Source: Setoptus koraiensis (Eukaryota; Animalia; Arthropoda). Taken from it: a stretch of 64,000 nucleotides of DNA. A model generated the notes under the pieces. The model saw only the letters and a list, made by a program, of their open reading frames with translations, made no database searches and was not told the origin of the DNA. The DNA lies in assembly GCA_048013815.1 (NCBI GenBank), contig CM106586.1:10726001-10790000 (forward strand). Reading direction: 5' to 3'. The position numbers and the translations under genes were made by a program. Below, piece by piece: positions 1-64,000 of this stretch. The number at the start of each line of letters is the position of its first letter. The stretch's first letter is position 1.

Positions 1-753
1 TTGTTTTTCCCTCTGTTGACGCTGCTTTTCGGCAGTTTTCAGTCTATTCTGCTGAACTTGTTTGTCCACAGAAACTTTGTAGGCTTTGATACGTTTATCT
101 CTCTTCTTAACAAACTCTACTAATGCACGGACTCTGTCATTGCGTTCTTTTTTAGCTGGGTCTTTGAGTTTTTTATTTTCTTTTTCCATCAATCTTAGAA
201 TCCTTCTATTTTCTGCCTCCGTAATGTTGTATTTATCAAGAAAATCGAACGTCATCTTCGTGCAGAAACTTGACCAGAAGGCATAGAATTTTCGTACAAC
301 ATCTACGTAAGACGATTCGGACGTTCCGAAAGTCGGAAATTCATCCTCTAATTTGGCATCTTCGTCCATATATACGATCTCTTCCTTGCTAATTTGCTGG
401 AATACATTTCTGTATACTGTGTAGAAACCGTCGGGTGAGTCGTCATAACAGGCAAAACACGACGAGGAGAAAAAAGGAAACAGATCTAGACATTTGTCAA
501 TCACCTCATCTTTGTTGCTACCAGCCAAAATTTGATCCTTGTGCCTGTCATACCAAGATCTCTCGCGGACATCGCTCAGCGTCTCATAAGCTTTGTGGAT
601 AGACAAGAATTTTGAGTGGGCCTCATCGGAATTGTCGTGATTTTTGTCAGGATGCCATTTTAAGGCCAGGCTTCTGTAGGCTCTTTTGATATCATCCTCC
701 GAGGAATCCTGGCTGACTCCTAGAATTTCGTAGTAGCATTGGGCGCGCGGCAT
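1..753 (-). CDS. DNAJC21: DnaJ homolog subfamily C member 21 (Jjj1-like); 3' part runs off the window
   Basis: Manual translation from ATG at 753: [38 protein letters not shown]...[13 protein letters not shown]...[11 protein letters not shown]...RLMEKENKK...[20 protein letters not shown]-domain with HPD plus the DNAJC21/zuotin-like segment. Open frame to base 1, so absent from the ORF track. Confidence 0.9.
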
Positions 754-1234
754 CTGGACAATTATGGATTATTTTTGTTACTGTCAACTCTATAAATTCT
801 TCATCTCCCAGAGAAATTCATTTATTATTGATTATTTATCTTTGAGCAGCTGACTGGTAATCATTGCTGCCAAAGAAAAAAAAACATTCAAATTCAAAAG
901 TCGCGCTAAGTGCGGGAGATAGTGACCTTTTCTCGTACCTCGTTATCATCGTGCTTTACTTATTTCTGTAAATAATAATCAGAGCGTACATAATTTTCAA
1001 TCACGGATCGGATTCACCCTACAAAAATGCTCTGATCAATCCTCGATAGTAGCAAAATAATATTATGGTTGATATAAGACGAATAAAAAGTTTATTATAC
1101 TTCTATAGACGTAACATCGCGTTTCCTACAATCTTTGGCATCCCCATATTCATCGATTGGAATCATACTAGAAAGTGGAAACAAGAGCGTCGAGCTAAGT
1201 TGAGTTTATCAAGCTAATCCCCCAAGTTACTTTA

Positions 1235-1522
1235 ATGCCTGCTGGTCAATCTTGGGCTTTGCCGTCCGGTTTTTGGACTGAAGGCCCAAAGAGACCCATT
1301 GGCTTCAAATCATGGAGTTATCGTGCAAATGTACTGTTCACCTTTGCTGTCGCCTCAGTAGGAGCTGTGGCTACCTTTACAGCAATCTGCCAATTTATGG
1401 CATACTCTAGGCGAACTCAAATGGGCCACTTCAAAGGAAAATCGCTCATATATAAAGGAAGTATGATACTATCTCACGAGGTTCCACCAGTAGTCGAAAA
1501 TAAAGAGGCTCTTGTAGAATAA
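1235..1522 (+). CDS. Uncharacterised 95-aa protein with one predicted transmembrane helix
   Basis: ORF with hydrophobic stretch VLFTFAVASVGAVATFTAICQFMAY. AATAAA at ~1541. Candidate 5'UTR intron 857 (GTAATC) to 1226 (GCTAAT...CCCCCAAG). Confidence 0.5.
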   Translation: MPAGQSWALPSGFWTEGPKRPIGFKSWSYRANVLFTFAVASVGAVATFTAICQFMAYSRRTQMGHFKGKSLIYKGSMILSHEVPPVVENKEALVE

Positions 1523-1612
1523 GCGAGTCGCGTTAGTTGTAATAAACTTTAGTAAACATTATAGAAAAAAGATTTATTATTGACTTAACTACATTATAAA
1601 GGCGTAAATTTA

Positions 1613-3364
1613 CTACATTCCGTATCCTCCCATACCACCCATGCCGCCCATTCCACCGCCCATGCCTCCCATATCGGGTTTGTCTTTGTTGGGTAGGTCA
1701 ACAATAACGGTCTCTGTGGTTGCGAGAAGCGAGGCGACACCGGCAGCATCCATAAGGGCAGTTCTGACGACTTTGGTGGGATCGATAATACCCGCTTGAA
1801 TCAAGTTGCAGTACTCTCCTTTCATGGCATCATAACCGAATGCTGCTTCATTGTTATCCTGAACTGTCTTAAGTACGCGACTGACGTCGACACCGGCATT
1901 ACGTGCAATAGTGGCACAAGGAACTGTGAGCGATAGCCTGATAATACTAACACCAACTCTTTGATCTTCGTTGATTGGTTTCAACTCGTCTAGGGCTGGA
2001 ATACAACGGATGAGGGCAGTGCCACCACCTGGAACAATACCTTCTTGGACAGCGGCCCTAGTTGCGCATAGAGCGTCGTTGACACGATCCTTCTTTTCGT
2101 TCACCTCGACCTCTGAGGCGCCACCAATTTTGAGCACGGCCACTCCTGACGAGAGACGGGCCAGCCTCTCGTTGAGTTTTTCCTTTTCATATTCAGAGTT
2201 AGATTCTTCGATTTCGTCTTTAATCATATCGGTCCTTCTCTTGATGTGATGTTCGTCGCCTTTGCCCTTCAGCAACAGTGTGTCGTCTTTGGTGATGATG
2301 ACCTCTCCGACTTCGCCCAAGTGTTCCTGTTTGATGTCTTCTAATTTTGTGAAGTTAGCGTCGTCGCCAAACACTATTCCGCCCGAGGCAACGGCAATAT
2401 CGTGTAGAGTTGCCTTCCTGTTGTCACCGAATCCTGGCGCCTTAACGGCACACACCTTGAGCTGTATCTTGGGATGCAATCTGTTGTACACAAGCGTTGT
2501 GAGTGCGTCGCCATCAATATCTTCGGCGATGATAAGCAGGGGTTTTTGTTGTGAGTTGGCCAATTCTAGGGCGGGCACAAGCGACTGCACCGAGCTAATT
2601 TTTTTCTCCGACAACAATATGAGACAGTCCTGGAACTCGCACTTGGCCCCCTTGGCAGCATTGATGAAATAGGGCGAAATGTAGCCCCTGTCGAATTTCA
2701 TGCCCTCGATGATTTCCAGTTCGTCGTCGAGCGTCTTGGCGTCCTTGACGGTGATGACGCCGTCCTTGCCCACCTTCTTCATAGCGTTAGAGATGAGATC
2801 GCCGATGGTTTTGTCGCCGTTGGCCGATATGGTGGCCACTTGTGAGATCTCGTCGGGGTTGTTTATTTGTGTGGCCATTTTCTTGAGCTGTTCCACCACC
2901 TTTTCCACGGCCATCATCATGCCCTTGCGCACCTCGATGGGGTTGGAGCCGGTCTCGATGCGATCGAAGCCGAGCCTGGCGATGCTGCGAGCGAGCACCG
3001 TTGCGGTGGTGGTTCCGTCGCCCGCCTGCTCGTTTGTGTTGTTGGCCACGTCCTGAACCAGCCGGGCGCCAATGTTCTCGAATTTATCCTTCAGTTCGAC
3101 GGCCTTGGCCACTGTCACGCCGTCCTTGGTTATCTTTGGTCCGCCCCACGATTGCTCGATGATGGCATTGCGGCCCTTTGGTCCCATGGTGGCGGCAACG
3201 GCGTCCGCTAGCACGTCTACGCCTCGCATCATCATTTGACGGGGCTCCTTGCCCATTCGCACGTCCTTGGCAAAGAATCGTTGCTGCTGGTGGCCGGCAC
3301 ACACTGACGCAATTCGCAAGTTTTTAGACCACGCGAGCACACCAACTCTTGTGATTAGCGACAT
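1613..3364 (-). CDS. HSPD1: Mitochondrial chaperonin Hsp60, intronless
   Basis: 583-aa ORF with transit-peptide-like N-terminus, [41 protein letters not shown] and C-terminal GGM repeats. Confidence 0.97.
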
Positions 3365-4228
3365 GGTGTTGAGAGCTTGTTGTGACTGACGATGTGTGAT
3401 TGGTAGTTGTAATTGATTGGATCTGTGTGTGACAGACTGATGAATGTGTGATTGTTCGAGTTTATATGCTGTATGGTGTATAAAATTAAGTATTTAATTA
3501 ATTAATTAGGGGCTGTAACAAGACGGAGACTATAGTGACCGATCGTGCGCTATACGTAAATGGATAGAGAACAAAGAAGTGAGAGAAAATCGTGGTCGCC
3601 GACAGCATGGTTCGCAAATGGAACTTTCACGACCAAACACATGCGCTTAGGCGTGTTTTTTCTAGAAAGAAACACGAGCATTACGCATGGACCGTGGCTT
3701 GCACCGCTGTGCGCTCCCTGCCCCCCAGAAGCCACACGCAAAACGCTTGGGCGTGCACACATGTGCAGGGGGAAGCGGCCGTTGCTGCTTGCTCGATGGT
3801 TAGCAGCACTCTCTACCACTCGTGTGGTCATGTGTGGCATACTGCGCATAGTTGCGATTGCGCGACGGGCGCAGCAATCCAAAGCTGACCTCTTCAGGCC
3901 GATTTGCAAACTCGTGCCAGCCAGCAAACAGCCAGCGAAATGGCGTTCGAACTTGGCGCGAACTTGACTTGGCCGAAATTGCGCGAAATTAGAGCGCCAC
4001 TAATTAGCGCATAATCCTATTGGTCGCGATGACTAATTAATCAATCAACAATCAACAATTTGGAGTGATAATTGGCGAATCAGCGGTAATTAGTTTAATA
4101 TGTTAATTTAATTTATCGTACAATTGTGAGTCACTCGGTTTGAGTGCGTGTGTGTCGGTTGCATGTGAGACAATTACACTATATTATGTACAATCAGCGG
4201 AATCTTCGTTGTTGCTTCTGGCCACAAT

Positions 4229-7113
4229 TCACATGAAAGAAGATATAGCAGCCATAAGCAGCAAACTCAGCAAACAAGCGCCATATGAAACACTATTTAC
4301 ACCTGTCCTAAACTGGGACGCGGACGATGAAGACGACGACAACTTGAAATAGTAGTGATTGTTGGAGCCTCTCTCAGTGGGCACTAGCTTGGCGGGGGCG
4401 GCTGTGGCTGCGGCATCGTTGCTGATGGTGGCATCGTTTATGTGGGTGCCGTAAATCTTGGGGCTCGTTGTGTCCGAGTCGGAATGTAGCGACCACAGGG
4501 AGTTAGTGTCGTCGGTCTCAATCATTTCATTTCTAACATTCATGTCCAAATTGTCGTTGTCCTGGGCCCACAGCGACGGCGACAAAGGCTCGCGCCTGAG
4601 CTCATCCTCCAGCGAGTAGGGCCGGCCGTCGGGCGCGTTGCCCAGGCCCCCACTGAAGGGCAGCCTCTTCTGGGCCAAATTGGAAGCCGTGCACCCGAAC
4701 CACCACTCGCCTGTCGGTCTGGGGAACTGGGGCCTGCCTCTGGGCTCCACCTGCATTGGGGCGAGAAGATTTTTTGTGTTACTATTTCGTCTCAATGGCA
4801 AACGACTGACACGTGACACATTGGCACAACTGAATGGCGCCCAGCTTACCTTGAACTCGTGATCGTTGAACCTGTAGTACTGGTTGCCCTTGAAGAAATA
4901 GGTGATGTTGTTGTCCCATTTGAAGGCGGCGTCTATGTGCGCCGGAATGCCCGACCACACCTTTATGGAGCGCGGATACTCGCTGCTGACCGGCGGCTCT
5001 GACTTGCTATCAAAGCGCCAATATTGTGCGCCCTTGAATATGTACGTTCGTCCGTTTCCGCTCCAAACGAAAGCTGCGTCAATGTCGTTGGGTATGCCCG
5101 CAAAGCCCGTACTAATGAGCTTCGGGTAGCCATTGTCGCGCTTCTTGTTGCGGAAGCGCCAGTATTTGTTGCCCTTGAAAAAGAAGGTCTTGCCGTCGGC
5201 CCAGGTAAGGGCCGCGTTCAGGTTGCCCGGCAGACCGTCCCAGTCGGCGGATATGCGACGCGGATAATCTTTGGCCACGCCGTCGGCCGTGAGCAGCCAA
5301 TAGTGGTCGCCCTTGAACACGTACGACTGACCGTCCTCTGTGCGCGTCACCGTGTCCATTCGCGAATCGGCGCACAAATTCAACTGGGGCCCGGCGAGCG
5401 GGTCGTCGTCTTGGTCGTCGCTGTTGTCGTTGGCACCGATTGTTTCATGCTGGCCGCCGTCAGCGCCACCCTGATTGGTGGCCAGATCGTCGTCGTTGGT
5501 CTCGTGACGACGCCCGTGCACCAGCGACGGCCTCGAGGTGCTGGTCGTGGTGCTGGTAGTGGTTGTGCTGGTTGTGGTTGTGCTGGTTGCGGCGTCTGCC
5601 GCGGCGTGATAATTGAACGACGACGACGACGACATCGGGTCCATAGAGTGACTTTTGGTGCCGTACAGCGCCTGTATGGCCATTATGTCGTCCTCGTGTA
5701 TCTTGAAGTTTGGCTTGTATTTCTGATAGAAGGGCGCCATCAGGGCCTCGCGAACGCTGCTGTGGCCCAGTCCGAGCGAGTGACCCAGCTCGTGCGCGGC
5801 CACCTGAAAGATGTTTGTGCCCGCGTACGAGTCTATGGTCCAGTATTCCTGGTCGTCGAAATGAGCGTCGCCGCCGTATTGCGGAAAATAGGCATGCGCC
5901 AGGGTGTTGCCGGGCCCGTCGAATGCGTCCCCGTCGCCGTGATCGCCACTAGCAAACCGGATGTCGATGTGTACGCGACCGTCGCGCTTCACAATAAAAT
6001 CGATGGGCGCCACCTGGGACCAGACGCCGAACGCCATGGCGATCTGTTGATCGACCTCTTCGCGCCTGTTCAGGTACCTGGTCGGGTACTGCGATATCCG
6101 GTATGTGAGCTCTTGGCGTCTCCATTTGCTGCCCTGTAACGCGTACCGTTTCTTGCGCCGGCGGGGCCCCACGAGCGAGCCCAAATTGGCGCGCCTCGAT
6201 CTGTTGCCGCGGGCTTGGTGAGCCGTGTGCGGATGGTGTGCGTGGCCGCCACCGCTGAGCCAAAGCGGTTGCCCGAACGTGGCTCGTTGCGAGCCGAGCG
6301 GCTGAGCCGAGGGAGCGGCCAGGTCCTTGTTGCCGCACCGGGGCACCCGCATGAAATATTGGGTCTTGTTGTCGAGCAGGCCGGACTCGTTGAGGCCCGC
6401 GAAGCGCTGGAACGACTTGATGGCGCTCTGAAAGGACAGCTCTGTCACCAGATTGGCCGTCGTGGAGAATGTCTCACTCATGTAGCCGAACTTTTGTAGG
6501 TAGGTCTGCGCGCGCGCAACATTAATCGATTAGTTGATTGTGTCAGCCGGAAGTGATATGGTCAGTGATTAATTGGGCGTTGGTCGGTTGATCGAGCAGT
6601 CGATCGAACACGGTTGTGGGTACTTACCAAGGCGTTGATTTCCTTCATGTTGGCAGCGTCTTGTCGGTACGCGGCGCCGGTGCTGTTGTGGTCTGACTTG
6701 GGGGCCGGCAAGTGGTTGGCAGGTTGCGATGCATTTGTTGCTGTCGGTGCTGTTGCTGCTGCTGTTGGCGGTGGTGGCGGTTGTGGCGGCGGCGGCTGGG
6801 CCGGTTTGGAATGTTGTTGGTGTGACGGTTGCAGGGGCGCGCAGTCGCTGACGGTGGCGCAAACGAGCAGGCTCAGCACGCCGATGCAGCTAATTAGCAG
6901 TTGCAATTGGTAGTGGTCACTGAAATTGTGTAGCCTAAACCTAAGCAGTTTGTTGGCGTCGTAAGAGTGCAAATAAATTGCAGTGGCCGATGTGCACTGT
7001 GTCGTCCGGTCGTGTCTGAGATCTCTGAATGTGCTTGGTGTGCTGGCGGGGCGCTTGCTGCGTTGGCCGCCGCCGCGGCCGCTGCGACCAGCGCCGGAAG
7101 TGGCCATTAACAT
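4229..7113 (-). CDS. Mmp1: Matrix metalloproteinase 1-like; exons 7113-6628, 6505-4850, 4750-4229 (887 aa)
   Basis: Cysteine switch PRCGNKD, furin site RRRKKR, zinc motif HELGHSLGLGH, Met-turn ALMAPFY, Thr-rich hinge, hemopexin repeats ending WWFGC, hydrophobic C-terminal tail. GT-AG introns 6627-6506 and 4849-4751, both phase 0 and frame-consistent. Confidence 0.92.
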
Positions 7114-8347
7114 AAATTAGCCTCTAATAAATTAGCTGTTGAGTTGAGTTTGGTGCTTGCACGAGCGCGAGAGCAACAGGTAGAGATGGCTCTGATGAAA
7201 GGGCTGCTGATATGACGCTGCTGATTACGATTGGTCAGTTGGGCCACTCGTCGCTGGCACTGGCTCATAAGCGACTGAGGCGTTGCGCATGCCGCACACT
7301 CGACGTAGTTGTTGTTGCTGTTGCTGTTGTTGTTGGTGTTGCTGTCGTTGTAGCTGTTGCTGTCGTCGTAGCTGTTGCTGTCGTTGTTGTTGCTGTTGTT
7401 GCTGCTGCCGCTATGGTGAGAGATTGAGCGATTTATAAGATGCGCAAGATGCCTCGATGGAGTGTGTGTCGATTTGCACAGACAGATCACATAATTGCAT
7501 CATCGTATCATCACCGTTGCAAAATTGAATGTTGCGTGACGATGGCCGCCTGCACAGTGACCGCCGATGGCCAGGTGAGCGCGATTACACGTGAATAGGC
7601 ATAACGTTGTGTGTGAGCAACAATTTTTCGTCTTGCGTCTTGAGGCGTCCTGTCTTGGCCCTTGGCGTATGTGCCCACGATATATTCACAATCTGGCCAC
7701 AATACACTCTCAATATACTCTCAATCTGCTCGCAAACGGCTATCGGGATGCGGCTTGCGTCCCGACGTGTGACTAATTGAGATTGCGCCCAGATGAACTC
7801 GGCTAACTTGACCTTGGCCGCAGCCGATGTTATGTTATTCTGCTGCTGCTGCTTGCGATACAAACAAATGTAACTCTTTCTTTTGATACGATGCTGTTGC
7901 CGGTGTAATGTTGCTGTTGTTGTTGCCGCGAATACGAAATTATCTCAATTACGCGCATGTTACCTGCGACACGACGCTAATATAATGATTGGCGCAACAG
8001 ATTGGCGAAACTAGCGACTGGCAACGCTCAAAAACGTCGCTTCTCTTATTATCATCTTATACCACTGGACAACTGACGCAACGCAGCAAGGCCACACCAG
8101 TTCACCCTACCACCTGTCGTTAAGTTAATAGGCGCCGCTTCGGATGCCGCTTCGAACGCCGCTTCGGAAGCCGCTGCCTGAAGCGGAATTATTTTTATTA
8201 TTCTTTGTGCAACTTGTCTGCGCACTCAACAACGCCGGCAACAGCATCAACAACAACAACAACCAGCAAGTGGTGGTAATGTCCTTTAGCGCGCACCGAC
8301 ACACATCACTCCTTCCTATTGTGTCAAGATCAGACTATTTATATTAC

Positions 8348-8350
<3 letters not shown>

Positions 8351-8397
<47 letters not shown>
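8351..8397. repeat. (CA)n microsatellite
   Basis: About 23 perfect AC units. Confidence 0.95.
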
Positions 8398-8401
<4 letters not shown>

Positions 8402-10644
8402 CAGTTAGACAACTGGCCGGCGCCAGATCCGCTGCTGCTGCCGTCGCCGCCACTCAACAACAGGTAGCAGCCGTGGGTACAAGATACACCAAAGGCTCGC
8501 CATTGCCGTTACTATTGTCCGCCGATCCGATGATGATGAACTGTCTCACTTTTGTCTAACTAGTGCTGCTATTCTCTTCTGCAGCAGTGCTTCTTAACCC
8601 CTGCACGATAGAACCCGGCCAGCTCACATTACGTAACCATGCAAACAGCCACCTGTTACAAACGGCAACTGCAACAACAACAACAACAACAGCGAGCTGC
8701 CATGTCAACTACTCCAATGCCAGTCAGGTGCAGAGCATTACTTGTTTCTCTTTGTTGTTCATTCATCATCAAGTTGCTTTGTTGCCTCGGCTGTTGATGT
8801 CGTTGTTGCTGCCGCTGCCGTTGTTGTTGTTGTTGTTGATGCTGTTGATGCTGTTGTTGTTGTTGGTGCTGCTGTTGCTGTTGTGTGTCTCATTCGCATC
8901 TTACTATCGTGCCTCAAATAGCCACCGTAGTAATAATAGCACACTATTATTACTCACCTCGCATCTATCTATATTCACAAGCTATAGAGATGTAGCTTGG
9001 CAACTCTTGCAACCATCCAATCATCTATTCACCATAAATATAGTAACCATGTTTATTTATATTGTGTGTGCGCTTCTAAGAGGTCAAGTTTATGCTTCAA
9101 TTCTTTCTCTATCTCATTCAAAGAGCATTCACTTCTTCATTCAAGTTCAAGTCTAGGTACAGTCTATCTAGCGTAGCTCACCTCAACCGCTACTAGGCTT
9201 TTCAAGGTTCATCCCGATTACTATACTAAAATGAAACCACTTATCATTATTATTATTATTATTACAACTTTATGTGATTGTGTGTGTGTGTGTGTGTGTG
9301 TGTGTTTATTTGTGTATAGTGATGCAACACAATTTCAAAAGAACGTTAATTCGGACCATAGCACTTTATATTGGACCACACACACAATAAACATTTTACA
9401 TCACATTCAACCACAAACAGATACATGACATATGATGCAATGGATGTTATGCAATGGACGAACAAGCGGGCTTGGCTCAAACAGGAAGTGTTACTCATTA
9501 AAATATACACACAACAAAGGATTGATGCGCTCATAGTAGGCACCTTCATGCTTATTATGCAATGTTATCAACATCATCATCATCATCATTTTATAATATT
9601 ACAACATGCGGCAAAGGTGACATGTACCTTGTCACGGGCAATATCAGCAGCATAATGCCATCAAGTTAGTCAGTTTTTACAGCTTTGTTGTCTCAAATAT
9701 ACAGTTCGACACAGTGCGATGATGGCCACTTCATTAGTTGTGGTCAAATTATTAATTAGCCACCACATGAACAAATGAAATAATGATAACAAAAAGGTCT
9801 ATTTGCATTTTTTGCTATTTCTATTGCTATGAATACATCCAGGTGGAAGGATTTTATTGACTAGACAGCTGCTGGCCGGAATCTAGCAATAGTATACGGT
9901 TTTAGCATATATCATATCCATAGCGGAAGCTTCATTGTCTATTAGCAACAATGAACAATACGTCAACTGGATCACCGAGGTCACGATCAATAAGGCTTCT
10001 GGTTCATAACACGCTAAACTGCTATTCTATATCTCTTCAATGGTTCCTACTAAATGTTTCTATTATCATTGCTGAATACTCTGCTACATATCAGCGTTTG
10101 TTGAAATTTAATTAAATATGTAAGGCATCAGAAATTGAGTCAAGCTCGTGATCGAAGCGAAAAAAAACATGTCGCTGTATAAATGCTAATGCTGCAGTGA
10201 TGTAGACATGCAGAAGATATAGAGCACACATTGTTTGATAAAAACCGATCAATATTTTATCGTAACACTAACAAAGAAACAGTTTATATTGAAAGGAGGT
10301 TTGATGAGCATCGATCTTGTGTTCAATAATTTAGTTATTTTATTCAAATTCTCTCTCTAAACGATTTAAATATATATATATATTTACGTGTGGATTTTTC
10401 TATATATATCGTATAAATTGCAATTTATTATATAGTCTTTGTCGAGATGATAATTATGTCATCATTATTAAAACACTAACGAGAAATTGAAATACGATTA
10501 AATCTCATCTTAAGCTTCGTTCATCGTCGTAATTCATTGTCCATTGTTGTGAGAACCAGAAATGCTTTCTTTTCATTCGTCGTCCTCTTCCCTCTCTAGC
10601 AAAACTTCGTTCAAATCTGGCTCATCACAACAATTGATTGATTG

Positions 10645-15492
<4,848 letters not shown>

Positions 15493-16157
15493 CTAAAAAA
15501 ATGTAAATGTTGTTTTGTTTGGTATTGTGGGTGTTGGGTGTTGGTATCGAATGTGATCGATTGTCGCCTTATGGACTACATATGCTGGAAGTGACTATCT
15601 TGGTTCATGGTCGTGTATTATCGTGTCGCTCATTGAAAACAATTGATTTAAAATAATAAAACAATTAATAATAAATTAATTAAAATGTAATAATGGTATA
15701 ATAGTGGTAATAATTAATAATAATAATAATATTGGTGTCGTCAGGTCGTCTGCGTTTGTTTGTTCGCTTGTTTTGGTTTATGTTTTGATTTTAATTGTTC
15801 CTCTATCGTCACGATCCTCATTCCTGGGGTGATTGTGGCTTGTTTCCTATTGTTGTTATTGTGATTATGAGTGTATAGTGCCACAATTAATCCTATGTAC
15901 GTATTAGATGGCAATCCAATCTGGGCATATCCATTCGATCGTGTATCATACACGGTGTATGTGTGTGTCCGTGTGTGTGTGTGTGCTTGTGTGTATGTAC
16001 ACCTAGTAGTGGTAGTGGTGGTGGTGGTGGTGGAAACAAATAAATATCCCCTCTGTTGTTCTTTTCTATATCTTTCTATATCCCTAAATATATACTGGAG
16101 CGTATATATGTATATATATATATATAAATACTGGAGTATATTAATCTATGTTTGTTG

Positions 16158-16176
16158 TGTATGTGTGTGTGTGTGT

Positions 16177-16215
<39 letters not shown>
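16158..16215. repeat. (TG)n microsatellite
   Basis: Long, nearly perfect GT run. Confidence 0.9.
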
Positions 16216-16217
<2 letters not shown>

Positions 16218-16575
16218 TGTTTGTGACGATAAATATATGTGTATTTTCTAGGTAGCAATAGTTGTGTGATGATGATAATATTAATAAGTAATGGTGGTAG
16301 CTAGATAATAATAATAATAGCAATAATAATAGTAATGGTGATTTTGTCACTAATGAATAAGACGACAACGACGACGACGACGGCAATGATGCTTGGGCTT
16401 AATAAATATATATCATCGTCAGTGTGTAGAGTGTGTATAGAGAATAAGCGAATAACGAATGTGCAGCAGCAGCCGTAGTAGGCGCAGCGCTAGCAGTGCC
16501 AGTGGAATTGTTCAGCGAGAGAGGGAAAGAAGTGTATTATCAAGGCACAAGTAATTTACCATTACAGTTCTATTC

Positions 16576-16634
<59 letters not shown>
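16576..16634. repeat. (TG)n microsatellite
   Basis: GT run with one CG interruption. Confidence 0.9.
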
Positions 16635-16636
<2 letters not shown>

Positions 16637-17573
16637 CAGCAGCGGGCAACAACTGCAGCAGAGCAGCAGCAGCGCCAGCAGCAGTTGCCGCAGTTACAGC
16701 AGTTGAGCTGCAAGCGGGGTGTCAAGCGCAAGTGGGCCATTACCCACACATTGTGCTACATTGCCTTTGCCACTGCATTTGCCCCATAGCACGATGGGGC
16801 CTGTGTGGGCACAGTTCGTGCGCAAGCGGCGCACGCCCGCCTGAGCACTGTTACGCGGGCACACATCGAGCGTTGAAGCGGGCGCACGACAGCCAGCGCA
16901 GCGCCGAACACAGCACGCTCTGTGCTTGTGCGCGGCGCAGGGTGCTTTTTAGCCTGTCCAGTTGCGCTGGCCACCCTATATGTTCGCTGTGTGTCCAATA
17001 CAGCAGCGTACTGCCATAGCAGCAACATCTTTCGTAAGTGAGCGCTTGTGTACTTTAGAATTGAGTGTGTCTCTTTTTTACTGACAGTCTGTGTGTGTGT
17101 GTCCCACGCATTGAGATTGCGTTCCTCTAGTGCTTGTGGGCATTGTGTGCTTGTGTGCATTTGCATCACCGATACCGTCGCCGCCGCCGCAACACAACAC
17201 ACACACACACAGACAAGAATTTAAGGTGTGATGGTTTTCTGGGCGAATCAACTCTTGTGCTGCTGTCGCTGTCGTCGTCGTGGTCGCTGTTGTTGTTGTT
17301 GTTGTTGTCGTCGTTGTTGTTGTTGTCGTCGGCAGCGGCGATCATGTTGTTGATGTTGTTGCCGTATGATTCGGCCGCCGCCGCCGCTCAAGTTCAGCCG
17401 GGCCGGCGCTGCTGTCCTAAACGACGATCACAATGAAGAGCAGCGGCAGGTTCGCTCCGCAAATTGTTGTCCACTTGTTTGTGTACCCAGTGCCCAGTGG
17501 CCCGCACGAGTGCTTGTGTGCTTTTTCGTGTTCGCAGCAAGCCAGCCTATAATCATCGCAGTGCTCTGTCCAG

Positions 17574-17654
17574 CAGAGTCTGTTCAGAAGAGTCTGTTCA
17601 GCAGAGTCAGTCCAACAGAGTCTGTTCAACAGAGTCTGTTCAACAGAGTCTGTT
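17574..17654. repeat. Degenerate minisatellite of CAGAGTCTGTTCA(A/G) units
   Basis: About five imperfect tandem copies visible. Confidence 0.75.
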
Positions 17655-19009
17655 GTGTTTGTTCTGTTTCGGCCCGTTCCGTTGCGTCGTTCGCTGGCTC
17701 GCCAGCGAATCATCGGCTCGGCCAGCCAGCCGCCAGCCAGCCAGTTAGCCAGCGACACGGCGCAGCGGACAGGGCGAGCATATGTGTGCGAGTATTGCAT
17801 AATAGTGGCGAGTGTGTTTGCAATTTTCATCTTTCTCTCTCCCCGACATTGGCTGCACAAAACCCGACTGCACTCGTTGTGCGATGATGACGACGATAGC
17901 ACTAATCACTGACCAGCGCACACTTGTAACTGCATTGTCTATCCGCCGCACACAAGCTCGCCGCGCTGTGCCTCACCGTTGCAGTGGACAGTGGCGGCGG
18001 CCGCGGCCAGGTCGCAACAAGCGAGCGGCCAGCGGATGACGTTTTCAGTTCGGATCATTGACTGGCCCGAGTGCTCCTAATAGAGGTGTCGCCTCCATTG
18101 TGCGCCGCCGCCGCCGCTCGCCGCTGCTCGTCGCAGCCCTTGCCAGCCGCCAGCCAGCAGTTTGCGAGCAGCAATCACCGTGTTAAGCATCTTACAATGC
18201 AGCAAGGGCGAATAATAAAAAAATGACAGGCCCTCGTTCTGTTACAAGTCCCGCTCGCTGCATGCTCCGTGTGTGCATATGAACCGCCTATTACGCAAGT
18301 CGTCTACATGCACACGGAATCATCGTTGTCGACGTTGACGTTGTCCGTGCGTGTGTGTGTGTGTGCGTGTGTGTGTGCGTGTGTGTGCAGAGATTTCGAA
18401 CGCTTCTCTCGCGAACTCTTTATGCGTTAGCTGGCTCGCAGCCGCGGTGGCGCTCGACACTGGCTTGCGGTGGGTGCGTAGTGTGCGCTCGGGCCGCATG
18501 CGGCGCCAGTTGACACTCGCGAGTCGCCAGCGATTAATGGTCACCGATGACCGCATTTACAAGCCGCCGCTAGCCAATGCGACAACCGAAATCACTGGCT
18601 CGCTCTCTCATTTCCCATTCACTCTCTCGTCGCGGCTCAATTTATTCGAATGGCCCACTTCTCTGTCCGGTCTGGCGGGCCGGCCGCCGCCGCCGCGAGC
18701 CGCATAGAGATAAGACACGACGACTGTGCGCGACGGGTTCAATCGGAGCACGCACGTTCTCTATCTGTCAAAGGCAGCCAATCAGCGGGCAAGACAGCGA
18801 CAAATAGGGGCGGATGGGGGCGAGAATCGCGGCCTGTCAATCTATGTGTACGCATCGTTGGTCAGCCGCTGTCGTGCACAGCGCGCACTGCGCCTCTATG
18901 CTGCACTGCAGTGCACATAGCGATTGCCTCGGCTGGCCATCGAGCCCCGATAATGAAGCAGCCAGTTTAAAATGCGACTGCCGCAGTCGGACTGCGCCGC
19001 GCGCAGTCC

Positions 19010-19090
19010 TTGTTCGCGCGCGCCTAGGCATATTCGCGCGTCTAGGCACATTCGCGCGTCTAGGCATATTCGCGCGATTTGGCATATTGG
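19010..19090. repeat. 18-bp tandem repeat (CGCGCGTCTAGGCATATT)
   Basis: About four imperfect copies. Confidence 0.8.
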
Positions 19091-21783
19091 CGAGCACACG
19101 CGTAGCTCGCAACCGCGTCTGCTCGTATATAGAAAATGTGACCCAAGCGCGTGCCACATGCGGGTCTAGCGACTTTCGCGCGCGCCCCAGTCGCTATAAC
19201 GCTCCAGTCGCTATGGCGCCCATAGGCGCACAGGTCTGCACATTGTGCGCCTTGCACAGCACAGCGCGCAGCAGAGTCTGGGTGGCTTGCCAGACTTTAT
19301 CGCCGGGCACATCTGCGATACGGCGAGACACTCGTGTGCGCACCGCCAATCTCCGGCGACAGGGGAGCCGCCATCGCCGACGGGAGCGTTGTTGCGGGCC
19401 CCACGCAATCCCGTCGGAGGCGTCGGTGGGCCCGGCGGCTCCGATGGCTCAGGCGGCGCCGAGGGGAGCAAGTGCGTCGCACAAGAAGTGTCAGCCGAGC
19501 GCGAGCGCGCATGGAAAATTTATTTTCTCTCTCCACGGGGACGCGGCGAAACTTGATTTTGAGGGGAAGCGATTGTAATGGCTGGCGCCAGCAGCGGCCC
19601 CCGATAATAATAGCTGATAGTTGTGATTAGGGCCGCTCGGGGTGATTTGAGGGCCGGCGAGTGTTGTAGTGGTGCCATCATCATTATTACATTATGCCCC
19701 CGCTAGACGTTGCTAGTCGGGGCGCGCCAGCATTTGCCAGTCAGCAGCAGCATTCGTGCACGAACCAGCTCTCGTTGGTGTGTTTGCATCACCTAGTGGC
19801 CAGCGGTTGTTAATTCGCTATCTTTGTCGATCACTTTTATGGCATCTCGCTGTCGATTTGTCGCATTATCAATGATTAGATCTATGCGACTACCTAACTG
19901 CCTAAACTGCCAAACTAACTGCCACGCCAGGCCGAGCCGGACGCCTAAACAGGCGACGACGACGACGACCAGCCAAGGCGGCGCATTTTTACCTCGAGGC
20001 TCGCAAGGAGCAACCGGCAGCCTAAAACACTCGCCCCATAACGGGGCCCATGGGTGCCAGCCCGACGAAGTGGCTGGCCAACGACGCCGGGCCGAGCAAA
20101 CAATTCAGTTGATTCAGTTGACGGGTGCGCCGTCACACAGGCCCGGCCGTCGCAGCTCCCGAGGCTGTCCGACGGTTCACCTGGGACGATGACAAATATT
20201 GGGCGCCCTCAGCGCCGCTGTGAGGCCCACGCAGTACAGGTCGGGCCGGGTTTGCGCGGGTTGTGTTGCGTCTACACTTATTAGGCCGTCGGGCCATTAT
20301 TCGGCGAGCTACGCGACATTTGGCAGTAAATAAAGCGCGCGCGCGCGCATGCAAGTTGTTAGCGGCCGCGAGCGGCTAGCTTGGCGTAATGAGCTCGCCA
20401 GCGGCGTGCGCACACAAACCGCGCCACTAGCAGCTCGTGGCGCGGTCACCGTGGCACTGAGTGCGGGGGGGGGGGCTTACCAGTGCGGGCGCAGTGGCTC
20501 AAGTTGTTGTCGCGGCACATCCACTTGGCTGGCCGTATTGGTGTGTGGGGCTTGCGGTGGCTGCTCCCCCATTATTGCCGGTGATCGATGTATTATCGAT
20601 GAAAACATGTGTGTGTGTGTGTGTGTGTGTCGACGATTGGCCAGCCCCACACGCGCCAAAATGCGATTATTAGCCGCCACTGGCGCGCGTAAACTGGCGC
20701 GCGCGAACTCGCTCGCGAAAACCGGCTCGCGAAAACCGGCTCGTGTAAACTGGCTCGTGTAACACACACACAACTCGTAAACCAATAAGCCTCGCCATTC
20801 ATTGAGCCCCCCCAACCCCCGCCACTCGATCAAGCCACGCTCAATGGGGTGATAATTTCTCGCTCAGTGTCGCCGTCGCTGGCTATCAGCATCGCTGACG
20901 GGCCGACAAATCGTTCTGCTCATCATACAATGCACGCTTGAATTGATCCGCCAGCGGATATCCGCCGCCGCCGCCGCGAAAGTCTCGCCGCGAGTGTGCC
21001 CGCAAGTCGCGCCGCGGACACCCGCCCAGGATTCAAATATCAATCTGTAGTGTGTGGATATCCACGCGGCAGCATGTTTCGGCGAGCATTCGCCAGGCAT
21101 TGGTGCGCTCTGTCTCGCTCTCTCGGATATTCACACGAATGCGGTATCACGCGAATGTGATATGGATATTCACGCGAATGCGGTATCGTGGATATCCATA
21201 CAAGTGCGGTATGGTGGATGCTGGGCCCAAATCAGAGTCGCTGTCCGCGCTCGACCCGCACGAGCGACAGAGTGCGCCTGGTGGCAATTTCGATGGCGGG
21301 CCCCATCGATTATGCGGCCCGGCGGGTTTATTTATACGCATCTCGAGCAGAGTGTCACACACGAGTCGTGTGACACCCGCGACAGAACGGGCACTTGTTA
21401 GCGCAGTTGCGGCGCTGCCAGTGGCTGCTCGCACAGGTGAATTAAGACATTCATCACGACGATCGGCGTAATCGAGCACCGGCTGATCGATGACGCAATA
21501 AGAGTGAGTGACGGCACAGGTGAACACGGCACCGATTTTAAAATGGCACGGCGGCCACAGACGCGCAATAATGCAATTAGGTGCCGTCGGTTGGCTCAAC
21601 AACGAGGCTGTTTATAAATTTATATTTTTGCGCGCCGTGCCAGCACCAACTAGAATACGCTGAAACATGTTGAAACATACCGAAATATCCTGAAATATGG
21701 CGTAGCCCCATAGAAGGACGGGGGCCCGCCGACGGGGTCCGGCTCGTGCAGAGTCTTTGCGGGCCGGGCAAGTCAGCGGAATC

Positions 21784-21839
21784 GCTGGCACGAGCTGGCA
21801 CGAGCTGGCACGAGCTGGCACGAGCTGGCGAGAGCTGGC
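21784..21839. repeat. 10-bp tandem repeat (GCTGGCACGA)n
   Basis: Four perfect plus degenerate copies; the same unit recurs at 28374-28429. Confidence 0.85.
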
Positions 21840-24343
21840 TTGTGGCCTGTGGCTTGCGGCAGCACTGATACACCAGATAGGGCGGCGGGCACTCGAAACC
21901 GGAAAATTAATTATTAGTCGCGGCGGCACAGCAATATGCCGCCGCTGGCGCGTCGTTGTGACGTGGCGTCCACACTTGACGCAACAAGCCAGCCAAGGGG
22001 CCCCGAAGAGGAAACTGGCCACTACAGTTGACGTGTGTGCACTTATTTTACGCATTATGATTGCATGCTGCTGTCCGCGCTGACACTGTTGCCAATTCAC
22101 TGACACTGTTGCCGAGTCGCCGAGTTGCCGAACCGCCGAGTTGCCGAGCCGCCGGGTCGCAACGTGTAGTGAATGATGCTTTTTCAAGCGTGTCGCCGTC
22201 GCCTATCATCGGATGGCACCCGATAATCTCATTTGTTGTCAGGTGCAGCCCGAGCTGACAGCTCGCGCTGGCTTGCGCCCCAGCTAGGTCAACTTTACAC
22301 TACTTACTTTACAGTCTGGCCATAGTATCATGTGGCACGCGTCATATCGTGCAGCGGGTCGCTTTATCGCGGAATAATGCGCGCCGGTCTTTGCAGCGCC
22401 CACTCTGTGCCATATATATAATATTATATAGCTGGATATATTATATATATATGTGTTATATCTGGCTGAGCGAGCATAATCACAAGGCCAGTTGCGACCC
22501 GGCGCATAAGTCACGGCCGGGCTCGCCACTGGTCCGGCAGCCCGAGTCGCCCGAAACCGGCCCGTCCCACTAGCGCCGGACCGAGATGTTCGCTGTGCGT
22601 CATTGGGCGGCTCGAACTGCTCGCGCTGGGGCCCGGCTCTCAGCCAGACCGGCCAGTCTGGACAGAACAGCAAGACTGGACAGACCGGGCAGACCTGCAG
22701 ACATGTTCGAGGAGCACGAGCCGAGACGGGCCAAGCGTGGCCCTCTCTGCTGCAAACAGTACGCTCGCTTTCGACATTACTCCACAATCAAGCCTAAAAC
22801 TGCAACGATGTGGCGCATGTAATGCAGTGGGCCCCGGATATCTGATACAGATTTGCGGGCGGCCCCGCGACGCGCACTGTGCGCGCTGTGCCGCCCGAGT
22901 GTGCTGTTGCTCCAGTTGCCGGCGTGTTTTGTGCTCGGCGCACAGCGACGCACTCAATGATGGCCCATCAATGATGGGCCATCATGCACCCACCGATTAT
23001 ATCGGCCGATATATCGGGCGATATATTGAGGCTCTGGCGTATGCACGTCGCCATATAATCGCGACGACGGTCTCGCCACCAGGGGCAGCAGTCTCGCCAG
23101 CGCTGTGGCGGCTGGCCAAAGTGGGGCCAAGTTGGGGCCGAGTTGCAAGGCTGCTTGATGGCTCGCCGAAACGAATGTGAGACTGCCGGCAATCCATTCA
23201 TTACTCGGCAGCCCAAGGGCCAAATAATCATCGTTTCATAATTAATTAAGTGATCGCGTTTGTGAGCCGCACGCGTGCTGGCACGCATGTCTGGCCCATC
23301 TGTTTGCCGGAACGGCGCATAGCTGCATGCTATCATATTAGAATATTAGATTGGCGCCCTTCGGGCCGGCACCGGCAGCCACTGTGGTCGCGACGGCCGG
23401 CCAGCCCGACCCGCCGAGCGGCCCGCACTGTCCTGTAACAAGCGCTCTAACTAAAGTGCCGGCGCCCGCAACTAGCTCGCGGCCAGCGATCGAGGCGTCA
23501 ACCAGTCGCCACCTCGAGCGACCGGCGTCAGCAGCGTCACACAACTGACGCAACGCGACAACCGCCGACAATCCCGTGGTGCCGCTGCGGCAGGCGCCCC
23601 CGCGCTGCCCGCAACCGCCCGCAACAGCGTGCCGCTGCTGTATGCACAGACTGTGCACATATACTACACTATAGATGATATAGTATAGATGATATACTGT
23701 GCACAAGTCGGGCAGAGGCGCCAACCGACGAGCGGCAAATCTCGGCCTGCTGTTGACTTGCCGCCGTTCGGGGGCTCGCCAGTGCGCCCACCGAGCTCGC
23801 CCGCTCCGCTCGCAAGCCGCTCCGTCGGACGGTACCGCTCGCAAGCCGCTGTCAGTGTCGGCCCGCACCGAGCGCACAGACCCGCACACGGGCCGCAAGC
23901 GAGCGCAAACAGTGCCAGCCAGCGTAAGCTTATTAGCATGGGCGCAAACGTCACACGTCACCGTTGTTTTTATCTGTCGCTTTGTTTGTCAATCGCATTA
24001 AATCGCATTGGGCGCTGATTTGTCTGGCTGGCTGCACGTAGTTGGCGCTGGCTGGCGGCTGGCGCGGCTTGTTGTAGTTGCCGGAAGCGAAGGTAATCGA
24101 GGCAAGCGCGTGCAGTTGCTGGCGCGGGCAGCACGTTTGCGCGCATAGGAAGTGCTTATTTGTGCGCTCGTGTGCGTCGGCGGATGGGGCCGGTTGTGCG
24201 GCGCGCCACGAGCAAGTCAGTTATAACAGTTGCTGACGCAGTTTCAACTTTGAACTCTGGCTCGGCACTGCGCGCGCCTCGCTCGCGGCCCGCAGCCTTA
24301 CGCTGGCAGCCTGATGTTCGCAGCCCGCATCTTTACGCTCGCA

Positions 24344-24426
24344 GCTCGGTGCTCGGTGCTCGGTGCTCGGTGCTCGGTGCTCGGTGCTCGGTGCTCGGTG
24401 CTCGGTGCTCGGTGCTCGGTGCTCGG
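24344..24426. repeat. 7-bp tandem repeat (GCTCGGT)n
   Basis: About 12 perfect copies. Confidence 0.95.
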
Positions 24427-25059
24427 GGCCCCGAGCCTCGGCCGGGCCCACAATCGATGACGCAGCTGGGGCTCAGGTGACACGCGCTGGCGACTGTGCA
24501 CCGTTGCGCCGGTGGCCAGTTGAGCAGCGCGCTTCCGTTTCCTGCAATATGACTAATATGACTAATATGACTAATATGGGCAATATGAACAGCGTGAGCA
24601 GCGTGAACAACACGAGCCGCTTGTTTGCTCAGCCTGGCCAGCGGCGGCGCAGGCTAAGCGGGCCCCCTCGTGTTGCGGGCCAGCGGGCCCCTTCGAGTTG
24701 CGGGCTAGCGGGCCCCTGCGTGTTGTGGGCGTTGTGGCACCGTGGCGTCGCGGCACGGTCGCCTCGCGGCACCGAGCGGCATAGTGGCACCGAGCGGCGT
24801 AGTGGCAACGAGCGGCGGCCAGGGGGCCCGTCGAGAGACTGGCGCGTCGGGCGGGCGCGGTCCGCGGCCGGCACACGGTCAGCGGCACAAGTGGCGGATG
24901 ACGGACACAATGCAAACAAGGGAGCCGACACTGCGCTCGCGTTTCGCCATGTCAAGTTCACTATGTGATGTTCATCATGTGATGTTCACATCACAATCAC
25001 GATTTGGCGCAGTTTGTCGCCGCTTGTCGCCACTCGCCACTCGGCGCGACTGGCCGCCA

Positions 25060-25155
25060 CTTGGCGAAATTTGGCGGAATTTGCCTAAATTCGGCGAAAT
25101 TCGGCCAAGTTCGGCCAAGTTCGGCCAGGTTCGGCCAGGTTCGGCCAAGTTCGGC
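25060..25155. repeat. 10-bp tandem repeat (TTCGGCCAAG-like)
   Basis: Graded array from TTGGCGAAAT to TTCGGCCAAG/TTCGGCCAGG. Confidence 0.8.
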
Positions 25156-28100
25156 GGGCTGAATGGCGGCCGCACGTCACCGGTAATTGGCACGGGGGCC
25201 AGATTGGGCGTACGTGCGCGACTTTGCCTGTAGTCGGGCCAGCTTGTTGTCGAGCTTGCTCGCTGCGTTCGAATGAGCCTTCGAATGAGCGTTCGAATGA
25301 GCGCGCACAGCAAAGCGCGCACGGCAACGCGCTCGCCAGAAGCCAAACCGAAAGCCAGACGCATACCAAAGCGTGCATGACAAGGTGTATACAAGATATG
25401 AGTTACATAATACAGCCCAGAGTGTGTGTGTTTAACAATTGCGGCAAGCCAGTCACGGCCTATTAATTGAAACAGACATTATTGCCGACATAATATGTGT
25501 GTTTATACTGTATACTGGCGGCGCAACAATGTATTATGTATATTATATTATGTAATAATATCGTGAGCTCGTTGCGCACTTTACACTGCGCTACGAGCGA
25601 TAGTTGGGCCGCCGCTAATTTGTTGCTCGCTGCCTGCCCAATTTGAGCGAGCATCCAAGTGGGCAACTACGCGAAATTGGATACTCTGTTGGGCCGCCCG
25701 AAAAGGTCGCTGTTGCGGTGGGCGTCGTGTCGCCGTTGTTGCTGTTGGCTGGTCGCTGTTGCCGCCACCGAGACGATGCCGAGACGATGGCGAGACGGTG
25801 CCGCTGCCGCGACGAGCCAACAGCCGAGCCAACACTGACTCGCCGCAGCGCTCATTATGCAAGCGCCCGCTTGCACTTAGTGTATTATGTTTGCATCATT
25901 AACAAACATGTAGCATCTTGGCGAGCTCATGCGTCGCCCGCCGCCCGCCGCCGCCATGAATCATGCAGCCAGACAATGCGGCCCGCAGACGACGCAGCTC
26001 GCCAAAGTAATAATAATGTTATGACAGATCGTTGCGAGCCACCGACAGTCGCCGTTGAGCAGTCACTGTTCAACAGTGACAGTCGGCCAGCGACAGCAAC
26101 AACAACAACAACAACGACACCGACCAGCAACTGCCAACGGCGCGCAACAAAACGGATTGCTGTCGCCGTCGTTGTTGCCGTCGTTGTTGCTGTCGTTGTC
26201 GCCGTCGTTGTTGTTGGCGTCGTTGCTGCTGTTGCAATGCGTCAGCGACGGCCAGCAAAACATGATATAACGCTCGTTAGATTATGATGCAAATAGTGTT
26301 CGCGCAATAAGTGCTCGGCGGCGCCAGCAACAACATTGTTGCCCACAACGCTGTTTGCGCGAGCTGCCCGCGCTCGCCTCTCTGTCGGTGCTGGCCGCGG
26401 CGCGCGACCGGGCCCCACAGGCCCGCTGTCAGCCGAGGCCGGCGCTGACAGCGGGCGCGTCGTGTCCGCCGCATCCGCGCGTCTTTCCGTGTGCTATCAG
26501 CGTTTTTCGCTCGGCATCGGTCGTGACTCGCGGGACCGCACGCTGTTACATCCATTTCGGCGAACGCATCGCCTGGCGCGAGGCGCCCGCCGACAATCGG
26601 GCCGCAATCGCTTCGCAAAATTTTGCATTTTGCGAAGCGATTTGCGACCAATTTATTTATTTCGCGCCGCCCAACACGAGCAATACAAAATATACACGAA
26701 ATGATCTGTCTATTGTATACATGCCTCAATATACATGTTTCAGTGCAGCACATGTGAAGCATGCTCGCGCACAGGTAACAATGGCCGACATGCCCCCGGC
26801 TACGCCGCTAATGATGCCCGTTGCCGTCGCTCATCCGCTGTCCATACCTCGGGTCAACTTAGTGAACGGGTTGCGCTGGCCCCCATCGGGCCTGCATCGG
26901 GCTGCATCGGGCCGAGTCGGGCTGCATCGGCCCGAAGTGGCCAGCCAACCCTCGGCAGGCGCTCTCGGCGGTCCGGCCAGACCTAGGGGCACTGTGCAGC
27001 GTGAAGAATGCGAATTTGGCGCTGCCAGCGCCACGCCGGTCAGTGGTCGGTTGAGTTTGGTCGGTTGGGCCATTTCGGGCCGGCCAGCGTTCGTTTTACA
27101 CGGCAACATCACGGGCAGTTTTACACTAACCGCATTGGCTGGCAGTGGTAACGTGACGGGTGCCGCTCATCACCGGCCGGTCACCGCTGCCCGTCGCTGG
27201 CCGAGACCCGAACGAGCTGGCTGCACGTGCCGAGCCGCACTGCACGAGCTTCTTCGGCTGCACGATCTTCTCTGGCCGCGCTGGCCGCACTGGCCGCGCC
27301 GGCCCGGCCCGGCAGCGAACGCGCCACGGACACGCGATCATTAGCCGCGCTTTCATTTCATTTCGCAGTTGTTTTCAGTGTCGGCTCTTCATTTCATGTG
27401 CTTCATTGCATGGTCTTATTTTCATGGTCACGCTGGCCGAGACCGCGCAGCGGTCACGCTCGCTTTGCCGCGGCCTGCGCAGGGGGCGTGTAGCGGTGGC
27501 CAAATTGCGGCCGAGATCGCGCCGAGATCGCGCCCACCCTCACGAACGTTCGGGCGGCCGAGTGGGGCCCGCTGAGTGGGGCCCGGACAGAGCCCGAATG
27601 GGGCCCGGACATAGCTAGAATGAGGCCAGAATGAGGCCAGCGGCCACGCTGTGGACACACAGGTTTTGTGACACAACGTGCGTGTCGGCCGGTCAGACGG
27701 GCCTGTCGGCCGGCGAGCGGCCAGCAGCGGCGAGCAAACAAGCGAGCGAGCGCCAGTTGACATTCCTGATCAACTGGCGACAGCAGCATTCTTTTTTATG
27801 CAATGTTTACAAACGGGAGCGGAATATAATATTGACACAAGGTAATCCCTGGTGCGTGTTGTCTCGCTTTTGCTGCCCACTTGCCCGCCCGCCCGCCAGA
27901 TCCGTTTTACTCGACGCATTTTACGAGATCCGCTATTGCATTTTGGAGTGGCAGTGAATAAATTTTGCGCAGCTCAATTGGCTGTCGCCTAGTCTCGCCG
28001 CAGCACCCACACCAACTGAACTGAACCAATTGAAATGGCCAATCGATTTGGGCGCGATTTGCGCCCTGACAAGGCACTCGAGTGCCCGCACAGTTTGTGC

Positions 28101-28373
28101 AAAGCGCCAATCAAGTGCCAATCGCACCGATAAGCGACCTATCGATGACGACACTATATCCATCACTGCGACTCGTCACCGGGCTAAGCCGCCCTCGCGC
28201 GTTGGCCGGCCCGCTCACGTTGGCAACGTGCTGTGCGCTGATCGCCCTCGAGGCCCCAGCGTCGAGGCCCCAGCGTCGAGGCCACGGCGTCGAGGCCACG
28301 GCGCTGAGCCAGTGCAGAGACAGCGCAGAGCTGGCGCGAGCGACGCTCGCCTCAGTGCGGCATTGGGGGCGCC

Positions 28374-28429
28374 ACGAGCTGGCACGGGCTGGCACGAGCT
28401 GGCACGGGCTGGCACGGGCTGGCACGAGC
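28374..28429. repeat. 10-bp tandem repeat (GCTGGCACG[A/G])n
   Basis: About five copies. Confidence 0.85.
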
Positions 28430-28734
28430 ACGCAACATTCCGACATTGCAACATTGTTGCTGCCGATCGCTCGTGTTTTTTCTCTCTAATCTCAAGTATT
28501 TTGCAAGCTGATCGACGCTTGCATCGCGATGCGCTGCGTGGCGCTATACGGGCAATAATAGCGGCCTCGCAACGCAGCTACGAGCTGCCGATCGCCGACT
28601 GGGGCCCGGTGTAATTGTCTCGCCGTCCGACAATGCATCTCAGGCACACGAGCGCCCAACTTGCAACTTCAATTGGCCAGCCACCGCCGCACCTAGCGAA
28701 GTAATTAGAATTAGTAAATTGGCTAACGGCGACT

Positions 28735-28837
28735 AGACGCTCGGCATCGGCGAGACGCTCGGCATCGGCGAGACGCTCGGCATCGGCGAGACGCTCGGCA
28801 TCGGCGAGACGCTCGGCATCGGCGAGACGCTCGGCAT
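28735..28837. repeat. 18-bp tandem repeat (AGACGCTCGGCATCGGCG)n
   Basis: Five perfect copies plus a partial copy. Confidence 0.95.
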
Positions 28838-29689
28838 TGGTGTCGACCAACTCGTTGCCATTGGCTCGACAAATGTCAACCAATGGAAACGTAAACGTCA
28901 ACTGGGCCATAATTGGCAGTCGCAATCGCAAAAATTTCGCCCCATTTTCGTCACACTCGCCTCACTTTCGTGACGAAAGTTTCGTCGCACTCGCAACTCA
29001 ACTTGCAGTCGACGCTGGCGAGACGATGCCGGCGAGCCGCTGCCACTCACAATGTCAGATATAACGCGGATAGTGCATGCAGAGGTGATTGACGCCGTCG
29101 GCTCCGCTCACTAGACACTAGGCATCAGACATTACATAATGATGACAAATAAACAAGCGCCGATGAGTCAGCTCGCTGGCTTACGCATACGCATGCATAC
29201 ATATGCATAGGAGCATATATACACAGCATGCATGTATACGAGCTTGCCAGCTCCCAGAACAGGCTAATGAGCCCGTTGGCGAGCTTGTCGAGGTCGACAT
29301 TTGCAAATGTTGCGCCTCGAGCCGCCATTCGAACAGGATGCCACCTGTCGGCATCCGTTTCGATTTTGTTTTGTTTGGTTCTCGTTGTTTTATTTTGTTC
29401 TCGTTGTTTTATTTTGTTCTTGTCGTTTTATTCTTATTGTTTTAATTTGTTCTTGCCAAGGCCGAACCGTGGCCACTCTCGTGGCGCTATCGGCACTCGA
29501 TCGGCGGCGTTGATTCGCAGTGAAATGTCTCTCGATCAATGAATTTGTTAAAATCGCCACCCATTAAAATCGGTATTTATTAAAATGGGTATTTATTGAG
29601 ATCGGTATTTATTGAAATTTATGAGAATGTTTTGCCAAGAGCATGCGCTTCATTTCAGCGCCGGGCCGGTCAGCGCGGCCCGCCGGAAC

Positions 29690-29762
29690 GCAGCCGGAAT
29701 GCAGCCAAAATGCAGCCGGGATGCGGCCGGGATGCAGCCGGAATGCAGCCGGGATGCGGCGG
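29690..29762. repeat. 11-bp tandem repeat (GCAGCCGG[A/G]AT-like)
   Basis: About six imperfect copies. Confidence 0.8.
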
Positions 29763-31756
29763 CCGGATGACTGGATGCGGGACGATGAGCGCGGCCGCAT
29801 GACGCCACGTTACGTATGACTCAGGCGGTCGGGTTGTCGGGCAACTCGGGCAACTCGGGCAAGAGACGCCCCGCAACCGGATGCGTCTCTTGCGGCCGCG
29901 AGTTGTTGCCGGCGCGCCCACGAGCTTGCCAGCAACAACTCGCGCATTCGCAACAACAATGCCGCTGTGAGACGCGCACGCCAGCCATAGGTTAACGATA
30001 GCGATTGTTGTTGTGGCGCTGATTTATCTGTCGCTTTGTCATCAGGTAACACTTTTCCTCTTGTGACGACTCAAATCGCCTGTGCGAGTTGCATGGATAA
30101 TCTGGATGCGACGACCATGATGACGATGATGATGATGATGATGATGATGCTGTGCAAGCATCGCTCGCCGCAAACTCGTTGACTCGTTACGTAAGGGCCG
30201 AGAGTCAATCAGTTGGCTACAAACAAGGCACAAACACTGTCTATTAGCCGCCATCTGACAGGTTGCATGATGTGCTCGATCAGGGAGAATCGTTTGTCGG
30301 TCGTGTGTGCCCCGCCGGTTCCAACTGGCAAACAATTGATTGTGGCGCTGTTGTCGCTAGACGAGATTTGTTTACTACTATTTTTATCCATCACTTTTCC
30401 TCTATTCAAAGCATTTCAAGCCAATTGAATTTAATGCGCCAGCAACATGTTGATCATCATCTGTGGCAGGCTGACTTTTGCGACTGTTCGAGGGTTGCCA
30501 GCCGACAAACAGTGACAACAAATGCAAAATAAAACGGCTCATTAGCCGCCGTCGTTGGCGCCGATAATGTCGTTGTTGTCGTCGCTGTTGTTGCCTTTTG
30601 TCGTTGTTGTTGTTATCGTCGCTGTTATTGCAGTTGTCGTTGTTGTTGTTATCGTTGTTGTTGTTGTTGTTGTTGTTGTTGCTATTGCTGTTGCTGTCGT
30701 TTTGCATGGCTGCCCTTGGGCGGCTCGCCTAACCGGGCGCGAGCGCCATTTAATCCGGCAAGGTGGCGCATCATCTTGCCAATGCCTAAATGAGTCGATT
30801 GTGAGTTGATACAAACAATGAGTAACAACAAATAACAAATGCGACACAACAACAACAACAACAACGTCAATGGAATTTATTATTAGCTCCATTCGTTTTC
30901 GGCGTTGCGGCTCACCTGTGGCAGCACCTCTCGGCGCTGTCAAGTGTATATCGCCATTGTGACTCATTCATTCGCGACCAAACAGCGCGCCAACGCAGAT
31001 ATTTGCTCGCTCGCCAAGCGCTCTTCCAGGAATTGTCTTGCCAGAAAGTGAATCAATTAGTGTGTGTGTGAGTGTGTTGAATATTGCGCCAACAAACAAA
31101 CAAAACAAACGCGACGATAAAATAAAGCCGATATGGTCGCGAAGAAGACCTCACGAGCATGATAGCCTTTGATGAATGTCTGGTATAAAACCGCATATGC
31201 AGTGCGCAACAGCGTTAGAGAGTGTCTCGCGTCTTGCCATCGTCGTCGTCGGCAACAGCAACCACAACAACAACCACAACGGCAACCACAACGGCAACCA
31301 CAACGGCAACCACAACGGCAACCACAACAACAACAACCATAACACTTGTTGTTGCTGCTCGCAAGTCAGTGATCAACAAACAGCCACAAGTTGCAGCCAG
31401 ATTTTAGTTCAAGTCGGCAAGCAACAGTTTCTCTCGTGTTAGTCGCAAACTCTAAAAAACTCTCAACTGTGTCCGCTATTCTCGCCCGATGATAATATTG
31501 CCAAATCAGCGATTATCCACTGTTAACTTGTGCCGTGCTGCATGAAACGAGAAACAGTTGCATAATATCAAATTGCTGCTAACTTGTCGCCTGCTTGCCG
31601 TTGCATAATTGGTACACATAATCGATACTGGATCGGGCGCCGCTCGACGCTCATTCGCAGACAAGCAGCAACGCCGAAACAACAATCAGCAACCACAATC
31701 AGCCACAATTGACCCCAGCCAACGACAACAACAATCACCACAAACCACCACCAAAC

Positions 31757-33103
31757 ATGAAGCCAGTATCGCCGTGGTCAGCGCACCTTGGCGCCCTGCT
31801 CGCCGTTGCGGGCCTGCTTGCCGTCGCGGGCCCGACGCCGGGGGCGCTGGCCGCCGCCGGCCGAAACAAACGCGAAGCTCAGACCAAAAATAGATGGTCG
31901 CTGGCGGACGACTATTACAAGAAGCACGCCACGCCGGATCCAATCGTCAGTCGGTCGGCCCGGCCGGCCTATTATGGCAACCGGGCGGCAGAAGAATTTC
32001 CCTATGTTCCTAGCAGACTGTTTGCCTATGAGATACCAAACTCAAACTCTGACTCTGTTAACGATATCTCAAGAAAACAACGAACGCCCGATTTGTTGCA
32101 ATTGCCAAATTTGTTACTGCAATACCAAAAATCACGCTTCAATTATCAACAGGAGACATTTGGAGCGGAAATAAGTGCACCAATACGCGCCTACATAGCA
32201 AACGATTACGCCTATTGTGACTCGTTGAACAATTTGACCAATGAGAGCGATCAAACTTTTATGCACGTCAGCAAGTCGGGATTCAAACAGTACCCGTCGC
32301 ACGTTGGTTTGTATAGAAAATCCGAGCCGGCCAATTACGTTTGTGGCGCTAGCTGGATCAACGATCAATACTTGTTGACAACGGCCTCGTGCTTGACGGG
32401 CCTGACGGCCGACGACATCGTTGCCCAGTTCAACGAGTGGAATCACCTAGGCAGCGGGCCCGTTGTCAAGGCCTCCATTTTCAACAAGCAACCAACACTG
32501 GCTGCAACACGAGCAACATTTAAGCGATCCATAGAATCCGTGACCATATTTCCCGAATACTCAAACACCTCAAACAGTCATGATTTGGCCCTGTTGGAAT
32601 TAAAGCCTCTCAACGAATTCAATGAGGCCACAACGTCTATTTTGCCATCGTGCCAATTCAACGACAGACGATCTTTGCATGCAAAATCATGCTGGTTACC
32701 GCATAGAAATGTCACAATAGATGAGACTGTTGATTTAGAAGAGCTCACTGTGCGCCAGGAAACAAGAGTGTCACTTGTCAATAAACCAGTGAAATTGTTT
32801 GTAAGCGATCAAATTTGTCAAGAGCACACAGGTATGACAAGTTTCTCTAGTACTGTTCCCAATATGCTCTGTTCTAGCGACACATCAATTAGACAATCGG
32901 ACAATAACAATGACCAGCACGCATCACCATTAGACAACGGATCAGGTATCTATTGTTACGAAGGGGGCTTCAGGAGCCTCGTATCCATGGTGACGCCACG
33001 AAGTAAGGGTGCGTCTATTTCTAGTACGCTAAGTCCCGGTTTTATAGATATAAACTTTTACAAGCCATGGATCATTAGTATTACAAATAGATACAATAGA
33101 TAA
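31757..33103 (+). CDS. Secreted serine protease homologue (catalytically inactive, masquerade/scarface-like), intronless
   Basis: Signal peptide MKPVSPWSAHLGALLAVAGLLAVAG, RNKR site, trypsin-fold motifs YVCGASWINDQYLLTTASCL (His missing), HDLALLEL (Asp kept), NGSGIYC (Ser motif missing). The ORF track starts at an upstream non-ATG codon (31709). Confidence 0.75.
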   Translation: MKPVSPWSAHLGALLAVAGLLAVAGPTPGALAAAGRNKREAQTKNRWSLADDYYKKHATPDPIVSRSARPAYYGNRAAEEFPYVPSRLFAYEIPNSNSDSVNDISRKQRTPDLLQLPNLLLQYQKSRFNYQQETFGAEISAPIRAYIANDYAYCDSLNNLTNESDQTFMHVSKSGFKQYPSHVGLYRKSEPANYVCGASWINDQYLLTTASCLTGLTADDIVAQFNEWNHLGSGPVVKASIFNKQPTLAATRATFKRSIESVTIFPEYSNTSNSHDLALLELKPLNEFNEATTSILPSCQFNDRRSLHAKSCWLPHRNVTIDETVDLEELTVRQETRVSLVNKPVKLFVSDQICQEHTGMTSFSSTVPNMLCSSDTSIRQSDNNNDQHASPLDNGSGIYCYEGGFRSLVSMVTPRSKGASISSTLSPGFIDINFYKPWIISITNRYNR

Positions 33104-34978
33104 TTGTTGGTTTAAAGCTGACACAAATGTCCACAAATATCCATATGATTAAATACGACAACAGACACACTAGAGCAATAAAACAAAAATAAATAATGAT
33201 ACTGTCTAGCATCAGTCGTTGCCGATAGATAAGCGATCCAGCGACCCGGTTGGCCACTTAATCTAGTGCCATAATTATTTCTTCGTGTGTTTCTCTATCT
33301 ATGATACAATGCACCAAAGGCTACAAAGCACCTCTCCAAATCGGTACACGCTCGTCGCCGTACCCAACGAGCCGATAATGTGCATTCAAATACTATTGTA
33401 TCGGTCTCTAACGTCACACTATCCCGAGCTTGTGAGGCCCGTAATGAGAAGACATAGTCCAAAAGCAGTACAGATCGGCCGGAAGTAATAATTTGTGTAC
33501 AACATGAAACAAACCAGTTGACAATACAATATTGTGCAAGGTTAACATTCCAGTCGTCAGACCAAAAAGAACGCTTGAAAATCCAATAAATCTTCCAGTT
33601 TTAGTTTGACCTCTCGCTTGTCCTTTAACTCTCGCGTGTTTTCATCTTTTTATATTGTCCGCCTCTTGTAGAGTGACCTCTTATTTATTTTCTAAGTTTA
33701 CTTTATCTGTCGAAGTGACCTGTGGTGCCGTCCATCAGTTTTATCTCGGTCTTATAGAGATCTTATAAAGATCTTATAACAGGTGCATGTTCGATTCCGG
33801 CAGCTTTACGTCTGCTAGGCTAGCTGGACATTCGTTCACTTACTGATTCACGTGTTAGGCTCTTATTCAATTTGGCCGAAATTGAGTCGCCAGTTCGAGA
33901 CGCTTCAACGGTCAAGCTAGTCAACGAGCCACTAAACGGGAGTGGAAAAGAACAGTCCACCCTGTCTTGGGGCCGTCTCAACAAGCACCTTTCAAAGATC
34001 CTCTGGGCCTCCAAAATGAGATGAAGTACACATACAAAAGCAGAAACTGTCTGTACTTATATAAATCCGCTCTAATGTTCGAATTTTACGATCCGCTAAG
34101 TTTTAAAAGGAGAAAAAATTGTACTCAATAACAGCTCGCCAACCAATCTCAAAGGAACAGATAGCTGGCCCTGTGACAAAAATTACAAACAATATTCGTG
34201 GCCAAGCTCAGGCCCACTCAAACATCAAGATGCGCCCCAATAAGATTATCGAAGGGCCAAATTGAACACCATTACCAAGTCAGCAAATCATTCCGAAGTT
34301 GGCTAGAGTTCTGTTCGGAGGTGTAGCGAAAAGAATGAAGACTCACCATCTCGAAATGAATCAGCGAGCCATCCATGACGGGACGGATCCTTCCTCGATT
34401 TTGAATTAAAAACTAGCCAGATTGCATCTAATTGCAATTGTGCAATAACACAATTGCAACAAAAGGAATTGATCGTGGCACCAATCTGTGGACAGAATAG
34501 GCAGCATATGTTGACAATATTATGTAATAACATATAGCCATAGTTGTGGTATATGTCGTTTCGTCGACTTGTCATCTATAGTCACGAGGCACACGCTCAT
34601 TGGTGGCGTGTTGCCGACGTTGTCTGGCCACACTTGCAGCGCGGACAAAGAACGTAGACATGAGACAGATTATATAATCGCACGCAAGTAAATTGTACAA
34701 AATGGTATCTAGCGCGTTGTAAAACTGCATATGGTGATTGAGATCTCTCGCTTACATGTATTACTGGTGTCAGTCTAATTATTGAAGTTTATCTCGCCAC
34801 GCAAAGATCTCACCCAATCGCCAGTTGGTTCGATTGTTGTCAAGTTACCCTGAATTTATCCGCCTAAAAAATCGCCATCGTCTAATAACAACAAAATATT
34901 GATTAATCTTAATCAATCGTTGCACTCACAAATATATTCAAACAGTATAAAATAACTAACTAATAAACGGAAAAAAGA

Positions 34979-36562
34979 ATGTCTCTACTGCTCAGACCGA
35001 TTCAATGTAACGCCTTTCTGAGGCACTTAGCCAGGCCCTCTTGCCGCCTGGCCAGCTCGTCGAGAAAATCCTCTAGTCACGCCACGCGCCCGGAGCCCAT
35101 ACAAAAGCCCCAGGTCAAATTTACGCAATTATTCATTAACAATGAATTTGTCAACTCGTCTAGTGGGTCAACATTTAACACTATTAACCCGGCCACTGGC
35201 GACCAGATAGCAACCGTTCAAGAGGCCAACTCGTCGGATGTCGACAAGGCCGTTTCGGCGGCCAGCGAAGCATTCAAACTGGACTCGGTTTGGCGAACCA
35301 TGGACGCAAGCCACCGGGGTCGACTGTTGTATAAATTCGCAGATTTAATGGAGCGCGACATGGTCTATCTGGCCAGCTTGGAGGCCTACAACAATGGCAA
35401 ACCGTTCAAATTGGCCCTGCAAGACGTTCAGGTATCCATAGCAACTTGTCGATTCTATGCTGGCGCAGCGGACAAAGTCAGTGGTCAGGTGCTGCCAACG
35501 GACGGGAATCTATTTGCTTACACCCGGTATGAGCCGGTCGGTGTTTGTGCCGCTGTCACGCCATGGAATTATCCCATTATGATGACAGTGGCCAAAATAG
35601 CGCCCTGTCTAGCTATGGGTAACACACTGGTCTTAAAACCGGCCGAACAGACCCCGTTGACAGCTCTCGTTCTGGCATCACTTTTTCGCGAGGCCGGCTT
35701 CCCGCAAGGAGTCTTTAATGTCTTGCCAGGTTTTGGCCCCAGTGCTGGCAAACCCCTTGTGGAGCATCCACTTATCAACAAGGCAACCTTTACTGGCTCC
35801 ACTGAAGTCGGTAAGCTCATTCAAAAATTGGCTGCTGATGGAATTAAGCGAGTATCGCTGGAATTGGGTGGAAAAAGTCCACTGATTATCATGGCAGATG
35901 CCGACTTGGAAAAAGCCGCCAAGGTGGCCAGCGATCAGGTAATGATCAACCAAGGACAGTGCTGCATAGCGGCCTCCAGGGCGTACGTGCACGAGTCAAT
36001 CTACGACTCGTTTGTCAAGAGATCCGTCGAGCTGGCCTCTTCGCGAAAAATAGGCAATCCTTTAGATGCCAGTGTGGATCACGGGCCCCAAATTGACCAG
36101 GATCAGCTGGGCAAGATTATGGATTTGATTGAGTCGGGCAAGAGAGAGGGCGCCAAATTGGAGTTTGGCGGCTCGAGAGTCAAATCTCTGCCAGGTTTCT
36201 TTGTTGAGCCTACTGTATTCTCGGGAGTAACAGACAAGATGAGAATAGCTAGAGAGGAGATATTTGGACCTGTACAACAAATACTCAAATTCAAACATTT
36301 GGACGATGTCATCGAGAGAGCCAACGCGACTAATTATGGTCTGGGGGCCGGTGTGTTCACAAACAATCTCAACACGGCATTGTATGTTACATCACGCCTG
36401 GAGGCGGGCCAAGTCTACGTGAACAACTACTTTAATCCCTCAGTTCAGATCCCCTTCGGTGGCTACAAGCAATCTGGTATTGGTCGCGAGTTTGGCTTGG
36501 ACGGTCTCCGTCAGTATTACGAGATAAAGTCTGTGATTGTGGATCTACCATTCAAGATTTAG
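34979..36562 (+). CDS. Aldh: Mitochondrial aldehyde dehydrogenase (ALDH1/2 class), intronless
   Basis: 527 aa. Arg/Ser-rich presequence, PWNYP, KPAEQTP, FTGSTEVG, LELGGKSP, catalytic QGQCC, EEIFGPV. Confidence 0.95.
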   Translation: MSLLLRPIQCNAFLRHLARPSCRLASSSRKSSSHATRPEPIQKPQVKFTQLFINNEFVNSSSGSTFNTINPATGDQIATVQEANSSDVDKAVSAASEAFKLDSVWRTMDASHRGRLLYKFADLMERDMVYLASLEAYNNGKPFKLALQDVQVSIATCRFYAGAADKVSGQVLPTDGNLFAYTRYEPVGVCAAVTPWNYPIMMTVAKIAPCLAMGNTLVLKPAEQTPLTALVLASLFREAGFPQGVFNVLPGFGPSAGKPLVEHPLINKATFTGSTEVGKLIQKLAADGIKRVSLELGGKSPLIIMADADLEKAAKVASDQVMINQGQCCIAASRAYVHESIYDSFVKRSVELASSRKIGNPLDASVDHGPQIDQDQLGKIMDLIESGKREGAKLEFGGSRVKSLPGFFVEPTVFSGVTDKMRIAREEIFGPVQQILKFKHLDDVIERANATNYGLGAGVFTNNLNTALYVTSRLEAGQVYVNNYFNPSVQIPFGGYKQSGIGREFGLDGLRQYYEIKSVIVDLPFKI

Positions 36563-36716
36563 TTTGAACAAATAAACTGAAAACGGGGCACTTTCCAATG
36601 GGTCAACAAGAACGTATTCTACAGATGATAATTATTGTTACAGTTACTCTCTATAGTTTTGTGCAAAGTCACGAAACTGTTTGTTATGCCGATATGGATC
36701 GATAATATTAGTGTCA

Positions 36717-37556
36717 TCACCATTGTTTTGTTTCATCGTTCTCCTTGGCGTCCAATGCAGCTCTTTGTTCTTCAAACGAGTTATACCGTGACAACTCCTC
36801 CTGCTGTTGCAACATCCTACTCTTGTCTATATTTGCTCTGGTTAAATTGAACAATGACTGACCAATGAACAAGTAAACAAATGATGTCACTGCGATAGTA
36901 AGCGCAATCATACTGCGACCACCGGAGCTCCTGTTATATCTATGACCATGCCTATCCTCGAATGGCCTCTTCATGCTCTCTTCATATTCGCGACGCCACG
37001 ACGGCTGCCAACCAGGTTCTTTGAATTTGTAATACTCCTTGCCGTTTCCTTGCTCATTTTGCTGATAGTCTCGCCGGTCCCACGATGGTGGCGGCTGCCT
37101 CTGGGCTGTGAATGGACCATCGTGCCTACTTGCCCTAGTCTGAGCATAGGTAGCATGTGACGTGGTGCCGCTCGAATCTAGATATTTATCATAAACATAT
37201 CGCGTATTTGCATCTTTAACAATGTCGTATGCCTCTCTAATTAATATAAATTTTTCCTTATTGCCAGTGATCTTATTATCAGGGTGGTATCGCTTGCACA
37301 ATGTCAGGAAACTCTGTTTGATTTGTTCATCTGTGCAGTCAGCGTTCAATCCAAGAATTTTGTAGTACTCTTTAGACCTTGAGAATTGTGTTTCAATATC
37401 ATTAGACATAATCCATTCGGGTGAGCTCTGCTGATACAACAATAACGGACCTAGACGTGATCGCAGGTTTTCTAGACACACCGATAACAAGCAAACAATA
37501 ATAATAACGGTTGACATGAAGTAGTGATGACATTCATTGCTCAAATGTTGATACAA
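36717..37556 (-). CDS. DnaJ-domain protein with a C-terminal transmembrane helix (DNAJC4/DNAJC30-like); start codon uncertain
   Basis: YYKILGL...KRYHPD...AYDIVKD J-domain; hydrophobic MIALTIAVTSFVYLFIG near the C-terminus. An upstream donor (GTAAGA at 37671) suggests an extra 5' exon. Confidence 0.8.
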   Translation of the reverse strand: MYQHLSNECHHYFMSTVIIIVCLLSVCLENLRSRLGPLLLYQQSSPEWIMSNDIETQFSRSKEYYKILGLNADCTDEQIKQSFLTLCKRYHPDNKITGNKEKFILIREAYDIVKDANTRYVYDKYLDSSGTTSHATYAQTRASRHDGPFTAQRQPPPSWDRRDYQQNEQGNGKEYYKFKEPGWQPSWRREYEESMKRPFEDRHGHRYNRSSGGRSMIALTIAVTSFVYLFIGQSLFNLTRANIDKSRMLQQQEELSRYNSFEEQRAALDAKENDETKQW

Positions 37557-38426
37557 AATGTGTATTTTGATATATTTACCACGCGATCACATGCTATATG
37601 TTGTGTTTTGTTCAAAAGGACACATTTATAGTTGCGTATTCGCACTATAGGGGGCAGAGTTTTAGTCTTACCTCGTCTCTATTATGAAGATATTCAACCA
37701 GATCTTAATCCGCGAATTATGCTCAGTAACCGTTATATCCATCCGGAAATTGATTCGACTCGAATGCGAGTCTCAAATACTTATGTCTACGTATGGATCG
37801 AAAATTCATTCAAAATCGCATCCATAGTCTCAAGTTGAGACTCTCAACTACATGTACATGTTGCTTCATGTTTGTCGCTTGTCGAATGGAAACTAACTTT
37901 TTTTTTCTTTGTGAGAATGAGTTATCATGATAATGAACGGTCTTTCTAGCTAATCTTGGTATTTTACTTGACGTATTCATTAGGCGATCGGGTTCCGAAT
38001 TGCAGCTCAAAGCTACAACTTGATCTAACGACCCAAATGAAAGCTAAGATTGGTCTCTGATTTGTGTTTGGGGGGGCCACAAGTTGTGGCCCACAACTAT
38101 GTCTCTCATTCGTGATTTTAACAAAAATTGTGTTGAAAAAATGTAGTATGATATTGCACAAAGTCGGCAAAAAACTGGGCTAGGTATAGACCCATTTCGC
38201 TCAGCTCCTCGAGCTGAGCCGGTCAAGACCAGCGAGGGCTCAATCTGAGTCTATCACTCGAATAGGTTTCCTTGTAAGCGGAAGTGAAGTTCGAGATTTG
38301 CTCATAAATCAATTGAGTAGGAGATTCGGCATTGATGAGCAATACATGACTAGAGGCAAACATTCAAAGCGACATTTCAGAGAAATGTGGCTTGAAATTT
38401 TTATTCTTCTGAATTCAACTAATGTA

Positions 38427-39938
38427 TTAGCTCGTTCTGATACTGGAGCAAAACACTTGAACTATTAGCAATACTAGAACTGCTGCGAGGGCACTAAATC
38501 CAGCCAATTGCCACATTAGTATAGGTGCAACGTCATAGGCAAGTCCGCCAGCGATCGCACCAAGACCAATACCCAAGCCCTAAGATTAATAAATTACACA
38601 AAAAAAAATGAACGGAAGAGAAAAAGTTGAAACTTTCAATCAATTGAAGAGGTTGTTGATCAAACTTCTTCTATAGTTACAACTAACCTCAAATGATGCT
38701 CCGAATAAACCTTGGATTGTGGCGCTCAAGGAATCCTTATGCACTTCGCTCAGTTTGTACTTGAGGACAATATCGCCAACACGATTCGAATAATGTTGGG
38801 CCTGGTGCGTCAACACACAGTACATTAGACCGAACGCTGGCCCTTGAAGCAACTCAACAACAAGTATGTAATATATAGAGGAGACGATTGGTATGATGTA
38901 GGCATAGCTGAGGTGCCTCAATGCAAAACTAGCGAAGCAGATAGTCAGTGTGCATGTTGGTCCTAGTTTGGCTAGAATCTTGCCAGAAAAGAAGAAAAAT
39001 ATTAGTTCGCCCCCTAGTGCTTGCACTGGCAGTATTAATGTTGTCAATAAAGAAAAATCCTCATTTTGTTCGTATGTCAATTTTCTAATATATCCAAAAA
39101 AGAATTGCCATTGGATAGAGGTCAAAACACCGCATAGAGTGAACAATAGAATAAAACCAAGCATCGACTTGTTAGTTTTATATAATAACAAAAACAAGCG
39201 AATTCTTCCGATGTGACCTCTATCATTTTCTTGTGGTATCTTGAGTTCCTCTTGAGACACTATTAAGCCTTGATTTGTATGTTCATCGTTTTCACTTGGT
39301 GACAATTTCACTAATTTGTTTGTGTTATCTGGCTCAGCGCTGCTAACCAATCTGAGCTCATTCTTGTCCTTCCAGGTGATTAGAAGCATTGCGTCGATTA
39401 AGTGTAGTATTATCAGCGTCAATATACCTGGTACAAGATAGGGCAGATTAGTGAGTTTGTTGGCGAATATTCCCAGTCCTCCCAGCACACCAAAGCCCAC
39501 GGGGCCCCACATTCTGTATTTTCCGTAGGAGCATTTGTTTCTTTTGCATGAGCTAATTGCTAGAGTATCGCCCAGAGAATTCACCACAGACAACGAGGTG
39601 TTGCCGAGAATTGCGGCGCCACAATACAGAGCCCAGATAGTTTGCTTGTGATCATTGAGCAATTTGGAACCAAAGTAGAATGGATAAATCGCCAAAGATC
39701 CATAGCCTAGCATAGTAGTTATAATGAACAGAATTAATGCCTGCTTGTGTACGTGATATTTATCCGCCAATGAGCACAATGTTGTTTTCGCAAACAATGC
39801 AATAAATGGCACTATCGTGTATAACGTGCCCTGCTGGGTGGCTGTGGCGCCCGCATAATGAATCGCATAGGGGAACATTATTGGCAAGACTCCCACCAGT
39901 CCACCGTACCACAGTCCATAGTGGAGTTGAAAAAGCAT
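38427..39938 (-). CDS. Major facilitator superfamily transporter (MFSD6-like); exons 39938-38688, 38579-38427
   Basis: Multiple TM helices, SYGKYRMWGPVGFG motif, ELLQGPAFGL. Phase-0 intron 38687 (GTTAGT) to 38580 (TTAG) joins ...GASFE to GLGIGLGAIAGGLAY...TS*. A further 5' exon is possible (acceptor at 39944). Confidence 0.85.
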
Positions 39939-41294
39939 ATCACCTGAAACCGTTGCAGCTTTTGCTCATGAGGGGCTCTAGACGCTGGTTGCCGACGAAC
40001 GTTTGGAGCTTTCAGCTTGGGTGAGTTCCTAGTTCCTATTTGGTTCCTCCTTGGTTGCACTTTGGTTCCAGTGCCTAAATGGGGTGCACAAATATGGTGC
40101 ATATCTATAATGTTGTGATCAGTTGATCAAGTCCATCTGATAATGCCAAGACGTATGGAGATGGCATTGATAATGGGCCTGCGATCTTCACTAGTTTGCA
40201 ATGTGTAACTTACGAGCTGCACCACTCATGAACCACGTGTACCAATGTAAAAGCGACATAGAATTGCTTAGATTGCATCTATGGCGATGCTGTTAGCGTG
40301 TAAACAAACACAAGATCAGCTGCTTGATAATGTCGTGAAACATTGATTGTACCGTGTCCACTTTTACTTTTTGTACACACCGGCTATACAACTTGCCAGC
40401 ATATCTTGTCATGAGTTCATTTTGCACTTGTCGGGCGACTACTCGAGTGCAACGCGACGATGGGAATATTCATTGGGTTGTGCTGGTGTTCTGCTAGTCA
40501 GACTGGCGAGTGTCGACAAGTTCGTGTGACATTTGAAAGTGAGCTATCAATTGGGTTAGTGCTCGATTAATAAGTTGATGGTTATTGTTTCACTATCGTC
40601 CTAATGTTCATTTGTGTGCCCATAGAGTTGCCTATCAGCGATTGAGCGTTACAATTTTTGTCGGCTACTGGGGGGGTCGATCCATAAAACACTGTGCGCC
40701 GGAGTGCTTGCCGCTAGCGCATTCGACAATACACGATAACACTCTCGCGATAAACTAAACACACACGGACAACGTAATCTGTCGTTGTTATTTAACAGAT
40801 TAGTGTTTTAAGTTATGTAACACAACCACTATAACAAGTAGACATGAGTTAACGTGTAATTTAAAAACATAATGATATTATAGTTAGCGCTTGTCGACAG
40901 GTTGTGTGTCGTTTGCGTCGCCGTGTCTGTAACAACACACAACACAACCAACAGTGTAATTACGCAATCAGCTGTTCACTTGTTGTGCGTTATTTCGTTG
41001 TTGTTGCCTGACAGTGTGTAGGTAAGCGTTGGATTTTTGTGGATTATATACCAGGTTTCAGGTTTTTTTTTTATTTACTGCTATTATTATCACAAGAGAG
41101 TGAGAGAAACAAGTGCACTACGTTTTAGATTTGGTACTATAGAAAGTGAGTGTGTTATCCCCGTAATTCTACTTGAGTGAGTGTGTCGTTCGTTCACTTT
41201 CTTTCGTCGTCAAAAGCATTTGTGAGAGTGAGTTGGTTACAAAGACACACAAGCTAGCAGGCAGTCGGGCAGACACACAGACACACACACAGTC

Positions 41295-43337
41295 ATGATA
41301 CCATCAGATGATGATTTGACAAACAAACATGTCACAAACGATGATGATATAAATACAGTTACGTTGAATTTAGATCACGGCCAGGACTTAATTTATTGCG
41401 AGCCGCAAACCGCTAATAACAGTGCTCAGGCGTCATCTCAAGGCCATCAGCTGCTGCCAACGTCGCAGTTACAATCGTCATCATCATCATCAACAAAAAC
41501 AAAAACACAAATATCCACTCCGTCGGAAAATTCTAAACAAGGGGGCGCCCCAACAATTGCAGCCAACAACAAGGACAAAAAAGATGGCGCAGGACTGAGA
41601 TTGAGACGGCCTGCAACCAGATCACTATTACAGCATTGTGAGTCGCATGAAGGCGCCCCGTCGCAAACTATGACCAATATAGTTGACTATGAGCCGGATA
41701 ACGATGACACAGAAAGAGAGGAACGGGCTGCGGATAGCACCGAAACGGAGGATTACGACGACGAGCATGAAAGTTTGTGCTCGCCAAAACAAAGATTGAT
41801 ATTGGAATCGTCGTGTGAACAACAATACAATTACAGTACAACAACTGGCAGTAATAAGAGGAGTCGTAAGCAGGGGCGAAAACACACAAAAAGTGCATCG
41901 CCATCAAACAAACATCAACAATTGGCCACTCATAATAGTAATAGCAAAAAACATTTGCTTAAATGTTTGGTGGCTAATTCATCTACGGCGCTTCTAGAGG
42001 ACGTTCCATTGTCTGGCGATTCATTCGATGATACCAGCAGCATTGGCATTTTGTCGTTATGTCACAGTCCGGAGGAGTCAAGTCTTCAGACAGCCACACA
42101 AATATTTGTACCGTTTATCATAGCTGGTTGTGGCACTGTTGGGGCCGGCATGGTTCTCGACAATGTTCAACATTGGGATGTATTTAAGCATATAGACGAA
42201 ATTTACATACTATTACCGGCACTATTGGGCCTAAAAGGCAATCTGGAGATGACTCTCGCCTCGCGATTGTCTACGCATGCCAATTTGGGCGACATGAATT
42301 CTCGAGAAAGACGTCTGATGATAGCCACGGGAAATATCGCTTTAACACAATGTCAGGCAACTATTGTCAGCCTACTGGCCTGTATATTGGCATTTACTAT
42401 TAATTTCATTTACACTGGCTCCATTGATATCAACAATATCATATTAATTACAGCAGCGGCACTATTAACAGCCGCCATAGCCAGTTTACTATTGGGACTT
42501 TTGATGATTATGGTGGTGTTTGTGGCACAAGCGTATAATATAAATCCAGACAATATAGCCACGCCAATAGCGGCCTCACTTGGCGATCTTATCACATTGT
42601 CCTTGTACGCCTTTCTCACAAATTCATTCTACACAGTCTCAATGAGCTCGACTCAACTGGACTGGTTTAGCATATCAATTATCTTCATATTTATTCTATT
42701 AATACCAGTCTGGGCGACAATAACACGTACAAACAAATTTACACGCGATGTCTTGTACAATGGATGGACACCAATACTGGCAGCCATGATTATAAGTAGC
42801 ATCAGTGGCGTTATACTAAATTTTGCCGTGTCAAGATTCACTGGCATAGCGGTCTTTCATCCGGTCATTTGTGGCGTTGGTGGCAATCTAGTCGCTGTTC
42901 AAGCTAGCAGATTATCAACAGATTTACACAAATCTAGTCCGCTTGGAATGTTGCCGGTAGGTGAAACTACTCAATACAATCCATTAACTGTGATATTCGG
43001 TAAAAACTCCAATGCAAAAACATCAAGACTGTTGATGGCAATGGCTATACCGGGACATCTATTTTTTGCCTTCATAATAGCCACCTTTGAATCAGGACAC
43101 ATGAAAATAACAAGCTCATTCCTTCTGATTTATTCGTTTGCGGCTGAACTCCAGATAGTTATCCTATTGTATCTCGCCTACATACTGACAAGATTTATGT
43201 GGTGCAAATCCATTGATCCTGACAACTCTTCCATTCCGTATCTGACAGCATTCGGTGATTTCTTCGGTACCACATTCTTATCATGCGCCTTTATGTTATT
43301 ACATGTCATTCACGGTAACGAAATGATAAGGACGTGA
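41295..43337 (+). CDS. SLC41A: SLC41A family magnesium transporter (two MgtE repeats), intronless CDS
   Basis: PALLGLKGNLEMTLASRLST, NPDNIATPIAASLGDL, GVGGNLVAVQASRLST, DPDNSSIPYLTAFGD; long low-complexity N-terminus. Confidence 0.93.
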   Translation: MIPSDDDLTNKHVTNDDDINTVTLNLDHGQDLIYCEPQTANNSAQASSQGHQLLPTSQLQSSSSSSTKTKTQISTPSENSKQGGAPTIAANNKDKKDGAGLRLRRPATRSLLQHCESHEGAPSQTMTNIVDYEPDNDDTEREERAADSTETEDYDDEHESLCSPKQRLILESSCEQQYNYSTTTGSNKRSRKQGRKHTKSASPSNKHQQLATHNSNSKKHLLKCLVANSSTALLEDVPLSGDSFDDTSSIGILSLCHSPEESSLQTATQIFVPFIIAGCGTVGAGMVLDNVQHWDVFKHIDEIYILLPALLGLKGNLEMTLASRLSTHANLGDMNSRERRLMIATGNIALTQCQATIVSLLACILAFTINFIYTGSIDINNIILITAAALLTAAIASLLLGLLMIMVVFVAQAYNINPDNIATPIAASLGDLITLSLYAFLTNSFYTVSMSSTQLDWFSISIIFIFILLIPVWATITRTNKFTRDVLYNGWTPILAAMIISSISGVILNFAVSRFTGIAVFHPVICGVGGNLVAVQASRLSTDLHKSSPLGMLPVGETTQYNPLTVIFGKNSNAKTSRLLMAMAIPGHLFFAFIIATFESGHMKITSSFLLIYSFAAELQIVILLYLAYILTRFMWCKSIDPDNSSIPYLTAFGDFFGTTFLSCAFMLLHVIHGNEMIRT

Positions 43338-44169
43338 CAAAATAAAGAAAAACTAAATTCTATATATAATTTGTACACAATTGTGTCGTAGATTGATTGT
43401 TTGCCTTTTCATTGTTTTGCCGAAAGGTACTTTCGTCGCCTTTCTTAATGAGTTGTGACCAAAGCGTCTGGACATCGACTATACCCAAGTATAGCCAGAT
43501 TATCAACAAACTTGTTAACAATTAATCAAGCTGATGGTGGAAAATCGTACTGAAATATCCGAGCTGTCCCAATAATGCGAGGCAACCAGTATTCCATGTT
43601 TTCCGGTTCAGTTTTGAGAGGCAAGATAAAATAAAGTTTCTAATTTTATTGCACAAACTATACAAAAATCGGATTTGAGAGTAGTGTTTTCTTTCTGCTC
43701 TCGATCATGGGAGTCCAAAAAAGCTACAGTTTGTAGGACAGAGGCACTATCATTAGCATCATGGTGCCAGGTCACAGGTGAGTTGATCAATATGAAGACA
43801 CATTTATTCTGCTACCTATCCATCGGCACTCTTCTGCATGATGCTATAGTATTTCATTCTGCAGCATGATAAAATGGGGTAAACAGTCAAAAAGTTAATT
43901 AATACGAATTGTATGGATGAGCTATCAGTATTAAACTATTTTTAAACTATTTGAGCCATGGATTGTTATGATTACTTACATTCAACTTGATTTCAAATAT
44001 CTAAGAGAGGATTTTTCGTATAGTGAACTTAGACGCTACCTAGCATTGTAAAAAAACTTGATTCATTGCACTGTTACATAAATTATTATCATAATTATTA
44101 GTTATTGATTAATTGATGCAAGGTCGATTTATTTTCTAACAGACGGATAATCGCTAGAAACAATATAGG

Positions 44170-44583
44170 ATGTTCTATTCAAAATTGTTCATCATTTGCT
44201 TGATGGTCTCATTCTTGTTCGGTCTTCAATTGGCTCGGCGTAACGAAACTAACAAGCTCATGGGCAAGGACGCAGAAAGTACCTTGATCTTTAATGGGGT
44301 GCGGAAACAACTGGATCGAATCTATTTAGACGAACACTTCAAAAGAGTTACGTTTGCAGATGTTGTTTCGTATATAAAACGACCTAAATCCCTTGACATC
44401 AACTACTACATCAAGGCCAAGGTTGTTCTGTATGATCATATGCTTGACAAAGTTGACTACATTCATCTTGAAATTGTGTATCCTCATGCAAAAATAACGA
44501 AATATGTTCCCAACAAATGTAAAACGGACAAGCTTGACATCGAGGAGATAGAGACAACAGGACAGATACCGCTCAAGGGGTGA
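44170..44583 (+). CDS. Secreted stefin/cystatin-like protein lacking QxVxG
   Basis: Signal-peptide-like MFYSKLFIICLMVSFLFGLQLA. Segments GVRKQLDR, INYYIKAKV and DYIHLEI parallel stefin A KVKPQLEE, TNYYIKVRA and KYMHLKV. Confidence 0.6.
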   Translation: MFYSKLFIICLMVSFLFGLQLARRNETNKLMGKDAESTLIFNGVRKQLDRIYLDEHFKRVTFADVVSYIKRPKSLDINYYIKAKVVLYDHMLDKVDYIHLEIVYPHAKITKYVPNKCKTDKLDIEEIETTGQIPLKG

Positions 44584-45773
44584 TATTAACGGGACAAGTG
44601 AATGTTGCACCATCAATCAACAGATCTCCATCATGCCATTGGAACTTTAGAGTGTGTCCCTAGCCTGACAATCAAATAAATAGGTGAACTGAAAATGAAT
44701 CAGTGACAACCATTGATAGATTTGAACGTGTTTGAAACTCTCACCGGCCCTACATCGGATTGCAATCTCGAATTGTTTTCTTTTCTTGAATGTAAAGATT
44801 GTCTGGCAGATATCGTGACTATGTTTTCGATTCCGACAGAGGCGTCCATAGAAGAACCTGATTCAGCTTGTAGTCAGCACTGGTTCTTAAAAAAACCAAA
44901 GTATTAGTGATGACTGGGCGCATATTTTCAAATATTATGTCCTCTAGATAGTTTCGCCGGTGTTTGGTTTGTTGTGTTCATTGACCCGACAATCAACGGA
45001 CGAGTATAATGTCATCTAGCAGGATAGAAAATGCGGTTAGAACTCTTTAATATTGGTTTCAATGTGATTGTACGCTGCGTATTCATTAATATATTAACTT
45101 TTCTTCAGCTCAACTAAATCGCGTCTCTCGAAGAAAACAGCCCGCTTTACGCTGATATGGCAAAGATTTTTCCAACAGAAATGTGTCTTTTCGGCCTAGT
45201 GCTGAAGACAAGCGACTACATTTGCCATGTTACTAGATATACAGATGACTCGTAACTAACTCTGGCATGCTACTGGTATTGATGCCCATAATAATATTGT
45301 TTATCAAGATGTTGAAATTGATAAATTCTTTAGGCGCTCCGATCAATTGTCTAATTTTCAGTCATCTTATGTATAACGTGATAAAATTTCTGTGATCGGC
45401 GTCTCTTGTTTACTTGCTCCACAGTTCCGAGTTGAGACATTCAAAAAACTCTCTACAACTATCACACTAACCAGAGGAAAACACATTTGTCATGAGTAAT
45501 GTATACTGTTTCAATTAATCATCAAGTTTATAAGATTTTGTAGATTCAAAGTGAGCTTAGATGCTTCAAAATGATACGCTGATCACCATTGCATCAATTC
45601 ATTCCTCATCTGTTATTCAGATCAAAATTACCAACCTAGCAACGTTCCTCGCTCGATTCGACACGCCCGATACAGTCCCCGATTAGTTATTTGGCTAGCC
45701 CAAGAACGATTCGACTCTTCGCAAATTAGAACTAATCGTTTACAATCTCGCACTAACAGCTGTAGTCTTTGCA

Positions 45774-47819
45774 ATGTCCAATCTAGTCGCGACCATTCTT
45801 TACTTTTGCCTGATAGTGGCAACAATTCACCATGCTCACGCCCAAAATACTGTTCTCTGCGACTTTCAGCCAGCCAATGCGATTCCATTGAAAGAAACTC
45901 GAGGCACCCTTGTCATCAATCCAATAATTACGTCCAACTCAACATGTGCCTGGTTCTCGTCGAAATCACCACTTCTGCTGCATTTTAGGACCATCAAGCT
46001 GGATATTGATGACAAAATAGTGATCGTGTCGCCGTCATTAAACACAACCAAGGAAATAAATGAGGCATTCGGACTGGTCGCAATAGAAGAAGGCGATTGG
46101 AGAGTAGAGGCACATTTTGGTTCGAGTCATACAGAACGTCATCTAGATATTGGATACAGTAAAGATCTTGAGCTGAATCTAGATGTTTCTCAAGTCGACT
46201 ATCTGCTCATTAATAGATTAATAGGTTCGGGTGCTAAGAATCTAACATTCAATATAAATATGCAGCAGCCGTCTACTACTCATAACACACTTCTACAGAT
46301 AGAACCACAAAGAGATGCGAATTTGTTGACGGTTAACTCATCCGCACATCAGTTAAACAAGGCTGGATTTATTTACGGTGAAGGGAATCTACGAATTACG
46401 GTTCGCCCACAACATAATTATTTTTTTCTGACAGCAAAAAGCGTACTCAAGGCATGTTCTTCAAGTGCTATAGATCCGCTTGATCTAAAGCTCTTGTTAT
46501 CTTGCGGCTCCTCTTACGCTAGTTATGGCACTAACTACTATCTAGACGGTCCTTGCAAATGCGCCAAACTGCTGACGATGAGTGACCCTGAAGCATCTTT
46601 TCAAGTGGATTTCTCCTCATTCAAAGATGAGTATTTCAAGCGAGGCGACAAATTCATATTGGCAGATTCAAGCAGTCAAACAATTGTTGACAAAGAAGGG
46701 GCAATCAATTATGAAAATAGAAAACTCACCTTCAGAGGAGATGAACTTGTCATTTTCTATGAGAGAGAACCAGGATATAAGACCAACAGTCTGGAAGTAA
46801 ATAGAATATTGTTCTTGGAAGATCAACAGGCAGGTGTCATAAGGAAAACAACCATGAAATCGTTGAAATACATCACCTACACCTTTATGGCTCAACCAAA
46901 TCCATCCTTGCTTTTGGGATACCCTCTGCCACATCAAGTGTCAATGAAAATCTTCGCTAATAACGTGTGGTAAGTTGAAATGATTCGCCTCGGAATTTTG
47001 TTGGCATTTTAATGGTTTGAGGCCACATTCCCTCCTGTTTGAAGTGAAAAACAGTTTTCCGTAGGTCACGGTCCGCGCACTCAACATAGAAATTGACCAC
47101 TCGCTCTCTCACTGTCTCTTCTTTTGAGGTCATTTTTATCACATAAATATTCACTCTAATTATAAATATATCACATCAATCTCTCAATCATCTCCACACG
47201 TGTTCAAAAATGTGTCACATGGCCATATACGCACAATCATATGTGAAGCACACACAAAAAAACAAAAGCGAATCATTTCAACTTACCACACGTTACTAAT
47301 TTGGGCAAGCCATTAGCAACTTTCAAAGAGAATGAGGCTTTACCACCGATTATCTCTTTGGGCTACAACAAGACATTGGTCGTCGAGTTCAGTTCGCGCG
47401 ATGGAAATGCATTGACCAAGCTACCTGACTATCAGTTTCAAACACTGAACAATTCTTGCAACAAATTGTCTACTGGCCAATTCGACTATTTTTCCATAAA
47501 TAATATCACTCACAGAGAGTGCATCTGGCTCATCAGTCCCTCTCAACATCCTACCGGAACTTCCTTGGTTTTGTCGTTGGACAAGTTTGAGTTTCAAAAC
47601 GAGGCTGATTGTATCCAAGTAGTGAAATTGTCATCTCTTGGTGAAGAAGAGGTAATAGCTGAGCCTTGTGGTAAGCGCAGTATGAATCAGCCAGCTAAAG
47701 TTCTTTTGGATAAGAACTTTAAATATTACGTCCGGCTCACAAAAGACCACCGCACACCATCACTGTCGTTTGAATCGAGTTATTCTTTTGAAATGTCGTC
47801 TGCGAGTGCCAACAGATAG
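45774..47819 (+). CDS. Secreted multi-CUB-like domain protein, interrupted by a transposon at 46963-47293 (570 aa when the insertion is removed)
   Basis: Signal peptide. CUB-like motifs (CAWFSSKSPLLLHFRTIKL; CKCAKLL...FQVDFSSF; RECIWLISP...LVLSLDKFEF...DCIQV). The two ORF-track fragments join in frame (KIFAN-T-NLGKP) after removing the element and one TA. Confidence 0.7.
46963..47293 (-). mobile_element. Non-autonomous Tc1/mariner-superfamily element (internal-deletion derivative, MITE-like), 331 bp
   Basis: Perfect 26-bp TIR ACGTGTGGTAAGTTGAAATGATTCGC (46963-46988 and 47268-47293) flanked by TA on both sides (46961-62, 47294-95). The minus strand carries a transposase-like N-terminal stub (MTSKEETVRERVVNFY...KTVFHFKQEG). 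Confidence 0.9.
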
Positions 47820-48894
47820 GGCAATCAAGATTGTAGCGATCTTCATTAGTCTTGCGCATAAGTATTGCCAAATTATCTGATCTTTGAGTTGTATCAGCCA
47901 ATTAAACAGTATGGAATGGCTATGTTTTCCAATAATATTGTCTCGTGTTTACAGTACCTAGATTGATGTCTCTGCATCAGAAGCTGACAAATAAACAAAT
48001 AATGCCATTCGTAGCATCTAACTATAATTTGTTGTAAAACTATCATCTTGATGTTGCTTTCATTGTGGTAGAAGCTATTTTGCTGGTGCTTCACTACATT
48101 GAGCGTTAAGAAATCGTGAATGTCATGAATTCAAACTGGTATCTACGATGATTAGTTTGATGCAGGCAATTGAATTAACGGAAACATCTTAGCGCCGGGC
48201 TAATCTAGGTTGTAATTCTCACGTTTGTGTAAATTTTCAGCCACTGTGAACAATGTCATTAATTGCTTTCTATCACCATCTCGATCAGGTTTTGAACCAA
48301 AGTTAGGGTTCGCTCACTGGCTAATGAAGAACTGTCTGGACAAAGCCGATTCCGCGTCTGTATGTGATGAAAGAGCTAAAGAGCTCACATAACAACAACT
48401 CGCAACACAGTCATTTTGCGTAAATTCCAGGGAATGCCCCATGAGAATTTTGATGGATTTTAGAAGCCCCTAAAGCTAACTGCAAGGGTTAGTTATGAGC
48501 TGAAATCATAACAGAGACATGCTGCCAGAACTCGATGCACCTCGGGTCCAAGATTTGCTTTATTTAACTCGGAAGACCTTGAGCTTGTATGAGCCATAGC
48601 CACTCAATGTGTGCTTCATATCTTCTATCTTTCATAGACTTACCTTTTATAGACTGACCGCCTTCGGTGTTCGACTTTGACCGTCCGATCATTGCAATCG
48701 TCTTTTTCCTCCGGCCGGTCATAAATTGCACCGGGGCGTGTTGCGCGCCTTCGTTTGATACAGGCAATAATTGCCTCTGTAATACAAAGTTTGTATTACG
48801 TTGAAGTTCGTGTCCGACAATTCATCATCACCGCATAGGTAATAATTGTCTCGGGTGACGGTTGGTTCTCCCACCTACGTTTTTAAATGAATTC

Positions 48895-48967
48895 TAGTCA
48901 TGTGAGCGGAGGGCTAAGGGCGAAGCCCGGAACCCGAAGCGCTAGTCAACCCTACCCGAAGGGTTCT
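48895..48967 (+). repeat. Structured hairpin repeat, copy 1
   Basis: TGAGCG-GA-GGG-CTAA-GGGC-GAA-GCCC-GGAA-CCC-GAAG-CGCT, then AACCCT-ACCCGA-AGGGTT. Confidence 0.85.
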
Positions 48968-49271
48968 CAGCCAACCAAAGCCCAGTCGGGTCCGACCAGT
49001 CCGACTGCCACAGCTCGACTGTGAGCTTGGCAGCTGACTGGAGAGTCGGGCTGACAAGGAATCCTACTTAGGTGTTGGACTCCTATAGGGCTGTGCTTAG
49101 CCTATCTGTTCTCGGCTGGTCGAGCTGAGCACAAATAGGCTAGTCATATACCCGTTTTTTCTCGTTTTTCTTCTTTACTCATACTAAAAATTAGCAACAC
49201 CAACATGTAAGTAAAAAAAGTAAGTTTTTAACTACCCCCACCCCCCACCAGATTGTTGACATTCAGTGTAG

Positions 49272-49650
49272 GTGTCTGACACAGTTGTAGAGGATTCATC
49301 ATTGCCTGTACATCATCATTATGAACTTGTTGAAGACAAAGACTAAACATTTTGTATAGACAACGATGCTCTCTATGACATTTTCTTCAGAACACTCAAG
49401 TTATCTACGCCCACTTACGGCAATTAGAATCATCTTGTCTCAATGACAATGTCTGGCGTAACAACATGTTTTAGATTAGCTGGTCAATTGAATGCCGATC
49501 TGAGAAAGTTAGCAGTCGACATGGTGCCTTTTGCGCGTTTACATTTCTTTATGCCAGGATTCTCCCTCTTGACATCAATGCGATGATGAGATCTGTTACA
49601 GTGCCCGAGCTTACCTAACAGATGTTTGACGCCATAAATATGTTGAATAA
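49272..49650 (+). pseudogene. Beta-tubulin pseudogene fragment
   Basis: VSDTVVE...[78 protein letters not shown], then a frameshift to SVTVPELT*QMFDA. Several premature stops. Confidence 0.92.
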
Positions 49651-49690
49651 CACGCGTAGCGTGTTGCGCCAACGGGTTAACGAAAATGTG

Positions 49691-49735
49691 TACAGTAAAG
49701 TGTCTCTAAATGTCGCTGTCCTCTAAACGTCGCTT
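49691..49735 (+). mobile_element. Probable orphan end of a pogo/Tigger-type element
   Basis: TA-CAGTAAAG start with a duplicated internal motif CTCTAAA[T/C]GTCGC; no partner TIR found. Confidence 0.35.
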
Positions 49736-49879
49736 CATATGGTTTCTCGCTTATTTTCGCCGATGATTTGCACTTTTGTGTGCGCCAAATTCGATTCCAC
49801 GTGGTTCAACAATAGTTTTGTTCTCTTAGGATGCGTGTTCTGGTGATGACTTGACAAAAATTCGATAATATTCCAAGAT

Positions 49880-50295
49880 GGGTTGTTGTAGCGATCAGGT
49901 CCCCACTAAGATCTTGATGAAACTTCCGGTACAGGTCTTTTATAACCCCAATAAGTCGGAAAATTTGGTCCGGAAGTGCGGAAACTTCCGGTTCCGGTTT
50001 TATCTAAGGTTGGAGCTAGAGATCTGAAATTCACCAGAGAGACGTTCCAGGCTACGGGTAGAGTGGGTGTTCTAGCGATTAGGTCCCCACTCAGAATTCG
50101 ATGAAACTTCACACATGGGCCCCGTAGGGGCCCCATATCATAGAATGAGTAGACCGGAAGCCAGGGAACTTCCGGTTCCGGAGTTACCAAAAGATTGAGA
50201 TAGAGCTTTGAAAATTCATAATCGGATAGATGACGCCTAGCGAAGCACGATGAAATCAAAATTAATCTTCTGCCACTTCCGGTTACCTAGATATA
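49880..50295 (+). mobile_element. Non-coding interspersed repeat (two ~195-bp subunits with GAAACTTCCGGTTCCGG motifs)
   Basis: Shares motifs (GCGAT[C/T]AGGTCCCCACT, GATGAAACTTC, CCGGAAG...AACTTCCGGTTCCGG) with 51590-51835 (inverted) and 52630-52730. Confidence 0.75.
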
Positions 50296-50476
50296 GCTGT
50301 TTAACGCATAAAGAGATGTGGCCGGGCCCTGTGCGGTGAGCGGACCCATTCTGTGCCTCGTGCGCTGTGAAGTATGTTTGGCGTGTACTTCTACAGTGTA
50401 TGCGTAGCGCTACAATAACTTTGTGTAGAGCGGTGCTAGAACACTGTTTATAAACTTTCTTATTGTACTAATGGGG

Positions 50477-51096
50477 TCTCCACCAGCTTGATACAAGACC
50501 AAGCAAACGTATACGATGACTACAACTAGAACTACTTCTATTGCAGCTAATATCATTCTATTCTTTGTGAGCTACGTCTCACAATATTGGGTTGTTCTGG
50601 TTTGGTTTTACTTTATACTTTTAATGAATATGTATATCAATACATTTAAACATATAATTTATAATTATAATTCACAATTACTCTCTTACAAATAACTGAG
50701 TCAGACTGGACTTTACTATTAACGAGTAAAACTGTCCAAAGTAACTGAACTCTAAAACGAATCTATCTTGGATGTTGGTCTTATCCAACCCAAAACTAGA
50801 CTGAATCTATCTTGGATGTTAATTGTTCTAAACCAAAATCAGACTGTCGATCCGGAGATCGGCTTGGTGTATTTATACTATTTCTCTCTGGCTTCTCGAT
50901 CTTTCTCCAGACTCTCTGTCTGAGATTCTGACTCATTGTCGATGATTCATCGGTCAGAGATCGATTACATAGTTTTGTTCGTCTTCACGCAGCCACTGCG
51001 TAGAAGTGTTTTCATGGTCAGGTATTGTGCTTGACGTACGTCAGACGAGTGACGTCAGCGTCCTTGAAAGAATGAATGTTACTCCTAAGAGTAACA
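50477..51096 (-). mobile_element. Putative retrotransposon LTR (50489-51096) with an adjacent PBS-like sequence
   Basis: On the minus strand it begins TGTTAC and ends TATCA, has a TATA-like TATAAATA, an internal short duplication and ATTAAA, and is followed after 3 nt by TGGTGGAGA (complement of a tRNA-Ala-type 3' end TCCACCA). Confidence 0.35.
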
Positions 51097-51373
51097 GTTA
51101 GCGATATATGTATGATCGTGGTAATGGGCATAGCACTGGGGTATGATGTAAAAGGCACACGGGGTCGTGGTGAATATTCATCTAACTATAGAAGTATCCA
51201 CAGAGCATGAGCAGGCAACTGTTCTATAGCATAATGCAGGGTAGATGGAGCGTCTGGTCTCAACAGCGCGCTACATCCTGTATCCATGTCTGTTCCAGTC
51301 ATTTTATCCCTTGTTTCTTGTTATTTGCTTGTTGGTTCGTTCACTCTCCCCGCCTGCAGCTGTGTTTGGATTG

Positions 51374-51526
51374 CAGTCATATGAGCGGAGGGCTGAGGGC
51401 GAAGCCCGAAACCCGAAGCGCTCATCAACCCTACCCGAAGGGTTCCCGTCGCACGCAGTCGTCGCGGGAGCGACGACGGAGATGTGACGGCCTCCAGAAT
51501 ACGAGGTCGCAGGCTGACTTCTCAGA
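51374..51526 (+). repeat. Structured hairpin repeat, copy 2 (long form)
   Basis: Four consecutive stem-loops; near-identical to 53007-53160. Confidence 0.88.
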
Positions 51527-51589
51527 ACAATTGCAAACTCATCTTCGAGCGCTGCAAAGCATGAATTTCGCAACTTCAGGTCTTCTAAT

Positions 51590-51897
51590 TGCTAAAATAT
51601 CGCTATATCTAAGAAACCGGAATTCAATCAGAGCTGAAAAATACGCCATCGTTATGGGCGTCATCTATTAGGTCATTCTAGTGAGTTTCAGAGCTCTAGC
51701 TATAACCTCGTGTAAAACCAGAACCGGAAGTTTCCTGGCTTCCGGACTACTTTTTCCGTCTCAATCATGTCCAGATGGACATATACTGGAAGTTTCATCG
51801 AGATCCGGTAGGGGACCTAATCGCTAGAACAACCGGTAGAGTTGATGAGCGCTTCGGGTTCCGGGCTGCGCCCTCAGCCTCCCGCTCACATGACTGC
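51590..51897 (-). mobile_element. Inverted copy of the GAAACTTCCGG repeat fused to structured hairpin repeat copy 4 (51836-51897)
   Basis: Reverse complement reads TGAGCG-GG-AGG-CTGA-GGGC-GCA-GCCC-GGAA-CCC-GAAG-CGCTCA, followed by TGTTCTAGCGATTAGGTCCCC. Confidence 0.78.
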
Positions 51898-51929
51898 TAT
51901 CCATGGTGGCCACGTGCAAAGCCGATACA

Positions 51930-52480
51930 TGGTATCGCACAGTCTCTGCACAGAAAAGGTCCGCTGACTGCAACCGCAAGTAAGTTTGATCCTGACGACA
52001 ATTTGCGCTCTAGCCATAAGCCTTGAATCTTTGTCTTTTGAGTACAAAAGACAGTGATCGTTATCAAATAGCACACGAATCTTGTTGCTGTTAGTTGCAG
52101 CAGACACTGAAAGGAGATTTTCGGCAACTTGAGGCACGTAGTAAACATCCAATAGAGTAATATTTATTGTCTGGTCACTGATCACACTATCTATATCTAT
52201 TGATCACGAGCCGTATGCTTTGATAGCATTCGAATCACCAACGAATACATTTTTAGGGTTTCAAAAGATTTTAGTATCTCGACATATGGCAAGATGCCCC
52301 AGAGTCTAAATACCATACCATAGGGTTTGATTGTACCCTAGCCATGAATGCATTATTGGAATCATCGTTCCTTGAGTTAGTGTTCTTTGTATCAGTGTTC
52401 CTCTCCGAAGCCTCATTGTTGATCTTTCTCTTCCTGCATTCTTGTTTTTTGTGTGGACGTGTAACGTTGAAAGATTCGGA
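51930..52480 (-). pseudogene. Ty1/Copia gag-pol relic (protease region), degenerate
   Basis: VWYLDSGASCHM aspartic protease motif (~52318), then KNVFVGDSNAIKAYG and ITLLDVYYVPQVAENLLSVS; contains stops and a frameshift. Confidence 0.85.
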
Positions 52481-52603
52481 GGAGTATAGGACAACCTGTT
52501 AACGCTCGCAATCGATAAATCAATGTATGTGTGGTAGCTAAAAATGCAAGAGAACTCAGCTATGACACTATGTAACCCCGCTCGCCGCAGACTAGACTAA
52601 TTG

Positions 52604-53441
52604 GGTATTCTATACAAGAGCGCCACACTCCGATTTCAATGAAACTTCACACACGGGGCCCGCAGGGCCTCGGAACACTAACTTCGCTAGTCCGGAAGTG
52701 CGGAAACTTCCGGTTCCGGTTTTAGAAAAAATTTGAGATACAGACTCGAAATTCGGTACACAGCCTGATCAGAGCATATGCAACATACTGACGCCAATTT
52801 CAGATCTGAACAACTTCTGGTTCTCATAATATTGTCAATTGAAAAGGCATTCGCAGCGAGAAAACTGCAGCCCTGTCAGAAGCTGTACTTGCGCAATTGG
52901 TCGGAATTACGTTGATTGATGAACTGTCAGATCTGACAACTGCGCAATCGATGGGATGCTCCCAGTTCGCAATCATCTGATCATCTCTTCTGTCGGTGTG
53001 TGGATTGCAGTCACGTGAGCGGAGGGTAGAGGGCGCAGCCCGATACCCGAAGCGCTCATCAACCCTACCCGAAGGGTTCCCGTCGCACGCAGTCGTCGCG
53101 GGAGCGACGACGGAGATGTGACGGCCTCCAAATTACGAGGCCGCAGGCCGAGTTCTCAGACCCATCACAAGCTGAGCGAAGCTGAGGCATATTTCTGCCA
53201 TTCCTTGCTGTATCTGATGCGACCTCATCAAAGTACCAAAAATTACCTCGAAAAAATACCTGCAAATCCCCAAGCGGCTGTCGGGTACCGTGAAACGCCC
53301 ACTGAGCGGTACCTCGGTCATCTCGGGAACGAGGAATTTCCGCACTTCCGGAATACCCATTGCGGTATCAGGGTACAATACCCTACCCGAAAATACCCAA
53401 AATACCCCGAAAAAAGTGTGGCGCTCTTGTATAGAATAACC
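52604..53441. mobile_element. Non-autonomous DNA transposon, 838 bp, with TIRs and a 9-bp TSD (Merlin- or Mutator-like)
   Basis: 24-bp perfect inverted repeat TATTCTATACAAGAGCGCCACACT near both ends, termini GG...CC, and direct repeat GACTAATTG at 52595-52603 and 53442-53450. Confidence 0.85.
53007..53160 (+). repeat. Structured hairpin repeat, copy 3 (inside the TIR element)
   Basis: GGGT-AGA-GGGC-GCA-GCCC-GAT-ACCC core; downstream stems as in copy 2. Confidence 0.88.
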
Positions 53442-53574
53442 GACTAATTGCACGCATGATTACAAGGATCGGTCCGCTCCTCAGCTATCGCTTAACATGA
53501 CTGAGATATGCGCCTTTGACTGTGCTAATTGTGCGTGTGATAGCTTAGAACATGTGCATCCGCAGCTACACTCA

Positions 53575-54340
53575 TCACTTAACATGACCCTCATGAGTAA
53601 GCCAGTAATTGTAATGTTTGGAGAAGTCCCGAAAATTGCAGGCCTCCTCTTGCATACTCAGTTGTAGTTTGGCAACTTCACTCGAGGCTTGGTTGGCATC
53701 TAGTTTAGGGACTAATTGGTTATTGATTTCGCTGGCATTGATTCCCATAGTTAATGATGGTAGCAGAGGTATTGCGATCAGCAGACCCATTTGGATCTTT
53801 GGTGCGGCTGCCGGCTGTCGTCGTGCAGGTCTTCGCTTAATTAAAAGGTAGATTATGTATCTCACTACGAACCAGGCAAGGTAACTGCAAGTAATACGCG
53901 TAATGTCTAAGAATCCAGAGAAGATTGATTTGAAGTCTGGGAGACTGAACCAGCTGTTGTCTGAAAATGCTCTCTCGGTGAGTAGGTTCTTCAGGTCTGC
54001 ACCCTCTTTTTCCAATTTATCGATTTCATCGGCGGTAAGCGCTACAAATTCTTCTTTCTTTACTCCGAGATTTAAGTTCACATGGTCAGCAATCTCAAAG
54101 GGATATGTGTCTTTGATGTATACCTGTGAGTAGTGAAACGAGTAGTCGTTGATACTAAATGGTGTTCCAGTTTCTAATGAGAAAATGTAGTTCGGGCAGG
54201 CGTGCAGTAGGTTAGAGCAACCAAAGAGAGATTCTTTGATATAGCTCAATTTCCCGGAGTTTTGGGAGCAATCGATTGTACCCACATACATTTTACAGCT
54301 CCAGGGATAGAAGATAGAGAGCGATTCAGAAATAGGAACG
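53575..54340 (-). CDS. Fragment of a viral/retroelement envelope-like glycoprotein (C-terminal portion)
   Basis: Stop-free ~255 codons: Cys-spaced ectodomain-like part, heptad-like EEFVALTADEIDKLEKEGADLKNLL, aromatic SWFSLPDF, TM ITCSYLAWFVVRYIIYLLI, basic KRRPARR. The 5' end is cut by the Harbinger fragment. Confidence 0.5.
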
Positions 54341-54688
54341 GTGCAGGCGATAGTCGATGGCGATATGAAATTCACTAATGTCGTAGCTCGCTGGCCGGGC
54401 TCGACGCACGACTCTCGGATATTTGATAACAGTTTAGTGCATCATTGGTTCTCGCAAACCAGAAGGATCGGTTGGCTCTTAGGAGACAATGGGCACCCAT
54501 GCCGGCGTTATCTAATGACTCCATTGCTGAATCCTGAAAGCGCCGGCGAGCGTAACTACAACAGAAGGCATATTAAAACACGCAACATTGTTGAGAGAAC
54601 ATTTGGGGCCTGGAAAAGAACGTTTTTCGTTCTTTCAACCACGATGGGAATCAAAACCAAGACCGTGCTGACCGTTATTATCGCCTGA
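54341..54688 (+). mobile_element. PIF/Harbinger DDE transposase fragment (C-terminal catalytic part)
   Basis: QAIVD...VARWPGSTHDSRIF...LLGDNGHP...LMTP...YNRRHIKTRNIVERTFGAWKRTF. Confidence 0.92.
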
Positions 54689-55316
54689 CAGCACGGCAGC
54701 AGAATTGCAGCCTCTCGACGTCTCTTTCAACAGACAATATAAAAAATTGGTGAAACGGATAGCGAGCGAAGCGTCCATGAAAGGCATGAAGAAGAAAGTC
54801 ACTGAAAGAAAAGGTATCATCAACATGCAGTCACTTGTGTACAACCAACTATCGGCTCCAGCGTATAGAGATTTATTGGTGTACGCATGGCATAGAACTG
54901 ACCCTAATTTTTCACTTGATGAGCTATCGATTGGGGACAAACCTGACACCGTTGAAAATATACAATTCAAGTTCGATGAACATCAGCCGAAGAACTGTGA
55001 AGTCTCTGGTTGCACTAATCATCGTTTTATAATCTGCTCTCATTGTTCAAAGGTTTTATGTCTGAAACATTTCTTGGATCGGCATTGTTTTCACCAAATA
55101 GAACACGATTTTATACTTCACGTCGAGCATGAGAGGGCTCTACCTCAGGTTCATTATAATGTCACAGACGAGACTCATGGCCAACGAGCTAGCCAGCAAC
55201 AACCAATCATCGATGTAGACCCAGCAGCACCAAGTGCTGCAGGACATCCATACGCGTCGAGTAGCGACGATGATCATGACGAGTTGTTCGTAGAGAGAGA
55301 AGAGAAAGAGATCTAA
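54689..55316 (+). mobile_element. pogo/Tigger-like (DDE_1) transposase C-terminal fragment with a Cys/His finger
   Basis: TAAELQPLDVSFNRQYK motif and CEVSGC...FIICSHCSKVLCLKHF; no 5' part present. Confidence 0.8.
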
Positions 55317-55529
55317 TGTATGTAAAATCTATTGGGGTGGTGATGATGACTAGGTTTATTCACGTGACTATGTAATCCTATGGAGGTTTGACTTAGTCAA
55401 ATTTGTGAGAATCCTGCTAGATACTACACATGTATTCCGATGTAGATTTGACTTGGTCTATTATCGCTTTACTCGAAAATATTTCGTATGCAATCCTATG
55501 GAGATTTGACTAGGTCGAATTTGTGAGGA

Positions 55530-56600
55530 GCTCGGTGGTGACGAATCGAACTTCAAAATTGAAAATACGAATTTCTAATGGGAGTTTCAGCTGCTAGTTC
55601 GAAGTTAGTGGTTCAGTGTTCTTAGTTCTATGGTCAGAGTTCGGTGGTGACAATTCGAATTTCGAACTTCGAAATTCGAAATTGAAAATTCGATTTTCTG
55701 ATGATAGTTTCATCTGTTCGTTCGATGTTCGATGGTCAGTGTTCGATGGTCAGAGTTCGATGGTTACAATTCGAAGTTCGGTGGCCACAATTCGAACTTC
55801 GAAATTCGAAATTGAAAATTCGATTTTCTGATGATAGTTCCATCTGCTCTGTCGGAGTTCGGTGGTCAGTGTTCGATGGTCACATTTCGAACTTCGAAAT
55901 TCGAAATTGAAAATTCGATTTTCTGATGATAGTTTCATCTGTTCGTTCGATGTTCGATGGTCAGTGTTCGATGGTCAGAGTTCGATGGTTACAATTCGAA
56001 GTTCGGTGGCCACAATTCGAACTTCGAAATTCGAAATTGAAAATTCGATTTTCTGATGATAGTTTCATCTGTTCGTTCGATGTTCGATGGTCAGTGTTCG
56101 ATGGTCAGAGTTCGATGGTTACAATTCGAAGTTCGGTGGCCACAATTCGAACTTCGAAATTCGAAATTGAAAATTCGATTTTCTGATGATAGTTTCATCT
56201 GCTCTGTCGGAGTTCGGTGGTCAGTGTTCGATGGTCAGAGTTCGATGGTCACATTTCGGAGTTCGGTGGTCACATTTCGAACTTCGAAATTCCAAGTTGA
56301 AAATTCGAATTCCTGTTGACAGTTTCATCTGCTTGTTCGATGTTCGATGGTTAGTGTTCGATGGTCGGAGTTCGATGGTCACATTTCGGAGTTCGGTGGT
56401 AACAATTCGAAATTCGAAATTGAAAATTCGATTTTCTGATGATAGTCTCAGCTTCTCTGCCGGAGTTCGATGGTCGGAGTTCGATGTTCAGTGTTCGGGG
56501 GTCAGAGTTCGATGGTCACAATCCGAACTTCGAACTTCGAAATTGAAAATTCAAATTTCTAATGATAGTTTCATCTGCTTCGTTGAAGTTCGATGATCAA
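55530..56600. repeat. Tandem satellite, ~130-bp unit, about 9 copies
   Basis: The ATGATAG landmark recurs at 55701, 55831, 55926, 56056, 56186, ~56315, 56439 and 56562, with a degenerate copy at 55578. Spacings are mostly 130 or 123 bp, with one 95-bp unit. Confidence 0.95.
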
Positions 56601-56805
56601 ATTCCGATAGTGGTGGGCAATCAACATGTGTATCATGCTGCGATAGAAATTTGAAGAACTTGTATTTATTTGGTCGCTCCTCGGCTGCTCTGATCTGACA
56701 AGCATAGTTGTTTATCTCCGACATGTTATCACATACTCCGGTCTATGTTCCAAGGACACTCGTTTATCCAAAAAATTAAGCGCTCGAGATACTGATTGAA
56801 TCAGT

Positions 56806-57305
56806 NNNNNNNNNNNNNNNNNNNNNNNNNNNNNNNNNNNNNNNNNNNNNNNNNNNNNNNNNNNNNNNNNNNNNNNNNNNNNNNNNNNNNNNNNNNNNNN
56901 NNNNNNNNNNNNNNNNNNNNNNNNNNNNNNNNNNNNNNNNNNNNNNNNNNNNNNNNNNNNNNNNNNNNNNNNNNNNNNNNNNNNNNNNNNNNNNNNNNNN
57001 NNNNNNNNNNNNNNNNNNNNNNNNNNNNNNNNNNNNNNNNNNNNNNNNNNNNNNNNNNNNNNNNNNNNNNNNNNNNNNNNNNNNNNNNNNNNNNNNNNNN
57101 NNNNNNNNNNNNNNNNNNNNNNNNNNNNNNNNNNNNNNNNNNNNNNNNNNNNNNNNNNNNNNNNNNNNNNNNNNNNNNNNNNNNNNNNNNNNNNNNNNNN
57201 NNNNNNNNNNNNNNNNNNNNNNNNNNNNNNNNNNNNNNNNNNNNNNNNNNNNNNNNNNNNNNNNNNNNNNNNNNNNNNNNNNNNNNNNNNNNNNNNNNNN
57301 NNNNN
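56806..57305. other. Assembly gap (500 N)
   Basis: Run of exactly 500 N. Confidence 0.99.
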
Positions 57306-57557
57306 CGCGGAATGAGCAGTTGGTATGTAAACAATGTGCTCTAGAAGACCGCATTTTTTTATCCGTTCCTATTTTGAAAATGGCGCTCGAGATCAGATAA
57401 TCTGAATATTTCTTCTCGTACTGATGGATGTCATTAATCGTTATTCTTCTATTGTGGAAAGCCGAGCAATCAATTTTACATTTAGTTACATTACTCACTC
57501 ATAGAAATTATTCAAGCCCAACCTGAATATGAAATAAATGACAAGCTTCGTCCAATA

Positions 57558-59574
57558 ATGTGTATGTCATGGGAAGACTATGTCAAACAGAGTGTCTTAT
57601 TTGTAAACAAATCGAATGCCCTCAATGATTCATGGTGTTTGAGGAAATCAATGGGAACCAGGTGTGACTCTTCTGAATTAATCGACATCGATCTAATAGG
57701 CTTACACTGTACAAAAGCAAGTAGCGGAAGTGACATCGATCAAGCTACGCTCCAAACTCTTCTGAACGGAATACTAAAAGAGGTGAGATTTTCAAACACA
57801 CTATCACTATAATTTATTTAATCGAGCTCTCCAACTATTTGAACGGCAACATTCTTGTTCAGCATCGAACTTCTAACACGGAGTTACCTTGAGTGAATCA
57901 CAAGTGAGAATAAATTTGCAGAAACACAATGGAACGAAAGATTTTATCCGAAAAAGATATGTTATACTGGACCAAATTCAGTGTCGGTTACAACGAACTC
58001 TCAACTTTTATCACAAAATTGAACGAAAAACTTAAACGCACTCACGACAAACATATCAATTCAAAGTACGTTATAGTAAATCCCACATTAAGTAAAGTGG
58101 CAAGCCTACTTGGACAATTGAGTCAATCGACTGCTGAAGTAGAGCCAGCCTTAGATAAGCACCAGAGATTTGGAAATATAGCCTTCAGAACATGGTATGA
58201 TATTATGGTAGAATGTTGTGATCAGCACCTTCAACAACTTGTGAGCAATGAGGTGCTTCGCGCTGAGCTGCTCACTTATCTCACAGATTCTTTTGGTAAT
58301 AAGCAAAGAATCGACTACGGCACAGGACACGAGCTTTCATTTATGATCTTTCTCATGGGTCTGGTCAAATGTGTCTTGAATGCAAAAGATACCGGAGATG
58401 AATTGCAAGGCCCGGAAAACAACAAGTTACAAGAGCATGAATTTGATCTGATCGCTTTGTTTGGCTTCCATTACATGCCTCTATGTCGCAAAATTCAAGC
58501 TAGATATCGCCTTGAGCCAGCTGGTAGTCACGGCGTTTATAGTTTGGACGATTTTCAATTTTTGCCTTTCCTTTTTGGTTCAGCCCAACTCATCGATCAT
58601 CCCACAATTCAGACGTCAACCTATCCCGAGAGACAAGTGGCCGAGAAATATAAAGATGACTTTTTGTTTCACGCTGCCATATATTGCACTCATGTGATGA
58701 AGAAAGGCCCCTTTGCAGAACACTCCAATCAGCTATGGAACATAAGCGCGGTAGAGGAATGGTCAAAAATCAATAGAGGATTGATGCGAAAATATCTCAA
58801 TGAAGTGATGGGCAAATTTCCCATCGTACAACACCTGAAGTTTGGTCAATTTATTCTGATCTGGTCGAGATGATCAACTTACCAATCGTTGCACCTATGA
58901 CACATGAGAAATGTCATGAGCATCATCAATCTCATACTATCTTTTTTATTCTCTTATTGTGCTAATACATTATTATATCATAACCAAAGGTCAGCGTAGG
59001 AGATCTTATGTTGGCAAGTAGTCAATTAATTGTCGATCAAAAAGAAGCTAGCTCTAGTGAAGATGTCACGGTATTGCGATGTGATTATAACATAATTTTT
59101 AGCACAAGCTATGAAGTTCCTATATTGTACTTTAATGTGTATCACCAAGGTATGATTATATGCTGAATATTAAGAAAATACTCTCCACTGCGGTTTAATG
59201 AATAAAGTTCTAACAATCTTAATATCATTATCGCTTGCGTCATATTATTTATTTAATATATTCCAGATGGATCTCCCTTGCAAATAGAGGAAATTTGCCG
59301 GGTACTCTCCATCAATGATAACTGTGAATTGATAAAAAGAGGCAAATCAGTGGATAGTGAGATAGAGACCCGAAGTTTGCAGGATTTGGGATCGATTATA
59401 ACTCAGTTCGAGCATCCAATTCTTTTTCGGCCCTACTATGCTATACATCCTTGTAAGACGAGTGATTTGATGCATCAGGTCGATTGCTCTGGTGATAACT
59501 ACTTGATTGCCTGGCTGAGCGCACTCGGAACTTTGATCAATCTTCGACTGGACAATAGATACTGTGAAATATAA
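57558..59574 (+). CDS. ATG10: Autophagy E2-like enzyme ATG10; exons 57558-57782, 58990-59149, 59267-59574 (230 aa)
   Basis: Exon 1 MSWEDYVKQSVLFVNKSNALNDSW resembles ATG10 N-termini; exon 2 YNIIFSTSYEVPILYFN; exon 3 QFEHPILFRPYYAIHPCKT (catalytic Cys) and NYLIAWLS. Introns 57783-58989 (GTGAGA...AAAG, phase 0) and 59150-59266 (GTATGA...TTCCAG, phase 1) keep the frame (693 nt total). Confidence 0.85.
57929..58873 (+). CDS. PTPA: PP2A phosphatase activator PTPA (PPP2R4/Rrd), intronless, nested in ATG10 intron 1
   Basis: RFGNIAFRTW, SFGNKQRIDYGTGHELSF, YRLEPAGSHGVYSLDDFQFLPFLFGSAQL, KKGPFAEHSNQLWNISAV, KFPIVQHLKFG. Confidence 0.96.
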   Translation: MERKILSEKDMLYWTKFSVGYNELSTFITKLNEKLKRTHDKHINSKYVIVNPTLSKVASLLGQLSQSTAEVEPALDKHQRFGNIAFRTWYDIMVECCDQHLQQLVSNEVLRAELLTYLTDSFGNKQRIDYGTGHELSFMIFLMGLVKCVLNAKDTGDELQGPENNKLQEHEFDLIALFGFHYMPLCRKIQARYRLEPAGSHGVYSLDDFQFLPFLFGSAQLIDHPTIQTSTYPERQVAEKYKDDFLFHAAIYCTHVMKKGPFAEHSNQLWNISAVEEWSKINRGLMRKYLNEVMGKFPIVQHLKFGQFILIWSR

Positions 59575-60134
59575 GCTGCTTCTCGCATAGATCTCATAGT
59601 TGTTGGCCGATCGGACTACTTGCTCATTCATACTACTCTTTCAAACGTAATGGGCTTCTGCTTGCGGCTATCCAGAATTCACGAAACATGTCCAATGATG
59701 TAAGTTTCCGGTATAAGACCAAACCAGACCATGTCGCATATGTAGCAGCAACAGTCGGCGACCTAAGCAATGTTGATTCTGACCACATCCCATTGTTTAT
59801 TTTTTTATTAGTAAACTGATTGAATTTTGGTTGAGCAAAACAAAACTGTATAGTGTTCACCTCAGAACAGCAAACCGTAAGTGAGGATGAAAAATTTCTT
59901 TTTACTTTATTATGGCAGTCGAACATGATGAACAAAATTCATCTCATTTCGTGACTATAAACAAAATCTTTATATTTATATTCATATTCAATAATAGCTA
60001 GAATCCAATATCCAGATAAATAATCAACAACAATGACGACGGTCCAAGATGCACGTGTTTGTCTCTACAACGTTTGCGATTATCATCACCGTCGTCAACG
60101 ATTTGTCGAAAACCGATCATCCTAGGAAGACAAG

Positions 60135-62927
60135 TTAGAGTTTTGGCCTAACTTTACCTTTCCATTCTGTAGCTTTAATTGTGATCGGTTTCTGGTAGAA
60201 GCATCTATCCAAGAAGCCATCCATTGTTCTGAACAGATGTAATCTCACATCGCTCAACGAATGATCGGAATCAGGATACAATTGTGTCTGATGAATGACG
60301 CCGCCCACGACATGATGCTCAGTGAGGGCCTTTATAAATTGCATTGAATGCTGAACGTGGACCCTCTCATCGGCCGTTCCATGAATTATGAGAACTTTCC
60401 TAGTGGCAAAGTCGTAGCCTCGCTTCAATAGATTGGCCTTTTCATATTTGAGATTGTTTGAATCAATCCATGGCAAGCCCAGAAAATGTTCCGCCGTGTA
60501 GGTGTCCAAATATTTGAAATTTGTTATTGGTGCCACAGCAATGGTGCACTGAATGGATTTTGTGTCATCATCGGCAGTGGTGGCGAGGGCAACATAAGAC
60601 GAAGTTGATGTCGGGCCCCAAATTGCAATTCGTTTCCTGTCTATAAAAGGGAAATCGTCCACGGCATCAATCAGATATCTGATGACATCCACTTGATCCT
60701 TTGAATTAAACACAGGCGATGTCGATATAAATCTGACGTCATTGTCTGTTGAGCCAAACGATGAGCTCGAGGCCAAATTTCTTGCCCTAATACAATCAAT
60801 TTTGATATAAACAAGCTGCTTCCTGCTAGCCAAATATTTTCCCCAATCAATCTCGAATTTGCTCCAAACGTTGCGATGCTCCAAATCGGAGGACTCTATC
60901 AACAACGGGAATCGTTTGTCTTTCTCTTCTTCAATTTCCGTGGGCAGATACATTTTCATGTGAACATCGTAGGGCAATTGATTATCCATTTTGAGCACAA
61001 TTAGCTTCTCTTGGGGCAGTTGTTTCGCTTGCAATATTTGCTCTATGTGAACATTTGTTCCCAAAACAAACGCACTAGTCAAATTGGCTAAGAAGCGTAG
61101 CCTTATGACAGGCACAGAGGGTCCCAAACATTCGTGTACCATATATTGGGCCCCAAAAGGACTCACGTGTGAGTTACTGTAGCCACAGGGCTCTCTCAGG
61201 TTGCACGTGAGACATTCCGCCCGGCGTGCCTGCAATAGACTAGCCTGAGTGATACGATACAAATGCCTCTCAGGCTGGCGGGTACTCTTGGCCTCGTAAT
61301 ACAGACTGTCCGACATAGAATCGTATAGGACTAGCCTGTCGACGTCGTATTCGCCGTAAGTTAAAAATTTCACGTAACGTTCCCCTGCCCTAACCATGGC
61401 TATGTGATAATGATCGCCAATGTCCGAATCGGGCCTGGGCAATGCAAGAAACGTCAATCTTGTTTGATTTTGATTATAGCCCGTGATTATAGTCTGCTTT
61501 GAGTTTTTCATGATGGGTATTTTCTGATTGAATATAGTCAACATTTCGCATGTCCATTGTTCGCCCGGTGACGCCGGTCGGCTATTCCAGAAGCCACTGC
61601 CTGAGCTACTTCCGGCGGATTGTTTGTTGCCACATAGCGACAATAGGGATGAGTTTTGTGCTCTCGATGACCACATGACTAGCAGTTCGTTTGTTGGTAG
61701 CCACTCAACGTATGTGATGTAGTGCAATAATCGACCGTCTTGTTGATTGGCTATAATTTCGTTTGGTGGCGTCACTTCGATAGGTTCGAAATTATTCGGA
61801 TAATTCAATCTGACCACATTGATTGCAATTCGTGGATTTTTAGCGCCAGCTCTAGGATAACGCTCATAATAGATCTTTGGGTTCACATTTGTGTCGGCAA
61901 TGTAGCTGTCGTAGTACTCTATGGGACTTGATTCAACCTGACTGTCGTCAAATGTAATATAAGCCAAATGGCTGGCATCCGGCGACCACCAAATGGCCGC
62001 GTCATTGGGATTGGTGTAGATGTTCAGACGATACAAACTATCCGGCATTCCGTTGGTGATTATGTTTGATTCGCCCGTTGTTGTGAGACGAACAATTTTG
62101 CTTTCTTTGGCCAGATCATGAATATAGTAAATATCATTGTTGTCAACGAAAACAATGGAGTTTGTTTCGCCCACCCAGGAAGCATATTGAAGTTTTGGAA
62201 CTTTCTGTGGATAATCCAGTTTGACCAGGTCGTCCAAAAATATAACAGTTCTGGAGGAAACAAATGACAACAAGTAAATTGAGTTATCCAGCCGAATGAT
62301 GTAGAATGGTTTACAAAATAGAGATTTAGTTGTGCATTACTCACTGTGAAGATATGTTGAAAATGGCAAATCGGCCCGAGACAGGCATGCCTAGCTCTTT
62401 CTTGAGATCCGACACGAACAATATCGACCTCCTGTCTGCCGATAGCTTAAAACTGGCCATTGTATGCAGAGTTTTATCTGATGTCTTTACCAGTATGGAT
62501 GTGGTCATGTTTATGCGGGCATCAAATATGGCGATACTGCCATTTTGGTCTACGTAGGCTATCTCATTGGCCGATATCCACGAGCCGTTGAATCTTTTCA
62601 CTCGATACTGGTCAGCTATGATGGGATCTAGGTCCAGTTTCATTCTGTAATTGTCGACATCGCTGTCTGTTAGAGTGTAAAGATTGTGCAAATTAATTCG
62701 AATCTGATTAATGCGAGATCAAACACAAACCATACTTCTGGCTTTGTATGTTGTTCAGCCTAGCTATACTCACTTGTGGTGGATAATATTATAGATAATA
62801 TGATGAGGCTTGATATTATGCTAATCATCAGCAACGATATCGAAATTCCCTTCCAATTCTTTTTCTCCTTCTCGCCGACAACAATGTCCTCGTCGTCCAG
62901 GGCTCCAACTTTGTGTTCGAAATCCAT
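60135..62927 (-). CDS. DPP10: DPP6/DPP10-like inactive dipeptidyl peptidase, type II membrane protein; exons 62927-62774, 62666-62345, 62250-60135 (863 aa)
   Basis: KNWKGISISLLMISIISSLIILSIIL signal anchor, beta-propeller motifs (AAIWWSPD, YPRAGAKNP), nucleophile elbow WGPTSTSSY instead of GWSYGG, HGTADERVH and YPDSDH. GT-AG introns in phases 1 and 2; total 2592 nt. Confidence 0.88.
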
Positions 62928-64000
62928 GATGGTATGCTATTATTACTATTCAATGATAAGACGGCTATTAGATCTTAGGAACTGCATTCTTGACCACAGC
63001 GTCTCATTCGAAATCTCCAGCCCTACTCACCTTTCAGTTTTCTAATAAAATTTTTTCTACTGATCTCTGGAAAGCTAGACACAAAATTTGTATTCTGTGG
63101 TCAAGCCACTAGCCAGTTTCTAGTTATGCGAGATACCTAAATTGAGGAACCGCGGATTATCCCATTGGGAACTCAGTATTCGCGATGAATGCTCCGTCTT
63201 GCTATCGTCAAACTGTGCCAATTCGCAAGTATATGTTGTATGATCCAATTCAAACCATCGTTACTCTGAGATTGTCCAAGAGAATTTGTAGTGTTGCTCA
63301 AAATCGTGTTTCGCATGCATTCCAACAATCAGTGTTAGTTGACTGTCAAAACAAAACAAATACAACTAACTCGAACATGCTGACAGGGATTCCTTTGCAT
63401 TGTCAACTCGGATGTTTAGTGTAAAGAAGTCTCACAGAGTGGCAAAGGCCTCAATTCTTTGAGGAGCAGTCAGGCTGCATACCTCTGCTAACGGGACTAC
63501 GGTAGACGCGAATCTAATGCGAACGAAGCGCAGATCGGAAGGCGCGCAAACTCACTGCTAGCTGATGAGGATGTGAGAGATCAGTTAGCTTCTGCAAGCC
63601 AACGCTATCATTATTTATCGAGTAAATTTTAAACGAGATCGATGACAAAATAAAATCGCCATTCGTTGATATACAGCTTGTCAACTGCTGTTTAGACAAA
63701 TATTCTCGTACTATTGAAGACGCTTTTGTGGTCGTAGTGTAACGCGATGTAGCATTTCAAACAATTGTTGTATTTTATTTTGATAGACTATGATAAATAA
63801 GAAATGGAATAGAATATATAGCAATTCAGTTTCATAAGAGATAATTTGCAGGGTGTATATCCTGCACGCCGTTTTATGATGTTATGAGCGCATTTCATTG
63901 AATTGTCATTATCACTGACCGGAATTGCGCTTATCCATGAACAACGAAATGCCCTCTTGTGCCTTGGAAGCAGACACGGACGCCAGTTTAGATGCAGTGG

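What the first reader, a model, noticed from the sequence alone, without database searches (positions are those of the whole stretch)
57558..59574. PTPA is nested inside intron 1 of ATG10 on the same strand
The 84-aa ORF at 57558 begins with an ATG10-like N-terminus and has a GAG|GTGAGA donor at 57782/57783. It joins in phase 0 to the acceptor at 58989/58990, giving a complete 230-aa ATG10; the downstream exons have an in-frame stop just upstream and lack the N-terminus on their own. The whole 945-bp PTPA CDS fills the 1207-nt intron, with 146 bp on the 5' side and 116 bp on the 3' side. Same-strand nesting is rare, and a given transcript can yield either ATG10 (intron spliced out) or PTPA (intron retained or internal start), but not both. 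PP2A and its activators are established regulators of autophagy, so this could be a splicing-level switch between a PP2A activator and an autophagy E2.
Basis: partly seen in the sequence, partly recalled or inferred. Interest (0 to 1): 0.85.

Follow-up and report, generated by a model that had tools for sequence, protein, structure and literature searches.

The report
PTPA gene nested inside ATG10 intron
In this mite a complete, intron-free PP2A-activator gene (PTPA) sits inside the first intron of the autophagy gene ATG10 on the same strand; several distant mite groups share this layout, so it is old, and nothing yet shows that it acts as a regulatory switch.

Summary
ATG10 has three exons (57558-57782, 58990-59149, 59267-59574; 693 nt, 230 aa). 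A 945-bp intronless PTPA ORF (57929-58873) lies in its 1,207-nt first intron, on the same strand.

Exon 1 is a real ATG10 N-terminus. It aligns with residues 7-30 of a fly ATG10 (E 2e-6). In a 90%-identical relative it keeps its length, frame and splice sites, with dN/dS 0.26. Two further relatives have ORFs ending at the same donor.

The main addition is that the nesting is not a local event. ATG10 exon 1 lies upstream of PTPA, and the remaining ATG10 exons lie downstream, in Oppia, Blomia, Dermatophagoides farinae and Halotydeus. NCBI already annotates ATG10 spanning PTPA in D. farinae. Dinothrombium has PTPA and a complete ATG10 in tandem. Spider-mite relatives and a tick have no ATG10 beside PTPA.

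Public gene models wrongly fuse the two genes in Halotydeus and Blomia, and probably in Oppia.

RNA evidence is weak. Low-depth, RNA-like contigs cover PTPA without splicing, running from inside exon 1 to inside exon 2. ATG10 exon 3 is not covered and no junction was seen. The "PP2A/autophagy splicing switch" remains speculation.

Same-strand nesting of an intronless gene in a first intron is a known kind, as in ChAT/VAChT.

The parts
57325..57389 (+). Two sequence blocks upstream of ATG10 exon 1 conserved with the relative L001 (ATGTAAACAATGTGCTC at 57325; TTTTGAAAATGGCGCTCG at 57372). Candidate promoter region, possibly shared with the upstream minus-strand neighbour.
   Evidence: The pairwise alignment shows near-perfect blocks in a region that is otherwise 61-65% identical. 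Coordinates. Function is inferred. The second motif is not enriched in the window.
57558..57782 (+). ATG10 exon 1: 75 codons, start ATG, phase-0 donor GAG|GTGAGA. Encodes the ATG10 N-terminal motif (W/F..Y/F...F...S....D.W).
   Evidence: Conserved in L001 with no indel, 79% nt identity and dN/dS 0.26. Two more relatives' ORFs, P0243 and P0244, end ...KEVR / ...TEVR, that is, at the same donor.
57783..58989 (+). ATG10 intron 1 (1,207 nt), which contains the whole PTPA coding sequence.
   Evidence: Canonical GT...AG ends, both conserved in L001. Phase-0 join verified.
57654..57928 (+). A 275-nt stretch with no ATG in any frame directly upstream of the PTPA start. It spans the last 129 nt of ATG10 exon 1 and the 146-nt intron flank. 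Candidate PTPA 5' UTR.
   Evidence: the last ATG lies at 57651. The shuffle probability of zero ATGs is about 0.006. Only 17 of 1,136 ATG-to-ATG gaps in the window are this long. An RNA-like contig of run X4 runs unspliced from 57640 to 58052. L001 has one weak-context upstream ATG 10 nt before the start and is otherwise ATG-free for 259 nt.
57866..57903 (+). Conserved block in the 5' intron flank (CGAACTTC ... GAGTTACCTT ... TGAATCACAA), 26-63 nt upstream of the PTPA ATG. Candidate PTPA core promoter or UTR element.
   Evidence: Alignment with L001; coordinates. Function is inferred.
57929..58873 (+). PTPA (PP2A phosphatase activator) gene: a single exon of 314 aa plus stop, with a strong start context acaATGG.
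   Evidence: Pfam PF03095 E 8e-92. 3,989 homologues; best named hits are acariform mites at 49-54% identity. 90% aa identity and dN/dS 0.076 against L001. Covered by RNA-like contigs in runs X4 and X5.
58874..58989 (+). 3' flank of intron 1 (116 nt). PTPA 3' UTR at least up to 58985. It also holds the pyrimidine tract and branch region (CTAAT) and the acceptor of ATG10 intron 1. There is no AATAAA or ATTAAA here.
   Evidence: The X5 contig 58738-58985 has the same depth as the CDS. The X4 contig 58956-59107 crosses the acceptor unspliced. Hexamer scan; conserved block.
58990..59149 (+). ATG10 exon 2 (160 nt), which carries the Y..I.(Y/F)S.SY.VP.LYF core motif.
   Evidence: PF03987 at 30.7 bits. 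89% nt identity to L001 with no indel. Alignment.
59150..59266 (+). ATG10 intron 2 (117 nt). It holds the only AATAAA (59201-59206) in the 1 kb after the PTPA stop, conserved in position in L001 (7298). Possible PTPA poly(A) signal.
   Evidence: Use as a poly(A) signal is inferred. No read evidence exists beyond 59107 in the RNA-like runs.
59267..59574 (+). ATG10 exon 3, with the catalytic-cysteine motif HPCKT (Cys191, codon 59452-59454) and stop TAA 59572-59574.
   Evidence: PF03987 at 58.4 bits. BLASTP against Aedes ATG10 E 7e-21.. dN/dS of exons 2+3 is 0.125.

Best explanation
**What it is.** This is a real host/nested gene pair. A three-exon ATG10 gene (230 aa, the E2-like enzyme of the ATG12 conjugation system) carries in its first intron a complete, selected, intronless PTPA gene (314 aa, activator of protein phosphatase 2A) in the same orientation.

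**Age.** The arrangement is inherited, not local. It was most likely already present in the common ancestor of acariform mites. It later changed to a tandem PTPA-ATG10 pair in the velvet-mite lineage and to unlinked genes in spider-mite relatives.

**How it works (shown).** ATG10 protein needs an RNA that starts upstream of 57558 and joins 57782 to 58990, which removes PTPA. PTPA can only be translated from its own ATG at 57929 on RNA that keeps the intron. No in-frame fusion to exon 1 is possible.

**How it works (inferred).** The PTPA mRNA is not confined to the intron. It probably starts inside or just before the 3' part of ATG10 exon 1, around 57640-57660, ahead of a 275-nt ATG-free leader. 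It runs unspliced past the intron's acceptor into exon 2 and may end at the conserved AATAAA in ATG10 intron 2. The two genes would then be overlapping transcription units whose products are mutually exclusive outcomes of start-site, splice and poly(A) choice. PTPA is the more abundant product in the available data.
For: **Structure:**

**Exon 1 is an ATG10 N-terminus:** (E 2e-6; E 1e-5).

**Selection against relative L001:**
- dN/dS is 0.26 for exon 1, 0.125 for exons 2+3 and 0.076 for PTPA, at dS about 0.6-0.7.
- Exons have no indels, whereas flanks and introns are 61-68% identical with gaps.
- All four splice sites are conserved.
- P0243 and P0244 from further relatives end at the same donor.

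**Nesting elsewhere:**
- Oppia: exon 1 at 8001-8114, PTPA at 15867-16826, ATG10 exons at 17128-18004.
- Halotydeus: N-terminal exon about 7193-7345 (HMM E 1e-7), PTPA 8001-8927, ATG10 exons 9270-10035.
- Blomia and D. farinae: weaker N-terminal hits upstream (E 0.03 and 0.008) plus ATG10 exons just downstream.
- NCBI's own D. farinae annotation has an ATG10 CDS at 2358-10193 spanning PTPA at 8001-9198.

**Other states:**
- Tandem in Dinothrombium: the N-terminal motif and the core lie in one exon, 123 nt after the PTPA stop.
- No ATG10 within 8-10 kb in Panonychus, Brevipalpus or the tick Ornithodoros, where PTPA is multi-exon.
- Acariform PTPAs form one clade with 100/100 support.

**No in-frame acceptor before the PTPA ATG:**

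**RNA-like contigs:** X4 57640-58052 and 58956-59107, and X5 up to 58985, all unspliced with depth like the CDS. These runs do not hold ATG10 exon 3.

**ATG-free leader and conserved AATAAA:**
Against: - No spliced 57782-58990 junction was seen in any run.
- No spliced ATG10 product containing exon 1 exists in the 1.84-billion-protein library. Only exon-1-only ORFs were found.
- The runs taken as RNA (X4-X6) are of 'guessed' type and very low depth (2-9). Their contigs could be unspliced pre-mRNA or even DNA.
- The long ATG-free leader is not general among mites. Nearest upstream ATGs lie at 57-147 nt in most species.
- The position of poly(A) hexamers differs between species. Oppia and Blomia have signals inside the intron.
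- The polarity nested-to-tandem rests on parsimony over a mite phylogeny that I did not test. The window's lineage sits on a long, unplaced branch.
- The exon-1 hits in Blomia and D. farinae are weak on their own.
Confidence: 0.75

Rival explanations
1. Fully autonomous nested gene. PTPA has its own promoter within the 146-nt 5' flank and its own poly(A) site within the 116-nt 3' flank. ATG10 transcription simply reads through and splices it out. The two genes share nothing but DNA.
For: - A conserved block at 57866-57903 lies 26-63 nt before the PTPA ATG and could be a core promoter.
- Oppia and Blomia have AATAAA or ATTAAA between the PTPA stop and ATG10 exon 2.
- In Oppia, 7.7 kb separate exon 1 from PTPA, which makes an internal promoter natural.
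- The Panonychus PTPA works as a stand-alone single-exon gene.
Against: - The X4 contig is continuous from 57640 (inside exon 1) into PTPA at CDS-like depth. Another contig crosses the 58989/58990 acceptor into exon 2.
- There is no AATAAA or ATTAAA in the 116-nt flank of the window or of L001.
- The ATG-free stretch extends 129 nt into exon 1.
Confidence: 0.25
2. Cholinergic-locus-type single unit with a regulated switch. One promoter drives both genes. A regulated choice between splicing 57782-58990 and intron retention with early polyadenylation sets the PTPA:ATG10 ratio, coupling PP2A activation to autophagy.
For: - The geometry matches ChAT/VAChT: an intronless ORF in the first intron, on the same strand, deeply conserved (PMC7524744).
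- The Oppia public model P0013 splices ATG10 exon 1 to an acceptor 12 nt before the PTPA ATG.
- An unspliced RNA-like contig links exon 1 to PTPA.
- The PTPA stop sits close (116-343 nt) to the next ATG10 exon in every nested or tandem species, even where the intron is 9 kb.
Against: - Transcripts carrying the ATG10 start codon would translate an 84-codon ORF and meet seven more ATGs before PTPA, so a fully shared first exon is a poor PTPA mRNA.
- Exon 1 is coding, not a non-coding shared leader.
- The in-frame Oppia fusion is impossible in the window, L001, Blomia and D. farinae.
- The nesting was given up in Dinothrombium and in spider-mite relatives.
- No expression data under any condition were available.
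- The functional link between PP2A and autophagy is general textbook knowledge, not evidence for this locus.
Confidence: 0.15
3. Exon 1 is not part of ATG10. ATG10 starts at the Met at 59008 in exon 2, and the 84-aa ORF at 57558 is an unrelated small ORF or upstream ORF of PTPA.
For: - No junction reads were found.
- Exon 1 has no Pfam hit.
- An in-frame ATG exists at 59008.
Against: - Exon 1 matches ATG10 N-termini at the right position.
- It is under purifying selection in this frame only.
- It ends exactly at a conserved GTGAGA donor in four taxa.
- It joins exon 2 in phase.
- The same N-terminal motif lies upstream of PTPA in Oppia and Halotydeus and is annotated as part of ATG10 in D. farinae.
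- In Dinothrombium the motif is contiguous with the core.
Confidence: 0.03
4. Recent retroposition of PTPA into the ATG10 intron in this mite's own lineage.
For: PTPA is intronless here, whereas the tick gene has introns.
Against: - PTPA is single-exon in Oppia, Halotydeus, Blomia, Panonychus, Brevipalpus and Dinothrombium. It has at most one short intron in D. farinae.
- The nesting is shared across both acariform orders.
- No poly(A) remnant follows the gene.
Confidence: 0.02

Closest known systems
Cholinergic gene locus (ChAT hosting VAChT; cha-1/unc-17 in nematodes), as described for Ixodes ticks in PMC7524744
   Same: The complete ORF of one gene lies in a single exon inside the first intron of another gene, on the same strand. 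The arrangement is conserved over very long evolutionary time. The two mRNAs are mutually exclusive processing products.
   Different: In the cholinergic locus, exon 1 is demonstrably shared by both mRNAs and both products serve one pathway. Here exon 1 is coding for the host only and sharing is unproven. In this mite no in-frame join to PTPA exists. The two products have no direct common pathway.
Mammalian host/nested gene pairs with host-nested transcriptional interplay (PMC11694760)
   Same: The nested gene sits in a 5' intron of its host. The same orientation is common in that survey. Premature or intronic polyadenylation and isoform choice of the host are linked to nested-gene expression.
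   Different: Mammalian host introns are long. Here the intron is 1.2 kb with only 146 and 116 nt to spare, so promoter, UTRs and splice signals of the two genes must overlap.
NCBI annotation of Dermatophagoides farinae (assembly GCA_024713945.1): ATG10-domain CDS spanning the PTPA gene
   Same: The same two genes, the same strand and the same order: N-terminal ATG10 exon(s), then PTPA, then the remaining ATG10 exons.
   Different: The D. farinae intron is about 6.5 kb and the annotated ATG10 is 346 aa. The arrangement is present in the annotation only. I found no paper that describes it.
Tandem PTPA-ATG10 pair of Dinothrombium tinctorium (L012)
   Same: The same two genes on the same strand, with ATG10 sequence starting about 120 nt after the PTPA stop (123 nt there, 116 nt to the exon-2 acceptor here). 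ATG10 intron 2 is at the same position.
   Different: The ATG10 N-terminus is fused to the core in one exon downstream of PTPA, so nothing is nested. No relic exon 1 was found upstream.

Membership tests
ATG10 (E2-like enzyme, Pfam PF03987 Autophagy_act_C) | Match to PF03987 above the gathering score | tested here: met
   Exon 2 scores 30.7 bits and exon 3 scores 58.4 bits against a cut-off of 24.4. They cover profile positions 79-110 and 114-190 of 193.
ATG10 (E2-like enzyme, Pfam PF03987 Autophagy_act_C) | Catalytic cysteine in the HPC motif | tested here: met
   HPCKT with Cys191 (codon 59452-59454), aligned with HPC of insect, mollusc and Dinothrombium ATG10.
ATG10 (E2-like enzyme, Pfam PF03987 Autophagy_act_C) | ATG10-type N-terminus (F/Y...F...S....D.W) collinear with the core | tested here: met
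   BLASTP E 2e-6 against Glossina residues 7-30. hhalign E 1e-5, probability 82%. Multiple alignment.
ATG10 (E2-like enzyme, Pfam PF03987 Autophagy_act_C) | ATG10 rather than ATG3 (both carry PF03987) | tested here: met
   Exon 3 against Aedes 'ubiquitin-like-conjugating enzyme ATG10' gives E 7e-21. All named hits of the mite/insect profile are ATG10. The 230-aa length fits ATG10. No direct comparison with ATG3 was run.
ATG10 (E2-like enzyme, Pfam PF03987 Autophagy_act_C) | Forms the ATG12 thioester and conjugates ATG12 to ATG5 | not testable with these tools
   This is a biochemical property.
PTPA (PP2A phosphatase activator, Pfam PF03095) | Full-length match to PF03095 | tested here: met
   E 8e-92, 308 bits, residues 2-309 on profile positions 2-291 of 293. 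49-54% identity to named mite PTPAs. dN/dS 0.076.
Same-strand host/nested gene pair | Nested coding sequence lies wholly within one host intron, on the same strand | tested here: met
   PTPA 57929-58873 lies inside intron 57783-58989.
Same-strand host/nested gene pair | Host mRNA that splices across the nested gene is observed | tested here: inconclusive
   No joint appeared in 4 runs. The RNA-like runs lack ATG10 exon 3 altogether. No spliced product exists in the protein library. The only support is the NCBI model in D. farinae, plus conserved splice sites and phase.
Cholinergic-locus-type unit (shared 5' exon, alternative splicing) | Both mRNAs share the first exon and promoter | tested here: inconclusive
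   The X4 contig runs unspliced from 57640 in exon 1 into PTPA. The Oppia model joins exon 1 to PTPA. However, run type and depth are poor, and seven further ATGs in or after the ATG10 start would precede PTPA.
Cholinergic-locus-type unit (shared 5' exon, alternative splicing) | The two products act in one pathway | not tested
   Only the general literature link between PP2A and autophagy exists. Nothing is specific to PTPA and ATG10.
Retrogene (processed copy) | Intronless copy of a gene that has introns in outgroups | tested here: met
   PTPA is single-exon in 8 acariform loci. It is multi-exon (3.6 kb for 313 aa) in the tick.
Retrogene (processed copy) | Poly(A) remnant, target-site duplications or an intron-bearing parent copy | tested here: not met
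   No A-run follows the 3' flank. A parent copy could not be searched for genome-wide. At this age such marks would be erased, so retroposition stays possible but unproven.

The most novel reading that the evidence does not exclude
ATG10 and PTPA of acariform mites form one obligatorily coupled transcription unit, a second 'cholinergic-type' locus. A choice of start site, intron-1 splicing and intronic polyadenylation partitions a single promoter's output between a PP2A activator and an autophagy E2-like enzyme. This coupling, rather than mere difficulty of un-nesting, has kept the arrangement since the acariform ancestor.
Probability: 0.15. Interest if true: 0.65.

Novelty: new member of a known kind. 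Interest (0 to 1): 0.4.

Why it matters
1. **Gene-order evolution.** A same-strand nested pair of two housekeeping genes is held across both orders of acariform mites. Natural 'experiments' resolved it into a tandem pair (Dinothrombium) and into unlinked genes (spider-mite relatives). This offers a tractable system for asking how nested genes are expressed when only 146 and 116 nt separate them from host splice sites.

2. **Database errors.** The arrangement corrupts public annotation.
   - The Halotydeus (507 aa) and Blomia (475 aa) entries named PP2A activator are PTPA-ATG10 chimeras.
   - The Oppia entry carries an ATG10 N-terminus on PTPA.
   - Gene counts of autophagy genes in mites that rely on such models will miss ATG10.

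3. **A possible new coupled locus.** If PTPA and ATG10 really share a promoter, this would be a new example of the ChAT/VAChT type of locus, involving PP2A control and autophagy.

Tried and rejected
- **Junction reads.** The single read-laying run gave no joints. X1 is the DNA source and X2 looks like DNA. X4 and X5 cover PTPA only.
- **RNA runs holding ATG10 exon 3.**
- **Exact-protein look-up of the window's PTPA.** Not on record.
- **Spliced ATG10 product in the protein library.** A profile search of 1.84 billion proteins with exon 1 found only exon-1-only ORFs of 76 and 86 aa, plus a spurious 1,598-aa hit.
- **In-frame exon 1-PTPA fusion as in the Oppia model.** Rejected for the window, L001, Blomia, D. 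farinae and Dinothrombium.
- **A common PTPA poly(A) rule across mites.** Hexamer positions differ between species.
- **ATG-free leader as a general mite feature.** Present in the window, L001 (apart from one weak-context upstream ATG) and Dinothrombium only.
- **Upstream motif AAAATGGCGCTCG as a recurrent promoter element.** Not enriched.
- **Finding named mite ATG10 proteins.** The word-based search returned only insects and other animals.
- **Species names for the relatives.** None are given.
- **Guess of a compact eriophyoid-type genome.** Dropped.
- **Structure prediction of the spliced protein.** Not run, because the joined sequence has no reference and I did not type it.
Full report
**1. 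The observation**

- An ATG at 57558 opens a 75-codon stretch that ends AAAGAG at 57782, followed by GTGAGA.
- The acceptor ccaaag|GTC lies at 58989/58990, with an in-frame TAA two codons before it.
- Exon 2 ends at 59149 (GTATGA follows).
- Exon 3 runs from 59267 (after ttccag) to the TAA at 59572-59574.

Joined in a script, the three pieces give 693 nt and a 230-aa protein with one terminal stop. Intron 1 is 1,207 nt: 146 nt, then a 945-nt ORF (57929-58873), then 116 nt.

Pfam results:
- The ORF is a full-length PTPA (PF03095, E 8e-92, profile positions 2-291 of 293).
- Exons 2 and 3 match the ATG3/ATG10 catalytic domain (PF03987, 30.7 and 58.4 bits, cut-off 24.4).
- Exon 1 has no Pfam match.

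A 500-N assembly gap (56806-57305) lies 252 nt upstream of exon 1.

**2. Is exon 1 really the ATG10 N-terminus?**

Yes, on four lines of evidence.
- Its residues 3-26 align with residues 7-30 of Glossina ATG10 (BLASTP E 2e-6).
- A two-sequence exon-1 profile aligns with the N-terminus of a ten-species insect ATG10 profile (hhalign E 1e-5, probability 82%, columns 2-32 to 5-35).
- In a full alignment with insect, mollusc and Dinothrombium ATG10, the motif W/F..F/Y...F...S....D.W, the core Y..(I/V).(Y/F)S.SY.VP.LYF and the catalytic HPC (Cys191) all line up.
- Exon 3 alone matches Aedes ATG10 at E 7e-21.

**3. Conservation in close relatives**

A Logan DNA contig from a relative (L001; PTPA 90% identical) has the same layout: exon 1 at 5623-5847, PTPA at 6001-6948, exon 2 at 7087-7246 and exon 3 at 7358-7667. 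All four splice sites are kept.

- Exons have no indels and are 79-89% identical.
- Upstream DNA, intron flanks and intron 2 are 61-68% identical with gaps.
- Nei-Gojobori dN/dS is 0.26 for exon 1 (0.13 for codons 1-32), 0.125 for exons 2+3 and 0.076 for PTPA, at dS about 0.6-0.7. The other two frames of exon 1 are full of stops.

A profile search of 1.84 billion proteins with exon 1 found two more relatives' ORFs, of 76 and 86 aa. Both end ...TEVR or ...KEVR. They therefore run into the same GTNAGR donor.

**4. The arrangement is old**

The PTPA homologue list held three odd public models:
- Halotydeus destructor, 507 aa: PTPA followed by the ATG10 core.
- Blomia tropicalis, 475 aa: the same kind of fusion.
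- Oppia nitens, 361 aa: an ATG10-like N-terminus followed by PTPA.

I fetched the loci and mapped ATG10 pieces by tblastn and by an N-terminus HMM. All features lie on one strand.

| Species (locus) | ATG10 N-terminal exon | PTPA | Remaining ATG10 exons |
|---|---|---|---|
| Oppia (L002) | 8001-8114 | 15867-16826 | 17128-18004 |
| Halotydeus (L003) | about 7193-7345 (E 1e-7) | 8001-8927 | 9270-10035 |
| Blomia (L004) | candidate in 5933-6175 (E 0.03) | 8001-9059 | 9202-9814 |
| D. farinae (L005) | piece in 2593-3036 (E 0.008) | 8001-9198 | 9385-10190 |

For D. farinae, NCBI's own annotation has a PF03987 CDS at 2358-10193 that spans PTPA. The same neighbours (SSDP upstream, ceramide-glucosyltransferase-type gene downstream) flank the pair in those four species.

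Three other states were found.
- **Tandem, in Dinothrombium.** PTPA (10001-10939) is followed after 123 nt by a complete 204-aa ATG10. Its N-terminal motif and core lie in one exon. The intron at the window's intron-2 position is kept.
- **No ATG10 nearby, in spider-mite relatives.** Panonychus and Brevipalpus have a single-exon PTPA and no ATG10 within 8 kb.
- **Outgroup.** The tick Ornithodoros has a multi-exon PTPA and no ATG10 within 10 kb.

Leptotrombidium shows no exon 1 in the 1.7 kb before PTPA, but its contig ends inside PTPA. Acariform PTPAs form one clade (100/100). The window's lineage sits on a long, unplaced branch within that clade.

By parsimony (inference), an intronless PTPA inside ATG10 intron 1 is ancestral for Acariformes. 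The tandem and unlinked states are then derived. If PTPA entered as a retrocopy, it did so before that radiation. No poly(A) remnant is left.

**5. How the two proteins can be made**

*Shown from the sequence.*
- No phase-0 acceptor in frame with PTPA exists between the exon-1 donor and the PTPA ATG, and a stop lies 15 nt before that ATG. PTPA must therefore be translated from 57929 (context acaATGG) on RNA that keeps the intron.
- ATG10 needs the 57782-58990 splice.
- The in-frame Oppia fusion is a peculiarity of that species or of its model. It uses an acceptor 12 nt before the PTPA ATG.

*RNA evidence.* Six runs hold the region.
- X1 is evidently the DNA source.
- X2 and X3 are uniformly covered, like DNA.
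- X4 and X5 (another label, one study) cover only 57640-59107. That study's runs (X4-X6) do not hold ATG10 exon 3. This is the pattern expected of RNA in which PTPA is expressed and ATG10 is rare.
- Their contigs are unspliced: 57640-58052 crosses the exon-1 donor, 58738-58985 covers the whole 3' flank at CDS-like depth, and 58956-59107 crosses the acceptor into exon 2.
- No joint was reported. Depths are only 2-9 and the run type is a guess.

*Sequence hints.*
- The 275 nt before the PTPA ATG (57654-57928, including the last 129 nt of exon 1) contain no ATG. The shuffle probability is about 0.006, and only 17 of 1,136 ATG-to-ATG gaps in the window are this long.
- The 116-nt flank has no AATAAA or ATTAAA.
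- The only AATAAA in the next kilobase lies in ATG10 intron 2 (59201) and is conserved in L001.

*Inference.* PTPA mRNA probably starts in or just before the 3' part of ATG10 exon 1 and extends into exon 2. The two genes would then be overlapping units with mutually exclusive processing.

These hints do not generalise across mites. A fully autonomous PTPA unit remains a serious rival. A conserved block at 57866-57903 could be its core promoter.

**6. Comparison with what is known**

No paper in the searchable library holds ATG10, PTPA and 'nested' together.

The closest known system is the cholinergic locus. [quoted passage not shown]

In mouse and human, host/nested pairs involve over a tenth of genes. 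Nested genes prefer 5' introns, and same and opposite orientations are "broadly similar". Links to premature polyadenylation of the host have also been reported (PMC11694760).

Same-strand nesting as such is therefore not rare. This case is a new member of a known kind.

**7. Verdict**

- The structural interpretation is supported and extended to a deep conservation across acariform mites.
- The recent-retroposition idea is rejected.
- The PP2A/autophagy switch is untested. It is weakened by lineages that gave up the nesting and by the poor suitability of an exon-1-containing RNA for PTPA translation.
- Practical by-product: three public gene models are chimeras caused by this arrangement.

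Interest is moderate.

Noticed in passing
P0024 (Halotydeus destructor, L003:8001-10038), P0030 (Blomia tropicalis, L004:8001-9817), P0013 (Oppia nitens, L002:8001-16826): Public protein models named PP2A activator are chimeras of PTPA and ATG10. In the first two the PTPA C-terminus is spliced onto ATG10 exons. In the third, ATG10 exon 1 is spliced onto PTPA. Domain-based gene counts will miss ATG10 in these mites.
   Followed up: yes
window 56806-57305: A 500-N assembly gap lies 252 nt upstream of ATG10 exon 1. In the relative, the corresponding place holds a minus-strand TSR2/WGG-domain gene (L001:4799-5242, PF10273 E 2e-21). That gene is therefore probably hidden in the gap and may share a bidirectional promoter with ATG10.
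   Followed up: partly
L002, L003, L004, L005: Microsynteny is conserved around the pair in Oppia, Halotydeus, Blomia and D. farinae: SSDP gene upstream, then ATG10/PTPA, then a Glyco_transf_21 (ceramide glucosyltransferase-type) gene downstream. The window's lineage has different neighbours (TSR2, RPL23A and Noc2 upstream; LIM genes downstream in L001).
   Followed up: partly
L011 and L012 (Dinothrombium tinctorium, two contigs): Two near-identical contigs carry the same PTPA-ATG10 tandem and are probably haplotigs. ATG10 is annotated on only one of them, although tblastn finds it on both.
   Followed up: partly
window 60135-62273 (minus strand): A single-exon 712-aa ORF encodes a dipeptidyl-peptidase-IV-type serine peptidase (DPPIV_N E 6e-50, Peptidase_S9 E 4e-19), convergent with ATG10. 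The listed ORF starts at TTG, so the true ATG start was not determined.
   Followed up: partly
window 57909-57914: An AATAAA lies in the sense strand 127 nt after the exon-1 donor and 15 nt before the PTPA ATG. It is not conserved in L001. If used, it would truncate ATG10 pre-mRNA before PTPA.
   Followed up: no
L008:5149-5790 (Brevipalpus obovatus): An unannotated-family 192-aa gene lies on the same strand just upstream of the single-exon PTPA. Its length is ATG10-like, but it has no Pfam hit on record, no tblastn match to ATG10 and no match to the ATG10 N-terminus HMM.
   Followed up: partly
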